NCBI GenBank assembly: GCA_964398815.1
Contig: CAYNNZ010000004.1
Location: 8,074 to 72,073 of the forward strand
Direction of reading: 5' to 3'
DNA: 64,000 nt
Source of the DNA: an uncultured Candidatus Saccharibacteria bacterium
GTDB taxonomy: Bacteria; Patescibacteriota; Minisyncoccia; Phycocordibacterales; Phycocordibacteraceae
In this document: piece by piece, positions 1 through 64,000 of the stretch
How the letters are laid out: the number at the start of each line of letters is the position of its first letter
Position numbering within the stretch: position 1 is the stretch's first letter
Position numbers and translations under genes: made by a program
The notes under the pieces: generated by a model
Databases searched by the model: none
Seen by the model: the letters and a program-made list of their open reading frames with translations, nothing else
What the model was told of the DNA's origin: nothing

Positions 1-636
1 AATCTTCGCAATGGTGAACACGCGCTCGAACGCACCTACCATTATCTGTTTGTAGAGCTGGGGCGAGGTGGCAAGGAATGCCGTCTGGTCGTTAAAGTAT
101 TCGACCCTAAAGACTGCGGCTCCACCTTCAGCGTCGCCACCGACGAGCGCAGGAGCCACGAACTCGAGAAGACCCTGGCGTCGGAGCGAATTACGGTATG
201 CGTTAAGGATGGTGGCCTGTACCGCGAAAATATCGCGGTCGCGCTGACTGCGCAGCGTGTAGGGACGATTATCGAGACGAGTTTCGAGAGTGAGCTCCGC
301 ATCCTTATCAAACGGAATCTCGTGAGCAGCTGACAGCACGGTCATTCCAGTAATCTCGAGCTCAATGTCGCCGTTCTGCTTATCCGTCTGGATGTTCTTC
401 TCCGGACGCTTGTTTACGATTCCTTCGACGGACACGACGTATTCCGTGCGCGACTCCTTCGACGTGTCGGTGGCTGGAGAGCCCGGTAAGACAACACCCT
501 GCACTTTTCCAGAGCGGTCCCGGAAATCGAAGAAGACCAGTTTACCCTGGTCACGTCGCACATCTACCCACCCACAGATGGTCACTGTCTCTCCCACGTG
601 AGCGGAAAGCTCACCAATAAGTACCCTGCCCTTCAT
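1..636 (-). CDS. aspS: Aspartyl-tRNA synthetase, N-terminal 212 aa; C-terminal part lies beyond the window start
   Basis: Own translation from ATG at 636..634: MKGRVLIGELSAHVGETVTICGWVDVRRDQGKLVFFDFRDRSGKVQ...FLATSPQLYKQIMVGAFERVFTIAKI. This shows the OB-fold anticodon-binding N-domain and class II motif 1 region (QSPQLFKQ-like) typical of AspRS/AsnRS. The frame is open to position 1. It is not in the ORF track because there is no in-window stop. Confidence 0.85.
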   Translation of the reverse strand, partial: MKGRVLIGELSAHVGETVTICGWVDVRRDQGKLVFFDFRDRSGKVQGVVLPGSPATDTSKESRTEYVVSVEGIVNKRPEKNIQTDKQNGDIELEITGMTVLSAAHEIPFDKDAELTLETRLDNRPYTLRSQRDRDIFAVQATILNAYRNSLRRQGLLEFVAPALVGGDAEGGAAVFRVEYFNDQTAFLATSPQLYKQIMVGAFERVFTIAKI

Positions 637-658
637 ATAGGACTAAAATAGCACGTTA

Positions 659-1612
659 TTACGCGACGCCAATTGCCTTTCGAATCTGGGTCAGCTTCTT
701 GTCCGCCCGAGCGCGTGCGGACTCAGCACCCTGCCGTAGAACGCTCTCTACCATGGCGGAGTCGGTATCAAGGCGCTCGTACTCCTCGCGCATTGGGGCG
801 ATGAAGGTGTCGAGGTCTTCCACAAGGGCGTCCTTGAGCGCCTTGTACTTCCCTGCATGCTCGGCATACAGCGGTGCGAGCTCACGTTCTGATTTGAGGA
901 GCCGATGAATGGCGTAGACGTTCTCGGGACGTTCCCCAGACGAGTCTGTCACGATGCTCATTACCGCTTTGGTGATTTCCTCGCGCGTAGCGAAAAGTGG
1001 GATGGTGTTTCCGTATGACTTACTCATCTTTCTTCCATCGATACCTGGCACCACGGCTACTTCGGGCATGATGTAGGGCTCAGGGAGCGCGAATGTCTCA
1101 CCGAATATACGATTGAACTTCTCAGCAGTATCGCGTGCGTATTCGATATGCTGCTTTTGGTCCTGACCGACCGGCACTGCCGCTGCGTCGTAGAGCAGAA
1201 TGTCGGCTGCCATAAGCATCGGGTAATTGAAGGTCCCGACGTTGATTTCCTTGTCTTTAGCCTCAGCATCCTTGAACGCATGTGCGCGCATGAGGTACGG
1301 CATGGTGGTGATGGTGTCGAATATCCACGCCACCTCCGTATGTGCGGGTACATCTGACTGCTTGAAGATGGTTACGCGCTCTGGGTCGAGGCCGATAGCG
1401 AGTAGGGTACGCGCAAGCTCGCGCGTGAGTGCATGCATTTGTCCGGCGTCCTGGATGAAATTCAGAGCGTGGTAGTCCGCGAGCATGAAGTAGCAGTCGA
1501 ATTCACCTGCATTCTGGAGGTCCACCCACTGCTTGAGCGCGCCGAAATAATTCCCGATGTGGGCAATGCCGGTTGGCTTCATGCCGGAGAGCAGTATGGC
1601 GCGGTCTGACAT
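659..1612 (-). CDS. trpS: Tryptophanyl-tRNA synthetase
   Basis: Listed as ORF 659..1894, but the real start is the internal ATG at 1612 (MSDRAILLSGMKPTGIAHIGNYFGA...). A KMSKS motif (KMSKSYGN) is present. Length is 318 aa, typical for TrpRS. Confidence 0.9.
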   Translation of the reverse strand: MSDRAILLSGMKPTGIAHIGNYFGALKQWVDLQNAGEFDCYFMLADYHALNFIQDAGQMHALTRELARTLLAIGLDPERVTIFKQSDVPAHTEVAWIFDTITTMPYLMRAHAFKDAEAKDKEINVGTFNYPMLMAADILLYDAAAVPVGQDQKQHIEYARDTAEKFNRIFGETFALPEPYIMPEVAVVPGIDGRKMSKSYGNTIPLFATREEITKAVMSIVTDSSGERPENVYAIHRLLKSERELAPLYAEHAGKYKALKDALVEDLDTFIAPMREEYERLDTDSAMVESVLRQGAESARARADKKLTQIRKAIGVA

Positions 1613-1692
1613 ATGGCTACGATACCACGGGCCACAAACATAGAAGCCGCACCCTCGGGAGGATGCGGCTTTGTGCCTTGCGGCAGATGGTG

Positions 1693-2046
1693 TCAGGCGA
1701 GGGCCTGGCGCCGCTGCTGACGCAACGGGTGGTCGGGGTGCCAGTAGCCCACGCTCTTGGTCGGGGTGATGAGCACCGCGTCTTCTTCCGGCGGAAGCTT
1801 GATGGCGGTGATGGTGTGTTCCGCCACGTTGCATTCCGGCATAGAAAGTTCGGCTTTGGCGCCGACACCCTGGCCCATGAGCGGACCGAGCCAATCCGCG
1901 GCGACAGTGGGCGGGACCGTTTTGGAGTCCGCACCCCGTTCACCGACACGAAACGTGTCTTCGCGATCAGTGCCATCGCAGGCTTTCCAGGCAAGCTGGA
2001 CCAGATGACCGGGCTCGAGCCGGTCGGTTTGAATCGGACGGGTCAT
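1693..2046 (-). CDS. Hypothetical protein (117 aa)
   Basis: ORF with a good RBS (AGGGAGA about 7 nt upstream of the ATG). It shares orientation with, and fills the gap between, the GreA-like gene and trpS. No family recognised. Confidence 0.5.
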   Translation of the reverse strand: MTRPIQTDRLEPGHLVQLAWKACDGTDREDTFRVGERGADSKTVPPTVAADWLGPLMGQGVGAKAELSMPECNVAEHTITAIKLPPEEDAVLITPTKSVGYWHPDHPLRQQRRQALA

Positions 2047-2194
2047 AACCCAATCTCCCTGTTTGTACGTTGCCCGGTGCCGTGTCGGGATAGATGCTAG
2101 AACTTATCAGCTTACGCAAAAGTTGCCAAGAAAAGAGCAGGCGCCGAACGGAGAGGTTCCGTCCGGCGCCCTTGTTCTTAGTTATGCACGAAGA

Positions 2195-2794
2195 TCAGTG
2201 TGCGGCTGGTTGTGCGGCCTTCTTGCCGACAGCGGTCGCGGGTTGCGCCGAGATTTCCGTCGTCGGGTTGAAGATTTTGCGGATTTCCACCGCATAGGGC
2301 TTGCCGGACGGCGGGGTGATGGTGATTTCCTCGCCCACCTCCTTGCCGAGCAGGGCCTTGGCGAGCGGGCCGAGGCAGCTGAGCGTATGCGGCTCCGACG
2401 TGGAGTCGTTCTCGCCGGGACCCCCGACGATGATGCGCTCAATGGCGCCCATGTCGAGTCTGGAGTTGTCGTCCAGATGTTCCAGTTCGACGCCAGCTCC
2501 GGATTGGACCCGGACCAGATTCGCCGGCAGCTTGACCGGCCGCAAACGGGCGACCAGATTGTGAGCCGCCGCCCATTCACCGCGTTTCAGCTCACATTCG
2601 TCCTTGTGAGCCGTCAGGTCTTGCGCACGCGCATCCGTAGGCGAGCCGGTGTGGCATTCACCATCACCGTGCTGCCTCATGCACGCGTCGTACACAGCCT
2701 TTTTCCTCGCGAGGTCTTGCTTCGCGCGGTCGATGCCTTGCTGGGTCCAAGGAAGCGGCCCAGTCGTGTTATCAGTTGCCACTAGCGTTTGCAC
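2195..2794 (-). CDS. GreA/GreB-family C-terminal (FKBP-like) domain protein with atypical Cys/His-rich N-terminal region
   Basis: C-terminal VELEHLDDNSRLDMGAIERIIVGGPGENDSTSEPHTLSCLGPLAKALLGKEVGEEITITPPSGKPYAVEIRKI matches the GreA/GreB C-terminal domain (S.SP.G.ALLGK.VGD). The N-terminal 100 aa (CMRQHGDGECH...HKDECELKRGEW) is not a canonical Gre coiled coil. GTG start with a GGGGGA RBS. Confidence 0.7.
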   Translation of the reverse strand: MQTLVATDNTTGPLPWTQQGIDRAKQDLARKKAVYDACMRQHGDGECHTGSPTDARAQDLTAHKDECELKRGEWAAAHNLVARLRPVKLPANLVRVQSGAGVELEHLDDNSRLDMGAIERIIVGGPGENDSTSEPHTLSCLGPLAKALLGKEVGEEITITPPSGKPYAVEIRKIFNPTTEISAQPATAVGKKAAQPAAH

Positions 2795-2969
2795 TAGGTA
2801 TTCCCCCTAACAGAGCTATCCCTGGGTACACCCCCAGAGCTTCGGACAACCACTGCCCGAAGCCCTTACCATACGCCTGCTTTGGCCAAATTTCAAAGCC
2901 TTCCTGGGGACGCGGAAAAGCGTCTAGCGAATCGGCCGTCTAATTGCTATAGTGCCCAAGTTAGCAATT

Positions 2970-3055
2970 GCGTCGGTGGTAGAGTGGTCAATTACAACAG
3001 GCTGTAAACCTGTCGGCTTCGGCCTACGAAGGTTCGAATCCTTCCCGGCGCACCA
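2970..3055 (+). tRNA. tRNA-Tyr (anticodon GTA), long variable arm, CCA encoded
   Basis: Hand-folded cloverleaf: acceptor GCGTCGG/CCGGCGC (one G-U pair), D-arm GTAG/TTAC, anticodon stem ACAGG/CCTGT with loop CTGTAAA, long variable arm GGCTTCGGCC, T-arm GAAGG-TTCGAAT-CCTTC, discriminator A, then CCA. Confidence 0.9.
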
Positions 3056-3086
3056 AGAAAAGAACTCCCGTTCGGGAGTTTTTTCT
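3056..3086. terminator. Bidirectional rho-independent terminator shared by tRNA-Tyr (+) and tyrS (-)
   Basis: AGAAAAG-AACTCCCG-TTC-GGGAGTT-TTTTTCT: GC stem flanked by an A-run and a T-run. Confidence 0.65.
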
Positions 3087-4317
3087 ATTTGAAGCGGACG
3101 AGCAGCTTCTCGGACTTCCCTTTCTGCAGGACCGCGAGGCCGTCATTCAGGTCCGCCTCCCGGAGCGGTCGGTCCTCGGTAATCTGCTCACCATTCAAGC
3201 GAATGCCTTTGCCCTCGATAAGCCGGCGCGCCTCAGACTTTGATGCGACGAAGCCAGCGCCAGTGAGCGCATCGATAATGGACGTCTCAGCGACCACACT
3301 CGCAGAAGGTACGGAGGCGAACAGTGAGTCTCGCTCAGATGCTGAAAGCGAAGTGAAGGGAGCGGCGCCGAAGAGGACATCCGTGAATTTCTCGGCACGC
3401 GATGCCTCTGCCGCACCATGGACGAGCGCCGTGACCTCATCAGCGAGTTTTCGCTGCGCCGTGCGACGTTCAGGATTGCGGCCATGGAGTTCCATGAGCG
3501 CATCTATCTCAAACGGCGGGAGAAAGGTGAAATACTTCAGGTATTTGCCGACGATATCGTCAGGCTGATTTACCCAAAACTGGTAGAACGCAAACGGCGA
3601 GGTCTTCTTGGGGTCGAGCCAGACTGCATTCCCTTCTGACTTACCGAATTTTTTACCAGTTGAGTCCGTTACGAGCGGCGTTGTAAATGCGAATGCCTCC
3701 TTACCTGCCTTGCGTCGAATGAGCTCGACTCCTGAGAGGATATTGGTCCACTGGTCGGACGCACCTATTTGCACGTCACACCCGTATTTCTGATTGAGCA
3801 CGAGATAGTCGTATCCCTGGAGCAGTGAGTAGGCGAATTCAGTGTATGAAATGCTCTCATCGGGTGTTTCAAGGCGACGGCGGATGATATCGCGCTTCAC
3901 GAGCTCGTTCACCGTGAAGTGCTTGCCGATATCACGCAGGAAATCTACCAATTTAATCTTGAGAAGCCAGTCTGCGTTATTCACGAGGGTGACTTTTGCG
4001 CCGATAATGCGCTGCATTTGCTCGCGAAGCGCCTTTGCGTTCTTCGCTATGACACGCGCGTCTGCCAGTTGTCGTTCACCGCTCTCACGAGGATCGCCAA
4101 TCATGCCGGTACCGCCACCAACCAGCAGGATGATGCGATGACCCGCATCCGCAAGGCGCTTCATAGTAAGCACCACCATGAGATGTCCCGCATGCATGGA
4201 GTCCGCAGACGGGTCTACACCCAGATAGACCGTGCGCTTCGTCTCGAAAATCTTTGCAGGCTCTGCCGAGTGATGCTCGACGAGACCTCGGGCTTCCAAG
4301 TCTTTAAGTAAATCCAT
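3085..4317 (-). CDS. tyrS: Tyrosyl-tRNA synthetase (with C-terminal S4 domain)
   Basis: Motifs VYLGVDPSADSMHAGHL (HIGH-type) and KFGKSEGN (KMSKS-type). 410 aa with a C-terminal S4-like region. Confidence 0.95.
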   Translation of the reverse strand: MDLLKDLEARGLVEHHSAEPAKIFETKRTVYLGVDPSADSMHAGHLMVVLTMKRLADAGHRIILLVGGGTGMIGDPRESGERQLADARVIAKNAKALREQMQRIIGAKVTLVNNADWLLKIKLVDFLRDIGKHFTVNELVKRDIIRRRLETPDESISYTEFAYSLLQGYDYLVLNQKYGCDVQIGASDQWTNILSGVELIRRKAGKEAFAFTTPLVTDSTGKKFGKSEGNAVWLDPKKTSPFAFYQFWVNQPDDIVGKYLKYFTFLPPFEIDALMELHGRNPERRTAQRKLADEVTALVHGAAEASRAEKFTDVLFGAAPFTSLSASERDSLFASVPSASVVAETSIIDALTGAGFVASKSEARRLIEGKGIRLNGEQITEDRPLREADLNDGLAVLQKGKSEKLLVRFK

Positions 4318-4335
4318 AGCGCGAGTATAGCAGAC

Positions 4336-5079
4336 CTACTCGGTCGCTTCCTTGAGCACATTCCGCACATGGCGCTCTGAAGTCTCGAATCGCTCGATAG
4401 TTTCGGCGCAGTACGGATTGAATCGATACACATCCTCGAACAGTGCGCGGTCATGCTTCACGCTGTCGACTGCGTCCATAAGGAATCCGAAGGACACCGT
4501 ATCAATCTCCGTGCGCTCAAAGCCTGATGCGTGAACGATTTGGCCAATGTAGTGGGTGAGAAAGAGTGTGTCTGCAAGATGCTTATCATGCTGGTCAGAG
4601 GACATGGTAACGACATCGAACCCAATGCCGCGCAGACGATCGAGAAAGGCATCGACCTCATCTTGCGTGAGTGTATGCTCAGTAACCACAATGCGCATGC
4701 CAGCCACGTTTTCTTTACGCTTTGCGTAACTCTCCGGGCCGAACATCGGGTGCGTGGCAATGTAGCGGCGAGCGCCCAGAATCTCTTTCAGGAGACCTGC
4801 TGTGTAGGACTTTACGGTCGATACATCGACAACGATGGTGTCAGCCCCAAGCAAGGGAGCCGCCTTCCGGAGCGTGTCTCCGAACGCATGGATGGGCACA
4901 GCCAGAATGACCGCATCTGCCTTGCAGACATCTTCAAATGAATGGAAGAGTTCGCCAGCAGGAGCCTGGCGCGAAGAGTGCACGAGAATGCGCACTTCTG
5001 GCGCAAAGCGCTTAATGAGGACTGCCAGAAAGGCGCCGAAGGCGCCGTATCCGATTATGCCGATGCTGCCCAATTTCAT
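4336..5079 (-). CDS. tyrA: Prephenate/arogenate dehydrogenase family protein
   Basis: N-terminal Rossmann motif IGIIGYGAFGAF; overall TyrA/PDH-family architecture (247 aa). Lies immediately upstream of tyrS. Confidence 0.75.
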   Translation of the reverse strand: MKLGSIGIIGYGAFGAFLAVLIKRFAPEVRILVHSSRQAPAGELFHSFEDVCKADAVILAVPIHAFGDTLRKAAPLLGADTIVVDVSTVKSYTAGLLKEILGARRYIATHPMFGPESYAKRKENVAGMRIVVTEHTLTQDEVDAFLDRLRGIGFDVVTMSSDQHDKHLADTLFLTHYIGQIVHASGFERTEIDTVSFGFLMDAVDSVKHDRALFEDVYRFNPYCAETIERFETSERHVRNVLKEATE

Positions 5080-5104
5080 GGGCGCATCCTAGCACAAGCT
5101 GCCG

Positions 5105-6568
5105 CTATGCGGCTGGGAGTTCAACAATGAAGTGAGAACCCTTTCCGCTTCCTGCGGATTCAATCCATGTCTTACCGCCATTACCCTCTACTAGCTGCTT
5201 CACCACGTAGAGACCAAGGCCTGTACCGGTCGTATTGACCTTGTTGGCATCGCGAGCACGAGTGAATTTAGAGAATAGCTTAGGGATATCTTCCTTCGAG
5301 ATACCCACGCCCGTATCCGCGACTGTGACGCGTACTCCGGTAGGTGCCTTAGCAACAGAGACCGTAACACTACCCTGCTTTGTGTACTTAATTGCGTTAT
5401 CAATAAGGTTTGTGAGGACCTGCTTTATCTTGCCGATGTCGGCATTTACCATTGCCGCCTCGCCTCCTCCGTACACGAACGCAATGCTTTTTTGCTTAGC
5501 AACAGCTTGGAATTCGTTCACCACTTTCTGAGAAAGTTCCGCAAGGTCAAACTTGCTCTTCTCATACTTCATGCGGCCCTGCTCAATGCGTGAGATGTTC
5601 AGGTAATCCTCGATAGAATTGACCATGAGACGAGACGACTCCTGAATAACCGACAACGGGTCAACAAGATATGGTGGAATCGCACCATACGTGCCATCAA
5701 TCATGTTTGCTGCGTAGCCGCGGATTGCCGTAATAGGCGCACGCAGCTGGTGGGTAGCCACCGACAAGAATTCGCTCTTAAGGCGATCAAGTTCCGCAAG
5801 ATTCTCAGCACGACGCTCCCAGATGTAAATGAGTGTAAGTGCGAGAAGTGAAATAACTACGACGAGGAAAGCAATGAACAAGAGGAACGGATAGAGCGTT
5901 GCCTGGGTAATGGTAAAGAAGTCGTCGGCCTTAATGTCAGTAGCGAGAATAGCGACAACCGTTCCGCTCGCGTTTCGGATAGGTGCATAACCAGTGAGCA
6001 CCGTCCCATAATCATCCGTATAGAGGTCCTTCACCGTAAGCGGGCCGTCGTAAGCCTGAAAAGCCTCTGGGATATCTACCGCCTCAGGATATGGCTGACC
6101 TGGCCACTGCAACTTGTCCGGCCCGTCAGGTTCTATCTTCCCATCGCGATTCACATCAACATCGTTGTTTGGATTTGCATCCGTATTTGCATACGGGTCA
6201 ATGGAGTCCGCATCAGCGATGTATTCCATCTCATTCGGGTTGTTCGCCATCTTGCGGAACATGTACATGTACACGATGCCGCTATTGGCATACTTGGACC
6301 GATTAAGTTCGTTGACGACGCGTGCCCATTCAGGCTTCTTGGCATCTGCTTCAGTATGGAGCGCCTCTAGATCAACGGGCGATATCGCTGTTGCGGTCGT
6401 TATGGAAACCGTGAGGAGCCGCTCACGAAGGTTCTCCGTGAGCAGCTTGATGGTCTGCTGATACAGGAGCCAGGAGGCTGCCGCAGCAATAAGAATAATG
6501 ACAATGGAGAAGGCGCTCCCGAACCATACGAGGCGCCGCAGTTTCTGTGCTTGAGTTTGAGTATTCAT
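5105..6568 (-). CDS. Sensor histidine kinase (two TM segments, periplasmic Cache/PDC-like domain)
   Basis: H-box SVATHQLRAPITAIRGY; N/G boxes NLIDNAIKYT...VADTGVGI...GTGLGLYVV. N-terminal TM, about 200-aa extracytoplasmic region, then a second TM. No cognate response regulator in the window. Confidence 0.85.
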   Translation of the reverse strand: MNTQTQAQKLRRLVWFGSAFSIVIILIAAAASWLLYQQTIKLLTENLRERLLTVSITTATAISPVDLEALHTEADAKKPEWARVVNELNRSKYANSGIVYMYMFRKMANNPNEMEYIADADSIDPYANTDANPNNDVDVNRDGKIEPDGPDKLQWPGQPYPEAVDIPEAFQAYDGPLTVKDLYTDDYGTVLTGYAPIRNASGTVVAILATDIKADDFFTITQATLYPFLLFIAFLVVVISLLALTLIYIWERRAENLAELDRLKSEFLSVATHQLRAPITAIRGYAANMIDGTYGAIPPYLVDPLSVIQESSRLMVNSIEDYLNISRIEQGRMKYEKSKFDLAELSQKVVNEFQAVAKQKSIAFVYGGGEAAMVNADIGKIKQVLTNLIDNAIKYTKQGSVTVSVAKAPTGVRVTVADTGVGISKEDIPKLFSKFTRARDANKVNTTGTGLGLYVVKQLVEGNGGKTWIESAGSGKGSHFIVELPAA

Positions 6569-6617
6569 CTCCGCAAGCCGTTGCCGGTACCCTTACAGCC
6601 TAGCACGCGGCTAGAGG

Positions 6618-8480
6618 CTATACGTCAAGCAGGTGGGATATTTCCCGAGAGTCAATTTCTGAAAGGAATTCAGCCAGGCGAGGACCTGAGCGCGCAGCAA
6701 ACAGAAGCTGGTACACGTGCTGGAAGAAACGTAGCTGCATTTCCTTCTTCTCGCCGGCAGACACCCCGCGCGCCACCGGTATTGCATATAGTTTCGTTTT
6801 GAATGCTTCGAACTCCATCGCATCACGATTCTCGAGAAGCGTGCGGAGTCCCTGTATCCAAGCGAGTTCATACGGCTGCATCTGCGCGATGTAGTCTGCG
6901 TTCGGCTCCGCGAGCAGATTGTACGCATGCTCCTTGTCGAGGCGCACATAGCGACTGCCACCGGTAATGACGCGGGTATCGAGATAGGTCGTAGTGGTTT
7001 CCTTACCCGCATCTTCTGCCTGATTCGCATCAGACTTAATGCGTAAAAGCTTTGCGATATTCTTGCGGCTAATCTGCGTGCATGCTGCTGCTTTCTTCCG
7101 CAATCCGGCAAGAGACTTCACGCGCTCGAGCGGGCGTGCGACCCATTCATATATATCTCGCTGCGGAAGAGTGGCCTTCGCGATAAGGCGTCCGTTTATG
7201 GAAAGGCTCGATGCGCCGTAACCCAAGCCACCGTAGGGCTCAGTACCGCGCTCATTACCGGCTGCGTGCAGGTGGGTGTTATGCAGGAATGAGCGGCGAT
7301 CATGCAGTACCACGCCATTGATTTTGCGACCAATAAGCTTCTTAACGTATGCACTACCGCCATACAGCGTGACGTACATAGCGTTCGTCGCGTATTTAGG
7401 GTCTTCAAAGTAGTTCTTCAGGTCTTCATCGCGCATGTAGGTCTGCAGGAATATGACGGGGGCAAATATTTCATTGAAATTGCCTCCCTCAGAAAGAGGT
7501 TTTGCGATGATGGTCGGCTGCAGCGTCGCATCCTGTGCACGCATTACGCCCGGGGTCGTTGAGTCGAGCCAACGGCGATTATCTATGAGGAAATCTTGGA
7601 TGCGCACGAGGTCATGCGGGTCGCTGATAGGACCCACGCGGCAAGTACGGTCGCGGTAATCGCCGACTCCAACCGCACGGATACCATCACGTAGTTTGTG
7701 AAGGAAGAGCGGGAGGACGTCGTTGTGCACGAGCACTGCATTTGGAGCGGCACAGTCCTGTCCCTGGTTGTAGAGTTGGAGCGTAAGCACCGCATCTACG
7801 GCCTTATCGATGTTTGCGTCTTTGCCGACGACGACCGGGTTGTGGCCAGAGCCGTTACCGATGAAAAGAGTACGCTGGTCGAACACGAATCGCAGCTGGT
7901 CGGCATGCACCGGAGTACCGGTGAAGATGACCGCCTCAGTGACCGGCATGCTTTCCTTCGTCTTCGGATTAATACGCAACGCGGTGCGCTCACGGAGAAA
8001 GTCCGCACGCGTCGCGTGGGAAACGACGATATTCGGAAAGCGCTCGAACACCTCGAGAAGCGCGAGCATCTTTGGGAAGAAGTGGCGCATGCTGTGCGGG
8101 ATGCGGAAATGCACCGAGCTTCCCATGAAGGACGGGATGATGACGAAGCAGGCAAATGCGTAGAGCGGCTGATTACGTGGAAGGAATGCAGCAACTTGGC
8201 CGATGCGTGTTTTGAAATATTCTTTGTTCTCGTCGAGACTACGCAGGAGGTCGAGTGTGCGCGAGACTTCGTCTACGACTACTTCGTAGCTTTCGTACTC
8301 AAGGAGGATATGTGCGAGCGCTTCAAAGTTCGATTCGATGTGCTCAGCAAGCGCTTCGCTCTGGCTTTTGATTTTCTTGTAGTTAAGCGGGGTGTAGGCA
8401 GCGTAGGACGCTTTCGACACTGCTTTTTTTGCCGCTGCCGGACGCGTGCGCTTCCGTGCGGTTTTTTTCTTCGCAGCCAT
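6618..8480 (-). CDS. Fusion protein: lysine-rich N-terminal tail, aldehyde-dehydrogenase-superfamily (reductase-like, Glu-less) domain, and LysRS-class-I C-terminal-domain paralog
   Basis: ATG at 8480 (MAAKKKTARKRTRPAAAKKAVSK...). ALDH motifs: GQVAAFLPRNQPLYAFACFVIIPSFMGSSVHFRIP (substrate-entry/NAD region), IFTGTPVHADQL (FTGST.VG), LFIGNGSGHNPVVVGKDANIDKAV (ELGGKSP position with Glu replaced), YNQGQDCAAPNAVLV (catalytic Cys), NEIFAPVIFL (EEIFGPV). The C-terminal 130 aa align with the C-terminus of LysK at 10878..12443 (LYAIPVARG...LRFFQHVYQLLFAARSGPRLAEFL...ISHLLDV vs LVYDIPKEAG...QRAFFKDVYMLLIGRDTGPRLGTFL...ILKLLSV). Confidence 0.8.
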   Translation of the reverse strand: MAAKKKTARKRTRPAAAKKAVSKASYAAYTPLNYKKIKSQSEALAEHIESNFEALAHILLEYESYEVVVDEVSRTLDLLRSLDENKEYFKTRIGQVAAFLPRNQPLYAFACFVIIPSFMGSSVHFRIPHSMRHFFPKMLALLEVFERFPNIVVSHATRADFLRERTALRINPKTKESMPVTEAVIFTGTPVHADQLRFVFDQRTLFIGNGSGHNPVVVGKDANIDKAVDAVLTLQLYNQGQDCAAPNAVLVHNDVLPLFLHKLRDGIRAVGVGDYRDRTCRVGPISDPHDLVRIQDFLIDNRRWLDSTTPGVMRAQDATLQPTIIAKPLSEGGNFNEIFAPVIFLQTYMRDEDLKNYFEDPKYATNAMYVTLYGGSAYVKKLIGRKINGVVLHDRRSFLHNTHLHAAGNERGTEPYGGLGYGASSLSINGRLIAKATLPQRDIYEWVARPLERVKSLAGLRKKAAACTQISRKNIAKLLRIKSDANQAEDAGKETTTTYLDTRVITGGSRYVRLDKEHAYNLLAEPNADYIAQMQPYELAWIQGLRTLLENRDAMEFEAFKTKLYAIPVARGVSAGEKKEMQLRFFQHVYQLLFAARSGPRLAEFLSEIDSREISHLLDV

Positions 8481-8608
8481 AAGTGGTGTCCGCAGAATAC
8501 CTGATTTTATCGAAAACGTCAATAGCAAGCCCTCGGGTGTGTATAAAAGAAGACCGCGCCGTGTTACGGGCGCGGTCAGGTAGTTGCTCTACCGAGGGAG
8601 GCAGAGCG

Positions 8609-8998
8609 TTAGGCGGGGGTCGGTTTGCCGAACTGGGTCATCAGGATGCCGATGACCACCGCGGCGACACCGACCTTCTGGGCGAGGGACATGGTGTTCC
8701 ACTCATTCCGGAAGATGATGGCGACGCCGATAGTCGCGACCGTCAGCAGGGCGTCCACGTTGGCGGAGCCGAGCGCGAGGCCCAGTCGGTCAGCCGTGGC
8801 CCCGAAGGTGATGAACACCAGCGGGGCGATGATGAGCATCGGCGCAAGCCAGATGTTCGCCCACTGGGAGCTCCAGTTCCCCGAAGCTGTTTCGGCCCAG
8901 CGGGTCGCGATGACGTTGGCCGCCAGCGCGATGCCGACAGTGACCGCGACATAGAGCCAGGACAGCATAAGGTCCTGGGAGATTCCGAATATACGCAT
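8609..8998 (-). CDS. Small 4-TM membrane protein, SMR/DMT-like
   Basis: Start at ATG 8998 with a strong RBS (GAGGAGG). 129 aa, four hydrophobic helices, SMR-like size and topology. Confidence 0.5.
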   Translation of the reverse strand: MRIFGISQDLMLSWLYVAVTVGIALAANVIATRWAETASGNWSSQWANIWLAPMLIIAPLVFITFGATADRLGLALGSANVDALLTVATIGVAIIFRNEWNTMSLAQKVGVAAVVIGILMTQFGKPTPA

Positions 8999-9095
8999 GT
9001 GTGCCTCCTCGGCAGCTAGAGCATGTAGCACCTATCGGCTACTATGATATTACTATAGCACACTATGTACTAAAAATCAAGCCCTCGGAAACGGC

Positions 9096-9272
9096 CTAGT
9101 TGAACGATACGTCGCCGGACTCTTCGAGACTCCACCCAATGATGCCGATAACCGTGAACGCATAGCCGAGGCCTGACACGATGCCGGAGATGATGGCTAC
9201 GTGATGGAAGAAAAAGGAGAAAAATCCCGCAATCATGAGGAAGATTCCGAACCGCATGATGGTAAGTGGCAT
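9096..9272 (-). CDS. Possible small hydrophobic protein (58 aa)
   Basis: Own translation: MPLTIMRFGIFLMIAGFFSFFFHHVAIISGIVSGLGYAFTVIGIIGWSLEESGDVSFN. It lies directly downstream of the ABC-F gene and is below the ORF-track size cutoff. Confidence 0.3.
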   Translation of the reverse strand: MPLTIMRFGIFLMIAGFFSFFFHHVAIISGIVSGLGYAFTVIGIIGWSLEESGDVSFN

Positions 9273-9294
9273 ATGTCTAGTATATACCGGCCCA

Positions 9295-10851
9295 CTACTC
9301 TTCCGTCAGGTACTGTCGATAATGGTCCTCGGGCTCGATGTCAGACGTGTACGGGTGTAGATATTCGGAGAGTGTTCCAAGCGCAACGCGTATCTTCTTA
9401 TCCTCGAGTACCCATAACTTCCCTGCTATCGCATCGATGAATGCGCGGTCATGCGTGATAGCGAGCACCGTGCCGTCGTATCCCTGTATTGCTTCGACAA
9501 TTGCCTCCCACGTGGGTGGGTCTACATGATTGGTCGGCTCGTCGAGGATGAGGAACTCGGGAGCGAGCGCGAACGTGAGCGCGAGCTTGAATCTCGCCTG
9601 CTGTCCGCCAGAGAGCTGCCAGAGCGGGCGGTCCATAACTGACGGAGCAAGACCATAGCGGCGCAGTGCGCTTCTGCATCTGACTTCGTCCCAGTCGAGC
9701 GTCGACCGCATAACCTCGAGCGCGCTTTGCGTTTCATCAATTCCCTTCAGATGGTCCTGCGTCATTACCTGCCATCGGATATCGTTGCCGATTCGAACCG
9801 TTCCAGAAGAGGGAGTAAGCATTCCCGTGATGAGGGAGAGGAGTGTGGACTTTCCTGAGCCATTCCTGCCAAACACTACTACTTTCTCTCCGAAGCGCAG
9901 TTCGGCATTTGCGTTCTTGAATACTTCTTTCGTTCCATAGGCGAACGAAAGGTCCTTAATTTCGACAAGCAACTTTCCTCCCTTCTGCACGACTGTCGAG
10001 AGCCTGATTTTAGGTTTGTCCGGTTCGGTTCGCGGTGGAGCGTCTGCATGACTCTCTTTCAGTTCCTCGTAGCGACGCTTGGTCTGGCGATAGGTGGCGA
10101 CGCCGCTATCGCTCACCCGAGTTTTCATCTTGAGCATCTCGACGGTCTTCTTTAGGCGTTCCAGTGTTTTGCGTTCCATCTCCCAGTCGCGTCCTGCACC
10201 GGTGAGCACACGGACTTTCTCATCGAGATATTCCTCGTACGTCATGGAGTAGACCGTCAGGTGACCGTTCGCCAGTTCGATGATGGAGTCTGCGAGCGCA
10301 TCAATGAGGTACTGGTCATGTGAAATAAATACGAGACCGCCTCGGTATGCCGAGAGCGCGCGTACGAGCCATTCGATGGTCTGGTAGTCGAGATGGTTTT
10401 CAGGCTCATCGAGCGCAAGAAATGCGGAACCCGTGGCAAGTCCGGCGGCCATTTCTAGTTTCTTAAGTTCCCCGCCAGAGAGGTCTCCGCAGCGCGCACC
10501 TTTGAGACGTTCCTGTGATGCTCCGAGTTCGAATGCGCAGTCAGCCAAAAGCGAAATCGCCTTGCTCACACCGCTCGCAGGCATCCGCGACGCGAGAAAG
10601 TCGTAGGGCGATTGCTCTTCGTCGCCCGAGAAGTCCTGCGGAATATAGACGCATCCAGCATCGAGTCCGAACAATTCCCCCTCATCTGGTTCGAGTTTTC
10701 CGCACAGAATCTTGAGGAGCGTCGATTTGCCTGCACCGTTCTCGCCAACGATTGCCATCTTGGCACCCATGGCAAGCGTGAAAGAAACCCCGGAAAGCGC
10801 CGGAGTCGGTCCGTAGGACTTATGAATATTTTTGAGCGTGATAGTACGCAT
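9295..10851 (-). CDS. ABC-F family ATPase (two tandem ABC domains, no TM domain)
   Basis: Two Walker A motifs (GENGAGKSTLL, GRNGSGKSTLL) and two signature motifs (LSGGELKK, LSGGQQARF) joined by a linker. Typical of ABC-F translation factors. Confidence 0.85.
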   Translation of the reverse strand: MRTITLKNIHKSYGPTPALSGVSFTLAMGAKMAIVGENGAGKSTLLKILCGKLEPDEGELFGLDAGCVYIPQDFSGDEEQSPYDFLASRMPASGVSKAISLLADCAFELGASQERLKGARCGDLSGGELKKLEMAAGLATGSAFLALDEPENHLDYQTIEWLVRALSAYRGGLVFISHDQYLIDALADSIIELANGHLTVYSMTYEEYLDEKVRVLTGAGRDWEMERKTLERLKKTVEMLKMKTRVSDSGVATYRQTKRRYEELKESHADAPPRTEPDKPKIRLSTVVQKGGKLLVEIKDLSFAYGTKEVFKNANAELRFGEKVVVFGRNGSGKSTLLSLITGMLTPSSGTVRIGNDIRWQVMTQDHLKGIDETQSALEVMRSTLDWDEVRCRSALRRYGLAPSVMDRPLWQLSGGQQARFKLALTFALAPEFLILDEPTNHVDPPTWEAIVEAIQGYDGTVLAITHDRAFIDAIAGKLWVLEDKKIRVALGTLSEYLHPYTSDIEPEDHYRQYLTEE

Positions 10852-10877
10852 GGGTGCGCTGCCGAATGTGCAGCCGA

Positions 10878-12443
10878 CTAGACGGAAAGAAGTTTCAGAA
10901 TCTGCTTGCGGTCGCTTGCCCAGAGGAACGTGCCGAGGCGCGGTCCGGTATCACGACCGATGAGCAACATGTAGACATCCTTGAAGAATGCGCGTTGAAC
11001 TCGCTTCAACTCCGCCTCCTCGATTCCAGCTTCCTTCGGTATGTCATAGACGAGCGTTTCGAGTTCCCCGACCGTATCGCCTGCAGTCTCGAGTGCGCTT
11101 CGTAGTCGCTCGATACGCGCTTTCTGTTCGCTACCGAGCGAGTTCGCATACTGTGTGTCTGCCTGTGTTCGTAGTGCAATAACCTCGTCTGGGTTGTACT
11201 TCACGAGCCAGTTGCGCGCGAGTGGCAGTCTCCGCTCAATACTTTCCGTTGAATAGGAAAGTGACAGTGCTTCGAGTATCGCACCGAGTTTGTCTGCCTG
11301 CCATCCCACAATCTGACCAAACGAGACTGCCTGACGGAATGGAATGGCGTCAGTTGCGCCGCGCTCCGTATCAAACTCATCATATTGGCGATAGATTTCG
11401 GTATTGAATGCTAGTTCGAAAGATTGGTCAGGACTCTTGCGGAAATAGAGCCACTTGAGCAGTTCCGGCTCATAGATATCGAGAAGTTCGAGCGGAGAGA
11501 CTGCATTCCCCTTTGAGCCTGACATTTTTGCGCCGAGCCCCTGGATACCCACGAACTTATACTCGACGAATATCGGTGCGGCGTACTCGTAGATGTCGTG
11601 TGCGACAGTCGAGGCGACATCGTAACTGCCTCCTGGCGACGCGTGGTCATGCCCACCCGGCTCGAAGTGAACTTTCTCGTGGCGCCAACGCATCGGCCAG
11701 TCGATTTTCCACGCGAGCTTTGCGATATGTTCCTCGGCTATGTCGACCGTCTCAGTCTGTTTGGTGTCGACACAGAGATAGGTAACGTTCGTACCATCCA
11801 CCTTCTGGACCTTCGTGATGTCCGTTCCCGTAAAGCGGGAATAAACCGCTATCGGGTAGTACGTCTCGCGATATGCCGCCGGATCGATGCCTTTTTCGCC
11901 CTTCGCCTTATCAGTCATGAACGAGAGCAGGATGTCTGCAATCTCAAGTCTTCGGTCGAGTGCTTCACGTATCGCCGCATCATATGCACCACTCTCATGG
12001 AGCTCGGTCTGATTACGGTATTCGATGTCTATGCCGAGCTTTGCCATCGCTTCCACGAACGGTGCCTGGAAGTGTTCCGCGTAGGAGGCATGCTCACCGC
12101 AGAAGTCCGGAATCTTTGAAAGCGGCTTGCCGATATGTTCGACATAGGATTCCGGAACGCCCGCAGGGACTTTGCGGAAGCGGTCAAAGTTGTCCCAAGA
12201 GAATATGAGGCGTGCGTTTTTACCCTTCTCTACAAGCGCATTGCGTACGAGGTGCGCGGTCACTATGTCGCGGAAGTTACCGAAGTGCACGACGCCCGAT
12301 GGACTGATGCCGGCCGCGCAGGTATAGAGCGACTCGTCGGGATGCTGGCGGATTACCTCATCAGCAACATCGCTCGCCCAATTACTGGTCGATTTCAGCT
12401 TTCCGAGGTCAAATCTATTGGTATAGCCTGCGCTTTCTGCCAT
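10878..12443 (-). CDS. lysK: Lysyl-tRNA synthetase, class I
   Basis: Motifs ISPSGVVHFGNFRD (HIGH-like) and KMSGSKGN (KMSKS). 521 aa with the typical class-I LysRS architecture. Confidence 0.9.
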   Translation of the reverse strand: MAESAGYTNRFDLGKLKSTSNWASDVADEVIRQHPDESLYTCAAGISPSGVVHFGNFRDIVTAHLVRNALVEKGKNARLIFSWDNFDRFRKVPAGVPESYVEHIGKPLSKIPDFCGEHASYAEHFQAPFVEAMAKLGIDIEYRNQTELHESGAYDAAIREALDRRLEIADILLSFMTDKAKGEKGIDPAAYRETYYPIAVYSRFTGTDITKVQKVDGTNVTYLCVDTKQTETVDIAEEHIAKLAWKIDWPMRWRHEKVHFEPGGHDHASPGGSYDVASTVAHDIYEYAAPIFVEYKFVGIQGLGAKMSGSKGNAVSPLELLDIYEPELLKWLYFRKSPDQSFELAFNTEIYRQYDEFDTERGATDAIPFRQAVSFGQIVGWQADKLGAILEALSLSYSTESIERRLPLARNWLVKYNPDEVIALRTQADTQYANSLGSEQKARIERLRSALETAGDTVGELETLVYDIPKEAGIEEAELKRVQRAFFKDVYMLLIGRDTGPRLGTFLWASDRKQILKLLSV

Positions 12444-12592
12444 AAAAAGCAGTATGCCACAGGCACGGGCTGCCTAAAACTCCATCTCCTTTGTTACTTC
12501 CTTCTCTCAAACACTCACCGTGCTCAGAGTACGGCTCGTATTTTCGCTCTGTCGCGTCGCGGATATGAAATTTTTGACAGCCCGTGATGTAG

Positions 12593-13117
12593 TTAGTGAA
12601 CAAAAAGGAGAAGGCCGATAAGTGGTGCAGCAAACCACCAGAAGAAGTACTGGTCGGGAGCGAAGAGCGTATTCATCGGCTCCGGGAACGTATAGATATT
12701 CGTGACATGAAAGACATGGTACGCAAGCGCCATCAGGAACGCAGCCGAAAGGAAGGAAAGCACGATACGAGGAAAGATAGATATCATGCCGATACCTCCT
12801 CCAACAAGCCGCTCGCAAAAGATGAACGCAGGAATACAGCCGATACCGAATATGGCGACACTTATGACTGCCTTTATCATCGGCTCACCACCTGCAGCGA
12901 CAATGTCCTTGGTATACGGGAAGACCAGAAAGAGTCCGTACCCGACATAGAAGGACAGCAGGAGCGAAATGATACTCATTCCCGAACGGGAACGGTAGGT
13001 GACGATAATGAAAAGAAGCGTGAGTCCTGCCAGAATGATGAAATTGCTGGCAATGCTCCAGGAATTGTTCACCACCATGAGGGTGACGTCCGAGACCTGC
13101 TGGGCTATTTGGTCCAT
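12593..13117 (-). CDS. Hypothetical polytopic membrane protein
   Basis: 174 aa with 5-6 hydrophobic helices. The antisense + ORF is highly charged, the usual artefact of reading a TM gene backwards. Confidence 0.6.
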   Translation of the reverse strand: MDQIAQQVSDVTLMVVNNSWSIASNFIILAGLTLLFIIVTYRSRSGMSIISLLLSFYVGYGLFLVFPYTKDIVAAGGEPMIKAVISVAIFGIGCIPAFIFCERLVGGGIGMISIFPRIVLSFLSAAFLMALAYHVFHVTNIYTFPEPMNTLFAPDQYFFWWFAAPLIGLLLFVH

Positions 13118-13134
13118 ACGGGACAGTATAGCCC

Positions 13135-14967
13135 CTACACTTCTACCGTATCGTTATTGTCCTCCGTCTCGTTTCTTTCCTCTTCTCCACCAAGGAACCC
13201 GCCCGCCTGGATGCTCCACAGTTTGTGATAGAGCCCACGCTGCGCCAGCAGCTCGTCGTGCGTACCCTTAGCGACAATGGCGCCATCTTCCATCACAACA
13301 ATCCGGTCCATTTTCATGATGGTTGAGAGGCGGTGCGCGATGACAATGACCGTCTTGCCCTGCATGAGAGTATCGAGCGCTTCCTGGATGTAGTGCTCGC
13401 TCTCGGAATCGAGCGATGAGGTCGCCTCATCCAAGATAAGGATTGGTGCATTCTTCAGGATTGCGCGCGCAATAGCGACACGCTGACGCTCGCCACCGGA
13501 CAACTTCACTCCGCGCTCACCGACGTAGGTCTGGTACCCATCTTTGAAGGAAGAGATGAATTCATGCGCATGGGCCTGTTTCGCCGCTGCGATAACTTCC
13601 TCGTCAGTCGCATCACGTCTGCCATAGCGAATGTTCTCCATGAGCGTGCGATGGAAAAGTATTGGCTCTTGTGGGACGTAGCCAATTGCCGCACGCAAAC
13701 TTTCCTGCGTCACAGTGCGGATGTTCTGGTCGTCTATCTCGACCGCTCCTGCGTTCACGTCATAGAAACGCAGAAGCAGCTTTGTAACAGTGGACTTACC
13801 CGCACCTGACGGTCCGACAAGCGCGACCTTAAGCCCACCTGGTATCACCATCGAGTAATCACGCATAACCGGACTACCATCATGGAATCCGAAATCAACT
13901 TGGCGGAATGCCACTTCTCCACGAATGACATTGAGCGGCTTCGCGTCAGGCAAATCCTTCACGCCATGCGGCTCTTCGAGAATTTCCACCATCTCGCTTG
14001 CGTCTGCGAGCGCAGAGAAGAACCGGCGCAGGTTCATGTTGATGAACACGAGTCGATCGAAGGTGGTGATGAGATACGCCTGAATGAGAATGAAGTCACC
14101 CACGGTAAGACCTCCCTGCTGCCAGAGGTGTATCGCGAGCCAGAGCACGCTGATTTCCGTCAGCATGAATACGATGCCAAGCGCTGACCATATGACCTCG
14201 TCTGCCGTCCAGGACCGGTTCGTAACCTTTCGCCATTGCTCGACCGCTTTGCGGAACAGCTCGTGCTCATGATGCTGGCCCGAGAAGAGCGTGACGGTTG
14301 TCTGGTTGCTTATCGCGTCAGCAAGCGCGCCAGAGACCTTACTTTCCTCTTCGGACGCAGCAACGCGTAGCGGCTGGCGCCAGCGTGCCAGCTGCACCTG
14401 CAGAATGGTGATGATGACTGCCCATACGAGAAGCGCCATACCCAGCATCGCGTTCCTTTGCCAGAGCACCCATATGGCACCGACAATGAACGTAACTGCA
14501 GGTAAAAACTGAAGGAATACATTGTCTGTAATGGTCTCGAAGGCATCTGCGAGCTTGCGCACGCGCCTCGTAAGCGTCCCCGTGAACTGGTTCGCAAAGA
14601 ACTGCTGCGAGTGCGCCATCAGGTATTCGAATGCCTGAGTGGAGAGGTCCGCCATGATGCGGGTCTCCATCATCATGATTGCGAAATTTCCTATGCGGCG
14701 TGCCACCCACTCGAGCACGTACATGAGTGCGAGGAATCCAAGCACATGGATGAGTCCCGAGACGATTTCAGGTGAGGGAGTTGCCTGCGCAATCGTGTTG
14801 AAGAGCTGACGCAGGAAGAGCGGTGCTGCAAGTTGGGTGAGCTGCAGGCCGATACTTGCGAGAACGACAATGGCAACAAGCCCCAGGTGCTTCCTGAGTG
14901 CTTTTGTATACACCGTCATTACGGAGCGAAAACTCGCCCCCTTCTTTTTGGGAGCCGACATGGCCAT
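13135..14967 (-). CDS. ABC transporter, fused permease/ATPase (type I exporter, MsbA-like)
   Basis: N-terminal 6-TM domain; C-terminal GPSGAGKST, LSGGERQRVAIARA, ILILDEATSSLD. Confidence 0.85.
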   Translation of the reverse strand: MAMSAPKKKGASFRSVMTVYTKALRKHLGLVAIVVLASIGLQLTQLAAPLFLRQLFNTIAQATPSPEIVSGLIHVLGFLALMYVLEWVARRIGNFAIMMMETRIMADLSTQAFEYLMAHSQQFFANQFTGTLTRRVRKLADAFETITDNVFLQFLPAVTFIVGAIWVLWQRNAMLGMALLVWAVIITILQVQLARWRQPLRVAASEEESKVSGALADAISNQTTVTLFSGQHHEHELFRKAVEQWRKVTNRSWTADEVIWSALGIVFMLTEISVLWLAIHLWQQGGLTVGDFILIQAYLITTFDRLVFINMNLRRFFSALADASEMVEILEEPHGVKDLPDAKPLNVIRGEVAFRQVDFGFHDGSPVMRDYSMVIPGGLKVALVGPSGAGKSTVTKLLLRFYDVNAGAVEIDDQNIRTVTQESLRAAIGYVPQEPILFHRTLMENIRYGRRDATDEEVIAAAKQAHAHEFISSFKDGYQTYVGERGVKLSGGERQRVAIARAILKNAPILILDEATSSLDSESEHYIQEALDTLMQGKTVIVIAHRLSTIMKMDRIVVMEDGAIVAKGTHDELLAQRGLYHKLWSIQAGGFLGGEEERNETEDNNDTVEV

Positions 14968-15004
14968 AAAGTATTTATGTTAGCACGCGCACGTGTTTGG
15001 ATTT

Positions 15005-16078
15005 TTATAATCCCTCAGATTTCAGGTCTTCAATTGCTTTTTTTGCTTTGCCGGAAAGTTTCTTCGGCAGTGTTGTCGTAACACGGATGAGCAGGTCTCC
15101 TGTACCGTGCTCGTAGTGCACTCCCTTGCCGCGTATGCGCAGAATCTCTTCAGTCTTTGACATGGGTGGAACCTTCACTTCAAGTACCTTGTCATCAATA
15201 GTCGTGACCGATACGGAGGTGCCGAGAAGCGCATCGGTAAGCTTCACCGGAAGATCCATAGTGAGATGCGCGCCTTCCTTTCGGAACACGGCATGCGGCT
15301 TCACGTGCACCTTTACATAGAGGTCGCCCGAGACGCCGCCCTTTACCGCCTCTCCCATTCCTGGCATGCGAATCATCTCGCCGCCATCGATTCCGCGCGG
15401 AATGTCGATATTGAGCTCGACTTCGCGTTTAAGGACTCCATGACCTTTGCAGTTCTCACAGACTTCCTTCGGTACCTTGCCGGAGCCTTCGCAGGCAGGA
15501 CAGACCGTCTGCATCTGTATCGCGCCCATGATGGTCTGACGCGTCTCGTGGATGCGGCCGGCACCATTACAGGTCTTGCAAGTCTCGAGCTCGGTGTTCG
15601 GCTTCGCACCGGTGCCCGTACAGACTTCGCACTTGTCTACCTTGCTAATCAGGATAGAACGCTTACCGCCCAATATGGATTCCTTGAACGTCACCTCGAT
15701 GTCTACGGAGATATCACGCCCTCGCTTCATACGCGTTCCGCGGGAGCCGCCAAAGATGTCGCCGAAGCCTTCGAAGATATCACCGAAGTCGAACTCCACT
15801 CCGCCGTTATTGAATCCACTGAACTGTGAAGGATCGAATCCGAACCCGCCAGCAGGACCACCTCCTCCCCCATTGAATGTCTGGCCGTAGGAGTCGTACT
15901 CACGACGCTTCTTCTCGTCGGAAAGCACGGAGTAGGCCTCCGTGATTTCCTTGAAGCGCGCCTCATCGCCACCTTTGTCCGGGTGGTGCTTCTGGGCGAG
16001 TTTGCGGAACGCCTTCTTTATGTCGTCCTGAGTCGCTTTCTTTTCGACTCCGAGCGTTTCGTAGTAGTTCTTAGCCAT
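15005..16078 (-). CDS. dnaJ: Chaperone DnaJ
   Basis: J-domain [11 protein letters not shown]...HPDK, G/F-rich region, four CxxCxGxG zinc-finger repeats. Start taken at the MAKNYY ATG. Confidence 0.9.
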
Positions 16079-16174
16079 GAGGTGGTCAGTATACCCCAAG
16101 CGATTTTTTGTATCAAAAGAGACGCCGCCCGGATATTCTCCGGGCGGCAGGCCGAACAGGTCGGCGATTGTTGT

Positions 16175-16453
16175 TCAGGCGGTGTGTTCGTAGCCAGCGA
16201 TGGTCCCACGGGCGCCGCGGCGATGCCGCTTCAGGTCGGGGTGCTGCTTTTGCAGGCGACGAGTCGCCTCGTTCACCTCGTCGAGAGTCGGTGCACGAAT
16301 CTCAAAGAGCGTCCTCGGAAACCAGATGCCCCAGAACGAGAGGTTCTGCCGACGATGCCGGATTTTCCGGACCTCCTTGCACACGTCCTGCTGTGAGATG
16401 GTGCCATCCTTGGCGCGGATGACCTCCCACACATCCTCATCGAGCTGCCTCAT
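16175..16453 (-). CDS. Hypothetical protein (92 aa)
   Basis: ORF between dnaK and dnaJ. Its start overlaps the upstream gene's stop (ATGA). Confidence 0.45.
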   Translation of the reverse strand: MRQLDEDVWEVIRAKDGTISQQDVCKEVRKIRHRRQNLSFWGIWFPRTLFEIRAPTLDEVNEATRRLQKQHPDLKRHRRGARGTIAGYEHTA

Positions 16454-16773
16454 TGGTCGTCCTCCCTTTTCTTACGGAACCATGAGCGGTTCAGCTTTGC
16501 GGGTTTCTCACCCTCTTGGCTCATGGTTGCGCCCATGAGCACGCGTCCGTCCGCATGCAGAAGTGTCAGCATGAACGGAGTCTGGCAATGTCTGCGGGAT
16601 TGTCCCTCGACCAGCTCGATGGTCTCAACAAAGAACGGCCCGTTCGACTGGTACTTGCGCTTCATGCTTTCGAGAAGTCCCGTATCCTCCTTGCGGGCGG
16701 GCGGGTCCTCGAAGTAGAGCGGTTCGCCGACGACGACGTCGGGAACCGGGTCTGGTTCGATGTCATCGCTCAT
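16450..16773 (-). CDS. Hypothetical protein (107 aa)
   Basis: ORF translationally coupled (ATGA overlap) to the downstream 92-aa gene. No recognised domain. Confidence 0.45.
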   Translation of the reverse strand: MSDDIEPDPVPDVVVGEPLYFEDPPARKEDTGLLESMKRKYQSNGPFFVETIELVEGQSRRHCQTPFMLTLLHADGRVLMGATMSQEGEKPAKLNRSWFRKKREDDQ

Positions 16774-16791
16774 AGCGAGTTCCTTTCAGGG

Positions 16792-17154
16792 TTATGCCGG
16801 GACAAAAATCGGCGGGATGAAAACGCGACGACGCTTCTTGGGCGGCATTCGCGGCGCATCAGGCGAAATTCTCCACTCGAGCGCGCTGTGGCTTTCGTCG
16901 GAATATTGGGACTCTGCACGTCCGAGACGACGAAGTCCCTCAAGGGCGCTGTGCACGCGACCGAGCGATACACGGTGCCCACAGTTCCAGAGAACCCCAC
17001 GGATGCGAGGCTCGCTCCACCAGCTGCTGCCGGTGTAGCCGACGGCCGTCTGGATGAAGAATGCAGTCTGGTTGATACGCGCATTCAAGATGCGAGGCAC
17101 CGCAAGCGCGACGGTGATGAGCCCAATGAGGGCCAACAGAGGCAAAATGTTCAT
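16792..17154 (-). CDS. Hypothetical protein with N-terminal TM/signal segment (120 aa)
   Basis: ORF directly downstream of dnaK with a hydrophobic N-terminus. The competing + ORF 16516..17229 is Arg-rich junk. Confidence 0.4.
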   Translation of the reverse strand: MNILPLLALIGLITVALAVPRILNARINQTAFFIQTAVGYTGSSWWSEPRIRGVLWNCGHRVSLGRVHSALEGLRRLGRAESQYSDESHSALEWRISPDAPRMPPKKRRRVFIPPIFVPA

Positions 17155-17229
17155 GGCTTGTGCCCTCCTGCCCGTGTTATAGCACAGCAGAAAGCAAAAG
17201 CGACCTGGTTTCCCAGGTCGCTTTTGTAG

Positions 17230-19137
17230 TTACCCTGCCTTCGGCTCTTCCGGCGGTTTCTCCGTGAATTCCGCGTCCGTTGCGCCTCCTTCTGGCTGAG
17301 CACCGGCGTCAGGCGCTGCTCCCTGTGCCTGCTGGTCCTTCATCATCGCCTCGCCAATCTTGCTGAGCGATGCACCAAGCGCATCAGATGCCGACTTGAT
17401 AGCATCGAGGTCTTCGCCTTCATGTGCAGTACGAAGCGTTGCGACCTTCTCGTTCACCTCGGTCTTCACGTCATCAGCGACCTTGTCGCCCGCATCCTTG
17501 ACTGCCTTCTCTGCGGTGTAGATAAGCTGCTCAGCGATGTTCTTCGCTTCGACGATATCTTTACGCTTTGCGTCGTCGGATGCATGCGCCTCAGCATCTG
17601 CCTTCATCTTGTCGATGTCAGCCTGCGAGAGTCCGGTCGAGCCCTCGATGCGAATGCTCTGCTCCTTTCCGGTCGTCTTCTCCTTTGCCTTCACGGTGAG
17701 GATGCCGTTAGAGTCCACGTCGAAGGTCACCTCAACCTGCGGCATGCCACGCGGTGCTGGCGGGATGCCATCGAGCATGAAGTTGCCGAGCGACTTGTTG
17801 TCGGCAGACATCGCGCGCTCTCCCTGCGTGACGTGGATTTCCACGCTCGTCTGGTTATCGCTTGCAGTCGAGAACGTCTGCGAGCGCGAGGTAGGAATGG
17901 CAGTGTTACGCTCGATGAGCTTGGTGGCGACACCTCCCATGGTCTCGATAGAAAGAGAAAGAGGAATCACGTCGACGAGGAGAATGTCCTTCACATCACC
18001 TTGGAGGATGCCGGCCTGGATAGCGGCACCGATAGCGACCACTTCGTCCGGATTCACACCCATGTGCGGCTCCTTGCCGAAAAGTTCCTTCACGCGCTGC
18101 TGAATGAGCGGCATGCGCGTCTGACCGCCCACCATGACGATTTCATTGATATCACCCGGCTTCATGCCAGCGGCCTCGAGCGCGCGCTTGGTGATTTCCA
18201 TCGAGCGGTCGATGTATTCGCCTGCGAGGCTCTCGAGCGTCGCGCGGCTGAGCTTAATCAGAAGATGCTGCGGCGTACCGTCCTGACCAACCGTGATGAA
18301 CGGAATGTTCACCTCGGTCTCGCTTGCGGACGAAAGCTCGTGCTTTGCCTTTTCTGCCGCCTCATCCATGCGCTGAAGCGCGAGTGGGTCCTTTGCAATA
18401 TCGAGTCCAGACTCTTTCTTGAACTCATCTGCAATCCACCGGACAATTTTCTGGTCGATGTCGCGACCACCCATGTGGCTGTCACCGTCAGTGGATTTCA
18501 CTTCAATGACGTCGTCGCCCACTTCAAGAATCGAGACGTCGAAGGTACCGCCCCCGAAGTCGTAGACGGCGATTTTCTCATCCTTCTTCTTATTGAATCC
18601 GTATGCGAGCGCTGCGGCCGTCGGCTCGTTGATGATGCGCTTCACATTGAGGCCAGCGACCTCACCTGCTGCCTTGGTCGCTGCGCGCTGCGCATCGTCA
18701 AAGTATGCCGGTACCGTAATGACTGCTTCGGTGATTTTCTCACCGAGCTTTGCTTCCGCGTCGGCCTTCAGCTTGCCGAGAATCATTGCGGACACTTCCT
18801 CAGGACGATAGTCCTTATCACCCAAGTGCACCTGCACGCCACCATCAGCTCCTGCCTTTATCTCGTACGGGACAATGTCCTTGTCCTTCGTAACGACGTC
18901 ATCGCCGAAGCGATGGCCCATGAAGCGCTTGATGCCGTAGATGGTGTTCTTCGGATTCGTTACGGCCTGACGCTTCGCGAGTGTGCCGACAAGACGCTCG
19001 CCGTTCTTCGCGATAGCAACAATGGATGGAGTAGTGCGCTGACCCTCAGCATTCTCGAGAACGCGTGGCTCACCACCCTCCATGATTGCCATGGCGGAAT
19101 TAGTCGTGCCCAAATCGATACCAAGTATCTTTGCCAT
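17230..19137 (-). CDS. dnaK: Chaperone DnaK (Hsp70)
   Basis: [26 protein letters not shown] and other Hsp70 signatures; 635 aa. Confidence 0.97.
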
Positions 19138-19227
19138 ATCAAATGCTTCTTAGCGGTTAGTAATCGGGCTGCCCAAATGTGCCCTGTTGTCTCTTATTTT
19201 ACGCCTGTTGAATGAAGGCTTCAAGTT

Positions 19228-19758
19228 CTAGCCCTCGAAGTGTCCAACGCGGACTTTAGCTGGCCGAACCACGACGCCACCGGCGCGCCAGCCATGCTCG
19301 AGTACCGCGGTTACCGTATCGTCCTCACGTGCTGAGGACACTGGGTCCTGTCCCAGTGCCTCATGCATCGTCGGGTCAAACTGTTCACCCGTCGTACCGA
19401 ATTGCTCAAGCCCAAGACTCTTCGCACCCTCGTGGAGCTGTCGCGCAATGCCCGCGAATGCCTCAGGAATTTCTCCCGCAGCTTCTGCGCGAGCCAGCGA
19501 GTCCATCGCTGGTAAGAATGCGCGAGCGGAGCGGACGACACCCATACCGACGGCGGCGCCCTTTTCCTCATCGAAGCGCTTAAGCGCGTTTACATAGTCT
19601 GCCTTTGCGCGCTGCCAGCCATCGAGGTACTCCTGCTTTTCTTTACGCGCGCGCTCGAGGTCTTCTTTCATTTTGCCGAGCTTGTCCTTCACACCCTTGC
19701 CCTCGGCACCGAGCTCCTCAGAACCGTCGGCTTCAATAGTGAGTTCGTCGTCCTGCAT
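19228..19758 (-). CDS. grpE: Nucleotide exchange factor GrpE
   Basis: C-terminal FDPTMHEAL...V.R.GW...G.V.RPA.V.V GrpE signature; 176 aa, upstream of dnaK. Confidence 0.9.
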   Translation of the reverse strand: MQDDELTIEADGSEELGAEGKGVKDKLGKMKEDLERARKEKQEYLDGWQRAKADYVNALKRFDEEKGAAVGMGVVRSARAFLPAMDSLARAEAAGEIPEAFAGIARQLHEGAKSLGLEQFGTTGEQFDPTMHEALGQDPVSSAREDDTVTAVLEHGWRAGGVVVRPAKVRVGHFEG

Positions 19759-19810
19759 ATATAGAGAATATGCCTGAATGCTTGAGGCGCGTCAAAGTTA
19801 TGTAAAAAGG

Positions 19811-19846
19811 AAAAGACCTACTGGCGCGGCTGCGTTTTCGGTCTTC
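19811..19846 (-). terminator. Rho-independent terminator downstream of the small gene at 19927..20111
   Basis: Minus-strand reading: AAGACC...GGTCTT hairpin followed by TTTTCCTTTTT. Confidence 0.45.
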
Positions 19847-19926
19847 TTGCTTGGTATGCCTTCTTTTCCAAGCGTGTGTGGGTCGTCCGGTGCCATTTAG
19901 TTCAGGCAGCACTCGGTCGCGTGGGC

Positions 19927-20111
19927 TCATCCGCAGTAACGCTGGAGGAGCAGGTCGGCCTCTTCGGCTCGACCGTGGTTTTCCAGATACAGCATGTGCC
20001 GCATCCAGTCTTCCTCGGTCTTGAGCGTCGGAATCGGACATACCCGGAACCCTTCGGTCCACGAGTAGATCACGAGCCTCCCCTTTACACGCTTAATCTT
20101 GCGATCAGCCA
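19927..20111 (-). CDS. Hypothetical small protein (61 aa from the only ATG)
   Basis: MADRKIKRVKGRLVIYSWTEGFRVCPIPTLKTEEDWMRHMLYLENHGRAEEADLLLQRYCG; followed by a terminator. The ORF-track start at 20169 is TTG. Confidence 0.35.
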
Positions 20112-20340
20112 TGGCGTTTGCTTCGTGTGTCTCAGGCGATGTGCCTAGGACAGTGCATACAAGCTCCAATGCTTGCTGCTAAGCGCCTGCGTACTTGCAG
20201 GCCTCCATGTGTGCCATTGCTTCTAACTGATCAAGAACTCGACCCGAGCGGACATTAACACATCATTTTGAGGTGTCAATGGAACGAATCTGGGCCCCGC
20301 CGAAGCGGGGCCCATGGGTCTGTTGCGCGGTGCAGGTCGG

Positions 20341-20898
20341 CTAAGCCGCCATGTCCTCCACGATTTCTTTGATGCGGTGCATCTGTTCACCCCGCATACT
20401 CGCAGGAAGGTCAGTGACCGGGTAGAACGTACCCGGACCCTCGAACTTTCCCGCCGTGAAGCAGATGTACGGCAGCGCCACCGACGGTGCGTCAGGCGAC
20501 GCTTCGCGACTCACATCAGCAGCGTTGCAGGCGCGAGCCGGCGTGACGCTGTCGAAGATGCCGAGGTCCGAAAGGAGCGCGTTAACCGCGTCCTTGGGCG
20601 TCTCATCCGCGAGGATGATGCGCTCCGGCAATTGCCAGACCGGCTGCTCGCCGACCGCCGCTGCGTTCAGCAGGAGGACATGCATGTTCGATTGGCCTCC
20701 CTGGAAGAGGACAACCTCGACGTGCACGGTCTTGATGCGCCGCATGATGGCCTTGCGGACAGCCGGCGACGCACGCGCAAGGTCGAAACGTTCGAGATAG
20801 AGCAGCAGATGCCGCTCGGTTTCAGGTGTGTAGAGCGGATCGCCCATCGAGTAGTCCTTGTGCAGAGATGAGAACGAAAAGAATCGGTTCTTCTGCAC
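20341..20898 (-). CDS. Hypothetical protein (185 aa; possible internal start MGDPLYT)
   Basis: ORF with protein-like composition. The antisense + ORF of equal length is Arg-rich. A strong GC hairpin (GGGCCCCGC-CGAA-GCGGGGCCC) lies just downstream at about 20293..20315. Confidence 0.5.
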   Translation of the reverse strand: MQKNRFFSFSSLHKDYSMGDPLYTPETERHLLLYLERFDLARASPAVRKAIMRRIKTVHVEVVLFQGGQSNMHVLLLNAAAVGEQPVWQLPERIILADETPKDAVNALLSDLGIFDSVTPARACNAADVSREASPDAPSVALPYICFTAGKFEGPGTFYPVTDLPASMRGEQMHRIKEIVEDMAA

Positions 20899-20931
20899 AA
20901 TCGCACGATTTCAGGCTTTGGTCAATTACGA

Positions 20932-21411
20932 CTAAAGTTTTTCGTATGCAGTTATCTGCCAGCCATCGAGTCCCTTCGAGAGGGTGAATTTCACCGGCAC
21001 GGTGCCAACGACTTCCTGTCCGTTTGCGCCATTGGCCATTTCTACTATGTTCGCAGTTGCCACATACGTGCCATTCTTCCCTTTCGTCACCTGGGTGACG
21101 TCGATGCGGTCCGGCCACGGACTCGATACCTGTCGTCCAGGCGCCTCAGACGGATTCGCCTTCCACTTATTCAGGAGGTCCGGATGCACATAGAGCGCGT
21201 AGTACTGGTCCATCGCAAACGCGACAATGTTAGGAGGAGCGATGAGCGGCACCTTCTGGAGTTGGTCGCCGAGACCCGCTACCGTGATGCGCACCTGCGC
21301 CGTATCGGAATTAGAGGATTGCGAGAACGTGTACGTGTAATACCCATAAGCCGCCCCCGTGGCGACTACTGCCGCGAGCGCGACAACTGCATAGCGTTTC
21401 CAAATAGTCAT
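20932..21411 (-). CDS. Hypothetical secreted/membrane-anchored protein (159 aa)
   Basis: N-terminal hydrophobic segment (AVVALAAVVATGAAYGYY) followed by a soluble domain. Confidence 0.5.
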   Translation of the reverse strand: MTIWKRYAVVALAAVVATGAAYGYYTYTFSQSSNSDTAQVRITVAGLGDQLQKVPLIAPPNIVAFAMDQYYALYVHPDLLNKWKANPSEAPGRQVSSPWPDRIDVTQVTKGKNGTYVATANIVEMANGANGQEVVGTVPVKFTLSKGLDGWQITAYEKL

Positions 21412-21434
21412 ATCGTTACAGTATACGACGTGTT

Positions 21435-22094
21435 TTATGAAGGACTCTTACAAAAAAGAGAGTTGCTTCCATTTACGCTACGGAGCGCCATCGTATTAGT
21501 TATTACATTGAGTGAGCATCCAAATTTAAACATGTTCCACTCGACTGACGGTAAAGAAACGAAGTCGCCATATTCCTCTTTGTTCAAGGAGAGAATTCTA
21601 TCATTTAGAACTAGCACTATCTGCTTTTCATCCTCATAGGCCACACATAACTGTTCGGTTTGGATTGGACTTGCGGATTTGATGGCAAAATTGTTCAAAT
21701 ATTCTATTTGCGCGGGTGTTCCAACAATGGCAAATGCTCGAGGCGCTCCACCTCCGAAAGCACCAGGAATGAATGGAAACAACAATAATGAGTACAGAAA
21801 AAGAAGTAACAGACTACATATGGTTGCGGCTTTTGGATGTGGCTTCTTAAGCAGTTTGCTCCACGTAGCTGCACAAGCCGTATAAACAATAGCGAAAGCA
21901 AGGCCACTATAAATAAACACTGGTTGGAAAAGATCCTTTGTAAGGAATCCAAGACTTTGTAGATAAATACTCCACACGACAAATCCAAGGGCAAAACTGA
22001 GGATGCCCACGCATGTCAACAGAGTAAATATCGACTCGAAAGTTGATTTACCCTGTCTTACAAATGCAAAGAAGCTTTGGAACGCGCTCATCAT
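21435..22094 (-). CDS. Hypothetical polytopic membrane protein encoded in a low-GC island
   Basis: 219-aa ORF with 5-6 TM helices. Local GC is about 42% against about 57% for the flanks. Confidence 0.5.
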   Translation of the reverse strand: MMSAFQSFFAFVRQGKSTFESIFTLLTCVGILSFALGFVVWSIYLQSLGFLTKDLFQPVFIYSGLAFAIVYTACAATWSKLLKKPHPKAATICSLLLLFLYSLLLFPFIPGAFGGGAPRAFAIVGTPAQIEYLNNFAIKSASPIQTEQLCVAYEDEKQIVLVLNDRILSLNKEEYGDFVSLPSVEWNMFKFGCSLNVITNTMALRSVNGSNSLFCKSPS

Positions 22095-22103
22095 ATTAAG
22101 TAC

Positions 22104-22125
22104 AAAACGCCCTTTCGGGCGTTTT
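22104..22125 (-). terminator. Rho-independent terminator after rpsI
   Basis: AAAACGCCC-TTTC-GGGCGTTTT, palindromic with a T-run on the minus strand. Confidence 0.6.
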
Positions 22126-22135
22126 GTAAAGTGCT

Positions 22136-22543
22136 CTAACGCTTCGACCAGGATGGTCGCTTGCGGGCCTTCAGGAGACCCGGCTTCTTGCGCTCCACAG
22201 CACGTGGGTCGCGCTTCAGGTAGCCTGCTGACTTGAGTGCGCCGCGGGCAGTTGGGCCCTCTGCATCTACTGAAAGAAGTGCGCGAGAGATGGCGTGGCG
22301 GACTGCCTCTGCCTGTGCGGACTTGCCGCCACCCTGTACTCGAGCCTCTACGGTGTAGTTCTGCTTGGTCTCGAGCGCCTTGAAGGCATCCATGGTGATG
22401 GAGTCGCGCTCTGCAGTCGCGAAGTACTCGCGAGCAGGCTTGCCGTTGACCGTGACGGTGTTCTTGTCCGCGGGCGTAAGCTTTACGCGTGCGCTTGCGG
22501 TCTTGCGGCGACCTACTGCAGTGGTGTATCGGATATCAGCCAT
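22136..22543 (-). CDS. rpsI: 30S ribosomal protein S9
   Basis: MADIRYTTAVGRRKTASARV...C-terminal GLLKARKRPSWSKR; canonical S9. Confidence 0.95.
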   Translation of the reverse strand: MADIRYTTAVGRRKTASARVKLTPADKNTVTVNGKPAREYFATAERDSITMDAFKALETKQNYTVEARVQGGGKSAQAEAVRHAISRALLSVDAEGPTARGALKSAGYLKRDPRAVERKKPGLLKARKRPSWSKR

Positions 22544-22551
22544 AGTAATTA

Positions 22552-22953
22552 TTATGCGACTACCGTGAGGCGCTTCATGCGTTCCTTGCGAAGCTTGTTG
22601 CGGGGAATCATGCCATCCACCGTCTTGCGGAAGACTTCCTCAATGCCCTTCTTCTCAATCATCATCTGCATGGAGGTGGTGATGAGACCGCCCGGGTAGC
22701 CGGTGTAGCGGACATAGTTCTTGTTTGCGATGCGCTTTTCGCCCATCTTCAGCTTGCTCACGTTCTCGACGCGGACCTCGATAGGAAGCACCTCGTTCTG
22801 GACGTAGGTAACGGACTTCTTGCCGAGCAAGATAGAAGCCGCTTCGCTTGCCACGCGGCCGAGCGACTTGTCTGCGGCGTCGATAGTGAAGAGCTTGCGG
22901 TCACCCGACTGCACGTATCCGCCCTTATTCGTCTTTTTTGGAGTTTCAGCCAT
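22552..22953 (-). CDS. rplM: 50S ribosomal protein L13
   Basis: L13 family sequence (…VTYVQNEVLPIEVRVENVS…RMKRLTV), 133 aa, immediately upstream of rpsI. Confidence 0.95.
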   Translation of the reverse strand: MAETPKKTNKGGYVQSGDRKLFTIDAADKSLGRVASEAASILLGKKSVTYVQNEVLPIEVRVENVSKLKMGEKRIANKNYVRYTGYPGGLITTSMQMMIEKKGIEEVFRKTVDGMIPRNKLRKERMKRLTVVA

Positions 22954-22959
22954 ACCGGT

Positions 22960-23313
22960 TTATACGAAGGAAATATACGCGTTGCGGCGTGCAGTAGTCG
23001 CATCCGGAGCTCGCTTGGTGATGCGGGTGTATCCGCCTGGGCGCTCTGCGTAGCGAGGAGCGATAGACGAGAAGAGCTTCTTCACAATCTCATCGTCGTT
23101 ACCGACGCGTGCTGCGACGAGGCGGCGAGCCGCTACCGTGTCCTTACGAGCTGCCGTGACAAGCTTCTCGATGATTGGGCGGAGTTCCTTGGCCTTTGCC
23201 TCGGTGGTGGAGATGCGCTCGTGAATCACGAGGGACTTCACAAGGCCACGGAAAAGAGCCTCGCGCTGGTCGTGCGAGCGATTGAAGCTTCGTCCTTTGT
23301 GGCTATGTCGCAT
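22960..23313 (-). CDS. rplQ: 50S ribosomal protein L17
   Basis: MRHSHKGRSFNRSHDQREALFRGLV...; canonical L17 N-terminus, 117 aa. Confidence 0.95.
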   Translation of the reverse strand: MRHSHKGRSFNRSHDQREALFRGLVKSLVIHERISTTEAKAKELRPIIEKLVTAARKDTVAARRLVAARVGNDDEIVKKLFSSIAPRYAERPGGYTRITKRAPDATTARRNAYISFV

Positions 23314-23366
23314 ATCTTTTGTGTCAGTACCCTATCACGAGTCGCTTATTTCCTCAATTTTCCAGC

Positions 23367-24323
23367 TTATTCGCCCTTCAAGACGTGACCGAGCTTGGCA
23401 AGAGCCTCCTCGATTTCCTCGATAGCCTTGTCTCCGACGCCATCAAGCTCCTTGAGGGCGCTTGCGGTCTTCTTGGAGAGGCCAGCGACGGTCTTAATGC
23501 CGCCCTCGGTAAGTGCCGATGCGATGCGTGCGGAAAGGCCGAGGTCGTCGATTTTCATCTTGGACGCATCCTTTGCAGCCGGCATGCCCATCATGTCGCT
23601 CGCGGAACCAGCAGACGAAGACGACTGCTCTGCCTCCTCCTGGAAGCCGACAATGGCCTTGAGCTGGTGAATCATAATCTCAATCGACTTCTCGAGCGCC
23701 TCACGTGAGGTGAGGGTGCCGTTGGTCTCGATGAGGATGCGCAGGCGGTTGAAGTCTGTGCGGTCTCCAACGCGCATGTTCTCTACTTCGTAGTTCACGC
23801 GGCGAATCGGGGTAAAGGTCGCATCAAGCGCAATCGTGCCGATGTCTACCTTCTCCTTCGTGAGTACCTCGCGCGGCACGTAGCCGAGACCGCGCTCGAT
23901 GGTTGCCTCGAGTTCGAGCGTAATCTTGCCGGACACATCGCAGATGTGCTGGTCCGGGTTCGTAATGGAAACCTGGCTCGGGAGGGTGAGGTCAGCTGCA
24001 GTAACCACCTTCGGACCCTTCACCGTGAGGCGGATAACCTGCGGCTCATCGCCCTGGAGGGCGAAGTGCACGCGCTTCAGGTTGAGGAGAATCTCCATGA
24101 CGGACTCATGGACGCCCTCGATGGTAGCGAACTCGTGCTGAATACCCTCGATTTTCACCGAAGTAATAGCCGCGCCAGAAAGCGAGGAAAGGATAATGCG
24201 GCGAAGCGAGTTGCCGAGGGTGTGGCCGTAGCCCGGATAGAGCGAATCTATCTCGTAAACGCCCTGAAGACCTTCTTCAGATACAACGCGAGGCTTGCTG
24301 GGTAGTGTGATGTGATATTCCAT
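23367..24323 (-). CDS. rpoA: DNA-directed RNA polymerase subunit alpha
   Basis: N-terminal dimerisation domain and C-terminal CTD (…LSARIASALTEGGIKTVAGL…); 318 aa, in the alpha-operon position. Confidence 0.95.
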   Translation of the reverse strand: MEYHITLPSKPRVVSEEGLQGVYEIDSLYPGYGHTLGNSLRRIILSSLSGAAITSVKIEGIQHEFATIEGVHESVMEILLNLKRVHFALQGDEPQVIRLTVKGPKVVTAADLTLPSQVSITNPDQHICDVSGKITLELEATIERGLGYVPREVLTKEKVDIGTIALDATFTPIRRVNYEVENMRVGDRTDFNRLRILIETNGTLTSREALEKSIEIMIHQLKAIVGFQEEAEQSSSSAGSASDMMGMPAAKDASKMKIDDLGLSARIASALTEGGIKTVAGLSKKTASALKELDGVGDKAIEEIEEALAKLGHVLKGE

Positions 24324-24369
24324 AACTCAATCGTCTTTATCGTTTAGTAAAAATTCGGCGCGTGAGGCT

Positions 24370-24407
24370 CCGTATGGAGGACACGATTGCTCGCATCCTC
24401 CATACGG
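24370..24407 (-). promoter_or_regulatory. Perfect 12-bp stem hairpin between rpsD and rpoA
   Basis: CCGTATGGAGGA-(14 nt)-TCCTCCATACGG. No adjacent U-tract, so a possible processing site or attenuator. Confidence 0.35.
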
Positions 24408-24420
24408 AACCCCAATGCGA

Positions 24421-25035
24421 CTAGCGGCTGTAGAACGAGAGCACCATCGGGTAGTCGCCAGCGACATCTGCCGACTCCGGAGTCGGGAGCTCAATCATGC
24501 CACCGGTCATCTCCTTCGGATTCCAGGTGAGCCACGACGGAAGCGGACGCTCCATGAACTTCTCGCTGAAGTTATCGAAGTATGCGCGGTTCTTAGAACC
24601 CTCGCGTACTGCGATGCGATCACCAATCTTGATTGCCTGAGAAGGAATCGTGGACTTCTTGCCGTTCACGGTGATGTGGCCGTGGGAGACCATCTGGCGA
24701 GCAGCACGGCGAGTAGGCGCGAGGCCGAGGCGGTAGACGATATTGTCGAGGCGCATCTCGAGCTGACGATGGAGGACTTCAGACGGATTCACACCGTGAG
24801 CACCCATGGCGTTCTCGACATAGCCGTAGAACTGCTTCTCAGAAAGACCGTAGGTAACGCGTACCTTCTGCTTTTCGAGGAGCTGCTTGCCGAACTCAGT
24901 CTGGTTGCTGCGGCGGCCGCTCTTCTTATTCATGGCAGCACGCTCCGCTGAGACAGCGAACTTCTGGCTCATCGTCTTCTCGAAGATGGTTGCTCCGAGG
25001 CGCTTGGCGAGTTTGTATTTAGGTCCGAGTTTCAT
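24421..25035 (-). CDS. rpsD: 30S ribosomal protein S4
   Basis: MKLGPKYKLAKRLG...S4 domain; 204 aa. Confidence 0.95.
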   Translation of the reverse strand: MKLGPKYKLAKRLGATIFEKTMSQKFAVSAERAAMNKKSGRRSNQTEFGKQLLEKQKVRVTYGLSEKQFYGYVENAMGAHGVNPSEVLHRQLEMRLDNIVYRLGLAPTRRAARQMVSHGHITVNGKKSTIPSQAIKIGDRIAVREGSKNRAYFDNFSEKFMERPLPSWLTWNPKEMTGGMIELPTPESADVAGDYPMVLSFYSR

Positions 25036-25043
25036 ACAGAAGA

Positions 25044-25478
25044 TTAGACGCGACGAGGCTTAGGGGCGCGCGGTCCGTTGTGCGGAACCGGGGTCGCGTC
25101 CTTGATAGCGCGGATAGCGATGCCCTTGCCTGCGAATGCGCGAAGTGCAGACTCGCGGCCGGCACCGACGCCGCGGATGATAACGGATGCCTCCTTTACG
25201 CCGATAGCGAGAGCGCGATCGCCGAGAAGCTCGCCGACCTTAGCGGCAGCATACGGAGTGGACTTGCGAGCGCCGGAGAAACCGAGTGCGCCTGCAGAGG
25301 ATGCCATGACAGCATTTCCCTTCTCGTCCGTGAGAACGGCCTTGGTGTTGTTGAACGTAGCCTCCACGTGGAGTACGCCGCGCTCGAGGCGCTTCTTGAC
25401 GGCCTTGCCGAGGGCACGCTCCTTGCGTCCCTGGTCCATGCCGCGCCCGCTCTTCTTGATGATTCGTTTCTTTCCCAT
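25044..25478 (-). CDS. rpsK: 30S ribosomal protein S11
   Basis: GVLHVEATFNNTKAVLTDEKGNAVMASSAG...; canonical S11. Confidence 0.95.
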   Translation of the reverse strand: MGKKRIIKKSGRGMDQGRKERALGKAVKKRLERGVLHVEATFNNTKAVLTDEKGNAVMASSAGALGFSGARKSTPYAAAKVGELLGDRALAIGVKEASVIIRGVGAGRESALRAFAGKGIAIRAIKDATPVPHNGPRAPKPRRV

Positions 25479-25501
25479 AGGTAGTTAAAAGCAGTGCAGA
25501 A

Positions 25502-25882
25502 TTATGTCTTCTCGAGTGTGCGGCGACCAGAGCCCATCGTCTTACGCGTGTTACCACGGACGGTGCGGGAATTGGTCTTGGTGCGCTGATTGCGGACCGG
25601 GAGGCGGCGCTCATGGCGCATGCCACGAAGCGAACGGATGTCCTTCAGGCGCTTGATGTTGTTACCGACTTCGCGCTTGAGCTCACCCTCGATGGTGTAT
25701 GCCTCTGCAAGCGTGCGGATTTTCTGCTCCTCGTCTGCCGTGAGGTCCTTGCCCTTGGTGGTCTCCTTCACCTTTGCTTCTGCGAGAATCTGCTTCGCGC
25801 GAGTAAAGCCGATGCCATAGATAAGAGGCAGCGCGAATACGAGCTGCTTGTCATCGGGAAGTGTTACTCCGGCGATACGCAT
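25502..25882 (-). CDS. rpsM: 30S ribosomal protein S13
   Basis: MRIAGVTLPDDKQLVFALPLIYGIG...; canonical S13. Confidence 0.95.
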   Translation of the reverse strand: MRIAGVTLPDDKQLVFALPLIYGIGFTRAKQILAEAKVKETTKGKDLTADEEQKIRTLAEAYTIEGELKREVGNNIKRLKDIRSLRGMRHERRLPVRNQRTKTNSRTVRGNTRKTMGSGRRTLEKT

Positions 25883-25918
25883 GTTGTACTTAAATAGTGT
25901 TAGGTGATGAGCACGTGA

Positions 25919-26035
25919 TTAGCCCTGACGCGCTTTGCGGCGCGGATTGCGCTTGTTGATGCGGTAGAGACGGCCGCGTCGGCGGACAATAATGTCGCCT
26001 GGCTGCTGCTTCTTGATTGATGCGCGGACTTTCAT
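25919..26035 (-). CDS. rpmJ: 50S ribosomal protein L36, cysteine-free (zinc-independent) variant
   Basis: Own translation: [38 protein letters not shown] (38 aa). Same length and termini as L36 (MKVRASVKK...RQG), but all four zinc-ligand positions are non-Cys/His. Located between infA and rpsM, as expected. Confidence 0.8.
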
Positions 26036-26054
26036 TTAGGTAAATTGCTTACAC

Positions 26055-26270
26055 TTAGGATAGGCGTCGAACGATGCGAGCACGTCCGCCGTATGGATCG
26101 AGGACCAGTTCAACTGTGTCCCCTACCAATACACGGATGCGGTGCAAGCGCATTTTTCCGGCTAGGTAGCTGAGTATCAACTCCCCAGTCGGCATTCGAA
26201 CGCGAAACAACGAATTGGGAAGCACCTCTTCTACGGTGCCTGTTACCGCATCGTTTGCCTTATCCTCCAT
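26055..26270 (-). CDS. infA: Translation initiation factor IF-1
   Basis: S1-like fold sequence [57 protein letters not shown]; 71 aa. Confidence 0.9.
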
Positions 26271-26317
26271 GTGAAGCTTGTCTATAGTATATCACTGACT
26301 AAAAACCCGCAAGCAGG

Positions 26318-27634
26318 CTATTTCCCTGCCGGCTGGTCGGTCACGCTGACCTTGATTTTTGCTGGGTCCCCAGGGAAATGCTGGGCCCAGAACGGGCGCA
26401 GGACGAGGGTCGCCTTACCCACCTCTGGGAAGGATTCAAGGGCAATTTTGGCGGAATTACGGTCTTTCCCGGCGACTGCTGAGGAAATCTTCCCGGAATC
26501 CACTATCCAGACGATGGTCGTGGAGCCTGACAGATTAAAGGCAAATTCCGTCGCGTCTGGAGCGATGGTCGGCTGAACCGGCTTCACCGTAAGGCCCTCG
26601 ACCGACTTGAGCGTCACGGGCTGGCCACCATAGGTACCGACCGACTTGAATGCGATGTTACGCGCGAGCGCCTCTGCTGGGAATACGACTGCGATAACCT
26701 TGCCAGTCTCGGAGAGCGCCACAGTGCCTGACGCACCCGCAGCATCCGTGCCCGGGGTGAAGGTCGTGAATGACGAGCCCGGAAGCATGATGTAGCCCTC
26801 CGGCACCTTTGTCGCGAGCTCCTTTGCGAGTTCAGCGGAAAGCTTGCCCTGCATGTCGGCATACTGTTTGTCCTTGGTCGCCTGAGCGACTGACGGGCGC
26901 GTACCGGAGAATCCGCCAGTCATAGGGGCATCAGACTTGGCCGTCACCTGATCAAATGCTGCAGAACCCTTCAGGCCCGGCACTGTGAACGACGTAGGGC
27001 CAATATTGTACTTATCGCCTGCTTCGTCCGCATAGACGGTAGTGGTGATGCTGCCGCCGGCCGGAATGGAGACGGTGTCGCGCACACGGAATACCAGCCC
27101 GTCAGCCGTCTGGAAGCGGGTGTTCTTGATGAGGCCCTGAGCCTTCGTCTGGCGGTTCGTAATGGTTATCTTCCCGGATGCTGGGTCTGACGCAGTGACT
27201 GTGCTCTCAGCCGGGACGTTTGCGCTCGCAGTTTTCTCAACTGTAACGAGCTGGAACGGCAAATCGCCAGTGCCGAGCGTGGCCGTCAGGTCAGTTGCCA
27301 CGGTCGCCGAGTTCATAACTGGCGTGATAGTGACCTTTGCGCCCTGGAAGGCGTAGAGGACCACACCGCAGGCGACTATAACGAGGACCGCGATAAGGGC
27401 AGTGCCGATCGGGAATCCACGACCACCACCGAATGAGAAGCGCTTCCTTCTCGGCATCTTCGGCATCGGTGCAGCCGCCTGCATAGGCTCGAGTGGTGCA
27501 GACTCGCGCATCGGCGCGGGAGCAGCAGGACGCATGTCCATGGTGGGGCCGGACGGAGCCGCCGACTGAGCCGGTCCCATGTCCATAGCCTTGCGGCGTG
27601 AGGGCGGAATGATGTCGTTAAGGTCGCGATGCAT
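26318..27634 (-). CDS. Hypothetical single-pass membrane protein (Pro/Ala/Met-rich cytoplasmic N-terminus, one TM, large Thr/Ser/Gly-rich extracytoplasmic domain)
   Basis: 438-aa ORF with TM segment IGTALIAVLVIVACGVVLYAF around residue 85. No recognised catalytic motif. Confidence 0.6.
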   Translation of the reverse strand: MHRDLNDIIPPSRRKAMDMGPAQSAAPSGPTMDMRPAAPAPMRESAPLEPMQAAAPMPKMPRRKRFSFGGGRGFPIGTALIAVLVIVACGVVLYAFQGAKVTITPVMNSATVATDLTATLGTGDLPFQLVTVEKTASANVPAESTVTASDPASGKITITNRQTKAQGLIKNTRFQTADGLVFRVRDTVSIPAGGSITTTVYADEAGDKYNIGPTSFTVPGLKGSAAFDQVTAKSDAPMTGGFSGTRPSVAQATKDKQYADMQGKLSAELAKELATKVPEGYIMLPGSSFTTFTPGTDAAGASGTVALSETGKVIAVVFPAEALARNIAFKSVGTYGGQPVTLKSVEGLTVKPVQPTIAPDATEFAFNLSGSTTIVWIVDSGKISSAVAGKDRNSAKIALESFPEVGKATLVLRPFWAQHFPGDPAKIKVSVTDQPAGK

Positions 27635-27688
27635 AGATATTCAGCCAGCGAATAATGACGGAACTAATATGAAGACAGTATACCAGCC

Positions 27689-28825
27689 CTACGGATGAGA
27701 TTTGGCTGCAAGGGCGAGTATCGCCAGCGCGGAGTCTCCGGGGCTCGCACTGCCTTCCGCGAGGAAGGTCGCGAACTGACCCGGTAGAATTGGCAGGATT
27801 GAGAGCGCCTCATCAGAAAGCCAGAGGCTGCGGAGCTGCGGAGCGTCCACCAGATGCTTTAGGAAGTCCCTGACATTGTCCTCTGCCATGAGGAACACCG
27901 TGCGCGGGAGTGGTTCCTGCTTTGCGAGCGAGCCGAGCGATGAGCTCATTTCTGTGAGCCACGCGGTCTCCGTCGCATCCATATGCTCGGCAAAATTGCC
28001 GCCACGACTCATGTCGACTGCGGGACCTTCTGGACGCAGCGTAGGCACGGATGCAGACGACACACCCCCGCCGCGCGCTGCGCGCGTAATTTCTCCAACG
28101 CCATGCGGCATGCAGGTCGCGGAGATAAGGAGGCCATGCTTCACGAGAAGAACGTCCGTCGCTTCGTTTCCGACATCCATGATGAGGAAGTCTCTCTGAT
28201 GCGGATACAGATTGCGGAAGACGAGATATGCCTCAGGCATGAAGGCATTCCAGGAGATGTGGTGCTGATGCAGTGACTTCCGGACCGCTTTCTCGACGAT
28301 TTCGCGCGTGGCGTCCTCCACGCTCGACGAGAGCATGATGAGTTCAGCACGACTGGCCTTCTTCCCGAATGGATTCTGTACCTCGTATCCGTTCAGGAGG
28401 GTCGCAATAATCATCTCACTTACCTGCGTATAGCCTTCTACCCCCTTTGGAGCCTCCTTTTCCGTCTCGTGCAGCACTTCCTTGCTGAATATGAACGGCT
28501 TTTCCTTCTCTATGGTCTTGCTATAGACCACTGAATACTGCCAGGGCGCGGTGATAGTGACCAGAACGCGGTCAGTCTTAGCGTTTCCGGCAATTTTACG
28601 GAGTACGGGTGCGCCTTCGGTGACGAGTGTATGGAGTGTGCGCTCGAGCGTCCGCGGGAATGCTTCTGCAATGGGCTCAGTTGCATGTGGGTCTATAGGA
28701 GTGCGCGTGACGTACGCGAGCGTCGGTGCGCCGTCTTTCGGACACACCACGAAACCGGCGCCGATAGACGACGAACGAATATCGAGAACTGCGACAGTCT
28801 CGCTTCCCTTACCGAACAATGCCAT
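27689..28825 (-). CDS. Actin-fold (ASKHA) ATPase-like protein; PilM/FtsA/Ppx-GppA-like
   Basis: Start at ATG 28825 (MALFGKGSETVAVLDIRSSSIGAGFVV is a phosphate-1-like motif). Second motif FLIMDVGNEATDVLLV is DxGxxxTD-like. The canonical GGG adenosine motif is absent. Confidence 0.55.
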   Translation of the reverse strand: MALFGKGSETVAVLDIRSSSIGAGFVVCPKDGAPTLAYVTRTPIDPHATEPIAEAFPRTLERTLHTLVTEGAPVLRKIAGNAKTDRVLVTITAPWQYSVVYSKTIEKEKPFIFSKEVLHETEKEAPKGVEGYTQVSEMIIATLLNGYEVQNPFGKKASRAELIMLSSSVEDATREIVEKAVRKSLHQHHISWNAFMPEAYLVFRNLYPHQRDFLIMDVGNEATDVLLVKHGLLISATCMPHGVGEITRAARGGGVSSASVPTLRPEGPAVDMSRGGNFAEHMDATETAWLTEMSSSLGSLAKQEPLPRTVFLMAEDNVRDFLKHLVDAPQLRSLWLSDEALSILPILPGQFATFLAEGSASPGDSALAILALAAKSHP

Positions 28826-28904
28826 TACCTCTAGTATACCGTTTCGCTTTCTTATTTTGCAGGAATTGTGTACTCTCTGGGCTGGACTGCAACCAAGGGG
28901 AAGT

Positions 28905-29165
28905 ATGTACATGCCATTTCCAGGCAATCGTCAGAGCATCGGCGCGCGCGTCAAAATCGTCGAACAGCGCGCGGCAGAAAAGAAGGAGAACAGCGAAATC
29001 GCCATCCGCATGTTTGCACTCGGCTGCCGCCACTCGAATCCGAGGACCGGCACCCGCTGCTGCGAGGCGACCGAGCCGGGTGAATCCCGGTGCGTGAGGC
29101 ACAAGGGCAGCAGCCCAGCCGTCATCCATGGCCTCGGCAGCACCCTCGCTCTGCTCCACGGCTAA
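28905..29165 (+). CDS. Small Cys/His-rich hypothetical protein (86 aa)
   Basis: MYMPFPGNRQSIGARVKIVEQRAAEKKENSEIAIRMFALGCRHSNPRTGTRCCEATEPGESRCVRHKGS...; GGGGA RBS 4 nt upstream. Plus-strand gene between two minus-strand genes. Confidence 0.35.
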   Translation: MYMPFPGNRQSIGARVKIVEQRAAEKKENSEIAIRMFALGCRHSNPRTGTRCCEATEPGESRCVRHKGSSPAVIHGLGSTLALLHG

Positions 29166-29283
29166 CAGCCGCCGGCTTCTGACAACGACGAAACGGGCCC
29201 CGCAATGCGGGGCCCGAATCTGTTTGACACATTGGCTAAATATGTCATGCTCACGTCAGCAATTTTCTTGGAAGGAAATGTTC

Positions 29284-29523
29284 ATGGCCGCACACATTGT
29301 TCATCTGCTCGCCCAAAAGGGCCCTGTCATCCGCCTGGTCGCCATCGATTCCGCCATCGCTCCGGCGGTGGGCCAGGAGTTCGACGCCGTCTACGAAAGT
29401 GTGGAGGGTATGTGGACCGTTCTCAAGCGGTACAACGAGCACGAGCAGAAGACTCTTAACGCCCTGGAGGAACTGCTTCCGGACTACACGTTCTATGGCC
29501 TGTTCAAGGTCACTGGAAGGTAG
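29284..29523 (+). CDS. Hypothetical small protein (79 aa)
   Basis: MAAHIVHLLAQKGPVIRLVAIDSAIAPAVGQEFDAVYESVEGMWTVLKRYNEHEQKTLNALEELLPDYTFYGLFKVTGR; GGAAGGA RBS upstream. Confidence 0.4.
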   Translation: MAAHIVHLLAQKGPVIRLVAIDSAIAPAVGQEFDAVYESVEGMWTVLKRYNEHEQKTLNALEELLPDYTFYGLFKVTGR

Positions 29524-29577
29524 CCGCACAAAACGGGGCGGACGGGTAAAGGGTCGGATACCATCCGGCCCTTTTGC

Positions 29578-31497
29578 TTATTCAAGCACTGCTTTGATGC
29601 GCCGGATGCCGGCTGCGACCGCTTCCTCTTTCTGGATTTTGAATCGCTTCCCTCCCTCGTGAATCTGGGAGGTATTGGTCACATGAGGACCACCACAGAA
29701 TTCGAGCGAGAATGCATTTGGAATATCAGGAGCATCTTCGGTCGCATGAGCAGGACCGACTGAGTAGACCGACACCATATCCGGATACTTCACGCCGAAT
29801 TCCATCTGCGCACCCAACTTCTCCGCCTCCTCGCGCGGCATGACCGTCCGTGTTACCGGCAAATCCTGATACACGACTTCGTTTACGATATTTTCCACTT
29901 CTTCTTTCTGCTCAGGAGTCATTTTGCCCGGAGCATTGAAATCGATGCGCAGGCGTTCGCTCGTAATATTCGAGCCGCGCTGCTTCACTTCAGTGCCGAG
30001 AACTTTCTGCAACGCTGCAAGCAGAATATGGTGCGTCGTGTGGTAGCGGACGGTCTGCTCGCTGTGGTCCGCGAGACCTCCTGCGAATTTCTGTGCCGCA
30101 CCTGCACGGCTCTCGTCCTGATGCTTCTTCATAGCATCGAGGAAGTCCTGCTCGTCTATTGAAATACCCAACTCTCCTGCACGCTCAGCCGTGAGCTCAA
30201 ACGGGAAGCCGTAGGTGGTAAAGAGAATGAATGCTTCCTCCCCTGACATGCGGCCAGCCTTCTGGAACTTATCGAATTCGCGAAGTCCCTTCTCGAGTGT
30301 CTTTCTGAATTGCTCCTCCTCCTTTGCGAGTTCATCGCGAATCTTATCTGCGTGCTCAAGTACATGCGGATACTGGTCTTTGTACATCTCGCCGTACCCG
30401 CGTGCGATGTCCGGAAGCACCGCATCCTTGATACCGAGGCGGTCTGCTTCGCGAATGGCACGGCGAATGAGGCGACGCAGGACATACCCTGCCTCCGTAT
30501 TCGAAGGAATGATGTCTTCCGCGAGCATGAATGACGCTGCGCGCATATGGTCGAGGATGATGCGCATTGCCTTGGTAGTTGCCTCATCTTCGCCATACTT
30601 CTTGCCGGTACGTGCTTCGAGTACGCCGCGTGCAGCGTCAAAGACGTCTATATAGAACGCATCCGGACTACCGATGGTCGCCATCGTGAGACGCTCGAGT
30701 CCGCCACCGAAGTCCACGTTCTGTTTCGGCAGATTGGAGAAGGTGCCATCCTCGTTTTTCACGAACTGCATGAAGACGGAGTTACCAATCTCGACAAAGC
30801 GTCCGCAATCGCAGTTCGGGTGGCAGTTCGCTCCCCACTTCGTGTCGTGCGGCAGTCCGAAGTCATAGAACACCTCGCTGTCCGGTCCGCCTGGCTCACC
30901 TGTCGGCATCTGCGCCGGCGTGCCCGAGCGACTCCACCAGTTCTTCTTCGACTCGTAAGCAAAGATGCGATCGTTTCCGTTCATTCCTTTCTCGTAGCCC
31001 TGTGCTTCGCTACCGATATTCGCAAACTCTGCATCGATTCCTTTTGATTTAAAGAGTTCCTTCCAGATTTCGACTGCCTCCATGTCTGCCTCCATGCCAG
31101 CGCCCTCGTCACCTGCGAATACGGTCACGTAGAGTTTCGACGGATCGAGGCCGAGACCTTCTGACTCGCTCGTAAGAAATTCGAAGAACCACGGAAGCTG
31201 TTCCTTCTTGAAGTAGTCACCGAGCGACCAGTTGCCAAGCATCTCGAAGAATGTCGTGTGGCGGTTATCACCCACTTCCTCGATGTCGCCCGCACGGAAG
31301 GAGAGCTGTGAGTCTGTAACGCGATTACCCTCTGGGTGATCCTTGCCGAGGAGGTACGGAATCAGCGGCTGCATGCCTGAGGAGGTAAAGAGAGTGGTCG
31401 GGTCATTACCCGGCACGATAGGCGCGGACGGGATAATCACGTGGCCGCGGGCCTTGAAGAATTCGAGATATCGCTTGCGTACGTCGCTGACAGTCAT
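29578..31497 (-). CDS. alaS: Alanyl-tRNA synthetase, short form (catalytic, tRNA-recognition and editing domains; no C-Ala domain)
   Basis: N-terminal FKARGHVIIPSAPIVPGNDPTTLFTSSGMQ; editing-domain motifs HTTHHILLAAL and CGGPHV. Only 639 aa against about 870 for full-length AlaRS. Confidence 0.9.
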   Translation of the reverse strand: MTVSDVRKRYLEFFKARGHVIIPSAPIVPGNDPTTLFTSSGMQPLIPYLLGKDHPEGNRVTDSQLSFRAGDIEEVGDNRHTTFFEMLGNWSLGDYFKKEQLPWFFEFLTSESEGLGLDPSKLYVTVFAGDEGAGMEADMEAVEIWKELFKSKGIDAEFANIGSEAQGYEKGMNGNDRIFAYESKKNWWSRSGTPAQMPTGEPGGPDSEVFYDFGLPHDTKWGANCHPNCDCGRFVEIGNSVFMQFVKNEDGTFSNLPKQNVDFGGGLERLTMATIGSPDAFYIDVFDAARGVLEARTGKKYGEDEATTKAMRIILDHMRAASFMLAEDIIPSNTEAGYVLRRLIRRAIREADRLGIKDAVLPDIARGYGEMYKDQYPHVLEHADKIRDELAKEEEQFRKTLEKGLREFDKFQKAGRMSGEEAFILFTTYGFPFELTAERAGELGISIDEQDFLDAMKKHQDESRAGAAQKFAGGLADHSEQTVRYHTTHHILLAALQKVLGTEVKQRGSNITSERLRIDFNAPGKMTPEQKEEVENIVNEVVYQDLPVTRTVMPREEAEKLGAQMEFGVKYPDMVSVYSVGPAHATEDAPDIPNAFSLEFCGGPHVTNTSQIHEGGKRFKIQKEEAVAAGIRRIKAVLE

Positions 31498-31585
31498 GAT
31501 TTAGAGACGATATCACGTCTTTATATAAATAATGAAGCCTCCGATCAATTTCGGAGGCTTCCGTGCCCATGCCCTGCATCGGGCT

Positions 31586-31735
31586 CTAGTCGTCCTTCAT
31601 AACATGAAGGGTCAGCAGGATGCAGATGGTGGCCAAGCCCACACTCAGACTTGCCCAGGCGTTGTGAGAAAGCTGGAAGGTGGCGACACCCACCACAAGC
31701 CCACTCAGAAAACTCATCCCTAAAACTGGCCACAT
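31586..31735 (-). CDS. Possible small membrane protein (49 aa)
   Basis: Own translation: MWPVLGMSFLSGLVVGVATFQLSHNAWASLSVGLATICILLTLHVMKDD. It overlaps an alternative-frame 62-aa ORF in the track, and no SD is present. Confidence 0.25.
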   Translation of the reverse strand: MWPVLGMSFLSGLVVGVATFQLSHNAWASLSVGLATICILLTLHVMKDD

Positions 31736-31820
31736 GTTCCTAATCAATCGGTAGTGCACGATGCACTCATCAATCCGATTGTCCTTTCATTTATACTTAT
31801 ACACCATTTAAATGCAAAAG

Positions 31821-33089
31821 TCAAGTATTAGGAAACGTTCCCGCCGCTGCTAGAGACAGCTTCTGAAGTGGGATGAGGTCTGCTGCATCCTGCAAATCCT
31901 TTACCGTAATCGCATTCAAAAGGGTGATGTAGTCATCTATATAGGAGAGGTCGCGATGGCGACGACCAATCTGATGGAGTGCTGCCGCGAGCCCGCGCGT
32001 GGTCGAAAGCCCGACCACGTAAAGCCCAGACATTTCTTCTTTCCGCTCTTCTAGTTTCTTCTTGGTGATGCCGCCCTTAAAGAATATATCTATCTCGCGG
32101 CGGAGCGCAGCAACGCTTTCGTCGTAGCGTGCCGGCGAGAACGTCGCCCAGACTTTGAAGGCGCCATCACCGCCGCCCGTAAACCCGGACGGGCGGGCGT
32201 ATACGCCGTAGGTGAGTCCATCACGCTCACGAATGGTGGACATGAGGTGACTGGTGAATCCCCTACCGCCGAGCATCTCGGTCGTAACTATGAACGGCAG
32301 GAAGAGTGGGTCGTTATAGGTGAGCGGTACGGCAGCTCCGAGGAACACGTCCACATTTGCCTTATCGGCAATTGAAACATGCTGGGTTAATACTTCCGGC
32401 TGCTTTGTATTCATCTCCTTTGCCGGGGCTTCCGGTGTTCCGGCAGGAAGCCGTGCGAAAGCCGTCTCAACCGCCTGAGCGACCTTTGCGGTGTCGATAT
32501 CGCCTACTACCGCGATAACGAGTCCGCCACGGCCAATCATCTTCTTGAATGACATCAGGTCAGCTCGCTCAACCTTCGCGAGGTCACGAATGCGCTCCTC
32601 GGTAGTCTCGTCATAGTTCACATGCGACGGGTCATACACGAGACGCGAGAAGGCGATGCCTGCCTGCACGCGTGTATCCGACTTCTCCTCGACGAGTTCA
32701 CCGCGGATACGCTCCATGGCAGACTTCACCTCGCTCGCTGGAAATGCTGCTTCGCCGAGACACTCAACGAGCACTGAAAGGAGGTGGGAAACATCTTCCG
32801 GAAGGCATGAACCGCGGAAATAGGTACGCTCATCGCCTGACGAGAATGAGAGCGTAGCGCCACGAGACGCGAGCGCTTCGCGTATTGCATCCTTCCCCTT
32901 CTTCTTCGTGCCAGCATCAAACAATTCTGCTGCGAGCACCGACACTTCACCCTTCCTGCGCGGGAGCATGTTCCAGCCACCGAGCACGCTACCCTCCAAA
33001 TAGACCAAATCCTTCACTCCGGTACGCGCGAGGAATAGACGCCCTCCGGCGACACTCTTCTCTATGATGCTTTCGGACATGCGTTCCAT
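31821..33089 (-). CDS. M16-family peptidase, non-catalytic (HxxEH-less) subunit
   Basis: Peptidase_M16 / M16_C fold sequence without the zinc-binding HxxEH motif. Start at ATG 33089, 1 nt after the stop of the upstream M16 gene. Confidence 0.8.
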   Translation of the reverse strand: MERMSESIIEKSVAGGRLFLARTGVKDLVYLEGSVLGGWNMLPRRKGEVSVLAAELFDAGTKKKGKDAIREALASRGATLSFSSGDERTYFRGSCLPEDVSHLLSVLVECLGEAAFPASEVKSAMERIRGELVEEKSDTRVQAGIAFSRLVYDPSHVNYDETTEERIRDLAKVERADLMSFKKMIGRGGLVIAVVGDIDTAKVAQAVETAFARLPAGTPEAPAKEMNTKQPEVLTQHVSIADKANVDVFLGAAVPLTYNDPLFLPFIVTTEMLGGRGFTSHLMSTIRERDGLTYGVYARPSGFTGGGDGAFKVWATFSPARYDESVAALRREIDIFFKGGITKKKLEERKEEMSGLYVVGLSTTRGLAAALHQIGRRHRDLSYIDDYITLLNAITVKDLQDAADLIPLQKLSLAAAGTFPNT

Positions 33090-33090
33090 G

Positions 33091-34419
33091 CTATTTTGCA
33101 GAATTATGGAAATACCCGATCGTCGCCTGGTCGTCCTTGAAGTACTTCTGCGCGACTGCACGGATGTCGGAAGCGGTGACCTTCATAATCGCTTCGCCAG
33201 CCTTAAAGAAGTACGTCCAATCGCCGGTAGCGATACTCTCATTAATCACTGAGAGGAACTGATACGGGCCATCGCGTCGTTGCGCGAGCGCAGTACGCAG
33301 AAGACGACGCGCACGAGACAGCTCGGCCGTCGTGACGTTCGTCTTCATAAGCTTCGCGTACTCTGCCCGGATTATTTTCTCCACCTCCTCATGCTTCACA
33401 CTCGGCGTGAGCGATGCGTAGGTCATGAAGAGACCAGGGTCATGGAGTTCGTAGCAATAGACCGACACATCAGTCGCAAGCGCCTTATCGACGAGTGCAC
33501 GATAGAGTCGGCTCGTCTTTCCATTATCAAGAATGGCCGACAGCATAAGCAGTGCTGGCATATCCGCATGGAGCGCATTCGGAATCTTGTGCGCAATACC
33601 GACCATATCGTTACCCGCACGACGGACTTTGACACGGCGCTCACCTTCCTGTGGCGGTTCCTCCGTATACATCTGCGGATACCCCGCAGGATTTTTTGAA
33701 TGCGTACTGAATTCCTTTGCAATGAGCGTCAACGCCTCTCCCTCATTGAAATCACCCACGACCGTCACCGTCGCGTTATCCGGCCAGTAGAACTCGTTAT
33801 AGAACTGATTGAGTCGCTCGATGGAGACACCTTCAATGTCGCTCTTCCAACCAATAGTGGAGTGATGGTACGGATGCGCCTGGTATGCGAGCGCCCATAT
33901 CTGCTTATCGAGCGCCTCGATAGGCAAATTCTCTCCACGCTCAAACTCATTGCGTACGATAGGCATCTCATCTGACCGGTCCTTCTCCGTCATGATGGCG
34001 GTGCGCATGCGGTCTGCCTCCCACGCCACTGCCTGCGGCAACAAATGCGAAGGCATCACCTCGAAATAATTCGTGCGATCAAACCACGTCGTCGCGTTGA
34101 TGTAGGCACCCTTGGCTTCAAGAAAATCCTTCGGATTCTTGAAATTCTTCGACTTCTTGAACATCAGGTGCTCAAGCAAGTGTGTTGCACCTGTGTACCC
34201 AATTGCTTCATTACGCGAACCGACATGGTAGGTAACCATGAAGCCGACGACCGGTACTGAACGGTCCGATGCGAGGAGAATTCGCAGGCCGTTTTTATCA
34301 AGGCAATACTCGCGCACCCCACCGACTTCTCGTACGAACGATGCGCCGCTCTGCGGGGCTTTTTTGTTCGGCGATTTCTTCACCGTCTTCTTCACTGCCG
34401 TACGAGCCATATCCTTCAA
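33091..34419 (-). CDS. M16-family zinc metallopeptidase (pitrilysin-like), catalytic subunit
   Basis: HLLEHLMF inverted zinc-binding motif (HxxEH) with a downstream Glu-rich region; 442 aa. Confidence 0.85.
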   Translation of the reverse strand: MKDMARTAVKKTVKKSPNKKAPQSGASFVREVGGVREYCLDKNGLRILLASDRSVPVVGFMVTYHVGSRNEAIGYTGATHLLEHLMFKKSKNFKNPKDFLEAKGAYINATTWFDRTNYFEVMPSHLLPQAVAWEADRMRTAIMTEKDRSDEMPIVRNEFERGENLPIEALDKQIWALAYQAHPYHHSTIGWKSDIEGVSIERLNQFYNEFYWPDNATVTVVGDFNEGEALTLIAKEFSTHSKNPAGYPQMYTEEPPQEGERRVKVRRAGNDMVGIAHKIPNALHADMPALLMLSAILDNGKTSRLYRALVDKALATDVSVYCYELHDPGLFMTYASLTPSVKHEEVEKIIRAEYAKLMKTNVTTAELSRARRLLRTALAQRRDGPYQFLSVINESIATGDWTYFFKAGEAIMKVTASDIRAVAQKYFKDDQATIGYFHNSAK

Positions 34420-34467
34420 AGATACCAGCCGCCCTCCCGCATATCAAAGCGCCGCCTTTGCGCGACT

Positions 34468-34497
34468 CCGACTCCCCAAAAAGGTGCCAGCCACCTT
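34468..34497. terminator. Bidirectional terminator-like hairpin
   Basis: AAAAAGGTG-CCAGC-CACCTTTTATTT between the 173-aa gene and the M16 operon. Confidence 0.45.
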
Positions 34498-34501
34498 TTA
34501 T

Positions 34502-35023
34502 TTAGTTTCGTTCGATATACTCTCGCGCCATCTGCGCATATAGGTCTGCCTGCTCCTCGGCAGCACTAATGGTCGCCTGCCACTGTTGGCGATATGGTTC
34601 CGGATTGAGCGGCTTCGCTGCGTTTGGATCATCGAGCGAGTCCATGTTCCTTTTTGCCTCTGCGTACTGCGAATTGCGCGCGAGTGTCCGCTCGCGTACC
34701 GCTTGAAGCGCGACTTCCTGTATGAGCTCTGGATTGCCGGCGAGGAATCCATGCTGTCCCAGTTCCTGCTTTAGTTCCGTCGCCATACGTTCAAGACCGT
34801 TGCGATCATTCGGCAGCCCAGCAATGCCACGATCGACAGCCGCGTCGATTGCTCCTTTGCGTGTAATTCGTTCAAGAATCGTTTCTGGGTCGGTTAGACC
34901 CTTCTCTGCATCCTCGATTTCCTCAGGAGCGAGAGTTCGTTCCTGACCCTCTTCTACAACGTGCACCTTGCGAAACGGCTGTTCTATTCCCATGGAGAGA
35001 GTATAGCAATCGATTACTGCCAA
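34502..35023 (-). CDS. Hypothetical protein (173 aa; TTG start, or ATG at 34993)
   Basis: Charged, helical-looking ORF immediately downstream of ung on the same strand. No recognised domain. Confidence 0.45.
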
Positions 35024-35679
35024 TCTATCGGGGTTTGGCCGCTCTCTGTTAGATAGGCGTTTGCCTTGCTGAAGGGTTTGCTCCCGAAAAAGCCGTTATA
35101 CGCGGAAAATGGGGACGGGTGCGGAGATTCAATGACGAGGTGTTTGCTGGTATCGATGAGTGATTTCTTTCCACGTGCGTAGTTCCCCCAGAGGATAAAC
35201 ACGAGATGCTCGCGCTCATCTGAGAGTTTCTTGATTACCGCATCGGTAAATCGCTCCCATCCCTGTCCCTGATGCGAGCCTGCGGCGCCTGCGCGCACCG
35301 TAAGCGTCGCGTTTAGTAGAAGCACTCCCTGCTTGGCCCAGCGCGACAAATCCCCTGATTCGTTCGCTGGCTTTCCGGTGTCTGTCGCAATCTCTTTAAA
35401 TATATTCTGGAGCGATGGCGGATTTCGCACACCTTCTGTAACGGAAAACGAAAGACCATGCGCCTGCTTAGGTCCGTGATAGGGGTCCTGGCCCAGTATG
35501 ACGACTTTCACGGCATCGAACGGCGTTAAGTCGAATGCAGCAAAGAGATTTTTCGGGTGCGGATAGACAGTCGCTGTTTCATATTCCTTCTTAACGAATG
35601 CGGCGAGTTCCTTGAAATACGACTCCTCAAATTCGTTTGCAAGATGTTCCCGCCACGAGGTTTCTATTTTCACTTCCAT
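35014..35679 (-). CDS. ung: Uracil-DNA glycosylase, family 1
   Basis: [22 protein letters not shown] (water-activating loop), [18 protein letters not shown] (Leu-intercalation loop region). Confidence 0.9.
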
Positions 35680-35787
35680 ACAGGAACTATACCAACCACC
35701 AATTAGAGAGACAGGAGTGTTAACCTTGCGATATATCGCAAGGTTAACACTCCGGTTGCGTGAGGTATCTCAATGTCTCAATGAGAG

Positions 35788-36579
35788 TTACTTCTTTACG
35801 ACCTTCATGCCGGCACCATGAAGCAATTTTTTTGCGGCTGTTTCGCGGTAGGGACAGAACTCACATTTCGGACCAGAGGGGGGAATGTCCGAAGAGTCGA
35901 GCGTCTCTTTAATTTTTGGCAGTACGTCATCTATCCAGTCAGCTTTCCCGGTGCTCGGCACCACCGTGACTTCGAACTCCAGCTGCCCGTCGAATGCTTT
36001 CTTATCGGTCGTTGCATTCGCATAGACGAAATATCCGGTATCAGAGACCTTGAATCCGTTATTCCGTAGGAGCCACTGATACACGCCCATCTGGCGCTGA
36101 TACTGCTCATTCCACGATGAGTCCTCGAGCGTGGTGATGGTTCCTGCCTTTGAGGTCGACTTGTAGTCCACGACCATGAGTTCCCCTGCCGGGTTCACCC
36201 AGATGTCGTCCACAGCACCCGAGATAGTGAATCCAGTCGGCTCATGGAAATATTCAACGCCCTCGAAATTTTCCCGCCACGTGTCGATATCCTTATGCTG
36301 ATACGGAACCGCATCGATGCCGTACTGAGTCATGAGTGGATGCGGCGTGCCTGCAGCTCGATGCACATCGAACTCCTTCTTAAAGAGGGCATCTACAGCG
36401 ATGTTGAGAGTGAATGCAGGTCCGCGCGGGCGCCCGGTACCGAGTTTGTTGTCCAAGTAGAAGCAACGCGGACATTCGTTGAATAGCTCGATCTTTGAGC
36501 GCGAGAGGCGCCACTTTGCTCCGCCGTAATTCCAGTCGCTGCTTCTATTTGGGTTGTACTTCTTTACGAAATCGCTCAT
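35788..36579 (-). CDS. PD-(D/E)xK nuclease, Cas4/RecB-like (DUF83) with four-Cys Fe-S cluster
   Basis: N-terminal C-x2-C (ECPRCFYLD), nuclease core VVDYKST (D-x-K) and QMGVYQWLL (QxxxY), C-terminal CEFCPY. No CRISPR array or cas genes nearby. Confidence 0.75.
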   Translation of the reverse strand: MSDFVKKYNPNRSSDWNYGGAKWRLSRSKIELFNECPRCFYLDNKLGTGRPRGPAFTLNIAVDALFKKEFDVHRAAGTPHPLMTQYGIDAVPYQHKDIDTWRENFEGVEYFHEPTGFTISGAVDDIWVNPAGELMVVDYKSTSKAGTITTLEDSSWNEQYQRQMGVYQWLLRNNGFKVSDTGYFVYANATTDKKAFDGQLEFEVTVVPSTGKADWIDDVLPKIKETLDSSDIPPSGPKCEFCPYRETAAKKLLHGAGMKVVKK

Positions 36580-36582
36580 GCC

Positions 36583-37419
36583 TTAGGCGTAACTATTACA
36601 CAAGGAATTCGCCTCGGCCAATATGCCCCCGATGCGCTCCGGAGATATGGAAATAGCGCGCAACAGGTCGCGATTCTGGCGAACCTGCTCGCAGGTAACT
36701 ACGCCCTGATCTATGAGTAGTCGCTTTTCCGCCTTCTTCAACATAGTGAGCGCAGTAATGGGATAGAGACCGGTCGCTACAATACGGTCATACAGACTTC
36801 CCTCTGACGGATAACTCCAGCCGAGGAGTTGGATACCGGAGCACTTGGCGAATTGGACCGCATCACGCGTGAATTTCGTATTGGTGATGAGGAATCCATG
36901 GTCCACCTTACAGGTCTTGTCCTCTTTCGGGTCGCACTGCCAGATATCGTCGAATCGCGCCTTCACATAGAGTGCGACTTTTACGTCGGTCTTGTAGCCG
37001 GGGTCGTTGTGGTATTTCAGTTCTGCTGCGAGATATTCTCCCTCGCGGTGCGCGTACACGTCCACTTCATGGGTAACGCACTTTCCGGGAATCATGCGCC
37101 GATACTCGACTTCCCATCCCTCTGCTTTGAATAATTCAGAAATGTAATTCTCGAATGGGTGGCCGGAAGGACCGAATTCAAAAAGCGCACGGCGTAGGCT
37201 GTAGCGCGCCGCTGCAGGACGTGCATCATGGCGCAGCATCTGGAATGCGCGCTTGTATATTTCTTGCGTCATCGCGCCGGCTGCAATGGAGCCCTCGATG
37301 GTATGTCGGATGCGCTCTGCAGTGTGCGTTGTCGCGCCCGCGCGGCGTAGCGACCATTCGAGCTTCATCCCGTCGAATGGCTCGACGCTTCCATCGGTCT
37401 TAACAATCTCAACGGACAT
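36583..37419 (-). CDS. ATP-cone domain fused to Mrr-like restriction-endonuclease-fold domain
   Basis: N-terminus MSVEIVKTDGSVEPFDGMKLEWSLRRAG is ATP-cone-like. Core GHPFENYISELFKAEGWEVEY...HEVDVYAHREGEYLAAELKYH is Mrr_cat/PD-(D/E)xK-like. TAATG overlap with the mnmA stop. Confidence 0.7.
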   Translation of the reverse strand: MSVEIVKTDGSVEPFDGMKLEWSLRRAGATTHTAERIRHTIEGSIAAGAMTQEIYKRAFQMLRHDARPAAARYSLRRALFEFGPSGHPFENYISELFKAEGWEVEYRRMIPGKCVTHEVDVYAHREGEYLAAELKYHNDPGYKTDVKVALYVKARFDDIWQCDPKEDKTCKVDHGFLITNTKFTRDAVQFAKCSGIQLLGWSYPSEGSLYDRIVATGLYPITALTMLKKAEKRLLIDQGVVTCEQVRQNRDLLRAISISPERIGGILAEANSLCNSYA

Positions 37420-38441
37420 TACTCGATGATACCACCGCCAACTACGGTATCTCCGTTGTATATGACGAGTGACTGGCCCGAAGCAGCTGGCTCAGGGAGT
37501 AACGTATCCGGCGTGAACGTCTGTTCGGTATAGGTGCCTGACACTAAAGGACCATGGTAGCGATATTGCGCCTCTACTTTCTGTCCAGGAGTTTGGAACC
37601 AATTTGCTTCGGTAAGTCTGATTGCGAACGCTGGTGCCTGTGAGGCGCGTTCATTCGAGACGACGAGCGTGTTTGTCTGGATGTCCTTCGCGATTACGTA
37701 CCATGGGCCTGCTGTAGCATCCTGTAGCGGCGCGCGTTCACCAAGTGTGTAGAGAAGCGCTCCGTCATGCGTTCCTACCTTCTTCCCCATTGAGTCCACG
37801 GCCTCGCCGGGCGTAACGGGAAATTCCGCACGCAGAAAATCATCCATCGAGACAGGTCCGAGGAAGCATATGCCCTGGCTGTCGCGCTTTTCGGCATTCG
37901 GAAGCCCCAGACTCTTTGCTTCGGTTCGTACTGCGGATTTATGCATTCCGCCGAGCGGAAAAAGGGTGTGAACGAGCGCTTCCTTGCCTATCGCCCAGAG
38001 GAAATAGCTCTGGTCCTTTTCTGGATCTACGCCTCGTAGAAGGCGACCGTCTTCTTGCCGCGCATAATGGCCAGTGGCGATGAAATCTGCACCATGTTCC
38101 ATCGCAAATCGATAGAACACGCCGAATTTCACGTCGCGATTGCACATAATGTCGGGGTTAGGCGTTCGGCCAGCACCATATTCCCGTATGAGGTAGTCGA
38201 TGACCGACTGTTTATATTCCTTCGATGCATCAAGCGTGTGGAATGGTATGCGCAGGTGCGCCGCAACGCGCATGGCGTCCTTTCTATCCGCTGCCCAGGT
38301 GCACGGCAGACCTTCCGGGTACCACCCCTTAATGAATACGCCTACGACTTCTGCGCCTGACTTCTGCAGTAGTGCAGCAGTGACCGCAGAGTCTACTCCG
38401 CCTGAGAGTCCGACGAATATTTTCTTACCCGCGACGTTCAT
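37419..38441 (-). CDS. mnmA: tRNA-specific 2-thiouridylase MnmA
   Basis: PP-loop KIFVGLSGGVDSAV and the rest of the MnmA fold (…IATGHYAR…). Start at ATG 38441 with an AGGGA RBS. Confidence 0.9.
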   Translation of the reverse strand: MNVAGKKIFVGLSGGVDSAVTAALLQKSGAEVVGVFIKGWYPEGLPCTWAADRKDAMRVAAHLRIPFHTLDASKEYKQSVIDYLIREYGAGRTPNPDIMCNRDVKFGVFYRFAMEHGADFIATGHYARQEDGRLLRGVDPEKDQSYFLWAIGKEALVHTLFPLGGMHKSAVRTEAKSLGLPNAEKRDSQGICFLGPVSMDDFLRAEFPVTPGEAVDSMGKKVGTHDGALLYTLGERAPLQDATAGPWYVIAKDIQTNTLVVSNERASQAPAFAIRLTEANWFQTPGQKVEAQYRYHGPLVSGTYTEQTFTPDTLLPEPAASGQSLVIYNGDTVVGGGIIE

Positions 38442-38530
38442 GTTCCCTGTATAGCATCCTTGACAGACGGTAGGAAGTTGTAATGATTTAGGTATCAGAA
38501 CGACATTCAAAGTCTGAACCCTGAAAGGAG

Positions 38531-38890
38531 GTGAGTTCTTTGAAACAAGGCTCTATTGAACGACAGAAATTGGAAGTCTTCGTCAATCCTGGCAAGGACT
38601 TGCAGTTGCGCAAGCCGGAACAGGCGAGCGACAAGTCCGTCGTGCGCGGCCCCTGCACACTGCGTGGCGAGGTAATCCTCTACGGCGAGGAGGAGTGGAT
38701 GATGGTCCCCAGCATGCCTGGGTACGGCATCCCACTCTATGAACGGAAACTCGGCGCCCTACCTAAAGGGAAAGACCGACAAGCGCGTCCAAGCACCATC
38801 ACCCAGCGCTCACTCCACGAAGACTGGGGAGAAGAGCGGATAGAGGTGAGCTGTCTCAATGATGACGGCACCACGGAGGAATTCTTCTGA
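38531..38890 (+). CDS. Hypothetical protein (about 117 aa; likely TTG start at 38540 after an AAGGAGG RBS)
   Basis: Plus-strand ORF with a strong SD. No recognised domain. Confidence 0.45.
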   Translation: MSSLKQGSIERQKLEVFVNPGKDLQLRKPEQASDKSVVRGPCTLRGEVILYGEEEWMMVPSMPGYGIPLYERKLGALPKGKDRQARPSTITQRSLHEDWGEERIEVSCLNDDGTTEEFF

Positions 38891-38952
38891 TGTCTAGGAA
38901 GGGCCACACGGGTCGCGAGCCGCTGCCACCTGGCATGCTCGCGACTTTTCTT

Positions 38953-39951
38953 TTATTTGAAATACTTTTTTTGGTTCGAGATATGCTCCGCGAACGTCTT
39001 TGCGTAATGCATTTGTCCGTCGTCTCCGGTGAGGTAGTAGAGATAGTCCGTTTTTGCAGGCGTCAGCGCCGCCAGAAGTGACTCTCGACCCGGATTGTTT
39101 ATAGGCGTCGGTGGAAGTCCCTTGTATCGATAGGTGTTATAGGCGGAGTTCGATTTGAGATCTGCCTGGGTGGGCGCATAGCCGGTCCTGCCATAGATAT
39201 ACCCAAATGCCGCGTCCACCTGAAGCGGCATACCGATTGCCATGCGCTTCCAGAGTATTCCAGCGATGACGCGCCTATCCTCAAGCGTCTTCCCTTCTGC
39301 CTCAAGCAGCGAGGCCATGATTACCACATCACGCTCAGGGTGTGGTGATGCACGGAATTCTGCTTCGAGGCCCTGATTCGCATACGCAGCCTTCATGATG
39401 CTGATGACCTGCGTGGTGGTTGCGTCAGCGCGGAAGAAATATGTATCCGGGAACAGATACCCTTCTTCTGGAATTGCGACACTATCGAATTTCTGCTCAT
39501 CAATTTTCGGTAGATGTTGTGCGAGTGTCGCACCCATCTGGCGAACGGTCGTTCCCTCAGGGAATGTAATGCGCACCTGCGGGACTTCCGATGTTCCGTA
39601 TGCGAGAGCGCGTGCAAGCGCGAGTTCGCCCACTGGCTGCGGGAATACATAGTATCCGCTCCGTACACCATGCTGCCCCGGCAAGACTCGATAGAGCACA
39701 CGAAACAGGAGAGTTGAACGAATCAGCCCTGCGTTCTTAAGCACAGCTGCTTCGTGACGAACACTAACACCCTCATCCACGCCGATAGTCGTATTGGGAT
39801 GGAAAGTTACAGGCGACACAAAGAGATACCAAAACACGACAGCCGCCGGAACGACGAGTACGAGCAATGCACCTAGATACATCGTCCGCAGACGGCGAAA
39901 ATGGATGGAGAGGACAAGCGAAGCAACACGCAAAAAAGAAACAGGACTCAT
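38953..39951 (-). CDS. mltG: Endolytic murein transglycosylase MltG (YceG-like)
   Basis: N-terminal TM and C-terminal signature YNTYRYKGLPPTPINNPGRESLLAALTP; catalytic-region LLEAEG. 332 aa. Confidence 0.85.
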   Translation of the reverse strand: MSPVSFLRVASLVLSIHFRRLRTMYLGALLVLVVPAAVVFWYLFVSPVTFHPNTTIGVDEGVSVRHEAAVLKNAGLIRSTLLFRVLYRVLPGQHGVRSGYYVFPQPVGELALARALAYGTSEVPQVRITFPEGTTVRQMGATLAQHLPKIDEQKFDSVAIPEEGYLFPDTYFFRADATTTQVISIMKAAYANQGLEAEFRASPHPERDVVIMASLLEAEGKTLEDRRVIAGILWKRMAIGMPLQVDAAFGYIYGRTGYAPTQADLKSNSAYNTYRYKGLPPTPINNPGRESLLAALTPAKTDYLYYLTGDDGQMHYAKTFAEHISNQKKYFK

Positions 39952-39958
39952 ACCACTA

Positions 39959-41320
39959 CTACGTCGGCAGGTTAGACGGCGCTTCGGAGGTCGAGGATTG
40001 TATACGCGGTAGCGACGGCGTTGTGACGCCCGATGATGGGATATGGAATATCGTCGCGAGCTCTTCAGTGTTCATGACCTGCCATGGCATCTTGTACGGC
40101 TCATTGAAGTAGGAACGGCGGCGGTATGAGTCCACCAGTCCATGCGCGGAATGGTGATGATGATGGCCCTTCGGGTCCTCCCATGGCCAGTCATCGAAAT
40201 TGGCAAACCAGCGCGTAATACCGAATGAATTACCCTGCGCGGACGCGATTGGATTCCAAAGTCCGATAAGGTGCGAGACGACGATACCCTGATAGGCATC
40301 CTTCGGTGCGGTGTAAATAGAGCGAATGCCCACATCGAAGAGCGGCTTACTGAGTTTGCGCTCGAGCGCCTCCATCTGATTCATCTGGCCCTTTGTGGGG
40401 TTCGGGAAGCTTTCCGTCTCGAATGTCTTGCCGGTCGCTGGGTCCACATGGGTCTGCTTACGCGTAATTGACTTGCGGATTGCCTCAAGCTCTTCGTTCT
40501 TCTCGTCGAATATCGTGTACTGCTTACCGGAAGAATTCTTCTTGCCGATGTATTTATCATCCTTGGTCACGCGTACGAGGATTTGAATCCAGAATTGCTC
40601 TTTAGGCGAAAGCGAGCCAAGCATTTCGAATATCTGAGCAAGCGGATCGACCTGCTCTTCAGGCTTCGCGAGTGGCGAATCCGGCTTCATGAACTCAGCG
40701 TAGGTGCGAATTGGATAGACATCCTTCGCCGTGAATTTATACTCGCAGCCCCACAAATCCCAATCATGTGCGGTGGGGTCTACCTTGAGGCTGTAGTCTT
40801 CCGCTTCAATGATTTCAACGCCAGGGTACTGCGCATAGATATAGCTCTCGAGACCACGACGGAAGCCGACGCGCGTACGAACGAATAGATGCACGCGTCC
40901 ACCGAGCGAGACGATTTCATAGGACCACGATGGGCGTACCGCACCTATCACGAGACGCTTCCACCACGTGGATTCTCCCGGACGAAGGTGCATGGACGAG
41001 AACACAGCCTCCATCGCGAGTGGCGTCTTGCGGACGTCGCGCGGAATGCGGATTTCGAGCAGGACGTACTCCTGGCGAGCAATGAACGCGAGGCGGTTCG
41101 CAGTCACCCAACGTAGGAATGCGAATTTTCCGAGGACAATCGGGAGCCAGAGCGGCGAGATGACCGCAAGAAATTCAATGTTCCGCCACGTCTGGAGCGG
41201 GTCGAGCGTGAGGAATGCAATATTCGCCGCAATGAAGCAGATAATGAACGGCTGCGCAGAGACGAATATGCCTCGCTGGTGCGCAGCATGCAGGATGTCG
41301 AACCCGCCTCCGGAACTCAT
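39959..41320 (-). CDS. Hypothetical membrane protein (N-terminal TM helices plus large soluble domain; internal His5 run)
   Basis: 453-aa ORF. No confidently recognised family. Confidence 0.55.
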   Translation of the reverse strand: MSSGGGFDILHAAHQRGIFVSAQPFIICFIAANIAFLTLDPLQTWRNIEFLAVISPLWLPIVLGKFAFLRWVTANRLAFIARQEYVLLEIRIPRDVRKTPLAMEAVFSSMHLRPGESTWWKRLVIGAVRPSWSYEIVSLGGRVHLFVRTRVGFRRGLESYIYAQYPGVEIIEAEDYSLKVDPTAHDWDLWGCEYKFTAKDVYPIRTYAEFMKPDSPLAKPEEQVDPLAQIFEMLGSLSPKEQFWIQILVRVTKDDKYIGKKNSSGKQYTIFDEKNEELEAIRKSITRKQTHVDPATGKTFETESFPNPTKGQMNQMEALERKLSKPLFDVGIRSIYTAPKDAYQGIVVSHLIGLWNPIASAQGNSFGITRWFANFDDWPWEDPKGHHHHHSAHGLVDSYRRRSYFNEPYKMPWQVMNTEELATIFHIPSSGVTTPSLPRIQSSTSEAPSNLPT

Positions 41321-41377
41321 GAGGAAAAGTATAACAAACGAAAAGCCGCCCTTTCGGGCGGCTTTTCGTTTGGCTGA

Positions 41378-42445
41378 TTAAACAGCGGAGTAGGTGCCGT
41401 CTTTCGCCTTCTTGAAATAGCGCGTGTCGTTGAGGTTCACGAGGATGGTGTTGTCCTTCACATAGCGAACTTTCTTCACTGCTTCGATGACCTCGTCGCG
41501 CGTAAGTGCCTTGCCTGCGAGCACCTTCTTGATGACATCGCGCACGACACCTGGCTGGTAGCCCCACTCAGCGAGCGCGTAGAGACCGCGACCGACAAGC
41601 ACGAAACGAGAGTCCTTGATGAGCTCATTGTGCGTCGTTGCAACATGCGCCTTCTTGGAGAAGGTCTCGCTGATAGCCTTCGCCACATCAGAGAAGTGCA
41701 TCGGGGAGCCCTCCTTCTTAATGACGAGGTAGGCATAATCGCGAATACCCTTGGTGCGGATAGCAGGCGCGTGCGCCTTACCCCACTCAGCAAGCGGGTT
41801 CTTCGCGATGTTCTTTGAGATAGAAAGCCAACGCTTGAGGATTTCCTCATTGCGGTATGCAGCGTTCACCTCCTTGAGCTCCTCGAGGAACTTGTTGATG
41901 ATTTCACCTTCCGGAAGAACCTCAGCATCATCGAGCTGCGCGTAGAGACGCGTAAGCGCTGCATGGACCATGTCCGCAGTGCGGGAGTCGACATGCCAAC
42001 GTGCATAGAAATCATCGGTCTCGCGCTCGCGGAAGAACGCAGAACCGACTACGAGGAGAAAACGAAAACGGTTGCGGCTCTTCTCGTCAGACGCGAGGCC
42101 TGCGAGAAGCGCATCCTCAGGGACGATGGCGCCCTGCGCGTCGATGTAGGCGCGAAGCTCCTCAAAGGAACCCTCTACCTCACGGAACGCACGGGAGTGG
42201 CGGATGGCCTCAATGCCGGATGCCTCAATCTGGCGGACGCGCTCGCGCGTGATGCCCCAGCGCTCGCCAATGGCCTCGAGAGTCTCGCGCTCAGAGGAAG
42301 TGCCCAGTCCAAAGCGATAGACCAGGACCTCGCGGGCACGCTCAGGCACCTCCGCGAGGAGCTTCTTCACGAGGGCAGCGCTGTCGAACGAGAGCGAGCT
42401 CTTCGCCTTGCTGACCGCCTTTGATTTAGCCACTTTTTTCGCCAT
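41378..42445 (-). CDS. DNA-binding protein with sigma-70 region-4-like HTH (N-terminal) and HARE-HTH-like winged helix (C-terminal)
   Basis: ERAREVLVYRFGLGTSSERETLEAIGERWGITRERVRQIEASGIEAIRH is sigma70_r4-like. C-terminal FSDVAKAISE...ELIKDSRFVLVGRGLYALAEWGY is HARE-HTH-like. Confidence 0.6.
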   Translation of the reverse strand: MAKKVAKSKAVSKAKSSLSFDSAALVKKLLAEVPERAREVLVYRFGLGTSSERETLEAIGERWGITRERVRQIEASGIEAIRHSRAFREVEGSFEELRAYIDAQGAIVPEDALLAGLASDEKSRNRFRFLLVVGSAFFRERETDDFYARWHVDSRTADMVHAALTRLYAQLDDAEVLPEGEIINKFLEELKEVNAAYRNEEILKRWLSISKNIAKNPLAEWGKAHAPAIRTKGIRDYAYLVIKKEGSPMHFSDVAKAISETFSKKAHVATTHNELIKDSRFVLVGRGLYALAEWGYQPGVVRDVIKKVLAGKALTRDEVIEAVKKVRYVKDNTILVNLNDTRYFKKAKDGTYSAV

Positions 42446-42508
42446 ATTTCGTAATTAGTTGTGTGTTGTAGTTATATCAAATGTATTGCAAATCGTCAAA
42501 TACCCGCA

Positions 42509-45346
42509 TTAGACCACAAGATTGAGGATTCGGCCGGGCACGTAAATGACACGTGAAGGCCTCACTTTACCAAGTGAAGTCTTCACACTGGCAATCTGGA
42601 TGGCCATATCCACTGCATCTGCCTCGGATGCATCCGGAGCGATGGTTATTTCCCCACGTTTCTTGCCGTTTACCTGCACGGTAAGCACCACCTCATCTGC
42701 GACGAGAAGCGACTCATCCGCTGTCGGCCATGCCGCAGCGTGGACACTTCCCTCTTCTCCCAGAGTGCCCCAGAGATGCTCTGTGAGATGCGGAGCAAAC
42801 GGTGCGAGCAAAACCAGAAGGGTACGAACTGCCTGTCGCGGTACCGCTGGCAGTGCTTCGAGGTCGCGCACGAGCACCATGAGCGCAGAGAGGGCGGTAT
42901 TGAATTTAAAGCGGTCGATTTCGCCAGTTACTTTACTCGTCGCCAGTGCGAGTGCGCGTAGTGTTGCTTCGTTCGGCTCGCTGTCGTCTGCCTTACTGGC
43001 GAGTGCATACACGCGATCGAGGAATTTGCGCATCGACAGCGTTCCGTCCAGATTCCATGGGTAGTGACCTGGCTCGTTATATGGACCGATGAATGCGAGG
43101 TACATGCGCACCGCGTCAGCGCCGAATTTCGCCACTACTTCGTCCGGGTTCACGACATTCCCCTTCGACTTACTCATCTTCGCGCCGTCCGTGCCGAGCA
43201 CGATGCCGCGATTGAATCGTTCGGAGAATGGTTCCGACACCGGTGAGAGTGCGAGGTCGTAGAGCACCTTCGTAAAGAACCGTGCATACAGGAGATGCAT
43301 CGTTGTGTGCTCGCTGCCGCCTGAGTAGCGGTCTATCGGCATCCACTTCTTCATGAGCGCAGCGTCGGAGAAATCATGCTCATCCTTCGGGTCGAGATAG
43401 CGGAAGAAATACCAGGATGAGTCTACGAAGGTATCGAGCGTGTCGTATTCCGGTGTCCAGCCTTCGCCGAATATGCGCGTAACGCGCTCCTGGAGTTCTT
43501 TAGAAGACGCGAGCGGGGACTTTCCTTCGCCTGCAGCACCCGGCGTCATGTCGACATCTTCCGGAAGCAACCACGGGAGATGCTCAGATGGGATAGGGTG
43601 CGGATTACCTTCTGGGTCATAGACGACCGGTATCGGACAGCCCCAGTATCGCTGTCGACCAACTGACCAATCGCGTATACGGAACTGCTTCACCCGCTCG
43701 CCTCCGGCGGCCTCAGCGATATCCCAGATGGCTTCGCGGTTTGGCTTTCCGGTAAAGTCTCCGGAATTCGTGAGCAGACCATCGCCAGTGTAATGACCCT
43801 TTCCGAGGAATCGGGCGAGTGCGTACTGATGCTGGTCATCATGTATCTCCTTCACCGCAACCTCCGGCGTTACCCACTCCACGGTGAATTTACCCTTCTC
43901 ATCTTCTTCGAGCTCCTGCTCGCTCTGTGTATCGGATGCGAGCTTGAAATGCAGAATGGTCGTATGCGCGAGCGTTGCTTGATTCTTCGAGAATGCAAAA
44001 TAGGAATGATGGACCTTTTCGTCCGCACGTTCGATGAGCTCTAATTCCTTGTAGCCGGTCTCTTCGCCTATTTCTCGGCTCGCGGTAATTGCTGGGTCTT
44101 CACCCTCATTTACTGTCCCGCCCACGAGCAGGCGCCCACCGAGCTCTTTCGGCCAGTTGATGGTGAGCACTTTACCGTTGTGCTCGACAACGGCGACGAT
44201 TTTCTCCTTATGTTTCGGGTCGACTTGCTCTTCACCGGTAATCGGGTCGATGACGTAGCGAATTGGTAGGTTGTACTTCTTCGCGAACTCATAATCGCGC
44301 TCGTCGTGCGCAGGCACCGCCATAACAGCGCCTGTACCGTATGAGGCAAGTACGTAATCAGCGACATAGACCGGAATGGATTCCTTGGTCGCAGGGTTTG
44401 TTGCAGTGAGGCCATCGAGCACCACACCAGTCTTCTCTTTGTTCTCACTGCGCTCGCGCTCGGTCTTCTTCCCGGTCGCCTTCTGATATGCGCGAACCGC
44501 ATCGACATTGGTCGCGTGCGCAAGAAGCGATTCGAGTGCCGGGTGCTCCGGAGCGAGTACGAGGTAGGTGGCGCCATAGAGGGTGTCAGGACGGGTAGTG
44601 AACACCTGGATATCCGTAGTCTCCGATCCAGTCGCAACCGGGAATGTAATTTTCGCGCCGTCTGACTGCCCTATCCACGCGCGCTGCGCTTCTTTTATCT
44701 CATTCGGCCAGGCGAGCCCGTCGAGGTCAGCAAGGAGACGCTCCGCGTACGCGGTGATTTTGAGGAACCACTGCGTGAGCATCTTGTCTTCGACTTCATG
44801 TCCGCAGCGTTCGCATTTTCCATCCACTACCTGCTCGTTGGCGAGCACCGTCTTATCATTCGGGCACCACTTCACCGATGCGAGCCTGCGCTCTGCGAGT
44901 CCGTGCTCGAGGAACTTCGTGAAGAGCCACTGCGTCCACTTGTAGTAGGAAGGGTCGCAGGTGATGACTTCCTTCGACCAATCCATGGATGCGCCCATCG
45001 TCTCCAGCTGGCGACGCATGTTCGCCATGTTGTCGTAGGTCCATTTCTTCGGGTCGAGACCACGCTTTATCGCCGCATTCTCAGCCGGCAGCCCGAACGC
45101 GTCGAATCCCATCGGGAAGAGTACGTTCTTCCCTGCCATGCGCAGTTTGCGGGCGTAGATGTCCGTAAGTGCGAACGCATACCAGTGCCCGATATGCAGA
45201 TCTCCTGATGGATACGGAAATTCAAAGAGGAGGTAGTACTTCTCTTTGGTCTCATCCGTGAGGTCGGTCTCGTACAGATTGAGGCCTGCCCACTTTTGGC
45301 GGGCTGCCTGTTCTATCTCTACGTGATTGAACGACTCTCGCGCCAT
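42509..45346 (-). CDS. leuS: Leucyl-tRNA synthetase with a NUDIX hydrolase domain inserted in the CP1/editing region
   Basis: HIGH (PSGDLHIGHWYAF), TTRPDT editing motif, AVMAVPAHDERD, KMSKS (GAKMSKSKGNVV) and C-terminal VIYVPGRILNLVV. 945 aa, with a roughly 150-aa insertion between PIRYVIDPITGEE and GDGLLTNSGDFTG. Confidence 0.9.
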   Translation of the reverse strand: MARESFNHVEIEQAARQKWAGLNLYETDLTDETKEKYYLLFEFPYPSGDLHIGHWYAFALTDIYARKLRMAGKNVLFPMGFDAFGLPAENAAIKRGLDPKKWTYDNMANMRRQLETMGASMDWSKEVITCDPSYYKWTQWLFTKFLEHGLAERRLASVKWCPNDKTVLANEQVVDGKCERCGHEVEDKMLTQWFLKITAYAERLLADLDGLAWPNEIKEAQRAWIGQSDGAKITFPVATGSETTDIQVFTTRPDTLYGATYLVLAPEHPALESLLAHATNVDAVRAYQKATGKKTERERSENKEKTGVVLDGLTATNPATKESIPVYVADYVLASYGTGAVMAVPAHDERDYEFAKKYNLPIRYVIDPITGEEQVDPKHKEKIVAVVEHNGKVLTINWPKELGGRLLVGGTVNEGEDPAITASREIGEETGYKELELIERADEKVHHSYFAFSKNQATLAHTTILHFKLASDTQSEQELEEDEKGKFTVEWVTPEVAVKEIHDDQHQYALARFLGKGHYTGDGLLTNSGDFTGKPNREAIWDIAEAAGGERVKQFRIRDWSVGRQRYWGCPIPVVYDPEGNPHPIPSEHLPWLLPEDVDMTPGAAGEGKSPLASSKELQERVTRIFGEGWTPEYDTLDTFVDSSWYFFRYLDPKDEHDFSDAALMKKWMPIDRYSGGSEHTTMHLLYARFFTKVLYDLALSPVSEPFSERFNRGIVLGTDGAKMSKSKGNVVNPDEVVAKFGADAVRMYLAFIGPYNEPGHYPWNLDGTLSMRKFLDRVYALASKADDSEPNEATLRALALATSKVTGEIDRFKFNTALSALMVLVRDLEALPAVPRQAVRTLLVLLAPFAPHLTEHLWGTLGEEGSVHAAAWPTADESLLVADEVVLTVQVNGKKRGEITIAPDASEADAVDMAIQIASVKTSLGKVRPSRVIYVPGRILNLVV
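43787..44254 (-). other. NUDIX hydrolase domain inserted within leuS (Nudix box at 44051..44122)
   Basis: Own translation of the minus strand gives GGTVNEGEDPAITASREIGEETGY, a perfect match to the Nudix box Gx5Ex7REUxEExGU. It is flanked by beta-strand-like segments (KIVAVVEHNGKVLTINWPK ... FTVEWVTPEVAV). Confidence 0.85.
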
Positions 45347-45352
45347 GACTCT

Positions 45353-46369
45353 CTAGAGCGGCTTTGCGGCTGGAATGGGCGGGAATTTATCCGGGTCGAT
45401 AGTACGTGTGAAGCACGCAGTTCCTGCTTCGTGCTGCCAGTTGTCATCCATTCCGCCAAAGCTTGGAGAGGTTGGGTAGGCGATGTCGCGTCCCATACCT
45501 ACAGAACCACGTCCCTTCATGTCAGCTGCAGCCGTCTTGAAGTCGGCGCAGAGCTTGAACGTAAGCGGAGCAGTGCGTTCATACGTGTAGTTTGCACCTG
45601 TCTGCGGGTCGACCGGCACAATGAAATTCGAGAGCGGGTCATTGAGCAAATCAAGCGACTCAGGAAGCTTCTGCTTCTGCTGATAGTAGTACGTCAGCTG
45701 GTACTGAATGCTGGTGAGATCTGACACACGCTGGCTATCGAGGCGCAGGTCGCGCACATGGCCCGGAGTTCCAATGATGAAGAATCCAGCGACCACAGTT
45801 GCGAGTGCGGCAATACCGACAATGATGCCGACGAGATTTCCCTTCTTTGCGTTGCGTACCCAGTAGCCCTTCAGGTCAAGATAGAAGTAACCGAAGGTAA
45901 GGAGTGCGACTACGAGCACGGCGAGGACCTTCAGACCAAAGCGAATGGTTATCTCACCGCCAAGGAATGTATTGATAAGCGTAGCGAGGTCGATGAGCGC
46001 AGCGACGACTGCAATGAAGAGCGTGAGCACGAGCGCCCAGCGACGCACCCAGATGTTTGCCTTACCAGACTCTGCGATTATCGAGCCGCGAATGAGACGG
46101 AAAAGCACGAGCATCGTAGGGACGAGCACTATGAGTGCTGCCATAGAGGTGCGCACGGCGCCACCATATGGGTCTCCATATCCAGCGAGCGCATCCGGGA
46201 AAAGATAGTTAATGTACTCAAACTTAAGCGCGAGAACGGAAGTAACAGAGCCGTAGAGCGCGATGATGGCACCAAGCCAGAGGAAGAAATCGCGCGGGGT
46301 TGTTTTTGAGGAATTGCTTGCAGGAGCTGGAGCGGGTGTGTTTTCCATAGTGCGCGGATTATACCACAA
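45353..46369 (-). CDS. Hypothetical polytopic membrane protein
   Basis: 338 aa with at least 6 TM helices; periplasmic-loop region with Tyr/Gln-rich segment. Confidence 0.6.
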   Translation of the reverse strand: MWYNPRTMENTPAPAPASNSSKTTPRDFFLWLGAIIALYGSVTSVLALKFEYINYLFPDALAGYGDPYGGAVRTSMAALIVLVPTMLVLFRLIRGSIIAESGKANIWVRRWALVLTLFIAVVAALIDLATLINTFLGGEITIRFGLKVLAVLVVALLTFGYFYLDLKGYWVRNAKKGNLVGIIVGIAALATVVAGFFIIGTPGHVRDLRLDSQRVSDLTSIQYQLTYYYQQKQKLPESLDLLNDPLSNFIVPVDPQTGANYTYERTAPLTFKLCADFKTAAADMKGRGSVGMGRDIAYPTSPSFGGMDDNWQHEAGTACFTRTIDPDKFPPIPAAKPL

Positions 46370-46388
46370 AAAAGTTTCGCCCGCCGTC

Positions 46389-47078
46389 TCATGAAGAGTC
46401 GGCGGGCGTCTCGCGTGCGGCGAATAGTTCAGCTATGAGATCACTGACCAGTGGATAAAGTTCCTGGTCAAAGAGCGAAATGGGCGCACTTTTATCCTTA
46501 CCAAAGACCGATGTTTGGAGTTCATTGTACTCGGCCTCACTGAACGCAATGCCGAGGTAGCGGTTCCATTCGCAGCCGATATACATGCTCCAGTCGATGG
46601 CCCTGTCGTCTGTCAGACTGTACGTATTCCACGCATGGAGCATAGGGTTGGCCAGGTAACCGCAGACCATACCCTCCACGTAGCACAGACGGTTAGTGTC
46701 CTTATGCCGTCTTGCACCTTTATTGACGTTTCGCATCCACACCTGCGAATTGCCGAAGCATTCGCCGGCGAGAGGCTGACGGGGGAAGGTTCGGAATTTT
46801 GGTGATAATTCTGGAGTGGAGCGGTAATGGCGTCCTTGTTTCAGCAAGAGTTCAAGAGCATCCGGATGAAAGACGCACTTTCCAGGCATCGATGGTTGCA
46901 GCGCGAAGCCACTCCTCATGTGGGCGAGTTCAACGAGGGCGATATGCCCGATGAGACTATCGTGGCCGTCCGGAAAGTTCTGACTGAACCACTCATCAGC
47001 CTTGAACTTAAATTCTGGGTCCTCGTAGACGTAGTTCCATGCCTCCTCGTAGGAGGTGAAGGGTTCTTGGTCGGACAT
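46389..47078 (-). CDS. Hypothetical protein; weak transglutaminase-like/papain-fold Cys-His-Asp pattern
   Basis: Start at MSDQEPF. Segment C-x3-G...CYVEGMVCGY...HAWN...DDRAIDW is loosely reminiscent of a transglutaminase-like core. Assignment is tentative. Confidence 0.45.
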   Translation of the reverse strand: MSDQEPFTSYEEAWNYVYEDPEFKFKADEWFSQNFPDGHDSLIGHIALVELAHMRSGFALQPSMPGKCVFHPDALELLLKQGRHYRSTPELSPKFRTFPRQPLAGECFGNSQVWMRNVNKGARRHKDTNRLCYVEGMVCGYLANPMLHAWNTYSLTDDRAIDWSMYIGCEWNRYLGIAFSEAEYNELQTSVFGKDKSAPISLFDQELYPLVSDLIAELFAARETPADSS

Positions 47079-47165
47079 GTTCACCTCCTTGGCTGTCCGC
47101 CTGCAATAGAACACGAACGGGATGGAAAGTAAATCGACGCCAGGGTAACCGTATATACTTTAGGA

Positions 47166-47369
47166 ATGGAACCCACTGAACAGAAACTCGCTGCCCTTGA
47201 GCAGAAGATTGATGCAATTTATGTATCGGTAGAGAAAACGCGGAAGTATTTCCTCTGGACGATGGTTGTAACTATCGTCCTGTTTGTCCTTCCGCTGATC
47301 GGACTCGTATTCGCCATTCCGGCCTTCATGACCAATTACCTCGGTCAAATAAACAGCCTGGGTCTGTAG
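47166..47369 (+). CDS. Possible small membrane protein (67 aa)
   Basis: MEPTEQKLAALEQKIDAIYVSVEKTRKYFLWTMVVTIVLFVLPLIGLVFAIPAFM...; TATATACT -10-like box directly upstream, suggesting a leaderless transcript. Confidence 0.35.
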   Translation: MEPTEQKLAALEQKIDAIYVSVEKTRKYFLWTMVVTIVLFVLPLIGLVFAIPAFMTNYLGQINSLGL

Positions 47370-47382
47370 TTCGGTTTTTGGA

Positions 47383-48480
47383 CTAGCTGTGCAGAAACAC
47401 CATCACGTCACCGTCTTTGACCTCGTAGGTCTTCCCTTCGGTGCGTATATCCCCCTTATCGCGCGCAGCGCTCCATGAGCCGTCAGCAAGCAGCTTGTCC
47501 CACGCGACCACCTCGGCGCGAATAAACTTGTCGCGGAAGTCCTCATGGATAGCAGCACCCGCGTCAGGCGCGAGCGCGCCCTGCTTCACGGTCCACGCGC
47601 GACTTTCCTTCGGTCCGGTCGTGAAGAACGTGAGGAGACCGAGCGTCTCGTATGCGCCGCGGATGAGGTCTTTAATACCGTCATCCTGTACTCCGAGCTC
47701 TGAGCGGAACATATCCTTGTCGCTGTCTGCGACATCATTCAGTTCATGCTCGGTGCGTGCGTCTATAAGAACGTAGCTTCCGCCGAGGGACTTCACATAG
47801 TCATATGCCTTTTGCGCGCGGCCATCATTCATTTCCGCGAGGTTGTGTCCACCGGACTTACCATTGAATGCGTAGAGGATCGGCTTCAACGTGAGGAGAT
47901 TGAGGGATTTTATGAGCTTCGCTTCCTCAGATGTTAGTCCCGCCGTTATGGCGAGCTTTCCGGACTCCAGTTCAGTAGCAACCTTAACCAAAGCTGCTTT
48001 CTCCTCCAGTGCTTCCTTCTTGTTCATTGCGACGTCGCGCACGAGTTTCTCGAGGCGGCGATCCACACTATCCTTGTCCGCAAGAATCAGTTCGAGATTA
48101 ATCACCTCGATATCCTGCATCGGGTCAATTTCGCCATGCACGTGCGTAATATCCGGATCCTCAAAGAAACGGACCATGTGGAGGATTGCGTCCGTCTCAC
48201 GGATGTTCGAGAGGAATTGGTTACCGAGGCCTTCGCCCTCGCTTGCTCCCTTCACCAAGCCTGCAATATCGACGAATTCAATGACTGCAGGAACGGTCTT
48301 CTCGGATTTCGAAAGCTCCGCGAGCTTATCCAGGCGATCGTCCGGCACCGTAACGACACCCACGGAGGGGTCTATGGTTGCGAATGGATAGTTCGCCACG
48401 AGTGCGTTCGCTCGTGTGAGCGCATTGAAAAGGGTCGACTTCCCGACATTGGGAAGTCCTACGATTCCTATCTTAAGCAT
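47383..48480 (-). CDS. ychF: Ribosome-binding ATPase YchF (Obg family)
   Basis: Start at ATG 48480 (MLKIGIVGLPNVGKSTLFNALT). G-motifs and the TGS domain are present; 365 aa. Confidence 0.9.
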   Translation of the reverse strand: MLKIGIVGLPNVGKSTLFNALTRANALVANYPFATIDPSVGVVTVPDDRLDKLAELSKSEKTVPAVIEFVDIAGLVKGASEGEGLGNQFLSNIRETDAILHMVRFFEDPDITHVHGEIDPMQDIEVINLELILADKDSVDRRLEKLVRDVAMNKKEALEEKAALVKVATELESGKLAITAGLTSEEAKLIKSLNLLTLKPILYAFNGKSGGHNLAEMNDGRAQKAYDYVKSLGGSYVLIDARTEHELNDVADSDKDMFRSELGVQDDGIKDLIRGAYETLGLLTFFTTGPKESRAWTVKQGALAPDAGAAIHEDFRDKFIRAEVVAWDKLLADGSWSAARDKGDIRTEGKTYEVKDGDVMVFLHS

Positions 48481-48850
48481 TATCCCTACCTTACGGTGTT
48501 CGTCAGAAAAGGAAAAGGGCCGGCGCTTGCGCGTCCGGCCCAATCCAACCCTTCGTCTGGGAGAGCATAGGGTTGAGTGGCTCGGTGCTGTAGTGCGCAT
48601 GTCTCCGAGGTGCCTAGGCCTCGATGGGCACCACAGCGACAAGCCAGAGGCATCCTATACCAGCATCCTTCATGGGTCTACCTATTCAGTACCTAAACCG
48701 CACCAACTAGGTGCTTACTCACTAACGCTACACATATGACGACAGAAGAAATGAAGAAGAAGGAGGCTGATGAGGCAAAGAAGAAAGAGGAGGAAGTGGC
48801 GAAGAATTCTTCAGATAAGAAGTAAGCTCGCTCGGGCAAGCTCGCACAGA

Positions 48851-48909
48851 AAAGCCGCCTATGGCGGCCTTTGTGTATATAAAAAGAAAAGGCCCTACGT
48901 GAGGGCCTT
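48851..48909. terminator. Two tandem terminator-like hairpins
   Basis: AAAAGCCGCC-TAT-GGCGGCCTTTGTGTAT, then AAAAGGCCCT-ACGTG-AGGGCC. Each has an A-run on one side and a T-run on the other. Confidence 0.5.
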
Positions 48910-49109
48910 GGGGGGTTGGGAGGTGGGATGGGGTGGTCGTGGGGTGACCGCGCCGTTGTCGGGGGGGCGTCAGCTGGCGCTCCCACCTCCCAGAATGGTT
49001 ATAACATCTCCTTGCTGATTATGCAAGTATGTTTCCGGACCGAGGCGTATATTGACTTTTCCCGCATTTTATGCTATTAAATACCCAACGTCATTCTGGG
49101 AGATAGACA

Positions 49110-49508
49110 ATGACTAAGAACATTCCGTTCAAATTCACCGTTGCGTTCACCTTCCTCTTGGGCTTCGGCTTGCTTGCCTTCGCCTGCTTCCTGCAGTGGG
49201 ACATCACGGACTACCCGAATAGGGTCTATATGTCCGAGATGATCGCCCGCGGCTGGTCCGCCACTGCCGGCGCCCTGCCGGCCTCGACGACTGCCCGCTT
49301 CCCCATGCTCGGCGACGGGTATCTGGGCGTCTGCGCCCCGATCGTCTTCGCCATCATGGGCTTCGCCATGCTGGTGCTCGGCTGGCATCTCCTCGATGCC
49401 GTCCATAAGGACGACGAGGAAGAGCCGGAAGAGCCGGCGCGTGAGCCCGTGGCGACGGACGACAACGTCCGCCACATGGGTGAAGGCGCCCGCGACATCG
49501 CGGCCTAG
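49110..49508 (+). CDS. Hypothetical membrane protein (132 aa)
   Basis: MTKNIPFKFTVAFTFLLGFGLLAFACFLQW...; GGGAGA RBS. Upstream promoter-like TTGACT-17-TATTAA. Followed by a terminator at 49533..49570. Confidence 0.5.
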   Translation: MTKNIPFKFTVAFTFLLGFGLLAFACFLQWDITDYPNRVYMSEMIARGWSATAGALPASTTARFPMLGDGYLGVCAPIVFAIMGFAMLVLGWHLLDAVHKDDEEEPEEPAREPVATDDNVRHMGEGARDIAA

Positions 49509-49571
49509 CAACACCAACAGCGCATCATGCGCGAGCCCCTGCCATCACGGCGGGGGCTCTTAGTTTTATAT

Positions 49572-49609
49572 AAAAAGGAAAAGGGGTCGACGCCAAAGAC
49601 GTCGACCCC
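49572..49609 (-). terminator. Rho-independent terminator after the flavodoxin-like reductase gene
   Basis: GGGGTCGACG-CCAAAGA-CGTCGACCCC with a T-run on the minus strand. Confidence 0.55.
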
Positions 49610-49687
49610 CGCTCCGAGGCCATAGAGGCTGGGAAGTGCCAGCCCCGGAGTTCGTCAGCTGGGAGGCTGAACAAGCACAGAATTGCA

Positions 49688-50269
49688 CTACTTAGCTGCG
49701 CGCGCAAGCGACGCAATGGCCTTCAGATAGCGTGCTTTGCGTGCTGGGGTGCAACTCTCTGAATTTCCAAACTGCGTAAGGCTCACCTTATAGCCAGACA
49801 TACCAAGAGTGGCGTAGGAGATTTCGTTCGTGAAGTCACCGAATACGAGACGTATGAAAATTGGCGGCATCTTGGAAAGCGTAATGACTCGCGCCGTCTT
49901 CCCCGTCATCATGCGGTCCCATCCCATACCGTTCTTCCAGAAATGGAACGCAAAGCTGGGAAGCCAGATACGGTCAAAGAATCCCTTGAGTAGCGCAGGC
50001 ATTGCCGACCACCAGACTGGATACAGGAGCACGAAGTGGTCCGCCCACTTCATATCCTCCTGCACTTTCTTCAGGTCCGGCTCGAGTTCTTGAATTACCT
50101 TGTAGCCCTTGTGGAGAATGGGGTCGAACGAAAGGTCCCCGATATTCGCACGTCGCACGTAGTGGCCAGCATCGGCGGCCGCCTTTTCGTATGCATCGGC
50201 AAGTTCGTTCGTAAGTGTACCGTCCTTATCGGGATTACCCATCAGGATATAGATGTTCTTCTGCTTCAT
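49688..50269 (-). CDS. NAD(P)H-dependent FMN reductase / flavodoxin-like fold oxidoreductase
   Basis: MKQKNIYILMGNPDKDGTLTNELADAY...HFVLLYPVWWSAMPALLKGFFDR; Flavodoxin_2 / NAD(P)H-quinone-reductase-like. 193 aa. Confidence 0.7.
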   Translation of the reverse strand: MKQKNIYILMGNPDKDGTLTNELADAYEKAAADAGHYVRRANIGDLSFDPILHKGYKVIQELEPDLKKVQEDMKWADHFVLLYPVWWSAMPALLKGFFDRIWLPSFAFHFWKNGMGWDRMMTGKTARVITLSKMPPIFIRLVFGDFTNEISYATLGMSGYKVSLTQFGNSESCTPARKARYLKAIASLARAAK

Positions 50270-50327
50270 GCCGTAACTTTATCATGCGACCACCCCCATC
50301 TCCGTGTCGACTTTAGGGCGACTGGAA

Positions 50328-50361
50328 AAGTTAATAGTGCGATATATCGCACTATTAACTT
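50328..50361. promoter_or_regulatory. Perfect 34-bp palindrome (17-bp inverted repeat, no spacer)
   Basis: AAGTTAATAGTGCGATA|TATCGCACTATTAACTT. I checked that the sequence equals its own reverse complement. It lies between the 77-aa gene and the reductase gene. Confidence 0.6.
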
Positions 50362-50403
50362 TCTGTGTTGGTGGTGCCATCTATCGCAAGCCGTAGCGAA
50401 GAC

Positions 50404-50637
50404 CTATTTCTGCATTAAAGCCGCGAGTTCACTGCGGTATTTTTTCATTACTTCCATCGTCGCCTTCATCTGTGGCTCGCCTCCCTTTTTGACGCGGCGA
50501 TCCACCTCTTCGCCAATCTTCTTAAACAGTTCCGGGTCCTTCGTCACAAGCGCCATAATCTGCTCGCGCTGCGCCTCCGGCACGTCTTTCATTTTCGCCT
50601 TCATCATCTGGCGCAGGAAAAAATCTTGTACTCCCAT
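50404..50637 (-). CDS. Hypothetical small protein (77 aa)
   Basis: Lys/Glu-rich helical ORF downstream of the 135-aa gene. Confidence 0.45.
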   Translation of the reverse strand: MGVQDFFLRQMMKAKMKDVPEAQREQIMALVTKDPELFKKIGEEVDRRVKKGGEPQMKATMEVMKKYRSELAALMQK

Positions 50638-50671
50638 AGTCGGTTCAGTATAGCAAAAAGGGTTGGGCCCG

Positions 50672-51079
50672 CTACCAGCGGGCCCATTCCTCTTCCTTTC
50701 GTTCCTGCAGAATTGCTTTTTTGCGGAGCCGTTCCAGCCGATGAGAGATGCGCTGCATCGTCATGTTCTGAATTTCAGCCGGGGTATCGGTCTCGTAGAC
50801 GGTAATCATGACCGCATCGCTGTTCGGCCTTGCGGCCACATGCTTGTCGACGCAGTCACGAGACGAGGTCACTTGGAGCGGGATACGCCCGTATTCCGTA
50901 TAGACCCACCCATCGATGCCGAGAAATAAGTCCTCGTATACGGTGCCGCGTTCGACGCGGTAGACGTCGTCGAGCAGTTCGACAGGAAATTTGTAGAAGG
51001 CGTCGAAGAACTGCTGTTCGCGCGCCTGACCGATTTGGACCCGCTCAAGGCCGGTGAATCGGGAAGTGATGTAGTTCAT
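50672..51079 (-). CDS. Hypothetical protein (135 aa)
   Basis: Start at ATG 51079 (MNYITSRFTG...) with an AGGAGC RBS. Immediately downstream of atpC. Confidence 0.5.
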   Translation of the reverse strand: MNYITSRFTGLERVQIGQAREQQFFDAFYKFPVELLDDVYRVERGTVYEDLFLGIDGWVYTEYGRIPLQVTSSRDCVDKHVAARPNSDAVMITVYETDTPAEIQNMTMQRISHRLERLRKKAILQERKEEEWARW

Positions 51080-51145
51080 CGCTTGCTCCTTCCGCGCGCG
51101 TTGCTGTCCACACAATACAACCCGCGCCCGGGATGACAAGGCGGA

Positions 51146-51388
51146 CTACAGCAGGACTGTGGCTTGGTTGCTCGAGACCTCCGCAATCCCTTTCTCAATT
51201 GAGAAGGTCTGCTTCTCTCCGTTCTCGGTCTCGACGACAGCATCACCTGCCTTAAGCGGCGTCACGAACGCCTCGTGGTTGGCCATCACGGTGAACACAC
51301 CTTCCTCGCCCGGAAGCGTAACGGCCACCGCTTCTCCGTCAAAGAGGTTCTCTCCGACTTTCGCGATAGTGAGATGAAAGGTTTTCAT
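51146..51388 (-). CDS. atpC: F1Fo ATP synthase epsilon subunit (beta-sandwich domain only)
   Basis: MKTFHLTIAKVGENLFDGEAVAVTLPGEEGVFTVMANHEAFVTPLKAGDAVV; only 80 aa, so it lacks the C-terminal helical hairpin. Confidence 0.85.
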   Translation of the reverse strand: MKTFHLTIAKVGENLFDGEAVAVTLPGEEGVFTVMANHEAFVTPLKAGDAVVETENGEKQTFSIEKGIAEVSSNQATVLL

Positions 51389-51395
51389 AAATTAA

Positions 51396-51617
51396 TTAGA
51401 TTACGTGCCAATACACGAGACCCCACGCAAGAATAAGAAAAAACAATAAGAATGGTATTGCATTCGGATACCATAGCGGTGACGCCTCTCGGGCACTTTT
51501 TGTTCCGAAATACGATTCCCATTTCTGTCCTTTGTATTTCGTCTGGAACAGCCAGAACATCACTGCAAGACACAATGTCGGTATCACTAGACCAAGAAGA
51601 GTTACGACTATTTCCAT
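51396..51617 (-). CDS. Small two-TM membrane protein inserted between atpD and atpC
   Basis: MEIVVTLLGLVIPTLCLAVMFWLFQTKYKGQKWESYFGTKSAREASPLWYPNAIPFLLFFLILAWGLVYWHVI; tightly packed (22-nt and 8-nt gaps) within the atp operon. Confidence 0.5.
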   Translation of the reverse strand: MEIVVTLLGLVIPTLCLAVMFWLFQTKYKGQKWESYFGTKSAREASPLWYPNAIPFLLFFLILAWGLVYWHVI

Positions 51618-51639
51618 GAGTAGTACCCTTTCGTTGCGA

Positions 51640-53945
<2,306 letters not shown>

Positions 53946-53969
53946 AGATGGGAGATAGGTAGAGAGTGA

Positions 53970-55520
53970 TTACTCGCCAGTGCGCTCGACGAACTGGTCG
54001 AGCTTCGCGCGAAGGTCCTTCTCGATGGTCTCGTTGATTTCGCGCGTGGTGCGGATTGCCGCGAGCACGTCATTCGCTTCGCGCGAAAGATACTCCTGCA
54101 GGCGCTCCTCTGCCTGACTTGTCTTCTCCGGCGGGAATCCATCGAAGTAGCCGTTCACTGCAGCGAAGATGACTGCTGCTTCCATCTCAAACGGAAGCGG
54201 CTTGCCGTTTGGCTGCTTGAGCATCTCCGTCATGCGGCGGCCAGAGTCAATCTGCTTCTTCGTGTTCTCATCGAGGTCGGATGCGAACTGCATGAACGCC
54301 TCAAGTTCGCGGAACTGTGCGAGCTCGAGCTTAATCTTTCCGGACACCTTCTTCATAGCCTTCGTCTGTGCAGCAGAACCCACGCGAGACACGGAGTTAC
54401 CAACGTCGATAGCCGGACGGAGTCCTTGGTTGAAGAGGTTGGTGAGCACGAATATCTGTCCGTCCGTGATGGAAATCACGTTCGTCGGAATGTAGGTCGA
54501 GATGTCGCCTTCCTGCGTCTCGATGATAGGAAGTGCGGTGAGCGAACCACCACCCTTTTCCTTAGAGAGCTTTGCGGCGCGCTCGAGGAGGCGGGAGTGG
54601 AGGTAGAAGATGTCTCCCGGGTATGCCTCGCGGCCCGGCGGGCGACGAAGAAGGAGCGACATCTGGCGGTATGCCACGGCCTGCTTGGAGAGGTCGTCGT
54701 AGATGACGAGTGCGTCCTTGCCCTGCTCCATGAAGTGCTCGCCGATAGCAGCACCTGCGAACGGTGCGAGGTACTGGAAGGCAGCCGGAGAGGATGCCGG
54801 TGCAGTGACGACGATGGTGTACTCCATTGCGCCCTTGTCTGCGAGCTCTGCAACGAGCTTCGCGGTCTTCGACTCCTTCTGGCCGATAGCAACGTACACA
54901 CAGATAGGACGATTCTCAGCCGGCTCAGACTTCTGGTTGATGATGGTGTCTATCGCGATGGTGGTCTTACCCGTTCCGCGGTCACCAATGATGAGCTCGC
55001 GCTGGCCGCGACCAATTGGCACCATGGCGTCGATAGCCTTAATGCCCGTGTGAAGCGGCGTGTTCACCGGAGAGCGGTCCATAACGCCGTATGCTTCGGA
55101 CTCGATAGGACGAATCTTGTCGGCACCCGTCGGGCCCTTGCCGTCTACCGGCTCGCCGAGCGGATTCACCACGCGACCGACGAGCGAGTCACCTACTGGG
55201 ATGGAGAGTAGGCGGCCGACGCGACGCACGAGCATGCCCTCATAGACGCGAGCATTGTCTCCGAGCACGACGGCACGCACGCCGTCTTCCTCGAGGTTGA
55301 GCACGAGGCCGTAGATGGGGTCAGCATCTTTGAGCGCAGCCTCGAGAGTGCGGTCGAACGTAGGATCAAAGAGCACCATCTCGTTCATGATGGCTCCCTC
55401 CAGTCCGTCTATCTCCGCGATACCGTCTCCAGTAGCGCGCACAATACCTGTCTCCTGCACGTCGCCTTTCGGGGCGAAGCCTGCGATTTCACTCTCGATG
55501 CGCTTGATAATGCTCTCCAT
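53970..55520 (-). CDS. atpA: F1Fo ATP synthase alpha subunit
   Basis: GDRGTGKT Walker A; alpha-family C-terminus; 516 aa. Confidence 0.97.
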   Translation of the reverse strand: MESIIKRIESEIAGFAPKGDVQETGIVRATGDGIAEIDGLEGAIMNEMVLFDPTFDRTLEAALKDADPIYGLVLNLEEDGVRAVVLGDNARVYEGMLVRRVGRLLSIPVGDSLVGRVVNPLGEPVDGKGPTGADKIRPIESEAYGVMDRSPVNTPLHTGIKAIDAMVPIGRGQRELIIGDRGTGKTTIAIDTIINQKSEPAENRPICVYVAIGQKESKTAKLVAELADKGAMEYTIVVTAPASSPAAFQYLAPFAGAAIGEHFMEQGKDALVIYDDLSKQAVAYRQMSLLLRRPPGREAYPGDIFYLHSRLLERAAKLSKEKGGGSLTALPIIETQEGDISTYIPTNVISITDGQIFVLTNLFNQGLRPAIDVGNSVSRVGSAAQTKAMKKVSGKIKLELAQFRELEAFMQFASDLDENTKKQIDSGRRMTEMLKQPNGKPLPFEMEAAVIFAAVNGYFDGFPPEKTSQAEERLQEYLSREANDVLAAIRTTREINETIEKDLRAKLDQFVERTGE

Positions 55521-55534
55521 AATGTGCGTGGTTA

Positions 55535-55900
55535 TTAAGTAGTTACCTTTCGATAGAGCTCAATGAGCCCCTGCTTGGCGCTCCTATCTATGAGCGTCCC
55601 TCCTGTGCGTGCGCGCCATCCGCGGATGAGCGCCGGGTTCACGGTCGCGTGCGCGACCTCGATACCCTCTGCCTTTGCAGCCTTTACGGCGGCTGCCGCC
55701 TCCTTCTCGCTCGCTGCTTCTACAGACGGGGCGAGTTTTGCCTTGCGGGCTTCCAGGACGCGCAGATGGCGCAGGATTCCGGGGAGTAGCTTTACGCGTC
55801 CGGTCTCGGTGAGGTGCTTCGTCAATTCAGCGACAAGCTTCTTCTCGTCGCTTCCTTGTGCGAGCAGGTTCTCGATTGCCTTTGCGTAGAGCTTCTCCAT
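55535..55900 (-). CDS. atpH: F1Fo ATP synthase delta subunit (minimal, 121 aa)
   Basis: N-terminal YAKA motif and C-terminal ...LIRGWRARTGGTLIDRSAKQGL resemble the OSCP/delta termini. Position between atpF and atpA. Confidence 0.65.
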   Translation of the reverse strand: MEKLYAKAIENLLAQGSDEKKLVAELTKHLTETGRVKLLPGILRHLRVLEARKAKLAPSVEAASEKEAAAAVKAAKAEGIEVAHATVNPALIRGWRARTGGTLIDRSAKQGLIELYRKVTT

Positions 55901-55902
55901 GA

Positions 55903-56346
55903 CTATTTATCGCGGAGCACCTTCTCTGCGGCGAGCACGGCCATGCGCGCGATTTCCTTTTCGCTTTCGCGAAGCGTGCGAGCCGCCTCTTCCTTTGCGC
56001 GAGCCTCAGCATCCTTCTCGACGCTTGCTGCACGCGCTTCTGCCTCCTTCACGATGCGAGTGCGCTCCTGCTGCGCGCTTTCGCGTGCGGTAGCAACGAT
56101 GCCCTCTGCTTCGCTTTCTGCACCCTGCACGACCTTCGCCGCCTCGTCGTCTGCCTTTGCAGCCTTCGCCTCAGCCTCTTCGGCTGCACGAACACCCGCT
56201 GCAATCTTTTCTTTGCGCGCCTCGAGCGTAGCCATCACTGGCTTATAGAGGAGGTACCAGAGCACCGTCATCAGCACGCCGAAGTTCACCAGCTGCGCGA
56301 TGAGGAGCGGTACTTGGAGACCGAATGCTGCGAAGAGGTCAGACAT
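55903..56346 (-). CDS. atpF: F1Fo ATP synthase subunit b
   Basis: Single N-terminal TM followed by a long Ala/Glu/Lys-rich helix; 147 aa. Confidence 0.8.
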   Translation of the reverse strand: MSDLFAAFGLQVPLLIAQLVNFGVLMTVLWYLLYKPVMATLEARKEKIAAGVRAAEEAEAKAAKADDEAAKVVQGAESEAEGIVATARESAQQERTRIVKEAEARAASVEKDAEARAKEEAARTLRESEKEIARMAVLAAEKVLRDK

Positions 56347-56495
56347 AGAATTGGTAAGTGAGGTTTAGTTAGAGAGTGCGATTACAAAGTTTCTTATGCA
56401 AGGCATGGGTGAACGATGAGCGGAGACGTATGTGCTATACGGCGAAGCGAAGCGTTGGGACCCATAACGTAGCAGAAGGAACTTTTAATCGTGCT

Positions 56496-56732
<237 letters not shown>

Positions 56733-56789
56733 TTACTTTTTAATTTTCGAACTCCATCCCGGAGCCGCATGAAGGCACTAGCCAAATGG

Positions 56790-57596
56790 CTAATGCGCCT
56801 CGTGCGGGTCAGTGACAGACAGCTTGATGAAGAACATGGTGAGCATAGCGAACACCAAGGCCTGAATCGCGCCGATGAACATCTCGAAGCCCATGAGCGG
56901 CACCGGAAGCAGATACGGCAGGAAGTAGCCGGCGACCAGAATCATCACCTCGCCGGCAAAGATGTTGCCGAAGAGACGGAACGAGAACGAGACGAGGCGG
57001 GAGAGATTCGAGACAACTTCGATGAGGCCCACGACGAAATTGACCGGTGAAGTAACGTTAACAAACCGGCCGACATACTTCCACCATCCGAGTACCGCGA
57101 TGCCGGTGATTTCGATGACGAAGAAGGAGATGAATGCGAGTGCGAGCGTGAAGTTCAGGTCTGCCGCAGGCGCGCGGAAGAGCGGCTCGAACTCCGTTCC
57201 GTGGAAAAGACCGATGGAGCCGATACCCGGAAGGAACGCGAGCTCATTCCCTACGAGGATAAAGAGGAAGATGGTCGCGATGAGCGGGAAGAAGCGCTTC
57301 GCGAGTGCTTCGCTCTCGAAGGTCTCCATGACATAGCCGTAAGCACCTTCGAATACCCATTCCACCGCTGCCTGCAGCTTGCCCGGAATCATTTTGAGCG
57401 TTCCGCGGAACCAGATAGCGAAAATGATGAGCACCGCCATGACGAGCCAGGTCATGAGGAGCGAGTTCGTAATTGGGAAGCCGAACAGGTGCCCAAGCAC
57501 TTCGGCTTTGAGCGATACGTGGATAGGGCTTTCGTGCACCGCCTCGGTGGCGGTTGCGATAGCGGTCGTCGAAGCTGCGACTAGCTCAACGTCCAT
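56790..57596 (-). CDS. atpB: F1Fo ATP synthase subunit a
   Basis: Polytopic protein with the conserved Arg region (…NLSRLVSFSFRLFGNIFAG…). Start taken at ATG 57596; the track start at 57668 is TTG. Confidence 0.85.
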   Translation of the reverse strand: MDVELVAASTTAIATATEAVHESPIHVSLKAEVLGHLFGFPITNSLLMTWLVMAVLIIFAIWFRGTLKMIPGKLQAAVEWVFEGAYGYVMETFESEALAKRFFPLIATIFLFILVGNELAFLPGIGSIGLFHGTEFEPLFRAPAADLNFTLALAFISFFVIEITGIAVLGWWKYVGRFVNVTSPVNFVVGLIEVVSNLSRLVSFSFRLFGNIFAGEVMILVAGYFLPYLLPVPLMGFEMFIGAIQALVFAMLTMFFIKLSVTDPHEAH

Positions 57597-57704
57597 ACGA
57601 AAAAGAGACCCGTCTGGGCCGATACCCCTGTCATAGGGCCATTCTAGCAAAGGAGTCGCTATCCACAAAGAACATCAGGCCCGTAGGCGGCATGTGTCCT
57701 AATT

Positions 57705-57733
57705 TTGACGCGGGAAATAAAACATGGTAGATT
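57705..57733 (+). promoter_or_regulatory. Putative sigma-70-type promoter for cspA (TTGACG-17-TAGATT), very short leader
   Basis: Sequence inspection; the ATG is about 9 nt downstream of the -10 box. Confidence 0.35.
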
Positions 57734-57742
57734 CATTACATT

Positions 57743-57946
57743 ATGCAGCGCGGCAAGATTTCCCAGCTGGGCGACCGCGAATCCGGCTTCATCAAGCGGG
57801 ATGGCGCGAAGGAGGACCTCTTCTTCCATTCTGATGCGCTTCAGGGCATCACCTTCCGCGAGCTCAAGAAGGGGGACAAAGTGGTCTACACCGAAATCAA
57901 GAGCATGAAGGGTCCCTACGCGACTAAGGTCCTCAAGGACAAATAA
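57743..57946 (+). CDS. cspA: Cold-shock protein (CspA family)
   Basis: GKISQLGDRESGFIKRDGAKEDLFFHSDAL...GDKVVY: RNP1/RNP2 motifs of the cold-shock domain; 67 aa. Confidence 0.9.
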   Translation: MQRGKISQLGDRESGFIKRDGAKEDLFFHSDALQGITFRELKKGDKVVYTEIKSMKGPYATKVLKDK

Positions 57947-57949
57947 CAA

Positions 57950-57976
57950 AACAGCCCCTCGGGGCTGTTTTGCTTT
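57950..57976. terminator. Bidirectional rho-independent terminator (cspA and the convergent membrane-protein gene)
   Basis: AACAGCCCC-TC-GGGGCTGTTTTGCTTTT. Confidence 0.65.
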
Positions 57977-57979
57977 TGG

Positions 57980-58519
57980 CTACTGCTTTGGCTTTTTGAG
58001 CGCTTCGAGATCAGCGAGGAGTTTCTGCACATCGCTTGAGAGCTGCTCGAGAAGTGCCGCCTCATCGAGTGCGGCTTTCTCCCGTTTCTCTTTCCGCTGC
58101 TTCTGCTGCGTCACTTTCTGTTCCGCCTTCTCCTCTTCGCTCATTTCCTCGACATCTTCCTGAATCTCGTCGATGTCCTCACTGATTTCCTCGATGTCTT
58201 CCTGAATGTCCTCGACATCCTCCCCGAGCTCTTCGACATCTTCCTGAATTTCGTCGATGTCCTCCTCGACTTCGCGCAGCTGCTCGGTGTTACGGTTGAC
58301 CGCAATCTGGATGAAAATAGCCATATATATCGCCTCGAGCGAGACGACGGTGGTGAGGACCAGCAGCATCATCTGCCACTCCACGATGCCGAGCAGGGAG
58401 AGCAGGAAACACGCCACGAAAAAAATCGAGTGCAAAATCAAGGACGCTACCGATCCGATGGATGCGATAGCGGCCTCGATGAATGGAGTTTTCGGGCGCT
58501 CCTTTCTCATCAATCGCAC
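57980..58519 (-). CDS. Membrane protein with C-terminal acidic coiled-coil tandem repeats
   Basis: Two TM helices followed by (E/D)DI(D/E)EIQEDVEE repeats (DNA 58150..58273), then a Lys-rich tail. Confidence 0.6.
   Translation of the reverse strand: MRLMRKERPKTPFIEAAIASIGSVASLILHSIFFVACFLLSLLGIVEWQMMLLVLTTVVSLEAIYMAIFIQIAVNRNTEQLREVEEDIDEIQEDVEELGEDVEDIQEDIEEISEDIDEIQEDVEEMSEEEKAEQKVTQQKQRKEKREKAALDEAALLEQLSSDVQKLLADLEALKKPKQ
58150..58273. repeat. Imperfect 36-nt tandem repeat (about 3.5 copies) within the coding sequence
   Basis: CTCGACATCTTCCTGAAT(C/G/T)TCGTCGATGTCCTC... repeated; encodes EDIDEIQEDVEE units. Confidence 0.6.
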
Positions 58520-58734
58520 CGTATCTCTGTAACGCGTGTTTGTCTACCACTTCACTGATTGCGACAGTGCATAACATCAAACAAGTCGACCATGAGCGCG
58601 CATTCTGGAAAGTTTGAGTGCGAGGCGCGGGCAATCGAAGAGCGTAGGCGTATTCATATACGACGGAGCGAGGAGATGGGCGTCCGCAACGACGCAATCG
58701 AGCTTTGCAGTTGCGTGCGCTTTACTGTTAAAAT

Positions 58735-59802
58735 TTGCACATGCCGGGCCCCCAAAGGACCTTAATGCCCCATACGTTTGGGCCTCAAAAGAAAAAACCG
58801 AGCTCGCAAGTTCGGAAAGCTTTGGTGTCTACCGGACCGGTTGTACTCTCCACGCTCGTGATGGCAATCGCGCTCTTCTCGCTTCCTTCTATTCTTTCGT
58901 TCGACCTACGCGCCGATGAGTTATCGCAGCGTGCGAAGGCGCCATTCCCCGTATCGGTCGACCCTGCACGCAAAGTCATTGTCGAGAGTCCTACTGCTGA
59001 CGCACTGCTGCGCGAGGGTACAAACCCCGCCCTTTCTGCAGCTGCTACACAGGCGAGTACCTTCATCGCATGGCTCGCCTCGAAGATTGCTGACTTCCCT
59101 GTCTATCGCCTGCTTGCAGGTGCGGACGTGAATTTCGTGACCATCCAGCCAGGGTACCGACAGGAACAGGTTGCTTCTGCGTTCGCGAGCAGTCTCGGCT
59201 GGAGTGTGAAGGAGCGCCAGGCATTCCTTGCAAACGTAAAATCGACGCCACCAACGCTTTCCGAAGGAGAGTTCGTGCCGGGCACGTATGAGGTGCATGG
59301 AGCAATGACGCCTACGGAGGTGCAGAACATGCTGAACGACCGCTTTACCGCGGAAATATTGAATCGCTACAGCACCACGACTTCAGAACAGGTTCCGCTC
59401 ATGGATGCGCTCACCATCGCTTCGCTCATCGAGCGCGAGACTGGCGGCACCGACGATATGCGTATGATTTCCGGAATTATCTGGAATCGTCTCTTTGTGA
59501 ATATGAACCTGCAGATTGATGCGACGCTGCAGTATGCGAAGTCCGCAAATACCAAATCATGGTGGCCACCCGTGAAGCCAGCCGATAAATACATAAAGTC
59601 CGCATATAACACCTATGCGCATCCGGGCCTCCCGCCAGGACCTATTGCGAGCCCTTCAGTTGCTGCGGTTATCGCTGCACTCAATCCGAAGCCGACGGAC
59701 TGCATCTTCTATTTCCATGACAAGTATGGAAACTTCCACTGCTCCGAGAATTACTCCGAGCACGTGAAGTCACTTAAAAAGTATTACGGTCAGGGGAAAT
59801 AA
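58735..59802 (+). CDS. MltG/YceG-family endolytic transglycosylase, second divergent paralog
   Basis: TM segment near the N-terminus; C-terminal YNTYAHPGLPPGPIASPSVAAVIAALNP and catalytic-region ASLIERETG. 355 aa. Confidence 0.8.
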   Translation: MHMPGPQRTLMPHTFGPQKKKPSSQVRKALVSTGPVVLSTLVMAIALFSLPSILSFDLRADELSQRAKAPFPVSVDPARKVIVESPTADALLREGTNPALSAAATQASTFIAWLASKIADFPVYRLLAGADVNFVTIQPGYRQEQVASAFASSLGWSVKERQAFLANVKSTPPTLSEGEFVPGTYEVHGAMTPTEVQNMLNDRFTAEILNRYSTTTSEQVPLMDALTIASLIERETGGTDDMRMISGIIWNRLFVNMNLQIDATLQYAKSANTKSWWPPVKPADKYIKSAYNTYAHPGLPPGPIASPSVAAVIAALNPKPTDCIFYFHDKYGNFHCSENYSEHVKSLKKYYGQGK

Positions 59803-59805
59803 GTA

Positions 59806-59831
59806 GAAGCGGTCACCCGGATGACCGCTTC
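59806..59831. terminator. Terminator-like hairpin (10-bp perfect stem) after the MltG paralog
   Basis: GAAGCGGTCA-CCCGGA-TGACCGCTTC. Confidence 0.5.
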
Positions 59832-60052
59832 ACCACTTTGACTTCGCGTCTGCGGATGAACTTATCCATACCCGCAACGTGATAGCTCGGGATGCCCTCG
59901 GGATCATCTTCTTGATTGCGTCCCTTCACGCGCACCTGCGTTCCGATAAGTTCGCAGACACACCCCGGATTGTCGCCGTGGACCTGAGCTTCGCAGCTGT
60001 GAATGACCACGTCCTCGCCGATGATCTTGTCATCGTATGTCCAGCACAGCAT
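59813..60052 (-). CDS. Possible small protein (79 aa from ATG)
   Basis: MLCWTYDDKIIGEDVVIHSCEAQVHGDNPGCVCELIGTQVRVKGRNQEDDPEGIPSYHVAGMDKFIRRREVKVVKRSSG. Its stop lies inside the terminator hairpin. Confidence 0.3.
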   Translation of the reverse strand: MLCWTYDDKIIGEDVVIHSCEAQVHGDNPGCVCELIGTQVRVKGRNQEDDPEGIPSYHVAGMDKFIRRREVKVVKRSSG

Positions 60053-60097
60053 GGCCTTCCCCTTCAATTATCACAACGTGCCTGTTGTGATAATCTC

Positions 60098-60290
60098 ACA
60101 CCATTCGGATGTAAGCATACTTACCTCTGACATTCGGGCCGTATCCATTGCTTGCATGGATACGTTCCCTCGTTCCGGAGAAACCGTACAAGCATACTTG
60201 TCCGATTCTCCTACTCTCGGGCCGTATGTAGGCATACGACCTTTCATTCCGCTCGAATATCAAAAGCTTTTTTGATATTCTCGCTACATT
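60098..60290 (+). repeat. Tandem degenerate tRNA-like units (two decayed copies, about 77-83 nt period) preceding tRNA-Pro(GGG)
   Basis: TCGGGCCGTAT (acceptor plus start of D-arm) recurs at 60134, 60217 and 60290 (the intact tRNA). AAGCATACTT hairpins at 60113 and 60190. D-arm-like palindromes TATCCAT-TGCTTGC-ATGGATA and GTATG-TAGG-CATAC. T-arm remnant GTCCGATTCTCC. Confidence 0.5.
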
Positions 60291-60361
60291 CGGGCCGTAG
60301 TATACCGGTAGTACGCGTCCATGGGGTGGATGTAGACCGAGTTCGATTCTCGGCGGCCCGA
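60291..60361 (+). tRNA. tRNA-Pro (anticodon GGG)
   Basis: Hand-folded: acceptor CGGGCCG/CGGCCCG, D-arm GTAT/GTAC, anticodon stem CGTCC/GGATG with loop ATGGGGT, T-arm CCGAG-TTCGATT-CTCGG, discriminator A; no encoded CCA. Confidence 0.85.
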
Positions 60362-60365
60362 CAAA

Positions 60366-60773
60366 TCACATTTTGAAAACTTTGGTCGCAACGATGTAGG
60401 TGAGCCCTGAAGTGACGGCAGTCATAATTGTTCCCCACGCAATATCGATAAGCGCACCATAGAGCGGCCAGCCAGTGAGCGTCGCAATATTCGTGAGGTC
60501 ATACGTCATGTATGCAGTCGCGCCGAGAACGGCACCCCATATAACGGCTGTGGATAACGAACGGAGGGCGAGTGCGGGTTTGAGCACGAAGAAAATGAGC
60601 GAGAGCGAGTAGACGACGTAAAAGATTCCAGCAGCCCACAGGACCGGGTCAGGACGGAAGAACGCACCGAACTGCGCATGATAGAACCCGCTTGCGATGA
60701 CGCCTATCCAGCTCGCGTCGAGCGCGACCGAAATAGGAAGTGCGAGACAAAAAAGTTTGAGATACGTTCTCAT
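60366..60773 (-). CDS. Hypothetical 4-TM membrane protein (135 aa)
   Basis: Hydrophobic ORF directly downstream of the TspO gene. Confidence 0.55.
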   Translation of the reverse strand: MRTYLKLFCLALPISVALDASWIGVIASGFYHAQFGAFFRPDPVLWAAGIFYVVYSLSLIFFVLKPALALRSLSTAVIWGAVLGATAYMTYDLTNIATLTGWPLYGALIDIAWGTIMTAVTSGLTYIVATKVFKM

Positions 60774-60775
60774 AG

Positions 60776-61246
60776 CTACGGGTTAAGAAGAATAATACCG
60801 AGATTGAGGCTGGACGCGTACGTAACCCACAGTAAGTACGGAATAAGTAGATAGGTCGCGCGATGTGAGAATCGCCAGAAGAAAATCATCATCGCGACGA
60901 TGAGGAGCCAAAGCGACTTGATGATTACTAGAGCCGATACGACATCCTCGAGACCGAAGAACACGACTGACCACGCGATATTAACGCCTAAATGCAGCAC
61001 AAATAGCGCAATAGCCCACTCACGACCCTTGCTACCAGAATTCCACACGAATCCGGCCGAGAGACCCATAAGGATGTAGAGCGTGTTCCAGACCGGACCG
61101 AAGACCCAGTTCGGCGGAGTCCACGAAGGATGTACCAACCCTGCGTACCATGAGCCTATTGCTGGAAAGGTGAATAACGATCCGATGCCTCCTGCTGCGA
61201 GCGAAAGTGCCACAAAAAAAGCGAATGGTTTCCAGGCAGTTTTCAT
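60776..61246 (-). CDS. tspO: TspO/MBR family (tryptophan-rich sensory protein / translocator protein)
   Basis: Trp-rich 5-TM protein with PSWTPPNWVFGPVWNTLYILMG motif. Start taken at ATG 61246, with a TATAAT-like box just upstream. Confidence 0.8.
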   Translation of the reverse strand: MKTAWKPFAFFVALSLAAGGIGSLFTFPAIGSWYAGLVHPSWTPPNWVFGPVWNTLYILMGLSAGFVWNSGSKGREWAIALFVLHLGVNIAWSVVFFGLEDVVSALVIIKSLWLLIVAMMIFFWRFSHRATYLLIPYLLWVTYASSLNLGIILLNP

Positions 61247-61295
61247 ATATGCATTATAGCCATTTGAGGCTCCATTTGTTATCGTGCGCAATACT

Positions 61296-61368
61296 GGACG
61301 ATTAGCTCAGTTGGTAGAGCGTTCGCTTCACACGCGAAAGGTCACAGGTCCGAGCCCTGTATCGTCCA
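61296..61368 (+). tRNA. tRNA-Val (anticodon CAC); unusual T-loop TCCGAGC with C at position 55
   Basis: Hand-folded: acceptor GGACGAT/ATCGTCC, D-arm GCTC-AGTTGGTA-GAGC, anticodon stem TTCGC/GCGAA with loop TTCACAC, T-stem ACAGG/CCTGT; no encoded CCA. Confidence 0.8.
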
Positions 61369-61404
61369 CCCGGGTTAACCCGAATAGCCCGGCCCAACAA
61401 CTAA

Positions 61405-61478
61405 CGGGGCGTAGTATACCGGTAGTACGCACGCTTCGGGTGCGTGAAGACCGAGTTCGATTCTCGGCGTCCCGACCA
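61405..61478 (+). tRNA. tRNA-Pro (anticodon CGG), CCA encoded
   Basis: Near-identical backbone to the GGG isoacceptor: acceptor CGGGGCG/CGTCCCG (G-U), anticodon stem CACGC/GCGTG with loop TTCGGGT, T-arm CCGAG-TTCGATT-CTCGG, then ACCA. Confidence 0.85.
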
Positions 61479-61531
61479 GTGCTTTATACTAATGAGAGTT
61501 ACTTTACCGCTTGCAACTAAACAACATTCAT

Positions 61532-61780
61532 ATGGCACCAAACGCAGGATTCGCAAAACCAATGACCCTCTCGCCTGAGCTTGAGGCAGTTATCGGCGCA
61601 GGACCCCTTCCGCGCTCTGAAGTTACCAAGAAGATCTGGGAGTACATCAAGAAACATGACCTCCAGAACCCAGCCAACAAGCGCAACATCCTCGCAGATG
61701 ACAAGCTGAAGGCAATCTTCGGAAAGGATGAGGTCACCATGTTCGAGATGACGAAGCTCGTCTCCGGACACCTCTCGTAA
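61532..61780 (+). CDS. SWIB/MDM2 domain protein
   Basis: LSPELEAVIGAGPLPRSEVTKKIWEYIKKHDLQNPANKRNILADDKLKAIFGKDEVTMFEMTKLVSGHL matches the SWIB-domain consensus. Followed by a terminator at 61801..61825. Confidence 0.8.
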   Translation: MAPNAGFAKPMTLSPELEAVIGAGPLPRSEVTKKIWEYIKKHDLQNPANKRNILADDKLKAIFGKDEVTMFEMTKLVSGHLS

Positions 61781-61800
61781 TCTGAATCCGTTCGAATGCA

Positions 61801-61825
61801 AAAGACCGCCCGAGGGCGGTCTTTT
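61801..61825. terminator. Bidirectional rho-independent terminator
   Basis: AAAGACCGCCC-GAG-GGCGGTCTTTTGCTATTT. Confidence 0.65.
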
Positions 61826-61826
61826 G

Positions 61827-62384
61827 CTATTTGAACTTCACCGAATCGAGAACATCGCTCACCTCCTTTACGACGACATCGTCTGCCGAGAGCCAGGTGT
61901 AGCTGAATACGTATATATGGTCCCCGAAGGAGACAATGCTGCTATTGCCTTCATAGAGGCCAGACCAGTCGAACGAGACTGCCGGAAGGCCGCCAATCAC
62001 GATTCCGTCACGAACTATCGATTGCTTGGTCCAGTTCGTATCCTGCCGCATCCATTCCTCTGGCGTGAGGTGCTGCGGGTTCTTATAGATATCGATGGTA
62101 ATGCTCGGAGGTCCTTCTCCCGCTACCGGCGCAGTGCTGTTTAGGATTGCGCGATTACTTTCCGAATTTTCCACAAGAACGACTGAGCGTTCCAGCTTTG
62201 CTTCGTTCGCGACGCGCTCCTTCATGTAGAGCGTGGGTCGATAGGTGAACGTAAGGCCCGCATTCGAGTATGTGAGCGTCCCTACCGTAGGCGGATTAGC
62301 CGTCTGGCGTGACTGGTAATGCCAGTATGCGAGTCCGACAAACACAAGAACGATTACTAGCAGGACAGCAAGTTTCTTCTTCAT
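61827..62384 (-). CDS. Hypothetical secreted protein (signal peptide/N-terminal anchor)
   Basis: MKKKLAVLLVIVLVFVGLAYW... followed by a soluble domain; 185 aa. Confidence 0.55.
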   Translation of the reverse strand: MKKKLAVLLVIVLVFVGLAYWHYQSRQTANPPTVGTLTYSNAGLTFTYRPTLYMKERVANEAKLERSVVLVENSESNRAILNSTAPVAGEGPPSITIDIYKNPQHLTPEEWMRQDTNWTKQSIVRDGIVIGGLPAVSFDWSGLYEGNSSIVSFGDHIYVFSYTWLSADDVVVKEVSDVLDSVKFK

Positions 62385-62386
62385 AC

Positions 62387-62746
62387 TTACTCAACAATCG
62401 TCTTGAATCCGCCGTAGCTGAAGTGCCTCGTGTCTACCGGCATCTTCTCGTGCTTATATTTGTCGTTGAAGTACTTCATCACCTGCTTATTCACCTTGTC
62501 GCGATGCGCGCGCGACTTGTAGACGATGTAGGAGAAGACGACAACTTCATTTGGTTTTGCGTTTGTCATCTTCCGGAACGGGTTCGGTACATACTTCCCG
62601 CCCGCTAAGTCATCTCCGATGCACTCCTTGTAATCGAGCGCGCCATATTTCATCCACATTTTCTTCCCTTCCGTCGCCATTTTCTTGTATGCAGCGAGCT
62701 GGGTCTTCGGGAAGGTAATTACGAATCCATCAACGTAGGTAGCCAT
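62387..62746 (-). CDS. DUF1428-family protein
   Basis: MATYVDGFVITFPKTQLAAYKKMATEGKKMWMKYGALDYKECIGDDL matches the conserved DUF1428 N-terminal pattern; 119 aa. Confidence 0.65.
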   Translation of the reverse strand: MATYVDGFVITFPKTQLAAYKKMATEGKKMWMKYGALDYKECIGDDLAGGKYVPNPFRKMTNAKPNEVVVFSYIVYKSRAHRDKVNKQVMKYFNDKYKHEKMPVDTRHFSYGGFKTIVE

Positions 62747-62757
62747 AGGTATGTAGG

Positions 62758-62979
62758 TTAGCGAAGCGGACCATCCAGGAGCGAGTCTATCTCGCGCACA
62801 GCGCGACGCAGATACTCTCGCATGCCCGTGCGCTTTTCGCGTGCATTCTCCTCGGATGTAGGGTCGTTGTAGTAGTAATCGATGACTTCGCGGGTAAGCG
62901 AGTCGCGGATGCCCGTCACGCGATTAATAAGGTCGCGATGCTCGCTTGCCGCACGGGAAAGGTCGAATTCGTCTGCCAT
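62758..62979 (-). CDS. Hypothetical small protein (73 aa)
   Basis: Charged ORF co-directional with, and 11 nt upstream of, the DUF1428 gene. Confidence 0.4.
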   Translation of the reverse strand: MADEFDLSRAASEHRDLINRVTGIRDSLTREVIDYYYNDPTSEENAREKRTGMREYLRRAVREIDSLLDGPLR

Positions 62980-63012
62980 AGGGAAATGGTACCACTCGCC
63001 TCATACGAAAAT

Positions 63013-63041
63013 TTGTCTCTCGTAAATTGCTTTTTTATAAA
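63013..63041 (+). promoter_or_regulatory. Putative sigma-70-type promoter (TTGTCT-17-TATAAA) for the gene at 63115
   Basis: Sequence inspection of the divergent intergenic region. Confidence 0.35.
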
Positions 63042-63114
63042 ATCGTGGTATTTTCTGCTCGTCATGTCTTCCGTTGTGGCGGACCTCTGACCTGGGTTAT
63101 GAAAGGACCTTGTT

Positions 63115-63729
63115 ATGCACTCAGCTCTCTGCCAAGCAGGCGGACTCCTGAAACACCTCATCGACAACCTCGATGGGAAGAACGGCGAAGAATGGTTGGA
63201 GATCTTGCGGCGAGCGCTTCGCCGCCAGAACCCATTCGAACTTCCGCAGCCCGATTTCGACACGGCGTTTGTGCTGGAGATGAGGAGCCGGAATTTCGAT
63301 GAGGTCTTCGCCCAGCTCAGGACGCACCTCTTCGGTATCTCCGACCGATACCTTCGTGCGAGTGGCGGCGAGGGAATCTTCTTCGGCGGCATACCCTTCG
63401 ACCAGCACATCGTCCTGGTCACTCCGGCGCAGCTGGGTGTGCGCACCCTGATGGGGAACGCTTCGGATCTTGCTCACCTGTGGGTGCGAGCCGAGGAGTT
63501 TGGTCTCAAGCCCTGCTTGCCGGCGACCGCACCCCTCGCGGTGCTCCAGCATCCGGATTGGTTCGCTTCACGAGAGTACGTGTACTTCGCGAGTCGGCCG
63601 TTCGAAGACGAGAAGGTCTGGTACACCCACAAGCACAACGGGAAGGTGACGCTCGACACCTGTCCCGCGGCATTGGACACCGAGGTCTTCCCGGACGAGC
63701 AGTGGGCCTTCTGGCTCCCTAACGGATAG
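63115..63729 (+). CDS. Hypothetical protein (204 aa)
   Basis: ORF with an AAAGGA RBS. Followed by a terminator GCCCCGC-GTAGTAT-GCGGGGCTCGATTTTTT at 63758..63789. Confidence 0.55.
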   Translation: MHSALCQAGGLLKHLIDNLDGKNGEEWLEILRRALRRQNPFELPQPDFDTAFVLEMRSRNFDEVFAQLRTHLFGISDRYLRASGGEGIFFGGIPFDQHIVLVTPAQLGVRTLMGNASDLAHLWVRAEEFGLKPCLPATAPLAVLQHPDWFASREYVYFASRPFEDEKVWYTHKHNGKVTLDTCPAALDTEVFPDEQWAFWLPNG

Positions 63730-63757
63730 CCAGCAGCACATCAGGGCAAAAGCCCAG

Positions 63758-63789
63758 AGCCCCGCGTAGTATGCGGGGCTCGATTTTTT
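63758..63789 (+). terminator. Rho-independent terminator
   Basis: GC-rich 7-bp stem followed by T6. Confidence 0.6.
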
Positions 63790-64000
63790 ATAGGTTAATG
63801 GTGACTGTCCCTATTTTCTCTATTTCCTGTGAGGACGTCCCCGACGTCGCCTAGGTCCTGAGGTGACTTAATCCGATAGGCCGTGATCGCGGAGACAGCT
63901 TCGGTAATTCAAGTCGATGTCAGATGTCTGCAGAACACTCTGATAGCAGGTGCGCCGTATATTCATAATTTGCTCGTTACTCGAGTAGCTCATCCATGCC

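Follow-up and report, generated by a model that had tools for sequence, protein, structure and literature searches.

A three-domain ATP-cone nuclease kept beside a Cas4-like nuclease and a uracil-DNA glycosylase in a conserved block of housekeeping genes

Are three DNA-cleaving or DNA-repair enzymes that lie next to one another on a bacterial chromosome parts of one system, or do they merely share an inherited address? The question is raised by a locus within a 64-kb window (the whole stretch of DNA that was analyzed, 64,000 nucleotides), in which an ATP-cone nuclease, a Cas4-like nuclease and a uracil-DNA glycosylase are encoded downstream of mnmA. A preliminary description of the DNA proposed a DNA-repair or uracil-processing module, or else a defense or competence-associated system. 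Homolog names point to a chromosome of the Paceibacteria (Parcubacteria, candidate phyla radiation, CPR) as the source. On the minus strand the gene order is mnmA, the 278-aa nuclease, the 263-aa Cas4-like nuclease, ung and a gene of 163 or 173 aa without assigned function, with the following features.

37419-38510, minus strand: mnmA, tRNA 2-thiouridylase, the upstream gene (Pfam tRNA_Me_trans, 229 bits)
36583-37419, minus strand: ATP-cone nuclease, 278 aa, with three domains, namely an ATP-cone, an AF1548/Mrr_cat PD-(D/E)xK core and an AF1548-like C-terminal domain (Pfam, PDB 1y88)
37186-37410, minus strand: ATP-cone domain of the nuclease, aa 4-78 (PF03477)
36820-37161, minus strand: PD-(D/E)xK catalytic core of the nuclease, aa ~87-200, with D120, E133 and K135 (alignments)
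36604-36765, minus strand: AF1548-like C-terminal helical domain of the nuclease, aa 219-272 (PF22357, E=0.0005-0.007, below cutoff)
35788-36579, minus strand: stand-alone Cas4/AddB-like PD-(D/E)xK nuclease, 263 aa, CxxC...CxxC (PDDEXK_1)
35711-35756, no strand: near-perfect palindrome, 23+23 nt, in the spacer between the Cas4-like gene and ung (sequence)
35014-35679, minus strand: ung, family-1 uracil-DNA glycosylase, 221 aa (NCBIfam NF003592)
34502-35023, minus strand: hypothetical ORF, 173 aa with a TTG start, 163 aa if translation begins at the ATG at 34993 (no family match)

The genes were described as packed head to tail with overlapping or near-overlapping stops and starts, and they are indeed closely spaced. 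The TAA stop of mnmA and the ATG start of the nuclease gene have one base in common (junction GAGTAATG, a 1-nt overlap read directly), and the nuclease and Cas4-like genes are 3 nt apart (TAA-GGC-ATG). The Cas4-like gene and ung do not overlap and are separated by 108 nt. The last gene either overlaps ung by 10 nt, with the TTG start, or follows it after 20 nt, with the ATG at 34993 that was called as the start of the 163-aa gene on a near-identical contig (L085). No minus-strand terminator-like site was found between genes over the stretch that runs from mnmA through the 173-aa ORF, the sole match of the terminator scan being a weak stem within the Cas4-like coding sequence, and the promoter and terminator scan of the region gave results no different from shuffled sequence. 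The enzyme genes probably share a transcript with mnmA. The 46-nt palindrome in the spacer before ung lies 32-77 nt ahead of the start of that gene and shares a 14-nt core, TGCGATATATCGCA, with another palindrome at 50327-50362. It is possibly an operator, though not a conserved one, as it was absent from all relatives checked except contigs of the same strain.

We analyzed the encoded proteins individually. The 278-aa protein scores above the Pfam cutoffs for the ATP-cone (PF03477, 27.5 bits against 25.8) and for Mrr_cat (27 bits against 21), and matches AF1548-like_C weakly. The protein AF1548 of Archaeoglobus fulgidus (PDB 1Y88; Mrr_cat and AF1548-like_C) matches residues 92-273 at E=1.6e-27, and its C-terminus aligns with the C-terminal helical domain of the nuclease, for which Pfam returned AF1548-like_C alone and neither HhH nor any other known fold. 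An AlphaFold2 model built on an alignment of 46 diverse sequences reached a pLDDT of 90.8 (a model from a shallow alignment of 20 sequences with 70-89% identity reached 60.8 and was discarded). Foldseek searches with this model retrieved 1y88 at E=1.7e-14, with a TM score of 0.77 normalized to the target, the core and C-terminal domain being alike. Residues D120, E133 and K135 are invariant in two alignments (A1 and A4) and align to D38, E51 and K53 of AF1548, which are its predicted catalytic residues (PMC1821046). The protein thus carries the sequence, structure and catalytic D-(E)xK of AF1548-like/Mrr_cat nucleases. AF1548 itself is a structural-genomics protein whose catalytic role is predicted; it lacks an ATP-cone, unlike the 278-aa nuclease, and it also lacks a Cys-containing insert (residues ~160-172) that is found in the Paceibacteria nucleases.

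The N-terminal 80 residues of the nuclease superpose on the ATP-cones of NrdR, the repressor of ribonucleotide reductase genes (Foldseek, rmsd 1.8 A over 81 residues). Its lid residues I5, K7, T8, E13, P14, F15, K19, L20 and R26 align with E. coli NrdR V51, K53, S54, E59, P60, F61, K65, L66 and R72, most of which are assigned in an NrdR preprint to contacts with adenine or phosphate, and R72 to contact with the gatekeeper Tyr131. The adenine and phosphate lid residues are conserved in the nuclease: across 46 sequences there is no variation at K7 and almost none at F15, K19 and L20. An equivalent of Tyr131, the outer-site gatekeeper of NrdR, could not be placed. The protein is nevertheless not an NrdR, which has an N-terminal Zn-ribbon before its ATP-cone; here the cone begins at residue 4 and the Zn-ribbon is absent. 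The effector of NrdR is this Zn-ribbon, N-terminal of the cone, whereas here it would be a PD-(D/E)xK nuclease, C-terminal of the cone. The likely common logic is ATP/dATP-dependent oligomerization governing an activity directed at DNA.

Judged from its sequence, the 278-aa protein belongs, over its full length, to a large bacterial family whose members combine an NrdR-like ATP-cone, an AF1548-type core and a C-terminal domain, and both its predicted catalytic D-ExK and its predicted adenine-binding lid residues are intact. At E<=1e-30 and 50% identity the family resolves into 420 clusters, nearly all with proteins of 270-300 aa, and it occurs in Patescibacteria, Bacteroidota and Acidobacteriota. 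The protein has neither a signal peptide nor a membrane anchor. A literature search on AF1548 and ATP-cone nucleases found no paper on a fusion of an ATP-cone with a nuclease and, for AF1548, only the 2007 Global Ocean Sampling paper, in which it was predicted to be a restriction-type endonuclease. The remark that this fusion is poorly characterized was therefore apt.

The 263-aa protein matches PDDEXK_1 at 59.3 bits (cutoff 22) and has the catalytic D...D/E-x-K and the QxxxY motif of RecB/AddB/Cas4-like nucleases. Among the Pfam families that the preliminary description had proposed to search, ATP-cone, Mrr_cat and PDDEXK_1 were found above their cutoffs and Cas_Cas4 alone below (20.5 against 22.7). 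The protein is also below the cutoff of TIGR00372 (34.7 against 65); PADLOC Cas4 models match it at 1e-10, and a PDB profile search gave a merely marginal similarity to Cas4 (E=0.058). Two divergent types of the protein have in common C36, C39, C239 and C242, D124-D125, D138-Y-K140 and Q163...Y167, all invariant, and an N-terminal 'S-x-S...CPR' motif is a further likeness to the Cas4/AddB family. The canonical Cys pattern of Cas4 and AddB is 1+3 (C...CxxCx5C), as in SSO0001, Pcal_0546 and AddB. Here it is 2+2 (C36-x2-C39 ... C239-x2-C242), with an invariant Ala in the place of the canonical third C-terminal Cys, so that the CxxC...CxxC and QxxxY motifs noted earlier are present but the Cys arrangement is not that of Cas4. 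The four Cys could bind Zn instead of an Fe-S cluster. These features identify a stand-alone predicted nuclease of the Cas4/AddB PD-(D/E)xK type with four invariant Cys.

Ung scores 336.9 bits against an equivalog cutoff of 162 for NF003592, and 278 against 185.75 for TIGR00628. It has the water-activating GQDPYH loop of the E. coli and human enzymes, and its second, intercalation loop reads HPSPFS, with Phe for the Leu of the canonical HPSPLS, as it does in the Ung of 63 out of 74 relatives. By its scores it is an ordinary family-1 uracil-DNA glycosylase, and all three domain assignments of the preliminary description (ATP-cone/Mrr-like nuclease, Cas4-like nuclease, family-1 UDG) were borne out by Pfam, NCBIfam and PDB searches. 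Searches of Pfam, NCBIfam, PADLOC and PHROGs gave no match for the 173-aa ORF, which also lacks a homolog in 80 related loci and falls into a sequence cluster of just 6 members; its product is a species-specific hypothetical protein.

To what extent do these genes occur together elsewhere? The order mnmA, nuclease, Cas4-like gene, (MGMT), ung, always co-oriented, was found in 74-78 of 80 species-level genomes. On the same strand, the gene immediately before the nuclease is mnmA in 78 of the 80, the Cas4-like gene keeps its position in 75 and ung is present in 74, the median gaps being 27, 57 and 292 nt, respectively. Because the order and orientation recur so widely, the arrangement is not due to chance, and the possibility raised earlier that the genes might show no conserved co-occurrence does not hold. 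The gene order persists in metagenome loci whose nucleases are 41-49% identical, and mnmA is directly upstream of the nuclease in 38 of 54 distant metagenome loci. The mean identity across relatives is 74.4% for AlaRS, 71.6% for Ung, 70.8% for the nuclease, 63.1% for MnmA and 46% for MltG. By this measure the nuclease evolves about as slowly as AlaRS and Ung and is under purifying selection.

The neighbors of the cluster are housekeeping genes, arranged in a long co-directional array (leuS, a sigma-like gene, DUF8128, mltG, mnmA, the nuclease, the Cas4-like gene, ung, peptidases, alaS). GC content is even throughout the region, and no tRNA gene was found within ~22 kb of the cluster. Since the conserved block also contains the sigma-like gene, mltG and alaS, we regard it as core-genome synteny and not as a mobile island. 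The suggestion of a competence-associated system does not fit this core block, and no competence or uptake genes adjoin the cluster. Conserved adjacency is, in turn, no proof of a common function, because streamlined CPR genomes keep unrelated genes in synteny too.

The best explanation, to which we give a probability of roughly 55%, is a stretch of core chromosome in which housekeeping genome-maintenance enzymes are inherited as neighbors and the nuclease would be gated by adenine nucleotides, with neither a defense nor a mobile function. The enzymes would have been passed on together inside the co-directional array, and a single pathway is not required. By analogy with NrdR and ribonucleotide reductases, the ATP-cone would bind ATP and/or dATP, binding would alter the oligomeric state of the nuclease, and this change may switch cleavage according to the adenine-nucleotide status of the cell. 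The Cas4-like protein would be a metal-cluster (probably Fe-S) exonuclease acting on DNA ends or flaps in recombination or repair.

Alternatively, the three enzymes could serve one uracil and alkylation repair pathway, in which Ung (with MGMT in relatives) treats the damaged base, cleavage of the resulting abasic or structured intermediate falls to the ATP-cone nuclease, and the Cas4-like exonuclease resects. The recurrence of the nuclease, Cas4-like, MGMT, ung order across deep divergence is what such a pathway would predict, and so is the close spacing of the nuclease and Cas4-like genes (3 nt here, <150 nt in 59 of 75 loci). Of 72 close loci, 20 carry an MGMT/Ogt gene (PF01035) between the Cas4-like gene and ung, as do 22 of the 54 distant ones; this insertion lends some support to the repair module first proposed and also speaks for the genome-maintenance reading given above as the best explanation. 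However, the distance between the Cas4-like gene and ung ranges from 5 to 2561 nt in relatives, with unrelated inserts, ung is preceded by a palindrome and spacer of its own, and in some CPR loci the nuclease is present with no Cas4-like gene or ung nearby. Outside the CPR, homologs with the same three domains never had Ung or a Cas4-like gene beside them in the loci examined, and the trio therefore represents lineage-specific synteny and not a portable module. We consider a single pathway unlikely.

The non-CPR homologs instead adjoin genes for P-type cation ATPases, Cus/Czc metal efflux, Usp, beta-CASP RNase and GAPDH. Such surroundings do not suggest DNA repair, and the substrate of the nuclease may be DNA or RNA. 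A few of them would suit a role in nucleotide economy, in which a shortage of ATP or dATP would prompt the nuclease to break down nucleic acid, either imported or damaged, for salvage: a beta-CASP RNase gene neighbors the nuclease in 6 of 17 non-CPR loci, thymidine/AMP-phosphorylase-like and PRPP-synthetase-like genes are also near it in one, and AAA_28/dNK-like genes adjoin it in two (L163 and L169). ATP-cones are known sensors of adenine (deoxy)nucleotide pools (structures of NrdR and ribonucleotide reductase), and a preprint reports that CPR organisms cannot synthesize nucleotides (bioRxiv 10.64898/2026.07.13.738296). Nevertheless, this context evidence is anecdotal and drawn from other phyla, an intracellular DNase without regulation would be dangerous, and the lack of a signal peptide, a membrane anchor and adjoining competence or uptake genes speaks against it as well. 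We hold salvage to be unlikely too, slightly more so than a single repair pathway.

We also searched for signs of defense or phage origin. PADLOC gave a marginal match of the nuclease to the Mrr-like domain of ZorD (E=0.0035) and no defense-system call. The nuclease has no match in PHROGs, no relative in IMG/VR and single-domain matches only in BFVD, and on these grounds a phage origin was rejected. The 64-kb window contains no CRISPR array or array-like repeats, and no cas genes or methylase were found near the cluster. With its housekeeping neighbors, the stand-alone Cas4-like gene has no CRISPR context, as the preliminary description had stated.

The nuclease has its catalytic fold in common with Mrr and type IV enzymes such as MspJI and AspBHI (Mrr_cat above cutoff, Foldseek) but differs from them in being a slowly evolving core gene of fixed synteny (78/80) with an ATP-cone and no N-terminal reader of modified DNA; an identity as an Mrr-type type IV restriction enzyme was rejected on this basis, together with the PADLOC and IMG/VR results. 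The CARF effectors Can2, Card1 and Cdn1 have structurally similar nuclease domains (Foldseek) and the same design, an adenine-nucleotide sensor joined to a PD-(D/E)xK nuclease. Their sensor is a CARF domain and their ligand cyclic oligoadenylate, whereas the expected ligand of the ATP-cone is ATP or dATP and no type III CRISPR system is present. The Cas4-like gene itself exists as two cassette types, ~50% identical, that replace one another precisely at the gene boundaries when close relatives are compared, a pattern that genes under conflict show more typically than repair genes do. A new anti-phage system, acting by Mrr-like type IV restriction or as a nuclease that brings about abortive infection when nucleotides are depleted, with the Cas4-like protein as accessory, would draw on these likenesses, on the weak ZorD match and on the cassette dimorphism, yet it is very improbable given the highly conserved core location, the absence of a modification-reading domain, methylase, cas genes, CRISPR array and viral relatives, and the metal and stress neighbors, not defense islands, seen in other phyla. 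The cluster is neither a defense nor a mobile system, and the earlier suggestion of defense is not sustained.

All parts of the locus fall into families that have already been catalogued, and the locus is not in itself a system of a new kind. The nuclease is a well-defined candidate for biochemistry and not a discovery. More broadly, and only tentatively, ATP-cone/AF1548 proteins may be widespread nucleases switched by ATP and dATP through NrdR-like oligomerization, and in Paceibacteria a core enzyme tying the cleavage of DNA or RNA to nucleotide or energy status, with a dimorphic, cassette-swapped Cas4-like partner. To our knowledge, the only role in which the ATP-cone is so far understood is the sensing of dNTP pools by ribonucleotide reductases and NrdR. 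At 50% identity the family forms at least 420 clusters and has a fixed architecture and a predicted function, and in CPR bacteria the nuclease is among the most conserved genes of its neighborhood. A nuclease gated by an ATP-cone, if true, would add nucleic-acid cleavage to the processes under adenine-nucleotide allostery.

Five minus-strand genes follow one another in the window:

37419-38510 (-), mnmA
36583-37419 (-), 278-aa gene, the ATP-cone nuclease
35788-36579 (-), 263-aa gene, Cas4-like
35014-35679 (-), 221-aa gene, ung
34502-35023 (-), 173-aa ORF

Reading the junctions directly, we found that the mnmA stop and the nuclease start have one base in common (TAATG), and that 3 nt separate the nuclease from the Cas4-like gene and 108 nt the latter from ung. 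The last ORF starts either at a TTG, overlapping ung by 10 nt, or at an ATG 20 nt downstream of ung; the ATG is the start called on a near-identical contig (L085), giving 163 aa. ORFs, domains and junctions bear out the preliminary description of three co-oriented DNA-processing genes, and its account of their packing is right except for the Cas4-like/ung pair, which does not overlap.

We scanned one genome per species, which gave 80 loci with nuclease identities of 59-88%, and scored neighbouring genes by tblastn with the window's proteins. Close nuclease homologs are named Parcubacteria, Paceibacterota or Patescibacteria. The mnmA gene lies ahead of the nuclease in 78 of the 80 loci, the Cas4-like gene follows it in 75 and ung is downstream in 74, always on the same strand as the nuclease (median gaps of 27, 57 and 292 nt). 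The sigma-like gene, DUF8128 and often mltG are also retained upstream, and alaS downstream. In the window the neighbours are all housekeeping genes: the mnmA side has LeuRS, a Sigma70_r4/HARE-HTH protein, a DUF8128 protein, YceG/MltG and MnmA itself, and beyond ung come two M16 peptidases and AlaRS. The GC content of the region is even, and the cluster has no tRNA gene closer than about 22 kb. When metagenomes were scanned with more distant family members as seeds, we obtained candidate-phyla-radiation loci whose nuclease is only 41-49% identical to the window's protein, with the order sigma-like, DUF8128, mltG, mnmA, nuclease, Cas4-like, MGMT, (ung), alaS; among the 54 loci that span 6 kb or more, mnmA was found in 38, Cas4-like in 28, MGMT in 22 and ung in 10. 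Because the order persists in these distant loci, the co-occurrence of the genes is genuine and ancient, but what is conserved is the synteny of an entire core block. Mean identity among relatives is 70.8% for the nuclease, near that of Ung (71.6%) and AlaRS (74.4%), with MnmA at 63.1% and MltG at 46%; this similarity points to strong purifying selection on the nuclease, unlike typical restriction or defence nucleases.

The 278-aa protein had been described as an ATP-cone fused to a restriction-endonuclease-fold core, and this holds: Pfam matches comprise an ATP-cone (27.5 bits, cutoff 25.8), Mrr_cat (27 bits, cutoff 21) and, weakly, AF1548-like_C, and residues 92-273 align with AF1548, a structural-genomics protein (PDB 1y88, E=1.6e-27). 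D120, E133 and K135 are invariant in the alignments and occupy the positions of AF1548 D38/E51/K53, which are predicted to be catalytic (PMC1821046). Structure prediction on a shallow alignment gave a pLDDT of only 60.8, whereas an alignment of 46 diverse homologs raised it to 90.8, with a pTM of 0.85. Foldseek against the PDB placed AF1548 first (E=1.7e-14, TM 0.77 on the target), followed by the ATP-cones of NrdR and ribonucleotide reductases (1.8 A over 81 residues), and also matched the nuclease domains of Can2/Card1/Cdn1 and MspJI/AspBHI. In a BLASTP alignment with E. coli NrdR, numbered as in the bioRxiv paper on that protein, nuclease residues I5, K7, T8, E13, P14, F15, K19, L20 and R26 correspond to V51, K53, S54, E59, P60, F61, K65, L66 and R72. 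According to a recent structural study, most of these NrdR residues cover the adenine, form its hydrophobic pocket, recognise N6 or touch the phosphates, and R72 contacts the gatekeeper Tyr131 (bioRxiv 10.1101/2025.03.28.645925). Since the residues align with NrdR nucleotide contacts, the cone looks competent for adenine-nucleotide binding.

The 263-aa protein is a PDDEXK_1 nuclease by Pfam (59 bits) and matches PADLOC Cas4 models at 1e-10, but scores under both curated Cas4 cutoffs; its sole similarity to PDB sequences, a marginal one, is to the Cas4 structure 4r5q. C36-x2-C39, C239-x2-C242, D124/D125, D138-Y-K140 and Q163...Y167 are invariant in divergent relatives, in agreement with the CxxC...CxxC and QxxxY motifs noted before. 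The canonical Cas4/AddB pattern has one N-terminal and three C-terminal cysteines, whereas this protein is a 2+2 variant. As had been noted, CRISPR context is absent, with no CRISPR-like repeats present. On the simplest view the protein would be a metal-cluster end or flap exonuclease. Among 75 syntenic loci the gene is cleanly dimorphic, 41 being 70-83% identical to the window gene, 34 being 46-56% identical and none falling between; the type does not track relatedness, and both types keep all motif residues. Types are swapped exactly at gene borders between close relatives. In the related genomes L004 and L005, with a nuclease sharing 83-87% identity with that of the window, nucleotide homology to the window ends at the nuclease stop codon (36583/36596) and restarts at the ung start (35680/35646), while it is continuous through the Cas4-like region in L001-L003 and L067. 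No other feature besides this cassette-like replacement hints at evolution driven by conflict.

The 221-aa protein scores 337 bits against the NCBIfam equivalog (cutoff 162) and by this measure is a bona fide Ung. Its intercalation loop reads HPSPFS against the canonical HPSPLS, the Phe being common to 63 of 74 Paceibacteria relatives. A near-perfect 46-nt palindrome (35711-35756) lies upstream of ung, and a 36-nt palindrome (50327-50362) lies upstream of a Flavodoxin_2/NAD(P)H-quinone-reductase-like gene (49688-50269), with a degenerate second copy 37 nt off (50375-50388). The two palindromes have a common 14-nt core, TGCGATATATCGCA, and flanking TTAAC arms; they may be a common operator, and none was found in related genomes. 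The acidic 163/173-aa protein has no family match and no homolog in the 80 related genomes, and its 90% cluster has only 6 members. Its gene fills the space between ung and the M16 peptidase genes, which measures only ~90 nt in relatives where those genes come straight after ung.

Elsewhere in the window, the 945-aa LeuRS (42509-45346, minus strand) has a NUDIX insertion (PF00293, residues 386-511, E=9e-11) following its editing domain, and L085 gives the same matches. A 438-aa protein (26318-27634, minus strand) weakly matches Baseplate_J (E=1.4e-4, 21.7 bits, cutoff 21.1) and the adjoining 412-aa protein has no match; the region may be a phage-tail-like or contractile-system remnant. A tandem repeat (58143-58273; 21-nt, 7-codon unit, ~5.5 copies) lies inside an ORF (57980-58519, minus strand) for a 179-aa coiled-coil-like protein with weak DUF1003/DUF948 matches.

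A rival reading is a single cooperative uracil/alkylation repair pathway. When gap ORFs were clustered and scanned against Pfam, an 86-aa MGMT/Ogt-type gene (PF01035, PCHRV motif) was found between Cas4-like and ung in 20 of 72 close loci and in 22 of the 54 distant ones, and its recurrence lends the neighbourhood a DNA-repair flavour. Loci with this gene include L008, L088, L095 and L145; the window's own Cas4-like/ung spacer is without it. Small membrane proteins intervene between mnmA and nuclease in 20 loci and between nuclease and Cas4-like in 7, while the interval from ung to alaS holds an M13 peptidase in 40 loci or an M16 pair in 18. The distance from Cas4-like to ung varies from 5 to 2561 nt, which speaks against ung being tightly coupled to the two nucleases.

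The wider family also bears on this reading. Representatives at 50% identity, searched exhaustively with HMMER, yielded 1102 clusters at an E-value of 1e-3 or below and 420 at 1e-30 or below; nearly all of the best 150 of the listed clusters are 270-300 aa long and align over their full length. A profile search named members from Algoriphagus, Cyclobacterium, Saprospiraceae and other Bacteroidota, all with ATP-cone, Mrr_cat and AF1548-like_C, and one representative comes from the acidobacterium Aridibacter. Source annotations read "ATP cone domain-containing protein", "restriction endonuclease", "ATPase" or "Holliday junction resolvase". Eight annotated Bacteroidota-type loci represent seven distinct neighbourhoods (L083 and L084 are near-duplicates), and three of the annotated loci were clustered with 14 metagenome loci. 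In these 17 loci from outside the candidate phyla radiation, P-type cation ATPases, often abutting the nuclease, occur in 6 and a beta-CASP/RMMBL metallo-hydrolase (RNase-like) in 6. Neighbours across the annotated and the clustered loci also include Cus/Czc efflux components, Usp proteins, type-II GAPDH and AAA_28/dNK-like kinases. The Bacteroidota-type loci L081-L084, L168-L171 and a subset of L131-L165 place the nuclease within stress/metal islands. As neither the Cas4-like gene nor Ung was ever a neighbour in the loci examined outside the candidate phyla radiation, the trio is specific to Paceibacteria, and the family-level function of the nuclease is not obviously DNA repair.

A nucleotide-salvage role is a further rival; candidate-phyla-radiation organisms are reported to be unable to synthesise nucleotides (bioRxiv 10.64898/2026.07.13.738296). 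One Bacteroidota-type locus holds a thymidine/AMP-phosphorylase-like and a PRPP-synthetase-like gene. The defence reading, entertained in the preliminary description, is unlikely given the core synteny, a sole and marginal PADLOC match of the nuclease (the Mrr-like domain of ZorD, E=0.0035), no match in PHROGs, no confirmed relative among 2.9 million IMG/VR contigs, BFVD matches by single domains only (Mrr-type nucleases or ribonucleotide reductase cones), and no methylase, reader domain, cas gene or mobile-element gene near the cluster.

The domain calls and the conserved co-occurrence stand, and the interpretation given in the preliminary description is supported in part. We see in the locus an ordinary, conserved section of a Paceibacteria core genome, and each of its components, judged by its matches, belongs to a catalogued family. 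The nuclease has a fixed architecture and a core location adjoining repair genes, and its PD-(D/E)xK centre and NrdR-like adenine-nucleotide pocket are predicted to be intact. By analogy with the ATP-cones of NrdR and ribonucleotide reductases, binding of ATP and/or dATP would rearrange nuclease oligomers and so gate cleavage; the substrate may be DNA, either structured or damaged, or else RNA. The window contributes only another member to this ATP-cone nuclease family, which is uncharacterised and merits biochemical study.

Follow-up and report, generated by a model that had tools for sequence, protein, structure and literature searches.

Architecture of the leuS locus

The analysed window of 64,000 nucleotides carries on its reverse strand a leuS gene for a bacterial-type leucyl-tRNA synthetase (LeuRS) of 945 aa, in which a Nudix domain is nested (Table 1). 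The product scored 871.1 bits against the TIGR00396 leuS_bact equivalog HMM (cut-off 548.4), and its predicted structure was matched by Foldseek to E. coli LeuRS-tRNA complexes with TM-scores of 0.79-0.80.

Table 1. Features of the leuS gene and of the nested Nudix cassette (coordinates refer to the window).
Feature	Residues (aa)	Coordinates	Strand	Evidence
leuS ORF, bacterial-type LeuRS with nested Nudix	945 in total	42509..45346	-	ORF call, TIGR00396, Foldseek
HIGH signature, class I catalytic site	51-54	45185..45196	-	motif; H51, G53 and H54 invariant in alignment A1
CP1 editing domain, portion N-terminal to insert	222-365	44252..44683	-	PF13603
Thr-rich editing motif TTRPDT	250-255	44582..44599	-	motif, conservation
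VPAHDERD editing-site motif with conserved Asp residues	344-351	44294..44317	-	motif, conservation
Exchangeable Nudix cassette with linkers, out of CP1 beta-hairpin	366-520	43787..44251	-	breakpoints, deletion, alignment, DSSP
Nudix domain, Pfam PF00293	386-511	43814..44191	-	HMM match, pLDDT 93, Nudix fold
Nudix box GTVNEGEDPAITASREIGEETGY, catalytic metal-binding helix	410-432	44051..44119	-	pattern Gx5Ex7REUxEExGU
Family-specific motif FSKNQA with K454		43976..43993	-	K454 in 117/117
Family-specific motif E483...W491 (EKGKFTVEW)	483-491	43874..43900	-	E483 in 115/117, W491 in 116/117
CP1 editing domain, portion C-terminal to insert	521-556	43679..43786	-	alignment to T. thermophilus LeuRS
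KMSKS loop, without preceding leucine-specific domain	723-727	43166..43180	-	motif, T. thermophilus alignment, relatives

The synthetase and editing machinery

In the initial annotation leuS had been described as otherwise canonical in its HIGH, TTRPDT, VPAHDERD and KMSKS motifs. All four were located, and the catalytic and editing positions are invariant in relatives: T250, T251, R252, D254 and T255 show no variation across 117 sequences, P345, A346, H347, D348, R350 and D351 are invariant in alignment A1, and the same holds for G523, R556, R558 and D559. The PF13603 match of the CP1 editing domain (aa 222-377) covers profile positions 1-151 of 185, and from aa 519 on the protein corresponds to T. 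thermophilus (Tt) LeuRS from residue 377 on. HIGH, KMSKS, the Thr-rich and Asp editing motifs, the fold and the C-terminal tRNA-binding domain are common to this LeuRS and to the enzymes of T. thermophilus (1h3n/2byt) and E. coli (4aq7/4arc). Judged by its residues, the host would be a functional, editing-competent LeuRS apart from the insert; the genome is that of a member of the Paceibacteria (CPR/Patescibacteria).

Two differences from Tt LeuRS were found. A 147-aa Nudix domain stands in place of an 8-residue CP1 hairpin loop (Tt 369-376), and the leucine-specific domain (Tt ~595-635) has no counterpart in the alignment. The latter domain precedes KMSKS in E. coli and T. thermophilus LeuRS and is not universal; it is missing from all close relatives, whether they bear a Nudix domain or not. 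Compensation by the Nudix domain for a lost leucine-specific domain was ruled out by this distribution, and compensation for a lost editing site by the invariant editing motifs.

The nested Nudix domain

The insertion of about 150 aa noticed earlier in CP1 proved to be real. Its borders were set by the breakpoints in P0005/P0112 and P0003/P0064, by the deletion in P0068 and by the alignment to Tt LeuRS, and DSSP assigned strands to residues 366-371 and 523-525 on either side of the cassette. The PF00293 search that the initial annotation had proposed gave 47.4 bits for the insert alone and 42.3 bits for the whole LeuRS (gathering cut-off 21.1), with profile positions 10-132 of 134 matched. This near-full coverage and the predicted structure of the insert, an alpha/beta/alpha sandwich with a pLDDT of 93, bear out the complete Nudix fold that had been surmised. 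According to the model, the domain is one that folds on its own.

The Nudix box, earlier called perfect, follows the canonical pattern and is strongly conserved. Among family members E425, E428 and E429 were found in 117 of 117, G410 in 116, and R424 and E416 in 107 and 106, respectively; the full canonical box is present in 106 of the 120 copies of the window's own family. The xKxx[N/A] motif around K454 recurs in 158 of 163 Nudix copies of the wider family. E483 is likely to be an additional active-site Glu of the domain, and W398 is another conserved residue peculiar to this family. On these grounds the nested domain is apparently complete and catalytically competent.

An intein or transposon was ruled out. 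No Hint/intein family was found in the Pfam scan of LeuRS, and the DNA check of the insert borders revealed no target-site duplications and no meaningful direct, inverted or terminal repeats. The junctions read ...VIDPITGEE and ...GKGHYTGDG, without intein splice-junction residues, and the GC content of the insert dips only slightly (0.53 vs 0.57).

Distribution, exchange and loss of the Nudix family

The family survey comprised the best 150 of about 500 matches (E<=1e-10). The taxonomy of relatives was taken from source names only, and neighbour-joining trees were calculated from simple distances, without support values. The ortholog search suggested in the initial annotation detected the same insertion in LeuRS of more than 110 independent clusters, and an assembly chimera was ruled out by this recurrence of the architecture. 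Members of the family are nested at no fewer than five LeuRS loops, with one to three copies per LeuRS, as well as inside DPANN-type ProRS. The same family also occurs as free-standing genes of about 160 aa, and 4 of the 8 examined adjoin leuS, valS or argS. Moreover, stand-alone CP1-like proteins of about 275 aa (P0225, P0244, P0265) bear the Nudix domain in this CP1 loop as well, and their Thr-rich motif is degenerate. Among the best 150 of the ~500 family matches there were essentially no hosts other than aminoacyl-tRNA synthetases (aaRSs). P0001, a fragment-like sequence of 154 aa with LeuRS-type flanks, was the sole match when the word-indexed search was performed with the insert alone.

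Other domains are nested in sister LeuRS and IleRS proteins, namely HAD, Ham1/ITPase, alpha/beta-hydrolase and His_Phos. Co-nesting was observed for Ham1/ITPase in P0178, for HAD in P0194, P0139 and P0044, and for His_Phos_1 in the IleRS of L006. The free member P0189 lies 4 bp past Fpg/MutM, with RuvA and PolA close by, in two genomes; this linkage is a functional hint only. Another free member, P0212, lies near Tmk, another Nudix gene and dUTPase.

Clean loss of the Nudix domain from LeuRS, with leuS left undisturbed, has occurred at least twice in close relatives; in P0068 the remaining loop reads ESDEEL. In addition, LeuRS cores with 93% identity were found to carry Nudix cassettes with 21% identity, separated by sharp breakpoints. 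These sequence comparisons indicate that the module is swapped by recombination between LeuRS hosts and is sometimes cleanly deleted. In the relative L010 (98% identical), all 56 leuS differences are confined to the first 678 nt, which seem to form a recombination tract, with no difference in the remaining 2,160 nt. The dN/dS of the insert is uninformative against L010 because no substitutions fall in the insert; residue conservation was used instead because dS would be saturated in more distant relatives.

Indications of the substrate

None of the NCBIfam equivalogs reached its cut-off with the Nudix domain; the best was NudB with 27 bits (cut-off 103). MutT 8-oxo-dGTP diphosphatase (NF008044) scored 13 bits (cut-off 148) and RppH (NF001938) 21.3 bits (cut-off 116), the latter with a match that spans the Nudix box only. 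ADP-ribose pyrophosphatases have a Pro 15-16 residues past the Nudix box. This residue is missing here, with H447 at +15 and S448 at +16, and Pro is not frequent at these positions in the family. According to a rule reported by Dunn et al. (1999), asymmetric Ap4A/ApnA Nudix hydrolases carry a Tyr 16-18 residues past the box; Y449 is at +17, and this position is Tyr in 86 and Phe in 31 of 117 relatives. The closest solved structure is 2azw, an E. faecalis MutT/Nudix protein without assigned function, followed by the Ndx1 Ap6A hydrolase, DDP1/DIPP1, Rv2985 and the lupin Ap4A hydrolase; MutT-type and ADP-sugar enzymes reached nearly equal structural scores. Our guess at the substrate class is ApnA-type by-products or damaged or non-canonical NTPs.

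Interpretation

The occurrence at many sites, the swaps, the losses and the adjacent free genes favour an autonomous accessory enzyme over built-in proofreading. Therefore, the insert is best interpreted as an autonomous, exchangeable, aaRS-associated Nudix pyrophosphohydrolase module on the surface tip of the CP1 hairpin, outside the proofreading chemistry of LeuRS (estimated probability about 0.7). In the proposed mechanism the Nudix domain would fold independently of LeuRS, and its Nudix-box Glu residues together with Mg2+ would, as their conservation suggests, hydrolyse a diffusible nucleoside-polyphosphate compound. Positional promiscuity points to action in trans, so that the tether to, or co-expression with, an aaRS would provide proximity or stoichiometry and no set inter-domain geometry. 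The substrate may be dinucleoside polyphosphates (Ap4A/ApnA) made by the aaRSs themselves or damaged and non-canonical NTPs, removed by MutT-like or ITPase-like house-cleaning. Some observations weigh against an autonomous module. The confinement of hosts to aaRSs argues for a specific functional coupling that it leaves unexplained, and fast cassette turnover is unusual in a plain housekeeping enzyme. Gene adjacency is weaker evidence in compact CPR genomes than in larger ones, and the free copies beside leuS could be products of local duplication rather than of function. A geometry-dependent role of the domain at this particular CP1 site is also conceivable.

In the initial annotation the Nudix domain had been proposed as a built-in pre-transfer editing activity that destroys misactivated aminoacyl-AMP. 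Nva-AMP or Ile-AMP released from the synthetic site would be examples of such substrates. The host is an aaRS that edits, the insert sits within its editing domain, and the conservation of the catalytic Nudix residues would fit as well, but the post-transfer editing site of CP1 is intact, the same family occupies other LeuRS loops (at least five), ProRS and separate genes beside valS and argS, and LeuRS cores that are nearly identical differ by loss or exchange of the domain. Furthermore, Nudix substrates are defined by a pyrophosphate linkage, which aminoacyl-AMP does not contain. This proposal was not supported and is considered very improbable; taken as a whole, the interpretation in the initial annotation is supported in part. 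A Nudix enzyme of RppH/NudC type that strips a 5' pyrophosphate or an NAD/Np4N cap off synthetase-bound RNA is improbable as well: RppH models score far under their cut-off, a bound tRNA end demands a defined geometry that the many insertion sites contradict, and a basic RNA-binding extension is not evident. Rapid cassette turnover would be accounted for by a non-catalytic domain that serves as ligand sensor, as dimerisation or regulatory module or as decoy in conflict-driven diversification; the invariant metal-binding Glu trio and the prevalence of the canonical box argue for retained catalysis and make such a role hardly likely.

Two further readings are each possible, if tentative. aaRSs form dinucleoside polyphosphates from aminoacyl-AMP and ATP in a side reaction, and an ApnA/alarmone hydrolase truly coupled to aminoacylation would degrade Ap4A/Ap3A at source; this was the second suggestion in the initial annotation and is a sub-case of the autonomous module. 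The Phe in 31 of 117 members at position 449, the lack of an assigned function for 2azw, next to which MutT-type and ADP-sugar enzymes score nearly equally, and the dispensability of the domain in close relatives speak against it, as do the synthetases concerned: to our knowledge, ArgRS, encoded beside a free copy, makes no Ap4A without tRNA, and LeuRS is not one of the strong Ap4A producers. Alternatively, the domain could be a plain MutT-like enzyme that clears oxidised or non-canonical (d)NTPs and has no link to aminoacylation, fused only because big class I aaRSs can accommodate extra sequence in their loops and assure constitutive expression in a streamlined genome. The co-nested Ham1/ITPase, HAD and His_Phos_1 domains, the surroundings of P0189 and P0212 and the clean losses are in line with such house-cleaning, but it would lead one to expect non-aaRS hosts, which are essentially lacking among the best 150 of ~500 matches. 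Half of the eight free copies examined adjoin aaRS genes, the MutT equivalog score is far below its cut-off, and up to three copies per LeuRS are hard to square with piggy-backing for expression.

A more far-reaching reading, which we regard as speculative and rather unlikely, is a dedicated system of aaRS-Nudix cassettes that can be exchanged horizontally, common to CPR bacteria and to DPANN archaea and functionally coupled to aminoacylation, with turnover driven by selection. It would embrace the companion HAD, ITPase and phosphatase modules, with LeuRS and ProRS as nested hosts and ValRS and ArgRS in cis. The coupling might consist, for example, in destroying ApnA/alarmone by-products or aberrant ATP analogues at source, and swapping and loss would result from selection, possibly conflict-driven, and not from neutral fusion.

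Significance

aaRSs have classically acquired new functions by way of accessory domains, and CPR and DPANN are ultra-small symbiotic prokaryotes with minimal nucleotide metabolism. In the present case one Nudix family is associated, non-randomly and across domains of life, with both classes of synthetases in CPR and DPANN. If the cassette system were true, its modules would be catalytic accessory domains of a new class in the translation apparatus of ultra-small cells. If the autonomous module handles ApnA or damaged ATP, translation would be tied directly to nucleotide signalling or sanitation, and a tractable in vitro system with two activities on one polypeptide would be at hand. The nested domain also accounts for over-long LeuRS gene calls in metagenome-assembled genomes (MAGs) and exposes misannotations such as that of a LeuRS of 1,330 aa named RdgB/HAM1. 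Moreover, the mapped permissive LeuRS loops are natural domain-insertion sites of use in protein engineering.

Comparison with known systems

A literature search retrieved no paper with a prior account of a Nudix domain nested in an aaRS, and as far as found, nested catalytic hydrolases in bacterial aaRSs are previously undescribed. Known Nudix proteins are free-standing or terminally fused, whereas this domain is nested within another enzyme; it has only about 20% identity to any solved structure, and its family has motifs of its own (W398, xK454xxN/A, E483, W491). Patchy occurrence, several sites in a conserved essential protein and cassette-like replacement are reminiscent of inteins and in-frame mobile insertions. 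Unlike an intein, the Nudix insert has a conserved enzyme fold and almost certainly stays in the mature product.

A synthetase with an extra, independently folding domain is also seen in IleRS with an N-acetyltransferase (NF040702 ileS_w_GNAT) and in eukaryotic aaRSs, which carry appended GST, WHEP and EMAPII domains. In contrast to terminally appended domains, a nucleotide hydrolase is here placed in internal loops, varies in copy number and position and is swapped between near-identical hosts. Free-standing trans-editing proteins (AlaX, YbaK, ProX) and the split alpha/beta LeuRS of Aquifex are resembled by the stand-alone CP1-like members of the Nudix family, which differ from them in bearing the Nudix domain and a degenerate Thr-rich motif.

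The leuS gene and its nested Nudix domain

The initial annotation had described an otherwise canonical leuS carrying a NUDIX insertion within one 945-aa frame, and this description was borne out: the frame is uninterrupted and the HIGH, TTRPDT, VPAHDERD and KMSKS motifs are all in place (see table). The product was assigned to the bacterial-type leucyl-tRNA synthetases (LeuRS) by TIGR00396 (871 bits, cut-off 548), and its AlphaFold model gave TM scores of 0.79-0.80 on superposition with E. coli LeuRS-tRNA complexes. The insert, located between PIRYVIDPITGEE (aa 361-373) and GDGLLTNSGDFTG (aa 521-533), breaks the editing-domain model of LeuRS at position 151 of its 185 and matched Pfam NUDIX, covering positions 10-132 of the 134 in that profile at 47.4 bits (cut-off 21.1); profile, box and fold all place it in the Nudix superfamily. 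Taken together, the data strongly indicate that the Nudix domain folds independently and retains an intact catalytic box, and that its host enzyme is intact as well. The host belongs to the bacterial LeuRS, though without the leucine-specific domain: the approximately 40 residues ahead of KMSKS in T. thermophilus (~595-635) and E. coli LeuRS have no counterpart in the LeuRS of the window (aa 711-733, 43148-43216, minus strand) or in any close relative, with or without Nudix domain.

The surroundings of leuS are ordinary Patescibacteria housekeeping genes, encoding MnmA, YceG, DUF8128, a Sigma70_r4/HARE-HTH protein, DUF5671, YchF and ATP synthase. The synteny of the gene pair downstream of leuS is retained in every related locus examined; its 453-aa member had no match in the Pfam-A scan, and the counterparts in related loci carry precomputed PF26449 (DUF8128) matches. 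The 241-aa ORF between the YchF and DUF5671 genes is a lineage-specific insertion; no gene of such size is present there in the otherwise syntenic related loci L011 and L012.

Conservation and hosts of the Nudix family

A protein identical to the LeuRS of the window is present in NCBI, ENA and Logan, and the search for orthologs with the same insertion, proposed in the initial annotation, returned 116 further clusters of the same architecture (61-76% identity), the named ones being Candidatus Paceibacterota, Parcubacteria or Kaiserbacteria according to source names. Across the 117 insert-bearing sequences the metal-binding residues E425, E428 and E429 and the family-specific K454 are invariant, G410, R424, E483 and W491 are almost invariant, and full invariance also holds for the catalytic and CP1 editing residues of LeuRS. 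Because of this conservation, the enzyme appears to be a working, editing-competent LeuRS whose Nudix active site is under purifying selection. Compared with a 98%-identical relative (L010:265-942 versus window 44669-45346, minus strand), all 56 nucleotide differences of leuS fall within the first 678 nt, with none in the other 2,160 nt or in the downstream flank; this suggests a recent recombination tract with its end inside leuS. Since this sole close relative differs only in the 5′ tract, dN/dS of the insert was uninformative.

The insert profile was searched against 1.84 billion representative proteins and yielded 152 matches at a threshold of E<=1e-30 and 511 when this was relaxed to E<=1e-10. 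Among the best 150 of these 511 matches, 115 were full or fragmentary LeuRS, 23 were free-standing proteins of ~160 aa with a Met start and no LeuRS flanks, five were short stand-alone CP1-like proteins with the Nudix domain in the same loop, four were ProRS or ProRS anticodon-binding domains and three fell outside these classes. The ProRS association is recurrent (clusters P0268 and P0281-P0284), the Nudix domain being placed between the anticodon-binding and C-terminal domains of an archaeal-type ProRS. As the nearest Nudix-less relatives of these ProRS are named Nanoarchaeota or Woesearchaeota in the sources, the Nudix family is suggested to be common to CPR bacteria and DPANN archaea. The stand-alone CP1-like proteins (P0225, P0244, P0265, P0209, P0270; ~206-281 aa, Met start, Nudix in the LeuRS-equivalent loop) have a degenerate Thr-rich motif, e.g. 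LTREELIYGA; they may represent CP1 paralogues that act in trans, or parts of a split LeuRS.

An aminoacyl-tRNA synthetase (aaRS) gene directly adjoins four of the eight free-standing members with known neighbourhood; that of P0208 is uninformative. If a genome of ~900 genes contains about 20 aaRS genes, the adjacency expected by chance is roughly 4-5% per gene, and by our own estimate (p about 3e-4) a chance origin of four in eight is unlikely. The evidence strongly indicates that this Nudix family is specifically linked with aaRS genes in evolution.

Insertion sites, loss and exchange of the module

Insertion sites were mapped onto the LeuRS numbering of the window. P0122 and P0123 carry three Nudix copies each; P0124 and P0177 lack a copy at ~370 but possess copies at ~210. 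A distance tree of the copies, without support values, intermingles those from different sites, and free forms with them, whereas it sets the ProRS-borne and the CP1-only copies apart as separate clades. In multi-copy LeuRS (P0122-P0125, P0128, P0132) one copy has the canonical box and the other usually a variant, with Gln for the Glu of Gx5E and Ala or Met for the Arg of RE (e.g. GGIEKGQTAEEAARMEIREETGY), an arrangement suggestive of a pseudo-heterodimeric pair. The variant box also occurs in several free-standing members.

The insert is missing in three close LeuRS relatives. In a LeuRS-core distance tree without support values these are nested among Nudix-bearing ones, P0068 as sister of the window and P0026, and P0101 grouped with P0003 and P0064. 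Because their loci are also fully syntenic with the window and no Nudix gene was found within 6 kb, the module has evidently been lost without trace on two occasions or more. Comparison of 115 insert-bearing LeuRS gave a unimodal distribution of core identity (65-75%) but a bimodal one of insert identity: inserts of different cassette types, of which there are four, share about 20-30%, and those of one type 60-80%. Core and insert identity correlate with r = 0.29 only, and 146 pairs combine cores >=74% identical with inserts <35% identical. P0005 and P0112 mark the extreme, where an identity of about 97% on either side of the module drops to 13-37% exactly across it. The module thus appears to be exchanged as a cassette by recombination inside a conserved frame, and its positional promiscuity, loss and swapping are strongly indicated. 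A reading as intein or mobile element was rejected, as the Pfam scan and junction residues gave no intein features and the window DNA around the insert has neither target duplications nor terminal repeats.

Further hydrolases are nested in Nudix-bearing LeuRS (see table), as are additional inserts of ~140-200 aa (e.g. P0190 aa 599-739, P0178 aa 617-779). MCK5490653.1 of the P0178 cluster, a 1,330-aa LeuRS with Nudix and Ham1 domains, is named 'RdgB/HAM1 family non-canonical purine NTP pyrophosphatase' at NCBI, a misannotation caused by the nested domain. The phosphatase-bearing IleRS of locus L006 follows ArgRS and a free Nudix; just upstream, the locus also encodes Tmk, a zeta-toxin-like kinase, a further Nudix and dUTPase.

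Features of the leuS locus, LeuRS insertion sites, and nested or free-standing domains in related clusters
Feature	Position	Strand	Remark
leuS ORF, 945 aa, single, uninterrupted	42509-45346	-	ORF call in window
HIGH	LeuRS aa 51-54		motif check
TTRPDT	LeuRS aa 250-255		motif check
VPAHDERD	LeuRS aa 344-351		motif check
KMSKS	LeuRS aa 723-727		motif check
Nudix box GTVNEGEDPAITASREIGEETGY	aa 410-432, nt 44051-44119	-	sole Nudix-box match in six-frame translation of entire window
Sigma70_r4 + HARE-HTH protein (355 aa) and 453-aa protein, conserved pair	39959-41320 and 41378-42445	-	downstream of leuS
241-aa ORF	46389-47114	-	between YchF and DUF5671 genes; no Pfam match
Insertion site	~210		Nudix single or tandem
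Insertion site	~245		Nudix in some LeuRS, other inserts in others
Insertion site	~370		site of the window; tandem in P0131
Insertion site	~580		Nudix in P0162
Insertion site	~620		Nudix in P0132
Alpha/beta serine hydrolase (Ser_hydrolase)	P0171 aa 238-400		in Nudix-bearing LeuRS
HAD	P0194 aa 245-416; P0139 aa 653-808; P0044 aa 386-540		in Nudix-bearing LeuRS
Ham1/ITPase	P0178 aa 984-1167		in Nudix-bearing LeuRS
IleRS-like gene with nested His_Phos_1 phosphatase (aa 523-675, 107 bits)	L006:5094-8498	+	domain match
Free Nudix P0148	one base before leuS with own nested copy		locus syntenic with window
Free Nudix P0200	two bases before insert-less leuS		two NCBI assemblies
Free Nudix P0184	4 bp before valS		closest free relative of window insert type, 46%
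Free Nudix P0212	12 bp after argS		two genes before phosphatase-bearing IleRS
Free Nudix P0189	4 bp after Fpg/MutM		near RuvA and PolA; two genomes
Free Nudix P0158	beside another Nudix		
Free Nudix P0239	near Sua5		

Proposed function

The Nudix domain would hydrolyse a diffusible nucleoside-polyphosphate substrate in trans, and what it gains from being tethered to an aaRS, or co-expressed with one, may be proximity or stoichiometry and not a fixed geometry. The leading idea of the initial annotation, that the domain hydrolyses misactivated aminoacyl-AMP as built-in pre-transfer editing, is disfavoured, because aminoacyl-AMP, unlike Nudix substrates, has no pyrophosphate bond, the CP1 editing site is intact, and the module varies in position as well as in presence or absence. 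The insert reached the cut-off of neither the MutT nor the RppH equivalog model and does not follow the downstream-Pro rule for ADPRases. Asymmetric Ap4A/ApnA hydrolases have a Tyr 16-18 residues after the box; at +17 the window has Y449, and of the 117 relatives 86 carry Tyr and 31 Phe there.

Comparison with known systems

In the full-text literature searched, no description was found of catalytic Nudix domains that occupy internal aaRS loops at varying sites and in varying numbers and are swapped between near-identical hosts. The sequences are already public with precomputed PF00293 matches. Extra domains as such are known in aaRSs, e.g. GNAT in IleRS (NCBIfam NF040702).

What the first reader, a model, noticed from the sequence alone, without database searches (positions are those of the whole stretch)
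50328..50361. Perfect 34-bp palindrome in an intergenic region
AAGTTAATAGTGCGATATATCGCACTATTAACTT equals its own reverse complement over all 34 nt. It lies between the stop of a 77-aa gene (50404) and the start of a flavodoxin-like NAD(P)H-FMN reductase gene (50269). Flanking A- and T-tracts would allow it to act as a bidirectional terminator. However, a 17-bp AT-rich perfect stem is atypical for intrinsic terminators and more typical of a dimeric transcription-factor operator or other protein recognition site, for example a redox-responsive repressor controlling the reductase.
Basis: seen in the sequence. Interest (0 to 1): 0.55.

Follow-up and report, generated by a model that had tools for sequence, protein, structure and literature searches.

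The report
Palindromic operator of TrpR-like regulator
The perfect palindrome upstream of the reductase gene is one of two copies in this window of a motif that, in related uncultured Patescibacteria, brackets the gene of an uncharacterised Trp-repressor-like DNA-binding protein, so it is most likely that protein's binding site and not a terminator.

Summary
The palindrome is real and is 36 bp long (50327-50362), not 34. About 1e-6 such palindromes are expected by chance in the window. A second copy with the same register lies at 35714-35753, upstream of ung. Both share GTTAA-N3-TGCGATA|TATCGCA-N3-TTAAC.

The core CGATATATCG occurs 12 times in 702 kb of Patescibacteria DNA (0.64 expected), always inside a longer palindrome. 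One metagenome hit showed two copies bracketing a 132-aa Trp_repressor-family gene. Five further homologues, none chosen by motif, all carry a GATATATC-centred palindrome at or upstream of the start codon and another 2-12 bp after the stop. The core's flanking base (C or T) changes together with the protein's recognition helix.

The best reading is therefore an operator of a TrpR-like regulator encoded outside the window. It would control the flavodoxin-like reductase and ung.

A terminator is unlikely. There is no T-run, the stem is AT-rich, and separate canonical terminators sit next to such sites elsewhere.

Two things remain unexplained. The arms are self-complementary well beyond the conserved core. 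Both window sites are also recent insertions into gene junctions that are tight in sister genomes. A REP-like dispersed-element component is not excluded.

The "redox-responsive" idea is untested.

The parts
50327..50362 (.). Site 1: perfect 36-bp palindrome AAAGTTAATAGTGCGATA|TATCGCACTATTAACTTT. Its centre is 75.5 bp upstream of the reductase ATG.
   Evidence: It scores 29.2 bits with a weight matrix built only from 16 non-window sites. As RNA the hairpin folds at -23.5 kcal/mol.
35714..35753 (.). Site 2: perfect 40-bp palindrome GGAGTGTTAACCTTGCGATA|TATCGCAAGGTTAACACTCC. With one mismatch it extends to 35711-35756. Its centre is 54.5 bp upstream of the ung ATG.
   Evidence: The matrix score is 27.2 bits. 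The site is kept in the 95%-identical relative L107/L108, where the arms are a perfect 23 bp each.
49688..50269 (-). Flavodoxin-like NAD(P)H oxidoreductase gene (193 aa), the presumed target downstream of site 1.
   Evidence: Pfam PF02525 98.5 bits and PF03358 51.3 bits. It falls below all NCBIfam equivalog cut-offs.
50404..50637 (-). Conserved small helical protein gene (77-aa ORF, called as 67 aa in public contigs). In relatives it abuts or overlaps the reductase gene.
   Evidence: No Pfam or NCBIfam family was found.
35014..35679 (-). Uracil-DNA glycosylase gene (ung), the presumed target downstream of site 2.
   Evidence: NCBIfam NF003592 336.9 bits and TIGR00628 278 bits.
35788..36579 (-). 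PD-(D/E)XK (Cas4-like, four-cysteine) nuclease gene that ends 34 bp before site 2. In relative L109 its stop overlaps the ung start.
50372..50391 (.). Degenerate core-like sequence TGGTGCCATCTATCGCAAGC, 37 bp from the centre of site 1. It may be an auxiliary site or may be chance.
   Evidence: Two mismatches to the 14-bp core. The matrix score of 10.4 bits is at the noise level of shuffled sequence.

Best explanation
The palindrome is a binding site (operator) for a dimeric Trp-repressor-family regulator. The regulator belongs to a ~135-aa subfamily that is widespread in Patescibacteria, and it is encoded outside this window. The protein reads the central 14-18 bp (TGCGATA|TATCGCA; family-wide invariant GATATATC). 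Site 1 would place the flavodoxin-like reductase under its control, and site 2 would do the same for ung. In genomes where the regulator gene was seen, one such site lies at or just upstream of its start codon and another just after its stop. That arrangement implies autoregulation, possibly by looping across the ~450-bp gene.

Shown: the two related sites in the window, the motif family, its strict association with the TrpR-like gene, and the co-variation of core and recognition helix.

Inferred: that the window genome encodes the regulator, that the protein binds these sites, and that binding represses the downstream genes.
For: 1. A second site in the window has the same core and register. 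A matrix built from non-window sites scores both at 27-29 bits and nothing else above noise.

2. CGATATATCG occurs 12 times in 702 kb against 0.64 expected, and every occurrence lies within an extended palindrome.

3. On L091/L095, two palindromes with the identical core CTTGCGATATATCGCAAG bracket a PF01371 gene (42.3 bits, cut-off 27).

4. In five further homologue loci (L098, L101, L102, L103, L104), none selected by motif, every upstream flank and every downstream flank carries a GATATATC-centred palindrome (10 of 10 flanks).

5. The core is CGATATATCG where the recognition helix reads KVS(S/P)STVAR. It is TGATATATCA where the helix reads KVT(L/P)QT(V/I)(M/T)R.

6. The site between proS and mreB is conserved in two genomes, with different flanks.

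7. The protein model has a TrpR fold: the top 39 PDB hits are all TrpR or TrpR-like. TrpR-family regulators are known to bind ~20-bp palindromes and often to autoregulate (PMC9413887).

8. A terminator role is redundant or absent. The terminator scan does not call the sites. Separate GC-rich terminators follow the sites downstream of the regulator gene in L095, L101 and L102.
Against: No TrpR-like gene lies in the 64-kb window. The rest of the genome could not be fetched, so the presence of the regulator in this organism is assumed.

Self-complementarity extends well beyond the conserved core, through sequence that differs between sites. Differences between sites within one genome are compensated (covariation 0.50 against 0.22 in shuffles, 0 of 500 shuffles as high; arms up to 24 bp). 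A simple operator does not require this.

Some sites lie between convergent genes (L093, and most sites downstream of the regulator gene), where no promoter is expected.

Neither window site is conserved in sister genomes.

The centre-conserved motif differs from the TrpR and HisR consensus sequences.

The position of site 1, about 34 bp upstream of the only sigma-70-like -35 match, is not a classical repressor position.
Confidence: 0.6

Rival explanations
1. The palindrome is a dispersed, hairpin- or cruciform-forming repeat, REP-like. It spreads by insertion into intergenic junctions and acts through structure: mRNA 3'-end protection, RNase III processing, or DNA cruciform formation. The TrpR-like gene bracketed by copies would be the element's cognate binding protein, an arrangement that resembles a REPtron, and not an ordinary regulator.
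For: Both window sites are recent gains in junctions that are tight in sister genomes: the genes overlap in L105/L109 and lie 21 bp apart in L106. The arms are complementary far beyond the conserved core, with compensated differences. Site 1 and the L092 copy differ only by one compensated change over 36 bp, yet they sit at unrelated loci. The hairpins would be stable as RNA (-23.5 and -32.6 kcal/mol, z = -6.6 and -8.5). Some copies lie between convergent genes. Bracketing of a single gene by the repeats resembles RAYT genes flanked by REPs (my own knowledge of REPtrons).
Against: The bracketed protein is a 132-aa all-helical HTH with no catalytic domain. Copy density is low: two strong sites in 64 kb, and one hit in about 580 kb of 80 related genomes. 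No sequence beyond the palindrome is shared between copies. The regulator gene sits in conserved chromosomal synteny (rseP, trpR-like, proS, mreB). The site upstream of mreB is conserved across genomes, as expected for a regulatory site.
Confidence: 0.2
2. The palindrome is an intrinsic, possibly bidirectional, transcription terminator that ends the transcript of the 77-aa gene.
For: It lies 41 bp downstream of a stop codon. It would form a stable RNA hairpin. On the gene strand it is flanked by AAAG and CTTTT, like the A- and T-flanked terminators of this window (I4, I7, I10, I11).
Against: The terminator scan does not call it, because the tail has only 4 T, partly within the stem. Site 2 and the L089 copy have no T-run at all. 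Stem GC is 28%, while the window's terminators are GC-rich. A 14-bp core shared across unrelated loci and organisms is not a terminator property. In relatives the two genes are co-transcribed neighbours separated by at most about 30 bp or overlapping. In other loci separate canonical terminators follow such sites.
Confidence: 0.07
3. The palindrome is a functionless by-product of an insertion or template-switch event that created an inverted duplication in the spacer.
For: The gain is recent and lineage-specific. Perfect arms are what an inverted duplication gives at birth.
Against: Two independent sites in one genome share the same 14-bp core and register, and both score 27-29 bits with a matrix built from other organisms. 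The core is invariant across all 21 sites. The spacer is identical in 8 strain-level contigs, and site 2 is intact in the 95%-identical relative while its flanks changed.
Confidence: 0.08

Closest known systems
E. coli TrpR and its trp/aroH/trpR operators
   Same: The cognate protein has the Trp_repressor Pfam domain and fold. The site is a roughly 20-bp palindrome for a dimer. The regulator gene carries its own operator, so it is autoregulated. The T and R of the recognition helix are conserved (STVAR against ATITR, PMC9413887).
   Different: The consensus differs: TGTAcTnGTnnACnAgTACA with a variable centre, against YRYGATATATCRYR with an invariant centre. The protein is 130-150 aa with an extra C-terminal helical part, and it is below the NCBIfam TrpR cut-off (20 against 67 bits). 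A second site lies just after the stop codon. The arms extend to 18-24 bp. The effector is unknown, and no trp genes are involved.
HisR (YerC/YecD-type TrpR-family histidine repressor) of Firmicutes
   Same: It is a TrpR-family repressor defined by comparative genomics. Its operators are lineage-specific 20-bp palindromes and autoregulation is frequent (PMC9413887).
   Different: The HisR motif is cacTTTAnnnnnnTAAAgtg and its regulon is the his genes. The Patescibacteria protein is below the YerC/YecD cut-off (22 against 42 bits). A classical short YerC-like gene in L078 has no flanking palindromes.
REP elements and REPtrons (RAYT genes flanked by REPs)
   Same: These are short intergenic palindromes dispersed in a genome. 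Copies bracket a single-copy gene whose product would recognise them. Copies insert between genes.
   Different: The bracketed gene is an HTH protein, not an HUH/Y1 transposase. Copy number appears low. The palindromes are perfect with no loop and no conserved 5' GTAG-type tetranucleotide.
Rho-independent (bidirectional) terminators
   Same: It would form a stable hairpin downstream of a stop codon with A- and T-rich flanks.
   Different: The stem is AT-rich and the T-run is short or absent. The core sequence is conserved across loci and organisms.

Membership tests
Operator of a TrpR-family (PF01371) regulator | A cognate protein with the Trp_repressor domain and fold is genetically linked to the motif. 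| tested here: met
   PF01371 scores 42.3 bits against a cut-off of 27. The top 39 PDB fold hits are TrpR or TrpR-like. The motif brackets the gene in 6 of 6 loci, 5 of which were not chosen by motif.
Operator of a TrpR-family (PF01371) regulator | A palindromic site of about 20 bp, suited to a symmetric dimer. | tested here: met
   The conserved symmetric core is about 14-18 bp, and columns 21-28 are invariant in 21 sites.
Operator of a TrpR-family (PF01371) regulator | The regulator is encoded in the same genome as the window sites. | not testable with these tools
   None is present in the 64-kb window.
Operator of a TrpR-family (PF01371) regulator | Operator sequence and recognition helix change together across lineages. 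| tested here: met
   CGATATATCG goes with KVS(S/P)STVAR (4 loci), and TGATATATCA goes with KVT(L/P)QT..R (2 loci). The sample is small.
Operator of a TrpR-family (PF01371) regulator | Specific protein-DNA binding and an effect on transcription. | not testable with these tools
   This needs EMSA or footprinting and expression assays.
E. coli-type TrpR operator / HisR operator | A match to TGTAcTnGTnnACnAgTACA (TrpR) or cacTTTAnnnnnnTAAAgtg (HisR). | tested here: not met
   The consensus of the 21 sites is ..TTACGATATATCGTAA.. with an invariant centre, compared with the consensus sequences quoted in PMC9413887.
Intrinsic terminator | A GC-rich stem-loop directly followed by a T-run. | tested here: not met
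   Neither site is called. Site 1 has 28% GC and 4 T. Site 2 has no T-run.
REP / REPtron | Copies flank a RAYT (IS200/IS605-like HUH tyrosine transposase) gene. | tested here: not met
   The flanked gene is a 132-aa HTH protein of the TrpR fold.
REP / REPtron | Tens to hundreds of copies per genome. | tested here: inconclusive
   There are two strong sites in 64 kb. L089 and L093 have window-like GC (54-55%) and come from an accession series (ERZ7245xx) that also yielded window-species contigs, but they cannot be assigned to this genome.
Known RNA families (Rfam 15) | A match at the gathering score. | tested here: not met
   Only three tRNAs were found in the window. At site 1 there are only sub-threshold generic hairpin hits.

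The most novel reading that the evidence does not exclude
Patescibacteria carry a REPtron-like system without a transposase. A small TrpR-fold protein has its gene bracketed by its own palindromic sites. New copies of these sites arise as long perfect inverted duplications that insert into tight gene junctions, splitting operons and wiring new genes (here the reductase and ung) into the regulon. They then decay outside the core. This would be a mechanism for rapid regulon turnover in minimal genomes, and it would explain why the recently gained sites have the longest perfect arms.
Probability: 0.15. Interest if true: 0.75.

Novelty: new variant of a known kind. Interest (0 to 1): 0.5.

Why it matters
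Almost nothing is known about transcriptional regulation in the Candidate Phyla Radiation. Their genomes are tiny and encode few regulators. This finding links a large uncharacterised protein family to a precise DNA motif. The family comprises 1,585 clusters at 50% identity with E <= 1e-10 and falls below the cut-offs for both TrpR and YerC/YecD. The finding also gives first regulon members (the regulator gene itself, mreB, ung, a flavodoxin-like reductase, a uvrD-like helicase and doxX) and an unusual architecture in which the gene is bracketed by its own sites. All of this can be tested directly with one purified protein and a few oligonucleotides. It also shows two sites that were gained recently by insertion into formerly tight operon junctions, a visible case of regulon rewiring.

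Tried and rejected
1. Conservation upstream of the reductase. In 80 related genomes the palindrome is absent, and several have no spacer at all. Footprinting at this locus failed and showed instead that the site is a recent gain.

2. An exact scan of species-representative genomes with TTAA-N3-core-N3-TTAA gave 0 hits. A viral contig scan also gave 0 hits.

3. A longer mobile element (MITE). There is no flank similarity between sites beyond the palindrome, apart from homologous coding sequence.

4. A regulator in the window. tblastn and a profile search found none. The adjacent 77-aa and 135-aa proteins have no family.

5. Known motifs recalled from memory were considered and set aside because their sequence or spacing does not fit: CIRCE, the BirA box, the NrdR box, dif, attC, LexA boxes and protelomerase sites. 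Only LexA was followed up, with a literature search that gave nothing usable.

6. Rfam gave nothing.

7. Literature searches for the core sequence and for TrpR-like regulators in CPR found nothing relevant.

8. Promoter prediction gave one weak sigma-70-like match downstream of site 1 and none at site 2. The position of the sites relative to transcription starts therefore remains unknown.

Full report
**Observation.** The sequence reported at 50328-50361 is present. Self-complementarity extends one base further on each side, so the perfect palindrome is 36 bp long: 50327-50362, AAAGTTAATAGTGCGATA|TATCGCACTATTAACTTT. From the window's base composition, 1.1e-6 zero-spacer palindromes with 18-bp arms are expected in 64 kb. 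The element has 28% GC in a 55% GC window. Both neighbouring genes are on the minus strand. The palindrome lies 41 bp after the stop of a small conserved ORF (50404-50637) and ends 57 bp before the ATG of a 193-aa Flavodoxin_2/FMN_red protein (49688-50269). The organism belongs to the Parcubacteria/Paceibacteria group of Patescibacteria, judging from the source names of the closest homologues and related contigs.

**A second copy in the window.** A search for the half-site found a second palindrome at 35714-35753: GGAGTGTTAACCTTGCGATA|TATCGCAAGGTTAACACTCC, 40 bp perfect, or 46 bp with one mismatch. It has the same register as site 1. The two share GTTAA-N3-TGCGATA|TATCGCA-N3-TTAAC. It sits between the stop of a Cas4-like PD-(D/E)XK nuclease gene and the ATG of ung. 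The window's evident terminators are different objects: GC-rich stems with a 2-4-nt loop and A/T-run flanks (I4, I7, I10, I11). The terminator scan calls neither palindrome, although both would fold stably as RNA (-23.5 and -32.6 kcal/mol). Rfam has nothing at either site.

**Not conserved at this locus.** I collected 80 genomes with a reductase homologue. Synteny is kept (atpC, a 135-aa gene, the small gene, the reductase, ychF), but the palindrome is absent.
- In many relatives the small gene and the reductase gene are 10-30 bp apart.
- In the nearest relatives they overlap (L105, reductase 91% identical) or lie 21 bp apart (L106, 84%).
- Site 2 is kept in a 95%-identical relative (L107/L108), where the arms are a perfect 23 bp each. 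It is absent in L109, which is the same contig as L105; there the nuclease stop and the ung start overlap as TAATG. It is also absent in L110.

Both window sites are therefore recent, lineage-specific gains in junctions that are tight in sister genomes.

**A motif family.**
- An exact scan of species-representative genomes gave nothing.
- A scan of metagenome contigs with TAA-N3-TGCGATATATCGCA-N3-TTA gave five distinct foreign loci. None resembles the window outside the motif.
- Each foreign locus is its own near-perfect palindrome, and its arms run beyond the shared part through unrelated sequence. L089 is 48 bp. L092 is 36 bp and differs from site 1 only by one compensated change.
- Contexts vary: after htpX, between a GNAT gene and doxX, upstream of a uvrD-like helicase, and between convergent genes.
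Every occurrence lies inside an extended palindrome.

**Link to a regulator.**
- Contig L091 has two copies 450 bp apart. They bracket a 132-aa gene that matches Pfam Trp_repressor (42.3 bits, cut-off 27).
- One copy (38 bp, perfect) ends 28 bp before the ATG. The other begins at the stop codon.
- I then fetched five homologues of this protein, chosen by protein similarity only. Their identities to it in the full alignment range from 78% down to 36%, and they come from different contexts.
- In every one, a GATATATC-centred palindrome lies at or upstream of the start codon. In L101, L102 and L104 it overlaps the ATG. L098 and L102 have two upstream sites.
- In every one, another such palindrome lies 2-12 bp after the stop. 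That is 10 of 10 flanks.
- The base flanking the core changes with the protein. CGATATATCG accompanies recognition helix KVS(S/P)STVAR (P0121, P0122, P0124, P0126). TGATATATCA accompanies KVT(L/P)QT(V/I)(M/T)R (P0128, P0129).
- The gene sits in conserved chromosomal synteny (rseP, trpR-like, proS, mreB), so it is not an obvious mobile element.
- A further site between proS and mreB is shared by L098 and L061, with different flanks.
- A classical short YerC-type gene in L078 has no such palindromes.
- The protein model (pLDDT 74.5; 80-91 over residues 11-100) matches TrpR and TrpR-like crystal structures in its top 39 PDB hits.
- By sequence the protein is below the NCBIfam cut-offs for both TrpR and YerC/YecD.
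- The subfamily is large: 1,585 clusters at 50% identity with E <= 1e-10, nearly all 130-145 aa.
- TrpR-family regulators are known to bind ~20-bp palindromes and often to regulate their own genes. Their published consensus sequences differ from this motif (PMC9413887).

**Back to the window.** A weight matrix built from 16 sites outside the window scores site 1 at 29.2 bits and site 2 at 27.2 bits. The next hit scores 10.9 bits, which is within the noise of shuffled sequence. The window has no TrpR-like gene. The regulator must therefore be encoded elsewhere in the genome. I could not check this, because the collection scans and contig look-ups were exhausted.

**Mechanism proposed.** A TrpR-like dimer reads the central 14-18 bp. 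Through site 1 it controls the reductase, and through site 2 it controls ung. It regulates its own gene through the bracketing pair, possibly by looping. The association and the co-variation are shown. Binding, the direction of regulation and the effector are inferred. A terminator role is unlikely: there are no T-runs, the core is conserved across organisms, and separate canonical terminators follow the downstream sites in L095, L101 and L102.

**What this does not explain.**
- On an ungapped alignment of 21 sites, a hairpin pairing column i with column 49-i is 72% paired, against 55% in shuffles. The covariation score is 0.50 against 0.22 in shuffles (0 of 500 as high) and against 0.15-0.23 when the partners are slid.
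- Complementarity is strong out to about +/-13 and reaches 18-24 bp in several sites.
- Sites within one genome differ from each other, yet each is internally compensated (site 1 against site 2; L095 upstream against downstream; L103 upstream against downstream).
- A simple operator does not need this.
- The two window sites, which are demonstrably young, have long perfect arms. The site upstream of mreB, which is conserved between genomes, has shorter arms (10 and 15 bp). This fits sites that are born as perfect inverted duplications and then decay outside the core. The sample is small, however, and selection for a hairpin or cruciform is equally possible.
- Flanks beyond the palindromes share nothing, so no longer mobile element is involved.
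- A REP-like reading, with the TrpR-like gene in a REPtron-like arrangement, stays open at about 0.2. The evidence against it is the lack of any catalytic domain, the low copy density, the chromosomal synteny of the gene and the conserved mreB site.

**Comparison with known systems and novelty.** The element works like a TrpR/HisR-type operator, but it does not match either consensus and the protein is a distinct, longer subfamily. Bracketing of the gene by a 5' and a 3' site, and the very long perfect arms, are not features I know from TrpR or HisR. Full-text searches for the core sequence and for TrpR-like regulators in CPR found nothing relevant. I rate it a new variant of a known kind, of moderate interest. 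It gives a testable protein-motif pair and first regulon members for a large uncharacterised regulator family in a poorly understood phylum, together with an unexplained tendency to perfect extended palindromy.

**Caveats.** Five of the 21 sites were found with a pattern that fixed the core and the TAA/TTA flanks, so their core identity is by construction. The unbiased evidence is the second window site, the ten flanks of the five homologue loci, the proS-mreB sites and the matrix scan. The helix-to-core correlation rests on six loci.

Noticed in passing
L065 5035-5080; L072 5007-5048; L085 4971-5014; L052 4939-4974: A second family of 36-46-bp palindromes, CCTGTATAGTATAA-(inner arm)-TTATACTATACAGG followed by a T-run, lies upstream of ychF in four Paceibacteria genomes. 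The outer arms, which contain a TATAAT-like box, are conserved. The inner arms differ but stay complementary.
   Followed up: partly
L061 1764-1815: A 52-bp perfect palindrome (TAACAACATACACTTATTACTTCCTA|TAGGAAG...) lies 45 bp from the CGATATATCG site, between proS and mreB. It is the longest palindrome in all the DNA examined.
   Followed up: no
L009 about 3920-3935 and L038 (upstream of the reductase homologue): In these two genomes the spacer between the small gene and the reductase is also about 140 bp long, but it carries a different palindrome, CGTACT-N3-AGTACG. This may be the site of another regulator at the same junction.
   Followed up: no
L063 1724-1753: A perfect 30-bp palindrome, AGAAAATAGATACGA|TCGTATCTATTTTCT, lies 14 bp upstream of the reductase homologue. 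It resembles site 1 in style (AATAG...CTATT arms) but has a CGATCG centre.
   Followed up: no
L092 1004-1043: A second hairpin, GAAAGGAAAATAGAGCGA-cgta-TCGCTCTATTTTCCTTTC, lies 17 bp from that contig's GATATATC palindrome, upstream of a uvrD-like helicase gene.
   Followed up: no
L004, L006 and L007, position 1 (equivalent to window about 50356): Three Logan contigs of the same species begin inside the site 1 palindrome. This is probably an assembly break caused by a perfect palindrome longer than the k-mer. Such elements may be under-represented or split in short-read assemblies.
   Followed up: partly
window 36583-37419 and 35788-36579: An ATP-cone plus Mrr_cat (restriction-endonuclease-like) protein and a Cas4-like four-cysteine PD-(D/E)XK nuclease form a conserved gene pair directly upstream of ung, in this genome and in four related loci (L107-L110).
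   Followed up: partly
window 50372-50391: A degenerate core-like sequence, TGGTGCCATCTATCGCAAGC, lies 37 bp from the centre of site 1. Its score is at noise level, but L098 also has paired imperfect sites upstream of the regulator gene.
   Followed up: partly
window 41335-41372, 17195-17226, 61798-61827, 57942-57977: The terminators of this genome are extended palindromes of the form CAAAAG-GC stem-loop-GC stem-CTTTTG. The A-run pairs with the T-run, so they could act in both directions.
   Followed up: no
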